Assembly: GCA_044070495.1 (NCBI GenBank)
Contig: JBIPSI010000046.1
Location: 1-29,857 of the forward strand
DNA length: 29,857 nt
Source of the DNA: Spirulina sp.
GTDB lineage: Bacteria; Cyanobacteriota; Cyanobacteriia; Phormidesmidales; Phormidesmidaceae
Direction: 5' to 3'
Part shown: positions 1-29,857 of the stretch, in pieces
Layout: each line of letters starts with the position of its first letter
Numbering within the stretch: the first letter of the stretch is position 1
Made by a program: the position numbers and the translations under genes
The notes under the pieces: generated by a model
What the model saw: only the letters and a program-made list of their open reading frames with translations
Database searches by the model: none
What the model was told of the DNA's origin: nothing

Positions 1-76
1 CGTTGTCGAAATCCGGACAAGCTATCGTAAGTCATAAGCCTTTGCCGAGATTGGTTGTGCTTTCTCAGCTTCGGCT

Positions 77-111
77 AAAAAGCAGCCCGAGCAAGACTCG
101 GGCTGCTTTTT
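77..111. terminator. Intrinsic terminator hairpin, potentially bidirectional
   Basis: Perfect inverted repeat AAAAAGCAGCCCGAG-caaga-CTCGGGCTGCTTTTT, giving a U-tract on both strands. It probably ends a gene entering from the left edge (+ frame reads ...VVEIRTSYRKS*, stop at 35-37), which cannot be identified. Confidence 0.8.
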
Positions 112-305
112 CCTTTGGCCTTAGTCTAAACTCCAGTTAGAGAAATCGGGGCACTGTGGTAGTGACCCTGGGGAGACCGAGGCATCGGTGGGTTCATCGT
201 GACCGGAGCCTCGACTAGGGTGGAGATTAGCGCTGGACGGGCCATCGGGCCTAAAATGCGGAGGGAATTTGCCCCGGCATGGTCTAACTCCGGCATGATC
301 GAACG

Positions 306-1673
306 ATGGTGAACGAACCAATGGCTGCGATGGAAACCCCAATCATCGATACATTGCTGAAGCAAGGCGTGCAGTTTGTGCGGGTGGTGTGGTGCGACAA
401 CGGCAACGTGATTCGCGGCAAGGCGATTCATGTGGGGGCCTTGGCGGGGCTGGAGGATGTGGGGGTGAGCCTATCGGCGGCGCAGCAGGCGGTGCCGGTG
501 ACGGTGGATGGAGTGGCAGCGGGCAGTGGCCTTGGCCCGGTGGGGGAGGTGTGGCTGCGGCCCGATTGGTCTACCCTGCGGACGTTGCCCTATGCCCCTG
601 GCCATGCGCGGGTGGTGGGCGACATGGTGAGCCAAGGGCAACCCTGGCCCTGGTGTGGGCGGCAGTTTTTGCGACGCATGGTGCAGCAGGCAGCGGAGGC
701 GGGCTATCACATCCAGGCGTCCTTCGAGCCAGAGTTTTATTTGCTGAACGGGCAAACCCTGGGCCTCATTCCGGCGGATCAGACCCCCTTTGCCGCCACC
801 TTGGCCATGGATATCCACAGCGAGGTGATTAATGCCATCGCCGCCGCCCTGATCGATCAGGGCCTCGTGGTGGAGCAGTACTACCCTGAATCTGGCCCTG
901 GGCAGCAGGAGATTTCCGTGCGCTACACCGACGCCCTGGGCGCAGCGGATCAACAGTTGGTCTACCGAGAAACGGTGAAGGCGGTGGCGCGGCAGCATGG
1001 CTGGCGGGCCTCCTTTGTGCCGAAGATCTTCGCCCAGGCGGCGGGGAGTGGTTGCCATCTGCACCTCAGCCTGTGGCAAACCAATGACCAGGGCGAGGCC
1101 CAGAACCTCACCGGGGATGCCCAGGGAGGTCTTTCTGCCGCCACGGCTCACTTTATGGCGGGGGTGCTGCATCACCTGCCCGCCCTCATGGCCCTGACGA
1201 CGCCTAGCCCCAATTCCTACCGTCGTTTGCAACCCCAAGCCTGGAGCGGAGCCTACCGCGCCTGGGGGTTCGACAACCGGGAAGCGGCCCTGCGGGTGCC
1301 CAGCCACCCCACCCTGCCTAGCCCCACCCACTGGGAACTGAAAACCCTGGACGGTGCGGCCAATCCCTACCTGGCCCTGGGGGCGGTGATGGCGGCGGGG
1401 TTAGACGGCCTGCGGCGGCAATTGCCCCTGCCCGATCCAGTGGCGGTGGATCCGGCTACCCTGTCTGAGGATCAGCGGCAGGCCCTGGGCATCGACCGTT
1501 TGCCCACCAGCCTAGAGGCGGCGGTACAAGCCCTAGAACAAAATCCCGTGCTGGCCCAGGCTCTCGGATCTGAACTCACCCAAACCCTGATTGCCGTACG
1601 CCGCACCGAAATCCAAGCCCTCGCCACCCTCACCCTAGAGGAGGAAGCGGCTCTGCTGCTGGAGCGCTACTAA
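306..1673 (+). CDS. Glutamine synthetase family protein (GS-like gamma-glutamyl ligase, not canonical GlnA)
   Basis: GS motifs FEPEFYLL, YPESGPGQQEI, GSGCHLHLSLW, NSYRRL, WGFDNREAALRVP, ELKTLDGAANPYLA. True start may be a slightly later Met. Confidence 0.9.
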   Translation: MVNEPMAAMETPIIDTLLKQGVQFVRVVWCDNGNVIRGKAIHVGALAGLEDVGVSLSAAQQAVPVTVDGVAAGSGLGPVGEVWLRPDWSTLRTLPYAPGHARVVGDMVSQGQPWPWCGRQFLRRMVQQAAEAGYHIQASFEPEFYLLNGQTLGLIPADQTPFAATLAMDIHSEVINAIAAALIDQGLVVEQYYPESGPGQQEISVRYTDALGAADQQLVYRETVKAVARQHGWRASFVPKIFAQAAGSGCHLHLSLWQTNDQGEAQNLTGDAQGGLSAATAHFMAGVLHHLPALMALTTPSPNSYRRLQPQAWSGAYRAWGFDNREAALRVPSHPTLPSPTHWELKTLDGAANPYLALGAVMAAGLDGLRRQLPLPDPVAVDPATLSEDQRQALGIDRLPTSLEAAVQALEQNPVLAQALGSELTQTLIAVRRTEIQALATLTLEEEAALLLERY

Positions 1674-1728
1674 TCGCAACCCATTTTTCTAGGCACTCAT
1701 CGCGACTGATTTTCCTAGGCCAACATCA

Positions 1729-1911
1729 GTTCGGTTTAAGCTCAGTGACTCAATCCCCTTGAGCCCTCACCCCCAGCCCCTCTCCCACGAGGAGAGGGGA
1801 GCTAGAAAAGTTCAAAGTCCCTCTCCCCAAGGGAGAGGGATTTAGGGTGAGGGCTAGGGTGCAAGCCGGAAGCAGGTTTCTAAAGATTGCAGTACTTGGC
1901 TTAACCCGAAC
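1729..1911 (+). repeat. Structured dispersed repeat, copy E1 (MITE/REP-like, multi-stem)
   Basis: Outer IR GTTCGGTTTAAGC (1729-1741) / GCTTAACCCGAAC (1899-1911), 12/13 match. Core 1762-1855 AGCCCTCACCC..CCTCTCC..GGAGAGG..CAAAGT-CCCTCTCCC..GGGAGAGGG-ATTTA-GGGTGAGGGCT is shared with 6314-6411, 13245-13341 and 22918-23178. Confidence 0.9.
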
Positions 1912-1916
1912 GGAGT

Positions 1917-3083
1917 TTAGGCCACGGGCTGGGCGGTTCGTAGGGCTTGGATCGTGGCGATCACGCCATCGGCCACCTGTTCAATTTCATCGGCGGTGGT
2001 GAAGCGGCCCATGCCAAAGCGGAGGGTGGCGTAGGCGAGGTCGTCGCTGTGGCCGAGGGCTTTGAGGACGTGGGAGGGCTGGCGGCTGGCGGAACTACAG
2101 GCCGACCCAGAGGAGATCGCCACCAGGGATCGCAGGCCCAACAGCAGGGCTTGGCCATCGACCCCTTTTACGCTGAGGTTGAGGTTGCCTGGTAGCCGCT
2201 GGCTGGGGTGGCCGTTGAGGAAAATCCCGTCGCAGACCTGTAACCTGGCCCAGAGGTAATCGCGCAGCCCCTTGAGGCGTGGGGTTTCCGCCGCCATTTC
2301 CGCGAGACCCAGTTCCACCGCCTTAGCAAAGCCGACGATCTGGGGCGTGTAGAGGGTGCCGGAGCGCATTCCCCGTTCGTGGCCGCCGCCATGCTGTTGG
2401 GGGGCGAGAGTCACCCTAGGATCGCGCCGCCGCACGTAGAGGGCACCGATGCCCTTGGGGCCATAGACCTTGTGGGCGGTGAGGGACATCAAATCCACCG
2501 CCATGGCCTGCACATCCAGGGGCACCTTGCCGATGGCCTGGGCCGCATCGCTGTGAAATAGCACCCCCTTGGCCCGACAGCGCTGACCAATTTCCGTCAG
2601 GGGTTGCAGCACGCCGATTTCATTATTAGCCGCCATCACCGAGACCAAAATGGTGTCTTCCCGCAGGGCGGCCTCTAGCTCATCGAGATTCACTAACCCG
2701 TTGGCCTGCACGGGTAGGGTGGTGATCTCAAAGCCGAGGCTGGCCAGGTAGGTACAAGGATCGAGGACAGCATTGTGCTCGGTTTGTACCGTAATTATGT
2801 GTTTGCCCCGGCTGAAATAAGCCTCGGCTACGCCCTTGATGGCGAGATTGTTAGCCTCCGTGGCCCCGCTGGTGAAAACAATTTCCTCCGGGCTGGCGTT
2901 GATGGCGGCGGCGAGGGTGTCGCGGGCCTGCTTCACCGCCGCCTCTGCTTCCCAGCCATAGATATGGTTGCTGCTAGCGGCATTGCCAAACCGCTCGGTA
3001 AAAAACGGAATCATCGCCTCCATCACCCGTGGATCGACTGGGGTGGTGGCGTGGCCATCGAGATAAATCGGTCGCTGGGTCAT
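1917..3083 (-). CDS. iscS: Cysteine desulfurase, IscS/NifS family
   Basis: YLDGHATTP, FTSGATEANN, PLP-lysine motif TAHKVYGPKG, catalytic SSGSACSS. Confidence 0.92.
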   Translation of the reverse strand: MTQRPIYLDGHATTPVDPRVMEAMIPFFTERFGNAASSNHIYGWEAEAAVKQARDTLAAAINASPEEIVFTSGATEANNLAIKGVAEAYFSRGKHIITVQTEHNAVLDPCTYLASLGFEITTLPVQANGLVNLDELEAALREDTILVSVMAANNEIGVLQPLTEIGQRCRAKGVLFHSDAAQAIGKVPLDVQAMAVDLMSLTAHKVYGPKGIGALYVRRRDPRVTLAPQQHGGGHERGMRSGTLYTPQIVGFAKAVELGLAEMAAETPRLKGLRDYLWARLQVCDGIFLNGHPSQRLPGNLNLSVKGVDGQALLLGLRSLVAISSGSACSSASRQPSHVLKALGHSDDLAYATLRFGMGRFTTADEIEQVADGVIATIQALRTAQPVA

Positions 3084-3200
3084 GGCTGGTTTTCTCTTTA
3101 CCGGAGGAAGACCTCCCCTATGCTCTGATGATATAGCGGTTCCACGGTTGTGGAAGGATGGCTATGGTCACCTGTAACCGCATTGAATGGGAGATTTGTC

Positions 3201-3542
3201 ATGAATCGATGGGTACTGCGGATCGGGCTGGTAGGGTTGGTGAGTGTTTTGGTGCTGTTGGTGGGGCCAAGTCCGGCGGCGGCGGCCTTGGCTTGCCAGA
3301 CCGTGGGAGACCATCGGCTGTGCTTGGAAACGGCAAAGCGAAGCGCCAAATATTTTTGGCAGTACCAGGCGGCGGTGACGGTGGATGGACAGCCGTTGCC
3401 TATTCAGCGCTACGACTGTCGGCCCCAGGCCCCAGCACCCTCGATAGGCATAGAACCTGGGGACACCTCGGCAAGAGACTCTACCCTGGCAGCGGCGGAA
3501 ATTCAGGGCTTTGTGTGTCGAGCGGTGACCCCTCGACGTTGA
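3201..3542 (+). CDS. Small exported hypothetical protein
   Basis: ATG at 3201 gives a signal-peptide-like N-terminus (MNRWVLRIGLVGLVSVLVLLVGPSPAAAA), then four Cys and KRSAKYFWQY. Confidence 0.7.
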   Translation: MNRWVLRIGLVGLVSVLVLLVGPSPAAAALACQTVGDHRLCLETAKRSAKYFWQYQAAVTVDGQPLPIQRYDCRPQAPAPSIGIEPGDTSARDSTLAAAEIQGFVCRAVTPRR

Positions 3543-3672
3543 GGGTTAGATTTAGCACCCACCCCCACCACCCAGCCGTCCAACTGTTGAATCGATCCCT
3601 CGCCCCCGCAACCCAGCCTCCTTACAGTAGAGTGGGGCTGGGAGTGAATGGAAAGGGTCTCACCGCAGGGGC

Positions 3673-5058
3673 ATGGTTTCTGGATATGTTTTGATACTGG
3701 CGATGCTGGTACTGGGGGGAATCATTGCCACCGTCGGTGATCGCATCGGCACGAAGGTCGGCAAGGCTCGCCTCAGCCTGTTTAATCTGCGCCCCCGCCA
3801 GACGGCCACCCTGGTCAGCATTGCCACGGGCAGCGTGATTTCCGCCTCCACCCTGGCCATTTTGTTTGGCATCAGCAGCCAGCTCCGTACCGGGGTGTTT
3901 GAACTGGGGCGCATCCAGGCGGATTTGACCAACGCCGAAGATCAGCTCGCCCAGGCCCTCGCGGAGCAGGAGGGGGTGCGGGAGGATTTGCAAGCCGCCT
4001 CCACGGAACGGCAGCGAGCCTTGGCACGGCTACGGGAAATTAATCAATCCCTTGATGAGGCGGTGGAGCAGCAGGAGCGCACCGAAGCCCAACTGCAAGG
4101 CACCCGCGACCAACTGGCGGCGGTTTCGGAGCAGGCCGCCGCGCTGCGACAATCCACCGATGCCCTGCGATCCGAACGGGATCGCCTGGTGCAGCAGCAG
4201 GCCACCATTCGCGCCCAAATTGCCGACCGAGATGCCGCCATTGCCGACCTTGACCAAGCCATCGCCGAACGCGATACCGCCATTGCCGAGCGAGAACAAC
4301 GGCTGGCCGACCTGCAAACCCGGCAAAACCTGCTAGCCCAACAGGTCAGCGACCTAGAAAGCCAATACCAGGGACTCTTTCAGGGCAGCATTGTGCTGGG
4401 GCGAAACCAAGAACTAGTATCCAGCGTGGTCACCATTGACAACCGTAGCGAAGCGCGGGAAGCCGTCAATCAGCTTCTCGCAGAGGCTAACCGTCGCACC
4501 ATTCAGGCCATCGCCCCCGGCACCTCCCTGGATCAGCAAACCATTGCCATTGGCAACCAGGAGGTAGAACGCTTAATTGATCGACTAGCCGTAGGGGGCG
4601 AGTTTGTGATTCGGATTCTGTCCGCCGCCAACTATGTGATTGGTGAACCCTGCGTTGTGAATGGTGCAGAACCCTGTATTCGGGTGTTTGTGGACGCTGG
4701 CCCCAATGCCCTGGTCTATCCCCAGGGGGCACTGATCTCCAGCGTGGCCCTAGAAACCGCCACCCGCAGCGACCAAGAACTGGTGGAGCGCATGAATGTG
4801 CTGCTAGCGGCCACCCAGTTTATCGCCAGCCAGAACGGGGTAATCGAAGACGACATCATCATTGCCGACAACCGCACCGACACCCTACTGCGCTTCCTCA
4901 CCGCTGTGCAGCAGGAAAACCAACCCCTCGATTTGCAAACCGTCACCCTTACAGAGGTCTACGCGGCAGGCCCGATTCAAGTGGATTTGGTGGCGGTTCG
5001 CAATGGCCGTAGACTCTTTAGCACCCGAGACTTTGTTGACTCTGGGCTCAACTTTTAA
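3673..5058 (+). CDS. DUF3084-type membrane-anchored coiled-coil protein
   Basis: N-terminal GGIIATVGDRIGTKVGKARLSLFNLRPRQTA, two hydrophobic helices, long heptad-rich region. Confidence 0.85.
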   Translation: MVSGYVLILAMLVLGGIIATVGDRIGTKVGKARLSLFNLRPRQTATLVSIATGSVISASTLAILFGISSQLRTGVFELGRIQADLTNAEDQLAQALAEQEGVREDLQAASTERQRALARLREINQSLDEAVEQQERTEAQLQGTRDQLAAVSEQAAALRQSTDALRSERDRLVQQQATIRAQIADRDAAIADLDQAIAERDTAIAEREQRLADLQTRQNLLAQQVSDLESQYQGLFQGSIVLGRNQELVSSVVTIDNRSEAREAVNQLLAEANRRTIQAIAPGTSLDQQTIAIGNQEVERLIDRLAVGGEFVIRILSAANYVIGEPCVVNGAEPCIRVFVDAGPNALVYPQGALISSVALETATRSDQELVERMNVLLAATQFIASQNGVIEDDIIIADNRTDTLLRFLTAVQQENQPLDLQTVTLTEVYAAGPIQVDLVAVRNGRRLFSTRDFVDSGLNF

Positions 5059-5101
5059 TCCTAAATCCGGCTTGTTGGCCCCCGATATCAACGGGTAATG
5101 A

Positions 5102-6268
5102 CTAGGGCTGTAGCTCGCGCAAGATGCCCAGGGCGGTTTTCTGGGCCGCCGTCCAGCTTAGGCGGTGCTGAAAGGTGTGCCAAGCCGTATGGGCCAGGGC
5201 TTGGTAGCGAGGATAATCGGCCATGTAGACGGCAATAAAGTCCCCATATTCAGCGGCGGCGGCACCGAGGGAGAAGGCGCACCCATTCACATCGGCTTGC
5301 AGCACCGTGGGAATGCCCCCCACCGCCGAGGCCACGGCGGGCACCCCGGCGGCATTGGCTTCGCTAATGGCCACCCCAAAGGTATCGGCCTGGGTCGGCA
5401 AAATCAAAAAATGGGCTTCCCCCAGCAGGCGATCAAACTGGGCCTCGCCCTCGGCGGTGGCTCGATCCACAAACCCATAGACCTTCACATAGTCCGGCAA
5501 GGGGCCTTCGTGCTGGGGTTGGCAACCCACCACCCAAAGTTCTGTGGGCAAACCCTGTTGGTTCAAATAGTCCGCGACGGCCAGGGCCAGGGGGCCACCC
5601 TTGCGCTCCCACTGCACCCCCACAAACAGCAGGCGACAGGGTAAGGGCGGACGGGCCTGAATCAGCGCCGCCACCTCTGCCTCGGCGCGATCCACCGCTC
5701 GGCTGGCCCCCCTGGGAATAATCCGCAGCTTGTCGGGAGCAATGTTGTACAGGCTCAGGGCAGACTGCACCGCCCATTCTGAGGTGAGAATCACCCGGTC
5801 GCAGCGGTCGAGAGCGGCCTGTTCGGTGGCATGGAGGTGGCGCTGGGTTTCTCGACACAGATTGGTGAGGTAGGGATAAAAATCCACCAAGCTGCCCAGT
5901 AGCGCATCTGTCCACAGCACCGTGGGCAGGTCGGTGTTCACCTGGGCCAGGGGAATGGCATTTTCGGGGCACAGCAGCAGATCCGCCCCCGACTGAGCCA
6001 GCTTGGCCCCTAGTTGCCGCCCGTAGGATCGGGATCGCCCTGGTTCTACGCCGCTGTAGTAGCTTTTCCCCAGCCGTCGATAGGCCATCCACTTTAGGCG
6101 CGTGACCGGATTTTTGCGGAGCGCCAGCGGCCCCAAAAAATCCAGTTCTACCCCCTCGGCCTGGAGCAATTCGGCAATTTTCTGCCCCGTGCCGTACAGC
6201 CCCAAATGGCGACGGGGCCAACTGGATCGATCTTGTACATCGTAGGTGGTTGCGTAGGCCACTTTCAT
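5102..6268 (-). CDS. Glycosyltransferase family 4 (GT-B)
   Basis: LLFVGVQWERKGG and ILPTQADTFGVAISEANAAGVPAVASAVGGIP motifs. Confidence 0.88.
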   Translation of the reverse strand: MKVAYATTYDVQDRSSWPRRHLGLYGTGQKIAELLQAEGVELDFLGPLALRKNPVTRLKWMAYRRLGKSYYSGVEPGRSRSYGRQLGAKLAQSGADLLLCPENAIPLAQVNTDLPTVLWTDALLGSLVDFYPYLTNLCRETQRHLHATEQAALDRCDRVILTSEWAVQSALSLYNIAPDKLRIIPRGASRAVDRAEAEVAALIQARPPLPCRLLFVGVQWERKGGPLALAVADYLNQQGLPTELWVVGCQPQHEGPLPDYVKVYGFVDRATAEGEAQFDRLLGEAHFLILPTQADTFGVAISEANAAGVPAVASAVGGIPTVLQADVNGCAFSLGAAAAEYGDFIAVYMADYPRYQALAHTAWHTFQHRLSWTAAQKTALGILRELQP

Positions 6269-6290
6269 CGCATCAGGTGTCCTAACAGGA

Positions 6291-6447
6291 TCAGTAGATC
6301 ACAAAGTCCCCGTAGCCCTCACCCCCAGCCCCTCTCCCAGGAGGGAGAGGGGAATTGGAAGTGATTCAAAGTCCCTCTCCCACGTTGGGAGAGGGATTTA
6401 GGGTGAGGGCTGGATCTCGGCAAAAGAGCATGTTTGTGATCTACTGA
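6291..6447 (+). repeat. Structured dispersed repeat, copy E2
   Basis: Perfect 15-bp outer IR TCAGTAGATCACAAA (6291-6305) / TTTGTGATCTACTGA (6433-6447) around the same core as E1. Confidence 0.9.
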
Positions 6448-6542
6448 GGATGCTTTGATTGTCCCATCCTCCATCACCGGATGGCCCACCCCGTTCGTGA
6501 TACAACCATTACGTACCTCTCAACGATTTTCCTGGCACGGCA

Positions 6543-7034
6543 ATGAACCCCATGGCGCTACGCATTGGCAACGGCTACGATATCCATCGCCTGGTGGAGG
6601 GGCGGCCCCTGATTTTGGGTGGTGTCACCCTGCCCCATTCCCACGGGTTGGATGGCCACAGCGACGCCGATGTGCTCACCCACGCAATTATGGATGCCCT
6701 GTTAGGGGCGCTGAGCTTGGGGGATATTGGCCTGTATTTTCCCCCCGGCGATCCCCAGTGGGCGGGGGCCGATAGCCTGAAGTTGCTGGCCCAGGTCAAC
6801 GCCATGGTGCAGGAACGGGGCTGGACAGTGTGCAATGTGGACAGCGTGATTGTGGCGGAACAGCCGAAAATGAAGCCCCACATTGAGGCCATGCGCTCCA
6901 AACTGGCAGCGGTGCTAGGTGTTGACCCCAGCCAAGTGGGAGTAAAAGCCACCACCAATGAAGGGCTTGGCCCCGTGGGTCATCAGGAAGGCATTGCCGT
7001 CCATGCCGTCGCCCTGTTAACCCAGGCCCAGTAG
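6543..7034 (+). CDS. ispF: 2-C-methyl-D-erythritol 2,4-cyclodiphosphate synthase
   Basis: [44 protein letters not shown]. Start may be the ATG at 6552. Confidence 0.97.
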
Positions 7035-7079
7035 TTCCTGATTTTCCCCGTAACCCTACCCCTAGCTTTTGGTGACCGC

Positions 7080-7763
7080 GTGGGCATACAGCCATTTATT
7101 GATGTGATATTGGGCGGGTTTGCGGCCCTGTTCCCGGTGGTGGATCCCGTGGGTGGGGTGCCCGTTTTTCTAATGCTCACCGCTGGGGTGCCTAAGGACT
7201 TGCGCCACCGCTACGCCTTTGCCATCGCCCGCAATGTGGTGGTGCTGCTGATTGGGGCGTTGCTGATTGGCGGCAGTCTGCTCGATTTCTTTGGGGTATC
7301 CCTAGCGGTGGTGCGGATTGCCGGGGGCATGGTGGTGTTCCACGCCGCCTGGAAAGCGATGAACTCCGACCCTAAGCTCAACGACGTAGACAACCAAGAC
7401 GTAGCCCAACGCCTCGACCAACACCGCGACATTTCCTTTATGCCCATGACCATTCCCCTGCTGGCGGGGCCGGGGGCCATTGCGGTGACGGTGGGGCTGG
7501 CGGCCCAATCTCGCACCGGATCGGCGTTGCCGTCGGGATTCCATCTGCTGGCGGCGGCGGCGGCCATTGCCCTGGTGGGGCTGAGCATCTTCCTAGCCCT
7601 GCGATCCTCCAGTCTGCTGCTGAAGGTGCTGGGGGCCAGCGGCATTCAGGCCATGAGCCGCCTGCTGGGGCTGTTTGTGATGGCCATTGGCGTGCAGCTC
7701 ATTTTGAATGGCCTCGCCGACTGGCTCACCTCCCTGAATCTCGTGCTGCCTTCGATGCCCTAG
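7080..7763 (+). CDS. MarC family integral membrane protein
   Basis: VVDPVGGVPVF, PMTIPLLAGPGAI, SRLLGLFVMAIGVQLI, about six TM segments; GTG start. Confidence 0.9.
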   Translation: MGIQPFIDVILGGFAALFPVVDPVGGVPVFLMLTAGVPKDLRHRYAFAIARNVVVLLIGALLIGGSLLDFFGVSLAVVRIAGGMVVFHAAWKAMNSDPKLNDVDNQDVAQRLDQHRDISFMPMTIPLLAGPGAIAVTVGLAAQSRTGSALPSGFHLLAAAAAIALVGLSIFLALRSSSLLLKVLGASGIQAMSRLLGLFVMAIGVQLILNGLADWLTSLNLVLPSMP

Positions 7764-9325
7764 ACCCCCTCTGGAGACGTGGCGGCATCCAACGCAGCCA
7801 CCACTTGGTCGTAAATTTCGTTGGCGTGGGCGGGGCTGGTGCCAATGCAGGTTAGCCCCAGTTTGCCGTATTCCGAAAGACAGCCCATCAGGTGAAAGGC
7901 GGCCCCTACACCCAAAATGGAGTTGAAATGCAGGCGATTGCTGACGATGATATCCATCAGGTCGCTGGGCAGTAGGCCTTGATACTGGGGCTTTTGCAGA
8001 TTATCGGAGGCCCGATAGTAGCGCACCTGTTCCTGTTTGGTGTAGAACAGGCCATCCGTGGGGTTAAAGCGGCCCTCGGTCAGCATTTTCATGGCCATCA
8101 GGGGATGGGTAGTGCCGCCCTTGCGTAGGTTGATTTCAATGGCCTGGAGATCCCAGGTGGGGGCGGCTGGATCGCCCTGGCGCACGGCAATGAAGTCTAC
8201 CCCGTAGCGCTCTAGGGCACCCTGGGCCGCCAGTTCTTCGCCAATGCGCTGGCCCATGGCCTGAATCGCCAGCCGATAGCCTGACTGGGCCGGAAAGGAG
8301 CAGCCCAGGAAAATTTGGCCATCGGGGCCGCCCAGTTCCTGGTCGTGGGTGGAGAGAATTTCTACGTCCCCCAAGGGCGTAATCCGTCCCTGAACACTGG
8401 GGGATTGCTTGTGGTCGCCCTCCACAAAGGCTTCGGCGATGGCCCCCAACTGATGAATTTTCTGGGAAAAGTGGGGCCAGGATTCGGTCTGGCACTGAAA
8501 GCTGAGGTCTCGGAGGGCATCCTGAAGCGTCTGGGTGCGGGTGGCATTGCCCACGGTGCCGGGGGCAATGGCGGCTAGGGGACGTAGGTCTAGGATGGCG
8601 TTGCCCTCGCCGGAAAAGCCCTCATCGAGCTTAATCACCATGCGTTGCAGGTCGGGCACCTGTTCCCACACATCGGCCACGGCGGCGGCTAAGTCTGCCT
8701 CCGAAAACACTAGATCGCTTCCCGGCGGGTGGGGGATGCCGCAGCGCCTAAAGATCTCCCGACTGCCGCTTTTGGTGCCCCAGCCCAGCAGGTCAGGATC
8801 CACCGCCAGCAAGGGCAAATCCAGTTCCAAGGACAGACGACGCTCTAGGGGAGTGGCGTTGTAGCAGGTGAGGTAGGCCCGTTGGGGATCCACCATGCGC
8901 CGAATCCGTTCTAGCAGCCGAGGCCGTTCCAGAATCTTTTGGGTGAGGGGCTTTTGGGAACTGTCGTAGGTGGCCAGCAGGGTCAGCCGTTCCCGCGCAT
9001 GGGAGCTGGGAATCCCCGGCAATAGTTCCAGGTAGTAGTCCACAATGCTGGGGTGCAGCGGCTGGGAGGTGAGGTAGGTAATGCGCGTTCTGGGGTTGCG
9101 GAGCCGAATCAGGGAAAACAGCAACCGCTCTTCGTAGTAGTTCACCCCCTCCACCTTTTGCAGTTCCTCTTGGTTGAGGCTGAGGGAGGGCACCACCACA
9201 ATCTGCCGCTCCTCGGTGTCAAAGGTATCGGCGGAACACCAGCGATCCCGCAACTGCCGCTGCAATTGCCGAAAGCGACTGTCCTGGGCCACGGGCGGCG
9301 ATACTGGCCATCGACTCGACACCAA
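7760..9325 (-). CDS. PGM1-related ATP-grasp (peptide/carboxylate-amine ligase) protein
   Basis: YEERLLFSLIRLRNP, VIKLDEGFSGEGNA, SPSVQ, STHDQ, GVDF, IEINLRKGGTTHP. Confidence 0.8.
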   Translation of the reverse strand: MVSSRWPVSPPVAQDSRFRQLQRQLRDRWCSADTFDTEERQIVVVPSLSLNQEELQKVEGVNYYEERLLFSLIRLRNPRTRITYLTSQPLHPSIVDYYLELLPGIPSSHARERLTLLATYDSSQKPLTQKILERPRLLERIRRMVDPQRAYLTCYNATPLERRLSLELDLPLLAVDPDLLGWGTKSGSREIFRRCGIPHPPGSDLVFSEADLAAAVADVWEQVPDLQRMVIKLDEGFSGEGNAILDLRPLAAIAPGTVGNATRTQTLQDALRDLSFQCQTESWPHFSQKIHQLGAIAEAFVEGDHKQSPSVQGRITPLGDVEILSTHDQELGGPDGQIFLGCSFPAQSGYRLAIQAMGQRIGEELAAQGALERYGVDFIAVRQGDPAAPTWDLQAIEINLRKGGTTHPLMAMKMLTEGRFNPTDGLFYTKQEQVRYYRASDNLQKPQYQGLLPSDLMDIIVSNRLHFNSILGVGAAFHLMGCLSEYGKLGLTCIGTSPAHANEIYDQVVAALDAATSPEGV

Positions 9326-9543
9326 CCCCTCCTAGGCGTCGCCCTAGTGCTTCCCTGGCATTACCCTGGAATTGAGTATAGAAGCATCGATCCCAAAAGG
9401 GAAACATCGCCCCCGGTCGGTGGTCTAGGTGAACGACCTAACCCCTGGCGAAAGATTCCAGGATTTTGGAAAAAAGTTTTCAACCTGTCCGGAAGCGCCC
9501 CGCCCCCCTCGTATTAGGTGAAGGTAGATGCACCCTGATTGTT

Positions 9544-9577
9544 AAACCCTGGGATACCTGGAGGGATCCCAGGGTTT
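9544..9577. repeat. Short palindrome of the AACCCTGGGAT family
   Basis: AAACCCTGGGAT (9544-9555) / ATCCCAGGGTTT (9566-9577), 12-bp perfect stem. The same motif recurs at 15244-15339. Confidence 0.7.
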
Positions 9578-9639
9578 TTCTTTGGTTCCTGGAATTCTTC
9601 TGTTGGGTGCCGAAAGCCATTGCGTCCCGCCCCAACTCT

Positions 9640-9677
9640 AAAACGCATTGACAATGTAAATACGTTTTGTCTAGGCT
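9640..9677 (+). promoter_or_regulatory. Sigma70-type promoter with overlapping palindromic operator for the TA locus
   Basis: TTGACA (9648-9653), 18 bp, TAGGCT (9672-9677). IR AAAACGCATTGACA-a-TGTAAATACGTTTT (9640-9668, 12/14) covers the -35 box. Confidence 0.65.
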
Positions 9678-9683
9678 GTGGGC

Positions 9684-9834
9684 ATGGATTCGTATAGCGC
9701 GGGATGCGGTGATTGGGTTAGATCGACGCTGGAATTTGCTGTACGTTGTCTTCATTGAGCGGGAAAACGACATCATTCGGATCATTTCAGCCCGTAAAGC
9801 GACTCGCAGGGAGTGGGAATTCTATGAAAGCTGA
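9684..9834 (+). pseudogene. BrnT-family toxin remnant (N-terminal half missing)
   Basis: Frame from 9697 reads ARDAVIGLDRRWNLLYVVFIERENDIIRIISARKATRREWEFYES* with the BrnT signature RIISARKA. The ATG at 9684 is out of frame and an in-frame stop lies at 9649-9651. Not in the ORF track. Confidence 0.8.
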
Positions 9835-10114
9835 GGCGTTGAAAAAGCGTTTGGATCGGAATCGCCCCATGACGACCATTACCCTGCGGATGCCAGAGGA
9901 TGTGATCGAGGATTTGAAGCGGGTTGCGCCGTTGCTTGGTTTTTCGGGCTATCAACCCCTGATGCGGGCTTATATTGGGCAGGGCTTGCGGGTTGATTTA
10001 GAGCGCTTAGAGGGCGATACGGTATTGGCCTTGGTGGCAAGCTTAAAGCGGCGAGGCGTGAGTGACGAGATCATTCAAGCGGCCCTAGGGAAAGTGGTCG
10101 GGAATCCAGTTTGA
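9824..10114 (+). CDS. Antitoxin, BrnA/CopG-like ribbon-helix-helix
   Basis: ATG at 9824 overlaps the toxin 3' end. MTTITLRMPEDVIEDLKRVA...GYQPLMRAYI is an RHH pattern. Confidence 0.8.
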   Translation: MKAEALKKRLDRNRPMTTITLRMPEDVIEDLKRVAPLLGFSGYQPLMRAYIGQGLRVDLERLEGDTVLALVASLKRRGVSDEIIQAALGKVVGNPV

Positions 10115-10187
10115 ATAAGCCGTATTTCAGTGGATTCCCGAAGTCCCACAGCGGGTTAGCCCTCGCGCTGGTCGCTAAGGACACCGA

Positions 10188-12383
10188 TTACCGATGGCGC
10201 TGCTGCACCTGGTCTACCTGGGCGGCAATGGTGGGATCGTAGAGGCGCAGGTAGTTCCAATAGTTGCCAAACACCGATTGAATATAGCCCCTGGTTTCGG
10301 GGAAGGGGATTTTGTCGGCAAAGTCGTCGGCATCGCGGTAGCCGCCTCGGCTAATCCAGTTGGCGACATTGCCGGGGCCTGCGTTGTAGCTGGCGATGGC
10401 AAACATGGAGTGGTTGTCGTACTCGCTGTGGGTGTAGTCCAAATACCAGGTGCCTAGTTTGATGTTGTCGTGGGGGTCGGTGATTTCGTAGCTGGTGATG
10501 GTGGGTTCGCGGTCTTTGATCCAGGTGGCAGTGTCGGGCATCACCTGCATTAGCCCGGTGGCCCCCGCCACGGAACGAATTTTGGGCATGAAGCGCGACT
10601 CTTGGCGAATCAACGCCAGCACCAGCAGCGGGTTGAGCTGTCGTTCCGCCGACCAGGATTGAATCAGGTCGGCATAGGGGAAGGGATAGACCCCATGCCA
10701 ATAGTCGGGCTTTTGCTTCAGGGCTTTGTAGGCGGCGACCTCCTCTGGTTCATCCACCCAGGCGAGGCTGGCCACCTGGAAGATGCCGTCGATGTAGTCG
10801 CCCTGGGTTTGGCGCATCAGGCCATCCACAAACCGCTCCGGCACTAAGGGGTCTTGGCGGTTGACGTATTCCGTTTGCCAGCGCTCCCAGGCGGCTTGGT
10901 CTTGGCCCAGCAGGTAGAGTTCGGTGAGGGTGTCCGACCCAGCGGGTAGGGGGTTGCGGCGGGTGAGGGGGGCAATGGCGGGGACTTTGTCGCGCACGGT
11001 TTGAAAATCGCCCACATCCCAGCCCAGATGCACGGCGGAACGCCACGCAAAGTAGGATTCGGGGTGAACGGCGATCACCTGTTCCCACAGGGTTTGGGCT
11101 ACGTCGTTTTGGCCAAGATCCAGCGCCCATTTGCCAGCCCAAAATCCGGCTTCGGCGGAATCATCGGCATCGGGGCTGTGCTTGAGGGCATCGCGACCCC
11201 AGCTTACGGCCATGGCCAAATCCCCTTGCTGGGAAGCGTTTCGGGCATTTTTGAGGCGAATTTCGGCGGCGGCTTCGCTAGAACTGTAGTCCTTGAGGAT
11301 GGCTTCGCGGGTGGCCTGGGCCGACTCGGCACTGTTGAGTTTGTCCAAAATTTCCGCCCGTTTCAGCATGGCCTCGGCGGCGCGGTCGGGGAAGCGGGCA
11401 ATCACCTGATCCAGCACCCCTAGGGACTGCTGATCGGACAGGCTGAGGGTGAGGCGCAGGAGTCCGGTGGCGGTTTCTGGCGCTTCTGGGAACTGTTGGT
11501 CAAGCTGGTTGTAGAGGGCAATGGCGCGGTCTTTTTTGCCACCAATCTGCAAGCCCCTGGCCGCTCGGTACAGGTTGCGGGGAGAGGGGGGAGCCTGGGC
11601 ATAGGCGGGGCCAGCCTCGGCGTAGACATCCCGCCGCCAGAGGCCAAAGCCCACGGTCTGCCAGTCTTCGGGCTGAAGCTGGTCGGCAAACTGATTTTTC
11701 AATCGCAGCAGCACATCCCCCACGCTGGGATGGTGCAGCCCCGCCCGTGCAATGGTGATCAGCAGGGGCAGGGCATCGGCTCGGTTGGGGTCTTCCGTCA
11801 GCCGTTGGTGGGCCACCTCCACGGATTTGGGATGGTCGGGGAAACGTTGTAACAGTTCATCCCACCGAGCTGGATCCTGTTGCCCCAACTCAAACAGCAC
11901 CGGGGCAATGGCGGGATCGTCGGTATAGTCTGTCAGCAGGCGATCCTGAGTCGCTTGGGCGGCTTCGGCTTGGTCAGCGGCGCGTTGGGCTTGGGCCTGG
12001 GCCAGCAAAATGTAGGGGGCCATTTCGGGATAGACCGCATCCAGTCCTTCTAATAGAGGAAGAGCGCTGCCGCCCCGATCCGCCGCAATTAAATCCAGCG
12101 CCAGCAGGTACCTAGCCCGGTGCTGGCTGATGGAATCGCGCCCCTGGGCATACTGGGCCAGCGCTTCTGCCCGTTGATCCGCCGATTGCAGGGCCAGATC
12201 TAGGACAGGATCCGCTTGGCGATTTTGCGTTTGCCCGTCCGCCGCTGTCTCCGCCGCCACCTCTTGATTACCGGAAAGACTGTTTCCCGCCGTATTCACC
12301 AACGCCGCCACCATCCCCAAGGACAGGGCACTCAGACCCGCTAGGGCCAGCAGGGGCAAACGCTGTTTGATCTGGTTAAGCAT
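10188..12383 (-). CDS. Soluble lytic murein transglycosylase (Slt-type, TPR-like N-terminus)
   Basis: ALIRQESRF, SVAGATGLMQVMPDTA, ASYNAGPG, IPFPETRGY; N-terminal membrane anchor or signal. Confidence 0.92.
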   Translation of the reverse strand: MLNQIKQRLPLLALAGLSALSLGMVAALVNTAGNSLSGNQEVAAETAADGQTQNRQADPVLDLALQSADQRAEALAQYAQGRDSISQHRARYLLALDLIAADRGGSALPLLEGLDAVYPEMAPYILLAQAQAQRAADQAEAAQATQDRLLTDYTDDPAIAPVLFELGQQDPARWDELLQRFPDHPKSVEVAHQRLTEDPNRADALPLLITIARAGLHHPSVGDVLLRLKNQFADQLQPEDWQTVGFGLWRRDVYAEAGPAYAQAPPSPRNLYRAARGLQIGGKKDRAIALYNQLDQQFPEAPETATGLLRLTLSLSDQQSLGVLDQVIARFPDRAAEAMLKRAEILDKLNSAESAQATREAILKDYSSSEAAAEIRLKNARNASQQGDLAMAVSWGRDALKHSPDADDSAEAGFWAGKWALDLGQNDVAQTLWEQVIAVHPESYFAWRSAVHLGWDVGDFQTVRDKVPAIAPLTRRNPLPAGSDTLTELYLLGQDQAAWERWQTEYVNRQDPLVPERFVDGLMRQTQGDYIDGIFQVASLAWVDEPEEVAAYKALKQKPDYWHGVYPFPYADLIQSWSAERQLNPLLVLALIRQESRFMPKIRSVAGATGLMQVMPDTATWIKDREPTITSYEITDPHDNIKLGTWYLDYTHSEYDNHSMFAIASYNAGPGNVANWISRGGYRDADDFADKIPFPETRGYIQSVFGNYWNYLRLYDPTIAAQVDQVQQRHR

Positions 12384-12499
12384 GGGAAGGCGGGGAATTC
12401 GGCTATGGGTTGTTGTAGCAGAAAATCGAGGTTTCGGGTGCCTGGGGTGGCCGCTTTGCTGAGGCTTGTACGAGATTTGGGTGAATCTCTGTTTGGCTA

Positions 12500-12521
12500 G
12501 GCAGGGAGACCCTGCCCCTAC
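12500..12521 (-). repeat. REP-like palindrome with GTAG foot
   Basis: Minus strand reads GTAG-GGGCAGGG-tct-CCCTGCC. Confidence 0.6.
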
Positions 12522-12561
12522 GGTTGGCCGGATTGGGAAGCCTGAAGCAGAGCATTGAGGG

Positions 12562-13203
12562 TTACCGATAGCGTTCCTCCTCCCTAGCCAGGGTTTGGCG
12601 ATAATAGCGACGCTGCAAGATTTCCAGCTTGCCCCCGGTTTCTTGAATCAAGGCTCGTTGCCGTCGATAGAGTCCCTGGAACAGGTTGGCCAACAGTAAG
12701 GCGACCATGGCCACCACGAGTCCTACGGCGGTGGAGGTCAAGGCTTCCCCCACGCCCAGCGTCACCCCCGCTTCGTTGCCCCCTTCCCCCAGCCGCAAGG
12801 AGGACAGGGCTTCCATCAGCCCCAAGACCGTTCCGAGTAAGCCCAATAACGGGGCAATCCCCACCACCGTTTCAAACCAGGTTTGGAATCGCTTGAGTTG
12901 AGGGATTTCCGCCTGGGCCGCACTCTCTAGGGCGAGGGAAAAATCCTCCGGCGTGGCGTCTTCTAGGCTGAGGGCGGCCAGAAAAATGCGGGCCACGGGG
13001 CTATGGGGGCGCTGTTTGAGTAGGGCCACCGCCCGCTGGGGATGGTCGGCATAGGCACCGAGCACCGCCGTTAACCAAGCCCGCTGCTGCCGGAGCAGTT
13101 GCCACCAAAACCGAGTTCGCTCCACCGCCAGAGCCAGGGTGAGTACGGAAAATAAAAGAAGCGGCACCATCACGATGCCCCCCGCCGCCAAAAGGTTCGT
13201 CAC
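12562..13203 (-). CDS. MotA/TolQ/ExbB proton channel family protein
   Basis: GGIVMVPLL..S...AVER, IAPLLGLLGTVLGLM, GVGEALTSTAVGLVVA; GTG start. Confidence 0.9.
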   Translation of the reverse strand: MTNLLAAGGIVMVPLLLFSVLTLALAVERTRFWWQLLRQQRAWLTAVLGAYADHPQRAVALLKQRPHSPVARIFLAALSLEDATPEDFSLALESAAQAEIPQLKRFQTWFETVVGIAPLLGLLGTVLGLMEALSSLRLGEGGNEAGVTLGVGEALTSTAVGLVVAMVALLLANLFQGLYRRQRALIQETGGKLEILQRRYYRQTLAREEERYR

Positions 13204-13220
13204 AAGTCAACTTCCCCAGA

Positions 13221-13378
13221 CTCAATAGATCGCAAATCCCCCGCAGCCCTCACCCCCAGCCCCTCTCCCACGAGGAGAGGGGAGCCGGAATTACTTCAAA
13301 GTCCCTCTCCCAATTTGGGAGAGGGATTTAGGGTGAGGGCTGGATCGTGGCACAAGAACGTGTTTGTGATCTACTGAG
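13221..13378 (+). repeat. Structured dispersed repeat, copy E3 (same subfamily as E2)
   Basis: Outer IR CTCAATAGATCGCAAA / TTTGTGATCTACTGAG (14/16). Core 13245-13341 is near-identical to E2. Confidence 0.9.
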
Positions 13379-13500
13379 ACTATGCCATGAGTTCATCTTG
13401 GCGTTAATTTTGGTCAGGGTGATGGTTCTATGGCGCGCAAATGGGGAACATTCCTAGGGTAGGCCGTTCTCATCGCCCACCCCATGGAGGACACCCCACC

Positions 13501-14457
13501 ATGACCACCTTTAGTATTGTGATCACCACCTTCAACCGCCTAGATTTACTCAAGCGGGCGGTGACCTCGGCCCTCGCCCAAACCCACCCCTGCCAGGTAG
13601 TGATTGCCGATAATGCCTCCAGCGACGGCACCCAAGCCTACGCCGAAAGCCTAGGCCAGCGGGTGACCTACGTGCGTAACCCCACCAACCTAAACCACGC
13701 CGGAGCCGTCAACGCTGGCGCGACTGCCGCCACGGGGGACTGGATTAAACTGCTAGATGACGATGATTACCTCGCCCCCCACTGCATCGCCACTATGGCC
13801 GAGGCCATTGCCCAGCATCCCCAGGCGGTGATTTGCTCCTGTCGGGCCGCCCAGGTGAGCCGAGAGGGCCATGAACTGAGCCGCACCCCTGCCCCTGGCC
13901 CTGGGCGGGTGTTCTACATTCCCCAAGCCGCCATTCACTACGGAATGCTGCTGGAGCAAGTGCCCTTTGGTACGCCCGTGCAGGTGGCGGTGCGGCGAGA
14001 TGCTCTGGTGAAATCTGGTGGCTGGGACGAAGCGATGACCAGTTGCGACGACATTGACTCCTGGATTCGGGTGGCGGAGCATGGCGATGCGCTGTTTATT
14101 AACGAGTGCTTGGCCTACCGCACCGTGTGGCCAGGGGGCTACGACCAAAAAATTCAGCTTCAGCAGCGCTTGGCCACCAACATTTTGATCAAATCCCGCA
14201 TCTACAACCGCGTCAGCCCAGACTACCGCGATCATCTGCCCCCCCGCTCCGCCATTGAACGATACCTCCATCTACACTGGGGGCTGGTGGCCCTCAAACA
14301 GCGGCGGTTGGGTACAGCCTTAGCCCTCGCCGCACCGGGACTGATCTCCCCCCAAGCCTGGATCATGTTGCTCCAAGCCCGTCGCCAACGTTCCCATGCC
14401 GAGGCCAAAAGCCCAATTCCAAAACGAGTGTTGGTGGAATTGGGGGTAACGGCTTAA
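13501..14457 (+). CDS. Glycosyltransferase family 2
   Basis: FSIVITTFNR, VIADNASSDGT, LLDDDD, CDDIDSWIR. ATG at 13501 is preceded by GGAGG and preferred over 13441. Confidence 0.9.
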   Translation: MTTFSIVITTFNRLDLLKRAVTSALAQTHPCQVVIADNASSDGTQAYAESLGQRVTYVRNPTNLNHAGAVNAGATAATGDWIKLLDDDDYLAPHCIATMAEAIAQHPQAVICSCRAAQVSREGHELSRTPAPGPGRVFYIPQAAIHYGMLLEQVPFGTPVQVAVRRDALVKSGGWDEAMTSCDDIDSWIRVAEHGDALFINECLAYRTVWPGGYDQKIQLQQRLATNILIKSRIYNRVSPDYRDHLPPRSAIERYLHLHWGLVALKQRRLGTALALAAPGLISPQAWIMLLQARRQRSHAEAKSPIPKRVLVELGVTA

Positions 14458-14473
14458 GGCAGTTGGGGCGCAG

Positions 14474-14501
14474 GTTGGGGCGCACCGCTGTGCGCCCGTA
14501 C
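14474..14501 (-). repeat. REP-like palindrome with GTAC foot, copy 1
   Basis: GTTGGGGCGCACCGCTGTGCGCCCGTAC, 26/28 identical to 24919-24946. An 11-bp partial duplicate lies at 14462-14472. Confidence 0.8.
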
Positions 14502-14573
14502 AGGACGTAGGTTGCGAACCAACGTACAGTGGAAAGGGTAAGTTTGCATTGATAAGGTTGCGTTGATTCGCCC

Positions 14574-15206
14574 ATGCCCCAGGTGTCTCTGACTGAATTT
14601 TTGGCCGCTGTGCAATCGGGTGAGTTGGTGAGTTTTCCCACGGATACCGTACCCGCCCTTGCCGCCTTGCCCCAGGCGAGCGACCGCATTTACCAACTCA
14701 AACAGCGCAGCCAAACCAAACCCCTGATTTTGATGGGGGCCGATTTGACGGATCTCTGGCCCTACGTAGCTGGATCTGAGACCGATCAAGCCCAATGGAA
14801 AACCCTGGCCGACCGCCACTGGCCCGGAGCCTTGACCATCGTTCTCCCCGCCAGCCACCGCTTGCCCCCGGCCATGAACCCCGCCAACACGGGCACCCTG
14901 GGATTACGGATTCCCGACCATCCCCTAGCGCGATACCTGCTAGAGCGCACTGGCCCCCTAGCCACCACCAGCGTCAACCACTCTGGCCAGCCCGCCCTAG
15001 AAACCCTATCCGAGATTGCAGCGGAATTTCCTGAAATCACCACCCTCAGCCCCGCCGCCCTAGCCGAGATTTACCCCCAGCTTGGCCATGCCCCCGTGCC
15101 GCCGATGGACGAGCCGCAAGGATCCGGGCTACCGTCTACCGTGGTGGCTTGGCGGGATGGCAATTGGGACGTGCTGCGCCAGGGATCGGTCACGATTACG
15201 CCCTAG
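14574..15206 (+). CDS. tsaC: L-threonylcarbamoyladenylate synthase (TsaC/Sua5/YrdC)
   Basis: FPTDTVPAL, IYQLKQRSQTKPLI, WPGALTIVL, GLRIP, PLATTSVNHSG, PSTVV. Confidence 0.92.
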   Translation: MPQVSLTEFLAAVQSGELVSFPTDTVPALAALPQASDRIYQLKQRSQTKPLILMGADLTDLWPYVAGSETDQAQWKTLADRHWPGALTIVLPASHRLPPAMNPANTGTLGLRIPDHPLARYLLERTGPLATTSVNHSGQPALETLSEIAAEFPEITTLSPAALAEIYPQLGHAPVPPMDEPQGSGLPSTVVAWRDGNWDVLRQGSVTITP

Positions 15207-15243
15207 TGACCACGAGATTCTAGGGCCTCATCAAACCCAGAAG

Positions 15244-15339
15244 AGATCCCAGGAAGAGATCCCAGGGTTCTGGTAGGCTATGGGCAAGAATTTTGAAATT
15301 TATCCTAGAACCCTGGGATCTGACCGTCAAACCCTGGGA
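15244..15339. repeat. Cluster of AGATCCCAGG/AACCCTGGGA motifs
   Basis: Perfect 15-bp IR AGATCCCAGGGTTCT (15257-15271) / AGAACCCTGGGATCT (15307-15321), with partial copies at 15244-15253 and 15329-15339. Confidence 0.75.
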
Positions 15340-15362
15340 GTTCCCTTGAGTCCCCCTTCACC

Positions 15363-16196
15363 ATGACCTCATCCCCTGACGCCGATGCCCTAGCCTCCCT
15401 GCAACTGGCCTACGACCGATTGCAGCAGCAATACCAAACCCTGGCCGCTTTTTTGGGAACAGCCTCCCACGAACTACGCGCCCCCATCAATCAGGTGATT
15501 AGCCTGCACCAGTTAATTTTGGAAGACCTGTGCGAAAGCCCGGAGGAAGAACGGGAATTCATCGGCCAAGCCAACCAGGCCATCACCCGAATGCTGCACA
15601 ATCTGGATACCCTGATTAGCCTCTCCAAGCTGGATATTGGGGCGATATCCCCCGTTTGTGAGCCGATTTTCTTGGAAACGGTGCTGAATAAGGTGCGGCA
15701 GTTTACCGAAATGCAGTGCATCAACCGGCAGTGCCGCCTCACCGTCAACCCTGGCCCACAGCCGATCTGGGTGTTGTCCGATGATCGGTGGCTCTTGCAA
15801 GCCCTGATTAGTCTGGTGGAATCCGCCCTCGCCGCTGGCAGCACCATGATTACCCTAGAACCCCTTGAGAATGCCAATGTGGGGGAAGACGGGCCATCTG
15901 GGAATCAACCGCAGGATCCACCCGTTGTCACCTTGCAATTGATCTGCAATGCCCCTGCCAATCATTGGCCTCCTAATATTCCGACATCGCTAACCTTGGC
16001 CGACTCCCCTAGTCCTCCCAACGCCTTGCCAGAAGGCCAGTCCAATACGCCCCTATCCCACAGTTTTCGCTATCACCTCGCCCACCGCATTCTGGGGCAT
16101 CTCGGCAGTGCTATCCACCCCTCTGTAAGCGCTACCGATGATCCGCATTGCCTGACAATTCAGCTTTCCAGGGCTGATGGTGGACGAAATGCCTAG
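15363..16196 (+). CDS. Histidine-kinase-like protein (HisKA domain, degenerate ATPase domain)
   Basis: H-box FLGTASHELRAPINQVI; no recognisable N, G1, F or G2 boxes. Confidence 0.8.
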   Translation: MTSSPDADALASLQLAYDRLQQQYQTLAAFLGTASHELRAPINQVISLHQLILEDLCESPEEEREFIGQANQAITRMLHNLDTLISLSKLDIGAISPVCEPIFLETVLNKVRQFTEMQCINRQCRLTVNPGPQPIWVLSDDRWLLQALISLVESALAAGSTMITLEPLENANVGEDGPSGNQPQDPPVVTLQLICNAPANHWPPNIPTSLTLADSPSPPNALPEGQSNTPLSHSFRYHLAHRILGHLGSAIHPSVSATDDPHCLTIQLSRADGGRNA

Positions 16197-16268
16197 TATC
16201 CTGCGATCCATGAGTACATCACTACTATCCGATAGGATAAGCCAAGGAACTCCTGATCTAAAATAGAA

Positions 16269-16697
16269 ATGCTCAACCGCCAGGTTTTGCTCAATTTTCT
16301 GGCCCTGCTGCCTGGTACTACGCTCACTGTCCTCACCATTGCCGTTGCGTTTCTGCGGTTTTATGACGAACAAGACTTCCAATTCCTCCAGTTCATCGCC
16401 AACCCCAGAGCCTGGAGCAACCGCCTCACCGTGGCAACCCTCTTGGTGGCACTGGTTATTTTCAGCGTTGAGTGGAACAGTCGAAACCGAGAGGCAAACC
16501 GCCGCGCTGAAGCAGAACAACGAAGAATTGAGGAAGAACAACGAAGAATTGAGGAGACAGAACGAGCGGCTCGCCGAGCTAGAATCCAAAATCGATAGAT
16601 CCTTCTCCAAGCACGGTATTTACTCGACCCCAGTGCCGAAGTCGAAGCAGCCGTAGCGGACTTTATTCAGTTCTTGCAAGAATATGGCGAACTCTAG
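16269..16697 (+). pseudogene. Membrane protein gene with a probable premature stop at 16596-16598
   Basis: Two TM helices and a charged coiled coil to TAG 16596-16598. The frame stays open 32 more codons (ILLQARYLLDPSAEVEAAVADFIQFLQEYGEL*, stop 16695-16697). Contains a perfect 21-bp tandem duplication at 16514-16555. It may still be expressed as the 109-aa form. Confidence 0.55.
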
Positions 16698-16826
16698 CGC
16701 CGAACCCCGCCCACCCGAAATGAGCGATTGCTGAATGGGTATGGCAACCGCCTGAGCGAGGGCGTGGCCCAGTTTGGGTTGGGGATACACTGGTAGGGTG
16801 CTGACGATTGCTAGGTCACAAGATTG

Positions 16827-17831
16827 ATGCCGGATGTTGCCTTTCACCATATTCCTGTGCTGCCCGAAGCGGTGGTGGAGGGCTTGCGGATTCGGCCCCA
16901 GGGGCTTTACCTAGATGCCACGGTGGGCGGCGGTGGGCACAGTCGGTTAATTTTGGCTAGCGATCCCACGGTGCGGCTGGTGGCGGTGGATCAAGATCCC
17001 ATGGCCCTGGCCTCGGCCCAGTCAGCCTTGGCGGAATTTGGGGATCGGGTGACGTTTTGGTCAGGAAATTTCTCGCAATTTGAGCCAGGAACGCAGCGGT
17101 TCCACGGGATTCTGGCGGATTTGGGCGTTAGTTCGGCCCAGTTTGATATCCCCGAACGGGGCTTTAGCTTTCGCCACACCGCTCCCTTGGATATGCGGAT
17201 GAACCCCCACCAGCCCCTCACCGCCGCTGAAGTGGTCAACACCTGGGACGAAACCGACCTGGCCAACCTGATCTACACCTACGGCGAAGAACGGCTCTCC
17301 CGCCGCATTGCCCGCACCATCGTGGAGCAACGCCCCTTCCACACCACGACCGACCTCGCCGAAGCCATTTCCCGCTGTGTGCCCAAAGCCTATCGCTATG
17401 GCCGCATTCACCCCGCCACCCGCACCTTCCAAGCCCTGCGGATTGCGGTGAATCAAGAACTAGAAGTCCTCGAAACCCTGCTGGACAAAGCGCCCCAGTG
17501 GTTGGTGCCGGGGGGACGGCTGGCCATCATCAGCTTCCATAGTTTGGAAGACCGGATGGTGAAGCACCGCCTGAAGGAAAACCCGGATCTGCACATCATC
17601 ACCAAAAAGCCGATCATCGCCACTGAGAACGAGATCGCCGCTAACCCCCGATCCCGATCCGCCAAACTGCGCGTGGCCGAACGCATCGACCCCACCCAGC
17701 CACCCCAAACCCGCAGGGCCAAGTATCGCAAGGAAGCGCAGGACGCTAGGGAAGCTGGCGATGAGTCTTCGGTGATCCGTCCAGCCACCCGTTCATATTC
17801 AGCAGATGGGAAAGCCCAGACTGAGGATTAG
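16827..17831 (+). CDS. rsmH: 16S rRNA m4C1402 methyltransferase
   Basis: [73 protein letters not shown]. Confidence 0.97.
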
Positions 17832-18571
17832 ACCAAACTGGAGGGAACTAGGCGATTCAACAGCGAAAACACCCCAAACACCAGCAGCAGCACTCCGCTG
17901 GCGGGGGTAATCCAGCTCGACCATTGGCGCAGGGCCAGCAGCCGCTTGAGGGTGGAGGTGAAGGTGCCCGCCAGCACTAGGGGCGTCACATAGCCCAGGG
18001 CGTAGGCCAGCAGAAAGGCGCTGCCTAAAACGGGGTTTTGGGTGGCGGAAATCCAGGCCAACAGCGTCGCCAAAACCGGGGTGCTACAGGGGGAGGCCAC
18101 AATGCCGAAGGTTAACCCCAGGGCGTAGGCTTTCAACCACGGGGGCAGGTTCCACTGGCTAGCATCCATGTTGCCAACGCTGGGCAGAGTGAGGGGCAGC
18201 ACTCCCAGCAAATTTAGCCCCATCAGAATGGCCACGGCACTGACCACGATGGGCAACCCAATCGCCACCTGGCCGTAGACATAGCCAAACAGCCCCGCCA
18301 CTAGGCCCAAAATCGCTAAGGTCGTTGCTAACCCTAGGGCAAACCCCAGGGAGCGCAGCACCGACTCTTGGCGGGTTTCGCTGTCGTAGCCGCCCATGTA
18401 GCCCACCATGATCGGTAGCATGGACAGCAAACAGGGGGACAAACTGGTGAGCAACCCTGCCCCCGCCACCACGGTTAAGCTAAGGGGCGAAATGTGGGTG
18501 AGCTGGGCGTTGACCAGTTGGTTGGCCCACTGACTGAGGTCGTAGAGGTAAAGCTGAAGGCTTTGGAACAT
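17828..18571 (-). CDS. ccdA: Cytochrome c biogenesis protein CcdA (DsbD transmembrane domain)
   Basis: [12 protein letters not shown] and ASPCSTPVL cysteine motifs, about six TM helices. ATG at 18571 is preferred over 18595. Confidence 0.9.
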
Positions 18572-18652
18572 GCCGAGGGTGCAGAAATGATGCAAAAACA
18601 GCGATCCCTATTGTAGCGATCCGGATTACCTGAGATGGGGCAAACTCAGGAA

Positions 18653-19867
18653 CTAGGGGGAACAGGCGGGCACCCGCACGGGGCTGGATTTGGCCAACAC
18701 CTGCCATTGGCCGTTCTCGGTGACATAACCCACTTCGATCAGGTAGTCCCGGTCATCCACGGCAATGGGAAGCACCGGATCCACCTGGGGCACCGGATCC
18801 ACCTCAAAGGTCTGCATACTGTTGGGGCCAGCGGAAAAGCCCCCAGGGAGTTCGGTGACATCGTAGAGGTGCACCGTTAGACGGTGGTTGCCCGTTTTTA
18901 AGGTCGCGAGGTGTTCGGGCGATAGTTCCCAGTGGGCTTGGGCACTGCGGCAGGTTTGGGGCGTTAGGGTGGCCTGGGCGGTGGGTCTGGGCACGAAGCT
19001 GGGAGCTGGATCCGGGCTAGTGGCGGGGGCAGGTAGATCGGCGGCGGCGGGACTACTGGCCACTAGCGGATCGGTGATACCTGAATCCGCAGGATCGACG
19101 GTATCAGAGTCCACGACATGGAAGGCCAGACTGCGTACCGCCGCCGAGCGAACCAGGGCGTGCCAAGTGTCAGACTCATCGCGGTAGCCTAGCTCCAGCA
19201 GATACTCCCGATTCTCCTGGGCTATGGACAAATGGAGATCCCCCGTGGCCTGGGTTGGGCAATCCCAAAGATCCGTGGCGTGGGGGGGCTGCTGATCGAC
19301 CTGGGCAATGTCGGTAACATCGTGAACCTTGAGGGCCAAGCTACACTGCCGTTGCTTCAGCGCCTCTACCTCGGCATCGGGCAGCTCCCAGTAGGCATAG
19401 GCCCCATGGCTGGAGCGAGGGACAAGAATGATGCGCCGTTCTGCCTGGGCCGGGGTGCTCGGATGCGCTGCGGCCTCTGTGGATGCGGGCTGTTCCGTTG
19501 CCCCTTCTCCTAGACCGATGTCTGCCCTTGCCAGCGCAGGCAACCGGTAAGCCAAGCCCTGATCCCCGGATTGTGGCGGGGTCTCGCGCAGCATCCACCA
19601 CCACAATCCGCCCAGCCCAGGCAGTGCTAGAATCCATGGCCACCAGGAAACCTCTCGACTGGGGCCAGCCGTGGGAGCCGCTGTGGGGGATGATTTAGCG
19701 TCTGTTTCGGCCTGCGCCAACGTCGCATCGGCCATGGCGAGAGCCGTCGTCTGACCCCAGGCTTGACGGTCTCGTTGGCATATCATGGTCGCGGCCAAAA
19801 CCGTGGCCACCATCAGGCAAGGGAGGGTAGTGGATAGAGGAGGATGGGCGCGGTGACGGTGGGGCAT
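18653..19867 (-). CDS. DUF4912-type protein with two repeated domains and a membrane segment
   Basis: Twice-repeated pattern: LVPR..AYAYWEL..VHDVT..YLLELGY..W..LVRS and LTPQ..AQAHWEL..LYDVT..YLIEVGY..WQVLAKS. Start uncertain. Confidence 0.75.
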   Translation of the reverse strand: MPHRHRAHPPLSTTLPCLMVATVLAATMICQRDRQAWGQTTALAMADATLAQAETDAKSSPTAAPTAGPSREVSWWPWILALPGLGGLWWWMLRETPPQSGDQGLAYRLPALARADIGLGEGATEQPASTEAAAHPSTPAQAERRIILVPRSSHGAYAYWELPDAEVEALKQRQCSLALKVHDVTDIAQVDQQPPHATDLWDCPTQATGDLHLSIAQENREYLLELGYRDESDTWHALVRSAAVRSLAFHVVDSDTVDPADSGITDPLVASSPAAADLPAPATSPDPAPSFVPRPTAQATLTPQTCRSAQAHWELSPEHLATLKTGNHRLTVHLYDVTELPGGFSAGPNSMQTFEVDPVPQVDPVLPIAVDDRDYLIEVGYVTENGQWQVLAKSSPVRVPACSP

Positions 19868-20000
19868 GGCTGGAACTTTGCGGTGGCTCCAGAATACAGC
19901 ACCAGGCTAGGCCACTGATAGGGCACCCCCGTTCACCCCTAGGCGGTGGCAGGTCACGCTATCGGGGCTGCTTCCCCCAGGTTTCTAGCCCTGACCATAC

Positions 20001-20028
20001 AAAAACCAGCCCCCCGAAGGGAGGCTGG
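20001..20028 (-). terminator. Intrinsic terminator on the minus strand
   Basis: Minus strand CCAGCCTCCC-TTC-GGGGGGCTGG-TTTTT. Confidence 0.75.
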
Positions 20029-20059
20029 GAAAAGGTTGGTCGTTCCATCTATGGTCGTT
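20001..20059 (-). ncRNA. Candidate small RNA or leader transcript
   Basis: TATAGT -10-like box at 20072-20067, about 60 nt upstream of a terminator that no gene explains. Confidence 0.35.
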
Positions 20060-20304
20060 AAATATAACTATAGGCAGAAAACATAAGAGACCCGTAAGAG
20101 TAGCGGTGGAATTTGCGACAAAATTTGATGCCCTTTCCTTCTCCATGAGGCTCCATAGCGGCGGAATCTGGCAGAGCTTTGCTTATGAGATTCTTATTAT
20201 CTTTCCTTGGGCGGATGTGCGGTATAAACAGAGGTGGCATTTCGTCTGACGCGAATGCTACTAAGTTCATAAAAGTCCTAAAAGATGGATGAGGAGTGGG
20301 GTAA

Positions 20305-21054
20305 ATGCCTCTAACAAAACGTTGTGCTGCCGAATTCTTTGGCACCCTTTGGTTAGTTTTAGGTGGCTGCGGCAGTGCCGTCTTTGCCGCCAAATTTTTA
20401 GTGGATGGCGATGATACAGGACTGGGCCTTGGCTTTTTGGGCGTGTCCCTGGCCTTTGGTCTGACGGTGCTCACCATGGCCTATGCCATTGGTCATATTT
20501 CCGGTTGTCACCTCAACCCAGCCGTCTCCTTCGGTCTGTGGTCGGGGGGGCGCTTCCCTAGCAACGAACTGCTGCCCTACATTGCGGCCCAGGTGGTGGG
20601 TGCCATCGTGGGAGCTGGGATTATCTATCTGATCGCCAGCGGACAGCCCGATTTCGCCATCGACAACACCAGCGGTAACCCCTTGGCGACCAATGGCTTT
20701 GGTGCCCATTCCCCCGGTGGCTATAGCCTGTTTGCGGCGCTAATCACCGAAATTGTGATGACCTTCTTCTTCCTGATGATCATCCTCGGCGCGACGGATT
20801 TTCGTGCTCCGGCAGGGTTGGCCCCCATCGCCATCGGTATGGCCCTAACGCTGATTCACCTGATCAGCATTCCCGTTACCAATACCTCGGTGAACCCGGC
20901 CCGCAGCACTGGCCCCGCCCTGTTTGTGGGTGGCCCTCTGCTGGCTCAGCTCTGGCTGTTCTGGGTGGCTCCCATCGTTGGCGCACTGCTGGCGGGTTGG
21001 GTCTACTCCACCTTCTTTGAGGCTGCAAAACCCCAGGATGTCTCCGCTGAATAG
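20305..21054 (+). CDS. aqpZ: Aquaporin Z
   Basis: [41 protein letters not shown] (two NPA motifs); GAGGAG upstream. Confidence 0.97.
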
Positions 21055-21105
21055 TGGCTATGGCTGATTTCACACCATAACCATTTCACGCCATAACAAT
21101 CGCAA

Positions 21106-21143
21106 GGGTGGGCTAGCTTTAGGGGTTAGCCCACCTTCTTTTT
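21106..21143 (+). terminator. Intrinsic terminator of aqpZ
   Basis: GGTGGGCTAGC-loop-GTTAGCCCACC followed by TTCTTTTT. Confidence 0.8.
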
Positions 21144-21204
21144 GGGTGTAGCTTGCTTCCCGTAAGGTGGGCTAGCGCTAGTAGTAGCATGTCCAATCCA
21201 ATTC

Positions 21205-21320
21205 GTAGGGTGCATTCGCGCAGCAATGCACCACCCAGAGCCTCTACCAGATACATCAGACCCAACACTTACCGATAATTTGGGGCTTGTTGGGTTCTGC
21301 TATCGCGCCACCCAACCTAC
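21205..21320. repeat. Pair of inward-facing GTAG REP-like palindromes (REPIN/BIME-like)
   Basis: GTAG-GGTGCATT..AATGCACC (21205-21232) and GTTGGGT..ACCCAAC-CTAC (21289-21320), between convergent aqpZ and glcF. Confidence 0.65.
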
Positions 21321-21388
21321 CAGAAATCGATGCTTTCCAGCGTTGTGTCAGTCAGTCAGGTTCTTGGCTTGTCCCAAAATCAGGCTCC

Positions 21389-22765
21389 CTAGGGTTGGGT
21401 GGAGAGCAGGTCAGTGAGGGATCGCTTTTGGATAGAGGCATCCAGCAATTCGATGGGATGCACCAAGGGCATGGCATGGCCCTGCTGGGCGAGGTGCTTT
21501 TGAATTTGTAGGGAACAGCCCGGATTGGGGGAGGCGATTAACTTGGCTCCGGTGTTGACGAGGTTTTTGGCCTTCATTTGGCCCAATTCTTCGGCCACCT
21601 GGGGTTGCAGCATGTTGTACACCCCCGCACTGCCGCAGCACAGGGCCGCATCCACGGGTTCGCGCAGGGTAACGCCGGGGATTTGGCGCAGCAGTTGGCG
21701 CGGCTGGAGGCTAATTTTTTGGCCATGGATCAGGTGGCAGGCATCCTGAAACACAATGGGCAGTTCGCCCTCGGTGAGGGGATGGAGGGGGGCGGTGAGG
21801 CCGATTTCCGCCAAAAATTCGTTGATATCGCGCACCTGGGCCGAGAAGGCTTGGGCGCGATCCCGATAGGCGGGGTCGTCTTGCAGAATGTGGCCGTACT
21901 CCTTGAGGGTGTGGCCACAGCCAGCGGCGTTGATTACCACGTAGTCTACCTGGGCCACCTCAAAGGTATCGATCATCTGGCGGGCCAAGGTTTCGGCCTG
22001 GGCCGATTCTCCTTGGTGGGCGGGCAGGGCGGCGCAACAACCCTGGGCACGGGGGATCACCACCTCGCAGCCGTTGGCACTTAGCACCCGCGCCGTGGCG
22101 GCATTCACATCCGAAAAAAAGACCCGCTGCACACAGCCCAGCACCATCCCCACCCGGTAGCGGGTTTCCCCCACGGCGGGGATCACCTCCGGCAGGGTAT
22201 CGCGAAAACTGTCGGCACTCACCGGGGGCAACAGCGACTCCATCGCCGCCAGGTTGGGGGAGATCTTCGCCAGCAACCCCGTTTTCTGCACCAGTTGGGA
22301 AAGCCCAAGCTTTTGGTACAGGTACAGCGGCCCCGCCGTCAGCCGCAGCCGTTGGGGGTAGGGAAACAGGTTAAAAATCAGCGTGCGCAGCAGGGTTTCG
22401 GGCAGGTTGCGGGGATGGTTGCGCTGCACCTGGGGCCGCACGGCGGCGATGAGCTGGTCGTACTGCACGCCGGAGGGGCAGGCCGTGGTGCAGGCCAAAC
22501 ACCCCAGGCAAGAATCGAAATGCTGCACCGATGCCGGAGAAAGGGGCGCTTCCCCCTTGTTGATGGCGTCCATCAGATAAATCCGGCCCCTGGGGGAATC
22601 CATCTCCTTGCCAATCACCCGATAGCTGGGGCAAGTGGTGAGGCAAAAGCCGCAGTGAACACAGGCATTAATTAAGTCTGGGCTAGGGGGATGCAGGGCA
22701 TCGAAGCCGTCGCACTGGGGAGTAGACGCGGGAGCCACCGAGGGCGAAATCTCCGATGTTTGCAT
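21389..22765 (-). CDS. glcF: Glycolate oxidase iron-sulfur subunit
   Basis: Two 4Fe-4S motifs (CVHCGFCLTTCP, CLGCLACTTACP), SPRGRI, two cysteine-rich CCG domains (QGCCAA, CCGSAGVYN). Confidence 0.92.
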   Translation of the reverse strand: MQTSEISPSVAPASTPQCDGFDALHPPSPDLINACVHCGFCLTTCPSYRVIGKEMDSPRGRIYLMDAINKGEAPLSPASVQHFDSCLGCLACTTACPSGVQYDQLIAAVRPQVQRNHPRNLPETLLRTLIFNLFPYPQRLRLTAGPLYLYQKLGLSQLVQKTGLLAKISPNLAAMESLLPPVSADSFRDTLPEVIPAVGETRYRVGMVLGCVQRVFFSDVNAATARVLSANGCEVVIPRAQGCCAALPAHQGESAQAETLARQMIDTFEVAQVDYVVINAAGCGHTLKEYGHILQDDPAYRDRAQAFSAQVRDINEFLAEIGLTAPLHPLTEGELPIVFQDACHLIHGQKISLQPRQLLRQIPGVTLREPVDAALCCGSAGVYNMLQPQVAEELGQMKAKNLVNTGAKLIASPNPGCSLQIQKHLAQQGHAMPLVHPIELLDASIQKRSLTDLLSTQP

Positions 22766-22917
22766 AGCCTAGATTGTGACCAACGTTCCTAGCCTAGCGC
22801 GTGGGCCGATGGTTTTCCTAGCCGTTTGGGCCAACGCGATCCCTAGAAAATTTAATCCTCAGAATAGGTCGCACCAACCCCGCCGAGGGGCAACCCATCC
22901 TCACGGGAAGCAAGCTA

Positions 22918-23236
22918 CACCCCCAGCCCCTCTCCCATGGGGCTACTGGTTATACACAAATCTCCATTCTGCTGGGTTCCTAGGTTTGATCCCCCCTAGC
23001 CCCCCTTATGAAGGGGGGAACTGGCTTCAAAGTCCCTCTTTCTAAGGGGGATTTAGGGGGATCTCCGAGAACTTGCGGCACGAAAACAAGATGTGTATAA
23101 GCTGTAGCCTTCAGGGAGAGAGGAGCTAGAGCAGCTCAAAGTCCCTCTCCCTTGGGGAGAGGGATTTAGGGTGAGGGCATCCAGGGCAAACTAGCAGCAG
23201 GTTTCTCAAGATTGCAGCGGCTGGCTTATCTCGAAC
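22918..23236 (+). repeat. Structured dispersed repeat E4 (E1 subfamily, left end missing), interrupted by a nested element
   Basis: CACCCCCAGCCCCTCTCCCA (22918-22937) resumes as GGGAGAGAGG..CAAAGTCCCTCTCCC..GGGTGAGGGC after 23109. The right flank AGCAGGTTTCTCAAGATTGCAG..GGCTTATCTCGAAC matches E1. Confidence 0.85.
22941..23109 (+). repeat. Nested structured repeat E5
   Basis: Outer IR GGCTACTGGTTATACACA / TGTGTATAAGCTGTAGCC (16/18). Core 22988-23063 GATCCCCC..CCCCCTT-ATG-AAGGGGG..CAAAGTCC..GATTTAGGGGGATC. Confidence 0.85.
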
Positions 23237-23383
23237 TCAGGTTAATTAAGAATTCTCTCGCTGCGATCCAATCTCCCAAACCATTGCCGACAATAGAACC
23301 CATGCCAACGGTTGATGGATCTGGCCAGTTCAGGGTGTTTCGGCAAACTCACGCTGACCACTGCCACCCAGGAGACTCACGGT

Positions 23384-24910
23384 ATGAAACTGGCCTATTG
23401 GATGTACGCTGGCCCCGCCCACATTGGCACCCTCCGTATCGCCAGTTCCTTCAAAAATGTGCATGCCATCATGCACGCCCCCCTTGGGGACGACTACTTT
23501 AATGTGATGCGTTCCATGCTAGAGCGGGAGCGGGACTTTACCCCCGTCACCGCCAGCATCGTGGATCGCAACGTGTTGGCGCGAGGCTCCCAGGAAAAGG
23601 TGGTCGATAACATCGTCCGCAAAGACCAGGAGGAACGCCCCGACCTGATTGTGCTGACCCCCACCTGCACCTCCAGCATTTTGCAGGAGGACTTGGCCAA
23701 CTTTGTGCAGCGGGCCAGCCTTGAATCCAAGGGCGATGTGCTGCTGGCGGATGTGAACCACTACCGCGTCAACGAACTGCAAGCGGCGGATCGCACCCTG
23801 CAACAGATCGTCCAGTTTTATACCGAAAAAGCCCGCAAACAGGGCACCCTACCCCAGGGCAAAACCGAAAAGCCCTCGGTCAACATCATCGGCCTGACGA
23901 CGCTGGGCTTCCACAACAACCACGACTGCCGCGAACTACGCACCCTAATGGCGCAGCTCGACATTGAGGTAAACCTGGTGATGCCCGATGGCGCGTCCGT
24001 CCACGACATCCAAACCATGTCTCGCGCCTGGTTTAACCTGGTGCCCTACCAGGAAGTGGGCCACCTCACCGCCGAGTATCTGCACACCGAGTTCGGGATG
24101 CCCTGCGTCAACATCACCCCCATGGGCATTGTGGAAACCGCCCGCTGCATCCGCGCCATCCAAGCCGTCCTCAACCAGCAGGGGGCCGAGGTCGATTACG
24201 AAGGCTTTATTGACGAGCAAACCCGCTTTGTCTCCCAAGCCGCTTGGTTCTCCCGCTCCATCGACTGCCAAAACCTCACCGGAAAGCGGGCCGTCGTCTT
24301 TGGCGACAGCACCCACGCCGCCGCCATGACCAAAATTTTGGCGCGGGAAATGGGCATTAAAGTTGTCCTGGCGGGCACCTACTGCAAATACGATGCCGAC
24401 TGGTTCACCGAGCAGGTGGGCGACTTCTGCGACGAAATTCTGGTCAGCGAAGATAATGGAGCCATCGCCGACCGCATCGCCCAACTGGAACCCGCCGCCA
24501 TCTTTGGCACCCAAATGGAACGCCATGTGGGCAAACGGCTGGATATTCCCTGCGGCGTAATTGCGGCCCCCATCCACATCCAAAACTTCCCGGTGGGCTA
24601 TCGGCCTTTCCTCGGCTACGAAGGAGCCAACCAAATTGTGGATTTGGTCTACAACTCCTTCACCCTCGGCATGGAAGACCACCTGCTAGAGTTCTTCGGC
24701 GGCCACGACACCAAGGAAGTGCTCACCGCTACCATGTCTGCCAGTGCAGACCTGGGCTGGAGTGCTGATGGCATGGCCGAACTGCAAAAAATCCCCGGCT
24801 TTGTGCGCGGCAAGGTGAAACGCAACACCGAAACGTTCGCCCGTGAGCAGGGCATTGGCCAAATTACCGCCGAAGTTCTCTATGCCGCTAAGGAGGCTGT
24901 GGGGGCTTAG
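23384..24910 (+). CDS. chlB: Light-independent protochlorophyllide reductase subunit B
   Basis: [18 protein letters not shown] start with AGGAGA upstream, [26 protein letters not shown]-terminal [14 protein letters not shown]; 508 aa. Confidence 0.98.
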
Positions 24911-24918
24911 GGGTTGCT

Positions 24919-24946
24919 GTTGGGGCGCACTGCGGTGCGCCCGTAC
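24919..24946 (-). repeat. REP-like palindrome with GTAC foot, copy 2, at the core/island boundary
   Basis: GTTGGGGCGCACTGCGGTGCGCCCGTAC, 26/28 identical to 14474-14501. Confidence 0.8.
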
Positions 24947-24973
24947 CGGGAGAAGCCAAATTTTTTGAGAGGG

Positions 24974-25126
24974 TTTCCGTATAATCGTCTTCCTGAGGCA
25001 TACTGTGTGGAAGCTATAGGTGTAACTCCCCGTCCTAGGGTGAATTATACGGAAAGCGCTGTTATAACTGCCCTCTACAAGGTAGTTATACGGAAAGCCT
25101 TAGTATAATAAGTTGTTATATCGCCA
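24974..25126 (+). other. Palindromic element ending in a GTT core site (attC-like right portion)
   Basis: 12-bp perfect IR TTTCCGTATAAT (24974-24985) / ATTATACGGAAA (25044-25055), second TTATACGGAAAGC at 25086-25098, hairpin 25063-25090, TATAAT at 25104-25109, end GTTATATCGCCA at 25115-25126. Confidence 0.55.
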
Positions 25127-25199
25127 CTGCTAGAAGTTCTGAACCTATAGACTCAATCAAAAGCTCTGGCTAATTCCCTCGCAGGAACCAGTTAAATCA

Positions 25200-26243
25200 A
25201 TGAGCGACATTGAAAAAGCGACAACTGCCATTACCACCATCACAGGTGCTGTATCAGACTTAGCTATAAATGGTGCAACTTCTCTACCAGAACCGATAAG
25301 GAAGAATGTATTTAAAGCCTTTGATCGACTTTGTACTGCGGCTTTAGATGTCCCAGTTGCATACCTTGAGGGAAAAGCGGCTGAGCGACGTGCCGAAACA
25401 CAGGCTCGTATCCATCTTATCTCGGCTAATGCAGAGCAGATTGCGAGACAAATGGACGTTCATCCTGAATACAGCCGAATTGCTACAGAAAAATATGGAA
25501 AGCGAATTCTTCAAGAGCAGATTAATCTGGATAAGGTCTGCAATATCGCAGCTCAGGAGGTAGCTCAGGCTGGAGAAGAACTCAATGATGCTGGCAGTTC
25601 TGATCAATCTGATCAAACGGAAGTACTGATTAGCGATGACTGGCTTGATAGCTTCCAAAAAGAAGCCTGCGGAAAAAGTAGTGAAGAGATGCAAATACTC
25701 TTTGGTCGAATTCTGGCTGGAGAAATAATGAAGCCCGAGTCATTCTCAATCAGAACTGTAAAAATAATGGGGCAGCTGGACAGTAGAGCAGCAAGACTAT
25801 TTCGACAACTCTGTTCTTTGTGTATAACTTTAGGCTACGGTGAGTTACTTATTGATGCAAGGGTGCCTTCTTTAGGTAAACAGGCAGGTCAAAACTCACT
25901 TCAGGAGTATGGACTTAGCTTCAGCAACCTCAATATTTTAGAGGAGTATGGGTTAATAATTTCAGACTACAACTCTTACATGAACTATATACCTGCAGTT
26001 GCGCGTAAAAATCAGGTGCCCCTGCCCTTCCGATTCAATAATATTTATTGGGGACTTGTTCCCAATAAACCTGATGATTGGCCACCCGCAAAAGACCTTA
26101 AAATAAATGGCGTTCAATTATCTACTTCTGGTAAAGAGTTGCTTAAGATAGTGGAGATTGAAAGTAGTCAAGGGTATACAGAGGCTCTTGTTAACTACTT
26201 TAAAGGGCTTGGCGTGGAGATGACAAGAGTGAATAATCTATAA
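25200..26243 (+). CDS. DUF2806-type protein, AT-rich, probable gene cassette
   Basis: ISDDWLDSFQKEACGKSSEEMQILFGRILAGEIMKPESFSIRTV matches the DUF2806 pattern from memory. Codon usage differs from the core genes. Confidence 0.75.
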   Translation: MSDIEKATTAITTITGAVSDLAINGATSLPEPIRKNVFKAFDRLCTAALDVPVAYLEGKAAERRAETQARIHLISANAEQIARQMDVHPEYSRIATEKYGKRILQEQINLDKVCNIAAQEVAQAGEELNDAGSSDQSDQTEVLISDDWLDSFQKEACGKSSEEMQILFGRILAGEIMKPESFSIRTVKIMGQLDSRAARLFRQLCSLCITLGYGELLIDARVPSLGKQAGQNSLQEYGLSFSNLNILEEYGLIISDYNSYMNYIPAVARKNQVPLPFRFNNIYWGLVPNKPDDWPPAKDLKINGVQLSTSGKELLKIVEIESSQGYTEALVNYFKGLGVEMTRVNNL

Positions 26244-26268
26244 CTCTCTCTCAACGCACCTGCGATAT

Positions 26269-26310
26269 TGGCAATATAACAAATGCGCTACAACGGAACA
26301 GTAAGCTACT
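26269..26310 (+). other. Truncated attC-like left arm (inverse core site)
   Basis: TGGCAATATAAC (26269-26280) is the reverse complement (11/12) of 25115-25126 and is followed by AAATGCGCTACAACGGAAC. No right arm is found before spacer R1. Confidence 0.55.
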
Positions 26311-26315
26311 AAATA

Positions 26316-26356
26316 ATCAGTCTGTAGGGTGGGCAATGCTAACTATTCTTCCCTTA
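26316..26356 (+). repeat. Cassette spacer repeat R1 (left part)
   Basis: ATCAGTCTGTAGGGTGGGCAATGCTAACTATTCTTCCCTTA, 35/41 identical to the start of R3. Confidence 0.85.
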
Positions 26357-26397
26357 TTGACGATAACGATTCTGACAGAACTGAAATCGCTTAACTC

Positions 26398-26757
26398 ATG
26401 AGCGGAATTGACCGAGACATCATCCCTGATCCCCGCCCAAGCTTAGTTGATCGTCACTTGCCAAATACCCCTCAAGTCCAACGACTGCTCCGAAGAGAAG
26501 GCAGAGCACACGTCTTCAATAATCTCGAAACCCTAAAACGAGTCACGCAGGCGATCATTGAGAGCGGAGAGCGAACCGGAATCGAGGATGAGGACGACGA
26601 TTACGAAAGATATGGCCTCTACTTCTCAGAACCCATCGGATACATAATTAGAATAGACGGGAGTCAAACGCCTCTTTACTACGGTGAGATCAAAATTGTG
26701 AAGTCAACAGGTGAGTATCATGCAATCCCACGCACCAGCCCTCGCAGAACAGGCTAA
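26398..26757 (+). CDS. Small putative toxin, Ntox50-like RNase pattern
   Basis: N-terminal DRHLP and C-terminal FSEPIGYII..G..IKIVKSTGEYHAIPR; overlaps the next ORF. Function inferred. Confidence 0.6.
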   Translation: MSGIDRDIIPDPRPSLVDRHLPNTPQVQRLLRREGRAHVFNNLETLKRVTQAIIESGERTGIEDEDDDYERYGLYFSEPIGYIIRIDGSQTPLYYGEIKIVKSTGEYHAIPRTSPRRTG

Positions 26758-26977
26758 AACATGGAAATTCCTGGAACTTTGGGTTGATCCATTTATTTTT
26801 CCACCCAAGGTTCTAATGCTAGTGGGTAATCAGGACGGTACTTGTCATATTTTTAACCCTGCGCTGAATTACAAACTTGTAGTCACTCACTCCAACTATG
26901 CAGCCGCCCAAGAATGGCTCCTTGAAGATGAATATGAACGGGTGAAGGGACAAATTTTAGCTGAAGAGGTTATGTAA
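26720..26977 (+). CDS. Small hypothetical protein, putative antitoxin/immunity partner
   Basis: ATG at 26720 (or GTG 26711) overlaps the upstream gene; acidic C-terminus AAQEWLLEDEYERV. Confidence 0.6.
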   Translation: MQSHAPALAEQAKTWKFLELWVDPFIFPPKVLMLVGNQDGTCHIFNPALNYKLVVTHSNYAAAQEWLLEDEYERVKGQILAEEVM

Positions 26978-26982
26978 GTTTA

Positions 26983-27002
26983 TAGGGTGATCTGCACCCA
27001 TC
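26983..27002 (+). repeat. Cassette spacer repeat R2 (internally deleted remnant)
   Basis: TAGGGTG-ATCT-GCACCCATC joins the left-arm start of R1/R3 to the GCACCCATC found near the end of R5. Confidence 0.5.
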
Positions 27003-27063
27003 ATTTTCGTTTAACCAAGAAGTTGCTGTTGACAAAGGAAATTAAATCATTGAAGGAGTAGAA

Positions 27064-27336
27064 ATGCAGATTAATATCGAACTAAACCAGGAATACGAAT
27101 CGAAGCTGGCTTATGTGCAGCAGCAAACCGATCAGCAAGATATCCAGGCTGTAATTGAGGCGGCGATTGATGTCTACTATCGTCAATTAGAAGTACCCCG
27201 CAAAACAGCCTTAGAAATCTTTCAAGAATCTGGATTTATTGGTTGTATTCAGACCGATGAAAATCTATCAACCAACTACAAGCCCATTGTTCGAGATGCG
27301 ATCCAGGCACGATTTAACCGTTCCCAAGAATTATGA
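27064..27336 (+). CDS. Antitoxin partner of the PIN toxin (RHH-like N-terminus)
   Basis: AAGGAG RBS, ATGA overlap with the PIN gene, C-terminal SGFIGC..NLSTNYK. Confidence 0.8.
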   Translation: MQINIELNQEYESKLAYVQQQTDQQDIQAVIEAAIDVYYRQLEVPRKTALEIFQESGFIGCIQTDENLSTNYKPIVRDAIQARFNRSQEL

Positions 27337-27755
27337 TTATTGCCGATACTGGGTTTTTCTTTGCCCTAGCCAACCGAGGTGATCGCTATCACTCAGCCTC
27401 ACTTTCCGCACTAGCAGACCTTACCGAGCCTTTGGTAACAACGTATCCAGTCATCACAGAAACCTGTTATCTGTTGCTTTCCACAGAAGGAAATTCCTCG
27501 CAATGCCGATTTCTGAGAGATATCATATCGGGTGCTGCTGATATCCTTCACTTACAAAAAACACATCTCATCCGAATTATTGAGCTTCTGGAAACCTACG
27601 CAGATTTGCCTATGGATATGGCCGATGCATCCCTTGTCGTTCTGGCAGAACACCTAGGACACGGACGAATTTTGACTAGTGATCGCCGCGACTTTAATGT
27701 TTATCGCTGGCAAAATAACAAGCCGTTCGAGAACCTACTGCTAAATTATCTATGA
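27333..27755 (+). CDS. vapC: PIN-domain (VapC family) toxin
   Basis: IIADTGFFFAL, VITETCYLL, MDMADASLV, ILTSDRRDF acidic tetrad. Confidence 0.93.
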   Translation: MIIADTGFFFALANRGDRYHSASLSALADLTEPLVTTYPVITETCYLLLSTEGNSSQCRFLRDIISGAADILHLQKTHLIRIIELLETYADLPMDMADASLVVLAEHLGHGRILTSDRRDFNVYRWQNNKPFENLLLNYL

Positions 27756-27838
27756 TCAGTCCGTAGGGTGGGCATTGCCCACCATTCTTCCCATAGGAGC
27801 CTACTGCTTTACTGTGTGGGCCGTACTCACTCTACTCA
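27755..27838 (+). repeat. Cassette spacer repeat R3 (most complete copy, REP doublet)
   Basis: GTAG-GGTGGGCA-t-TGCCCACC hairpin, central ATTCTTCCCATAGGAGCCTACTGCTTTACTGT, then the degenerate inverted REP GTGGGCCGTACTCACT-CTAC. Confidence 0.9.
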
Positions 27839-27903
27839 TTTGTCAAAAGGTTATGGGCTTTAGGTAAAGCTATAATTGAAACCAGGTGATTTGAACCAGA
27901 ATC

Positions 27904-28266
27904 ATGACTACAGTCGCTATCTTGCCAATCTCTAACCCTAATGGTGAAAAAGCCTACCGAGCCGTCGCAGGCGACAAATATTCCGTCGGCAAAACCGCAG
28001 GGCAAGCTTTAGATGCCTTAACCGCCCAGTTAGATGAGGTTGAATTTAGTGCGCTACTGGTCATTCAAAGCTTTCGTCCTGACTCATTTTTTAGTGCCGA
28101 ACAGCAGGAACGATTATCGGAATTGATGAATCTGTGGCGATCAGCCAGGGATCAAGGACAAGAGCTACCCCCAGAACAACAAGCCGAGTTGGATAATTTA
28201 GTTGAGATAGAACTACAAGCGGCAACAACCCGTACTTCAGCGTTGATGCAGCCAGAACATTCATGA
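27904..28266 (+). CDS. Hypothetical protein, putative antitoxin (HicB-like N-terminal pattern)
   Basis: YRAVAGDKYSVGKTAGQALDAL plus a helical acidic C-terminus; ATGA overlap with the HNH gene; TATAAT at 27871-27876. Confidence 0.65.
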   Translation: MTTVAILPISNPNGEKAYRAVAGDKYSVGKTAGQALDALTAQLDEVEFSALLVIQSFRPDSFFSAEQQERLSELMNLWRSARDQGQELPPEQQAELDNLVEIELQAATTRTSALMQPEHS

Positions 28267-28664
28267 ATCCTTACTACACAGCGGTTGCTCAACGCGCAAA
28301 TCATCGTTGTGAATACTGCAAAGCCCCCGAAGTCGTTTTCAACTTCCCGTTTGAGGTGGAGCATATTATTCCACTTTCTCGGCAAGGTTCCGACGATGAT
28401 TCCAACTTAGCCCTTGCCTGTCGTTCCTGCAATCTACGAAAAGGCAATCGAATCAGTGGATTTTCTTCTCATTCCAATTTAGAAACTCGCTTCTTTCATC
28501 CACGAGAAGATCGCTGGAATGATCATTTTCAAATCAATGCTGAATCTGGCGAAATCATGGGAATAACTCTTATCGGAGAGGTCACTATAGAGTATTTAAA
28601 GATGAATAGCCCTCCTCAAGTTGCAGCACGACAACTCTGGATTCGTCTAAACTTGTTTCCATAG
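28263..28664 (+). CDS. HNH endonuclease
   Basis: RCEYC, EVEHIIPLSRQGSDDDSNLALACRSCNLRKG. Confidence 0.92.
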   Translation: MNPYYTAVAQRANHRCEYCKAPEVVFNFPFEVEHIIPLSRQGSDDDSNLALACRSCNLRKGNRISGFSSHSNLETRFFHPREDRWNDHFQINAESGEIMGITLIGEVTIEYLKMNSPPQVAARQLWIRLNLFP

Positions 28665-28669
28665 CTGCA

Positions 28670-28732
28670 CAGTCCGTAGGGCGAACATTGTCTATCATTC
28701 TTCCTATGGGGACTTGCTACTTTGCTACTCAC
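28670..28732 (+). repeat. Cassette spacer repeat R4
   Basis: CAGTCCGTAGGGCGAACATTGTCTATCATTCTTCCTATGGG, 33/41 identical to R3, then a shortened tail ending CTACTCAC. Confidence 0.85.
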
Positions 28733-28781
28733 CTCACCGATCAGGGTTTTATAATAAAGCTACCTATGTAGCGAGTAGCCT

Positions 28782-29015
28782 ATGCTGAACTCATCGGATA
28801 CGCGGGAACAGATTTATCGCTATGTTGATCAACTATCCCAGGAACGACTGGCGGTGGTGCTCGATTTTTTGGCTTATCTAGTAGAACGCGACAACAGCGA
28901 CGCCACAGAAGAGTTGTTGGCCATACCTGGGTTTGCGGCTGAGTTAGACCGGGCTGAACAGGAAGCCGACACCGAGGAACTCGTTGATTGGCGGGTTTTG
29001 CGTAGCGATGTATAG
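28782..29015 (+). CDS. Antitoxin partner of the RelE toxin
   Basis: 77 aa, acidic, overlaps the relE start; TATAAT at 28750-28755. Confidence 0.8.
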   Translation: MLNSSDTREQIYRYVDQLSQERLAVVLDFLAYLVERDNSDATEELLAIPGFAAELDRAEQEADTEELVDWRVLRSDV

Positions 29016-29268
29016 GGTTAGGCTAACCAAGCCTGCCGCTAAGGACTATCGGTCGGTAGAGGCGGCATTGGCTAAACGGCTAGCTAAGGCGTTTGAGATG
29101 CTGGAGCAAAATCCGCGTCAGCACCCCAATATTAAAGCGTTAAAGGGAGAACTGGCTGGGCGCTACCGTTATCGGGTAGGAGACTATCGCGTAGTCTACC
29201 GTATTGATGACGACTCTACAGAAGTTATCGTTCTGCTGATTAAACACCGTCGAGAAGTCTACGATTAA
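29008..29268 (+). CDS. relE: RelE/ParE family toxin
   Basis: MYRVRLTKPAAKDY, IKALKGELAGRYRYRVGDYRVVY, IKHRREVY. True start is the ATG at 29008. Confidence 0.93.
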   Translation: MYRVRLTKPAAKDYRSVEAALAKRLAKAFEMLEQNPRQHPNIKALKGELAGRYRYRVGDYRVVYRIDDDSTEVIVLLIKHRREVYD

Positions 29269-29290
29269 CCGATGTTGCACCTGCTAATCC

Positions 29291-29385
29291 AATCAGCCTA
29301 GACTCTAGGGCCATGCCTGCCATGCCTGCCATTCTTCCATATGGGTCTACTACTTGACCGTATGGGCCGCACCCATCCTACTCAC
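29291..29385 (+). repeat. Cassette spacer repeat R5
   Basis: CCATTCTTCCATATGGGTCTACTACTTGACCGTATGGGCCGCACCCATCCTACTCAC aligns with the second half of R3. The left arm is replaced by a GCCATGCCT duplication. Confidence 0.85.
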
Positions 29386-29439
29386 TCCCACGAAGAAATT
29401 ACTATTGTCGAAGGGAAATAAATCATTGCAAGAGTAGAA

Positions 29440-29586
29440 ATGCAAATTAATATTGAACTGAACCAGGAATACGAATCAAAGCTTGCTTATGTGCAGCAGC
29501 AAACCGACCAGCAAGATATTCAGGCTGTGATTGAGGCGGCCATTGATGTCTACTATCGTCAATTAGAAGTACCTCGCAAAACGTAA
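29440..29586 (+). pseudogene. Second copy of the 27064 antitoxin, truncated by IS insertion
   Basis: Same 48 residues (MQINIELNQEYESK...LEVPRKT) as 27064-27207. Homology stops at 29582, where the IS supplies a TAA. Confidence 0.92.
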
Positions 29587-29857
29587 TTGTTCAGGGGTTG
29601 ACGAAAGAGTCAGGGTTTCAAGGGCAGCCCTTCAGGTAAGCTGATGCCATGAGCGTTGACGACCCGTCTGAGATTGAGATTGGTGGCATCCGGCTTCCCC
29701 GAGCGGACTGGGAGGGGACCCCTGCTAGTGTGCAGGCGTTAGTGGCGGCGCTGTTAACGACAATTGCTCAGCAGCAGGAACAATTAGGTCAGTTGAGCGA
29801 GCAATTTGTGGCGATGAGCGAGCGCATCTCTCACCTGGAAGAGCAGGTGCGACAGAC
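29583..29857 (+). mobile_element. IS66-family insertion sequence (ISBst12-like), left end, runs off the window
   Basis: Begins GTAATTGTTCAGGGG (IS66-type GTAA terminus) exactly where antitoxin homology ends. Confidence 0.8.
29649..29857 (+). CDS. IS66-family transposase N-terminus (partial)
   Basis: MSVDDPSEIEIGGIRLPRADWEGTPASVQALV...MSERISHLEEQVRQ, a coiled-coil leader; frame open to the window end. Confidence 0.75.
   Translation, partial: MSVDDPSEIEIGGIRLPRADWEGTPASVQALVAALLTTIAQQQEQLGQLSEQFVAMSERISHLEEQVRQ

Follow-up and report, generated by a model that had tools for sequence, protein, structure and literature searches.

One REP-doublet subfamily separates reorderable toxin-antitoxin-like and defence modules behind chlB in Spirulina and its relatives

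Downstream of chlB in a Spirulina genome (G000), two-gene modules stand in an array whose boundaries carry copies of a single spacer. We analysed a stretch of 29,857 nucleotides that contains this array (the window), together with arrays from related genomes, and find that the spacer is a subfamily of 83-nt REP doublet (REPIN) with a cognate RAYT family, and that, by sequence comparison, at least four modules are probably derived from integron cassettes. A preliminary description of this DNA had recognized the spacer as REP-derived, which is borne out by a cognate RAYT family flanked by the same arm; it had also proposed recombination at REP doublets rather than at attC sites, a contrast that gives way before an attI-like site and modules of integron ancestry. 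The sequences directly show the attI-like site and turnover of the first slot, junctions at AG, homologues with attC for three of the modules, differences in content and order between arrays, and left spacer arms that segregate with upstream modules. Our leading account, which we hold with evenly balanced confidence, is that integron cassettes entered through IntI, that REPINs capped them, and that exchange within the repeats shuffles the modules.

Organization of the array

The window holds four overlapping gene pairs and a fifth stump, all on the + strand and placed as in the preliminary description; all features given below are likewise on the + strand. The conserved left anchor is chlB (23399..24910), named from its sequence and by that description, and directly 3' of its stop codon lies a REP hairpin (24920..24950) of a family other than that of the array spacer. 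The array begins further 5' than had been described: an attI-like site and a cassette with a DUF2806 gene (25086-26318) open it. The attI-like platform (24960..25118) consists of repeated boxes with a GTT core at 25115-25117, and strains part immediately 3' of it. The DUF2806 gene (25200..26243) occupies the first slot as an integron-type cassette and is followed by an attC-like left half-site (26269..26318), which is complementary to the cassette start at 25113-25126 (14 nt, 93%) and is truncated by the first spacer.

This spacer, R1 (26319..26353), comprises a left arm and a short centre, an "A-type" truncation that always lies 5' of module A. Module A (26398..26977) pairs a DUF6972 gene (26398-26757), with a lead to Ntox50, and a partner without an assigned family (26720-26977); the degenerate left arm R2 (26977..27010) follows it both here and in the relative G005. 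Module B (27064..27755), a 90-aa gene without an assigned family and a PIN toxin, is followed by R3 (27758..27840), the full REP doublet, with a left arm of the form AG-3 nt-GTAG, a centre of ~36 nt and an inverted right arm. Module C (27904..28664) encodes a 120-aa protein and an HNH nuclease, and its closest homologues form an attC-bearing cassette. R4 (28671..28738) retains the left arm and centre, with part of the right arm deleted, and is joined at a native AG just 5' of where the lost attC of module C would lie. Module D (28782..29268) consists of a 77-aa gene and a RelE/ParE toxin (29008-29268), and R5 (29300..29386) has a damaged left arm with centre and right arm intact. The fifth stump (29390..29582) is the promoter region and first gene of a second copy of module B, 90% identical over 193 nt, where run X11 continues into module B. 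The stump is cut by an insertion sequence, the start of which fills 29583..29857, the contig ending within it, and a second copy closes contig C14. We take this element to be IS66-like, as it was first named; a family scan returned no IS66 match for it.

The pairs had been called toxin-antitoxin (TA)-like. This holds for modules B and D, where PIN and RelE/ParE are the only toxin-family matches among the pairs of the window and a toxin fold within a two-gene operon predicts type II TA systems; the second gene of C is HNH, the first of A is DUF6972, and Pfam gave no match for A2, B1 or C1. The TATAAT boxes reported after R3 and R4 are present (27871 and 28750), yet a sigma-70 scan called 7 sites against 7.3 expected and so lends the promoters no support. 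TATAAT also occurs in the attI-like region at 24980 and 25104, as candidates for a cassette promoter (Pc), neither of which was called.

The spacer is a REP doublet with a cognate RAYT

The left arm of the spacer, a palindrome with a 5' GTAG foot, is dispersed genome-wide in 118-139 copies (73 exact and 139 near-exact arms in G000), and an inverted pair of REPs makes up the doublet. The earlier view of R3 as a doublet of GTAG palindromes stands as regards the doublet; the right arm of R3 is degenerate, no spacer folds better than its shuffles (z 0.16 to -1.42), and no fold is conserved across spacers. As reported, R1 is identical to R3 at 35/41 positions, and the 33/41 given for R4 is recovered by eye from 27757/28670, the count being 31/41 in register 27755/28668. 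R2 is weak (22/41) and falls outside the 13 centre-spanning nhmmer matches; a better-preserved copy in G005 is nonetheless its clear orthologue. Spacing to the preceding stop codon is close, 0-32 nt for R2-R5 where about 25 nt had been given as the limit. R1, R3, R4 and R5 have profile E-values of 1e-22 to 3e-8, with a profile built from the same copies.

A profile scan of the genome and its relatives recovered the spacer in the relatives' arrays and showed that the full form keeps to one orientation and hardly occurs outside this locus. A centre/right-arm model gave 16 matches, spread over 7 of the 53 genus genomes, and 11 of them lie inside the arrays described here; genome-wide scatter is ruled out, the strong outside matches being only C43:4975 (partial) and C15:134035 (shorter centre). 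Also ruled out is the spacer as an attC site, as it has neither R''/R' boxes, nor a stable fold, nor an Rfam match. Pattern scans returned 13 loci in 185,579 genomes and 4 in metagenomes, among which L104 is the sole new array; the rest correspond to the two relatives already known, to a locus resembling C43, or to isolated REPs of unrelated bacteria. A search of 72,556 plasmid records for spacer-flanked modules gave just 3 short PIN matches.

The search for a RAYT suggested by the preliminary description yielded a cognate gene on contig C3 (236206-236830; NF047646, 127 bits) that is flanked by the spacer's REP arm, though broken in G000 by an interruption. It is full-length in several relatives; the same arm flanks it at 10 of 11 other genus loci, and a 189-190-aa frame is present at 7. 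Of the relatives with arrays, G005 has a RAYT fragment only, the RAYTs of G019 and G067 are paralogues (49-55%) that go with other repeats, and in G050 no cognate RAYT was found. The AG and CT ends of the element are consistent with a predicted RAYT cleavage at C|T, the cut site given in PMC8266576.

Modules of probable integron-cassette origin

The attI-like site aligned to the intI-adjacent region on contig C33 with scores of 81, reached by 0 of 300 shuffles, and 59, reached by 2 of 300. The attI motif is present at 7 places, a count that is partly circular because the window informed the design of the motif. Runs X5, X9, X15 and X16 depart from the window at 25118/25119, X16 rejoining it at 26320 after 769 other letters; runs with X labels are mixed-strain contigs (shares 0.14-0.28), uninformative on habitat or expression. 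The DUF2806 gene is replaced by other genes in all relatives. The similarity to the C33 site and the divergence of strains at 25118/25119 suggest a candidate site with a GTT core that takes up cassettes. No intI lies adjacent to it; an intact intI, the only match above the TIGR02249 cut-off, is on C33.

No intact attC was found in the window's array by eye, by folding or in Rfam. Remnants persist as the half-site after DUF2806, with no attC fold left, and as a decayed site after module F in G005. Modules C, E and F have full attC sites in other cyanobacteria: in 4 of the 6 closest of 24 homologues of C (by eye), in 3 of 15 rows for E, and in ~10 of 25 for F. An attC was not seen for homologues of A (1 paralogue), B (5) or D (1), so not every module need be a former cassette. 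In 4/4 ex-cassettes the attC is lost or dead exactly at the 5' end of the spacer.

Content and order vary among relatives

Five arrays were found in relatives, four behind chlB and one on a metagenome contig. The window reads DUF2806-A-B-C-D-B', G005 reads Y-A-E-F-D', L104 X-A'-F-E-H-G-D, G050 Z-G'-A-G-J-D' (including a DS-32 anti-phage pair), G067 W-(F start), and G019 Y-G'-A and F-E-G'-D' on either side of a contig break. The arrays thus differ in which modules they have gained, lost or duplicated and in module order; the joins lie at the spacer or within it, and modules B and G are duplicated at 90-93% identity. Truncated modules are numerous, and the ends of many deletions bear no relation to the spacers: remnants of A, B and G are joined via short microhomologies, and a deletion of 26520-26695, outside the spacers, occurs in 6 of 8 runs. 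The preliminary description held that genome-wide scatter of the spacer with no enrichment beside TA pairs, and fixed order or breakpoints outside the spacers in relatives, would speak against a cassette array; neither was found in full, since the spacer is not scattered and relatives reorder modules at it, many breakpoints nevertheless lying elsewhere.

One reading, which we consider highly improbable, is that a single long ancestral array suffered lineage-specific losses or that short reads were misassembled at repeats, for although the assemblies are fragmented, with G019 and G067 breaking within the array, E-F in G005 stands against F-E in L104 and G019, each within single contigs, the duplicates of B and G have diverged as above, and the same joint (27791-28741) recurs in 5 of 8 independent runs.

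Probable exchange within the spacer

The element begins with AG in 22 of 23 compared copies and ends with CT in 9 of 11 full copies, by eye. For C, E and F (3/3) the array junction falls at an AG of the cassette side, located 5' of R'' in C, at the stop codon in E, and in the R' box in F; the truncation of C2 at 28333 that leads into a spacer in runs X5 and X9 is off any AG of the window sequence. The junction AG may be the element's own end together with a 2-3-nt microhomology.

Shared derived mutations of the left arm came to 1.23 per pair among 13 pairs with the same upstream module (permutation p 0.0003) and 0.44 per pair among 27 pairs with the same downstream module (p 0.53), the pairs being related by descent and hence non-independent. 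Truncated centre types, as read from the alignment, go with the downstream module (A-type 5/5, E-type 3/3, D-type in 3 copies with 3 different upstream modules), which would place exchange within the spacer. The putative exchange zone is narrow, lying between left arm and centre, where a conserved CT stands 3' of the hairpin (invariant columns). Because left arms go with upstream and centre types with downstream modules, the unit of promoter, gene pair and spacer envisaged earlier does not move cleanly as such.

How the array may have formed

In the account that we favour, cassettes would likely enter at the front, at an attI-like site without its own integrase, served in trans by the IntI encoded elsewhere in the genome. 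Copies of one REP doublet, placed by RAYT, would then probably cap them, removing or disabling attC, and modules would probably be duplicated, lost and reordered through exchange inside the repeats. Host recombination or slippage would be likelier agents of this shuffling than RAYT today, because the cognate RAYT is broken or was not found in the five array genomes. Left arms, however, diverge at ~5/21 positions and would be poor substrates for RecA too. Capped cassettes would be locked against IntI excision yet swappable among close strains.

A simpler alternative, possible but in our judgement distinctly less probable, is that TA and defence genes pile up at a hotspot and one REPIN hops locally into the gaps, the differences arising by slippage, unequal exchange, transformation and microhomology deletions while RAYT merely copies the repeat. 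Such colonisation fits the decayed spacers, the abundance of stumps and duplicates, and the 3' end of chlB, which gathers unrelated repeats and islands across the genus. It also fits the surroundings of TA genes elsewhere in the genome: of 60 TA-family genes, 11 have the spacer's REP arm at a distance of 700 nt or less, whereas random positions would give 1.9 and none of 44 histidine-kinase domains has it so near; pooling all GTAG hairpins leaves a weak enrichment (p 0.05-0.11). Between the modules of islands on C8, C19, C22 and C30 lie REPIN subfamilies particular to those islands. Passive colonisation alone leaves unexplained why attC loss coincides with the spacer in every ex-cassette and why one subfamily is near-confined to the locus in a single orientation.

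The mechanism implied by the preliminary description, in which RAYT cleavage at C|T in two spacers releases one module as a single-stranded circle that is then inserted at another spacer, would turn the array into the counterpart of an integron, with an HUH enzyme as its recombinase and the REP doublet as dedicated recombination site. We judge this unlikely. The narrow exchange zone with its conserved CT would suit it, as would truncated spacers that share only ~34 nt at 75-90% identity, and in vitro E. coli TnpA-REP exchanges the strands of REP substrates, from which gene capture by REP doublets has been proposed, and only proposed (PMC3333891). G024, G053 and G057 hold a different RAYT behind chlB, with its own doublets around TA fragments; its type and repeats exclude it as the enzyme of the present array. 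Against such a recombinase stand the state of the cognate RAYT, the absence of fold conservation, and other genera, where 0 of 24 loci of module C and 0 of 25 of module F have a centre match. The circular cassettes that had been anticipated were not seen in 8 contig sets; joints in runs that go back along the window were dismissed as circles because any spacer maps best to R3.

It is still an unsolved question why bacteria retain their RAYTs and REPINs (bioRxiv 10.1101/2021.07.10.451892). A bolder generalization, which we think doubtful, is that RAYT and REPIN form a second gene-cassette machine that takes over integron arrays, the enzyme cutting at C|T to replace attC by REP doublets and then excising whole TA and anti-phage modules and re-inserting them between doublets; if true, RAYTs would gain a long-sought host function, and an integrase-independent, single-strand cassette system would be defined. 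The locus is a compact natural test set: about a dozen modules stand in six orders, their junctions are mapped, the cognate enzyme is known and has full-length orthologues, and the attC that donor cassettes originally bore is readable in other cyanobacteria. It also suggests a route by which integron cassettes escape attC-based searches yet remain swappable.

Comparison with known systems

Acinetobacter pdif (dif) modules resemble this array in being small and TA-rich and in being reshuffled at short flanking sites, with a host enzyme acting in trans. Their sites are XerC/D sites of alternating orientation on plasmids, whereas the array spacers, 83-nt REP doublets, all point the same way and are chromosomal. 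Integron arrays and CALINs, as treated in PMC4889954, share the attI-like entry, first-slot turnover, an IntI in the genome, TA and defence cargo, and former cassettes with attC remnants; here, in contrast, there is no intact attC and no adjacent intI, and REP doublets occupy the places of attC. Closest in the spacer itself are REPIN/BIME-RAYT systems (REPtrons) of a group 2 or subclass 2.2-like kind, with a GTAG-footed palindrome, an inverted doublet, ~120-140 dispersed arms, a cognate RAYT with same-arm flanks, and AG/CT ends (PMC3333891, PMC8266576, PMC6006769, PMC3733652, PMC5581495, bioRxiv 10.1101/2021.07.10.451892). This literature includes a proposal of flanking-gene capture and the presence, in some strains, of hicAB in place of an E. 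coli REPtron; we found no paper describing a single-locus REPIN subfamily between reordering TA and defence modules. The present array differs from those systems in that one subfamily, at a single locus and co-oriented, separates whole reorderable TA and defence modules.

A variable TA-like array punctuated by a REPIN

The window ends in four overlapping gene pairs on the + strand (modules A to D), followed by a cut second copy of B (B'), which is the partial fifth module of the preliminary description; the array is real, variable and partly decayed. Family searches identified a PIN toxin in module B, an HNH nuclease in C and a RelE/ParE toxin in D, and gave no match above cut-off for the partner genes. 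A1 of module A is a DUF6972 gene, for which the Atlas gives a lead to Ntox50. The GC content of the pairs is 0.42-0.51, compared to 0.58 for chlB. A paralogue of module A (72%), without the spacer, lies at C13:7242-7820 of the same genome, flanked by putative agmatinase-like and hypA-like genes.

Five spacer copies (R1-R5), all in one orientation, occupy the array boundaries, and the identities to the fullest copy, R3 (27758..27840), hold at 35/41 for R1 and 33/41 for R4 (the latter counted by eye); R2, described as a copy like the others, amounts to no more than a degenerate left arm. The spacer, 83 nt long, consists of GTAG-footed REP arms in an inverted doublet and belongs to the REPIN class. 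An AG three bases ahead of the foot opens 22/23 compared copies (a further listed copy and four whose left ends are broken being excluded), and a CT three bases past the inverted foot closes 9/11 full copies (by eye). Both strands thus end on CT, the RAYT cut site according to PMC8266576. Genome-wide, AG occupies the same position in 23/118 arms, against a background of 5.8%.

As the preliminary description had proposed, this genome and its relatives were scanned with a spacer profile, and the full spacer was found to be nearly confined to this locus while the left arm is dispersed. In this genome the left arm occurs 73 times exactly and 139 times near-exactly; the full form, unlike the arm, is not common, and beyond this array only C43:4975 and C15:134035 gave strong matches spanning the centre. 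A combined centre and right-arm model matched 7/53 genus genomes, and 11 of its 16 matches are chlB arrays or a G019 contig with the same modules; several of the others also adjoin TA genes. The same left arm and AG start occur in unrelated bacteria (L090, L095-L100, L103, L105, L106; records titled Poribacteria), either singly or in short tandems.

The four genomes whose chlB is most similar (92-95% nucleotide identity) carried the array, and it was absent from all 14 more distant chlB loci scanned with the spacer profile; 23 further loci were inspected by eye only, in part. The window reads DUF2806-A-B-C-D-B', G005 Y-A-E-F-D', G019 Y-G'-A with F-E-G'-D' on a separate contig, metagenome contig L104 X-A'-F-E-H-G-D, G050 Z-G'-A-G-J-D' (covering the whole interval from chlB to the next core gene), and G067 W and then the start of F. 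Gain, loss and reordering of modules are thus seen in six differing arrays, with E-F in G005 swapped to F-E in L104 and G019. Module E is a PIN pair, F an addiction pair (HI1419/1420), J a ParE-like pair, and Z, in the first slot of G050 (L109:2568-4606), a DS-32 PRTase-NADAR anti-phage pair above NCBIfam cut-offs. Several joints recur in contigs of 8 public runs, 5 of which carry a short spacer before D.

Integron-like traces beneath the spacers

An attI-like site has its GTT core at 25115, behind boxes resembling the region that adjoins an intact intI on contig C33. Four runs depart from the window sequence right at this core, one rejoining at R1, and the cassette ends of the DUF2806 gene are complementary. 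Full attC-like sites follow the homologues of modules C, E and F in other cyanobacteria (by eye); none was found in the few homologues of B, D and A examined. Module C meets the spacer at a native AG directly before its attC, and E does so at its own stop codon. In F a decayed attC persists, with the first bases of the spacer as its crossover point. At C43, a lone spacer copy ends an attI-cassette locus of ordinary type; L102 has other cassettes there. A paralogue (69%) of the window's attI-upstream boxes lies at C12:124400-124720, beside a degenerate attC/attI-like hairpin.

The most likely reading, with about an even chance, is an integron-fed locus: an integron would feed in cassettes, REPINs would overwrite the cassette ends, and these repeats would then serve as reshuffling points.

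Passive colonisation by REPINs is a rather unlikely alternative. In its favour, the arm shows a roughly six-fold enrichment next to the genome's other TA genes (whose short length gives them an advantage over the kinases used as control), and separate REPIN subfamilies occur in other islands; both observations also argue against a dedicated machine. The same arm separates TA-like or low-GC modules at C22:31800-35900, C8:16200-17750, C19:36000-40700 and C30:46990-47600, there combined with other centre subfamilies, which makes these islands candidate second arrays.

Where exchange happens

Copies behind one and the same module share derived left-arm mutations (mean 1.23 over 13 pairs, p 0.0003), but copies ahead of one and the same module do not (mean 0.44 over 27 pairs, p 0.53; background 0.38); the pairs are not independent. 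Truncated centre types go with the downstream module. As left arms track the upstream module and centres the downstream one, most exchanges would fall downstream of the left arm and up to about position 34. This zone holds the element's best-conserved letters plus a CT, a pattern compatible both with strand exchange by RAYT and with ordinary recombination where the repeats are most alike.

The cognate RAYT lies beside the spacer's arm at C3:236206-236850 (L082); its gene is broken by a small insertion, marked by a 9-nt duplication, and its 3' piece is duplicated. The insertion is an element of roughly 150 nt that has terminal inverted repeats and another REP inside. At orthologous loci the arm adjoins the gene in 10/11 and a 189-190-aa frame is present in 7/11; a search of the other array genomes for the cognate RAYT gave only a fragment or distant paralogues. 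A second Y1 gene (L081, C16:82500-83250) is interrupted by a four-helix-bundle-like gene within heptamer repeats. A RAYT of another kind, which has inverted repeats of its own, lies directly behind chlB in G024 (L071), G053 (L161) and G057 (L162). Its doublets border TA fragments, which makes it a parallel case at this locus.

That the RAYT is itself the cassette recombinase is improbable: the CT in the exchange zone is compatible with it, but the spacers are decayed, IS insertions are frequent, as are stumps of A, B, D and G, many deletions use short microhomologies outside spacers, one C2 truncation joins the spacer without the native AG, and no circular cassette was seen in contigs of the 8 public runs.

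Comparison with known systems

Neither REPIN-punctuated TA arrays nor REPINs in place of attC are described in the passages compared from the REPIN/RAYT and integron literature (PMC3333891, PMC8266576, PMC6006769, PMC3733652, PMC5581495, PMC4889954, bioRxiv 10.1101/2021.07.10.451892), a set mostly without subscription papers. The array works like an integron or a dif-module array, but belongs neither to integrons nor to CALINs.
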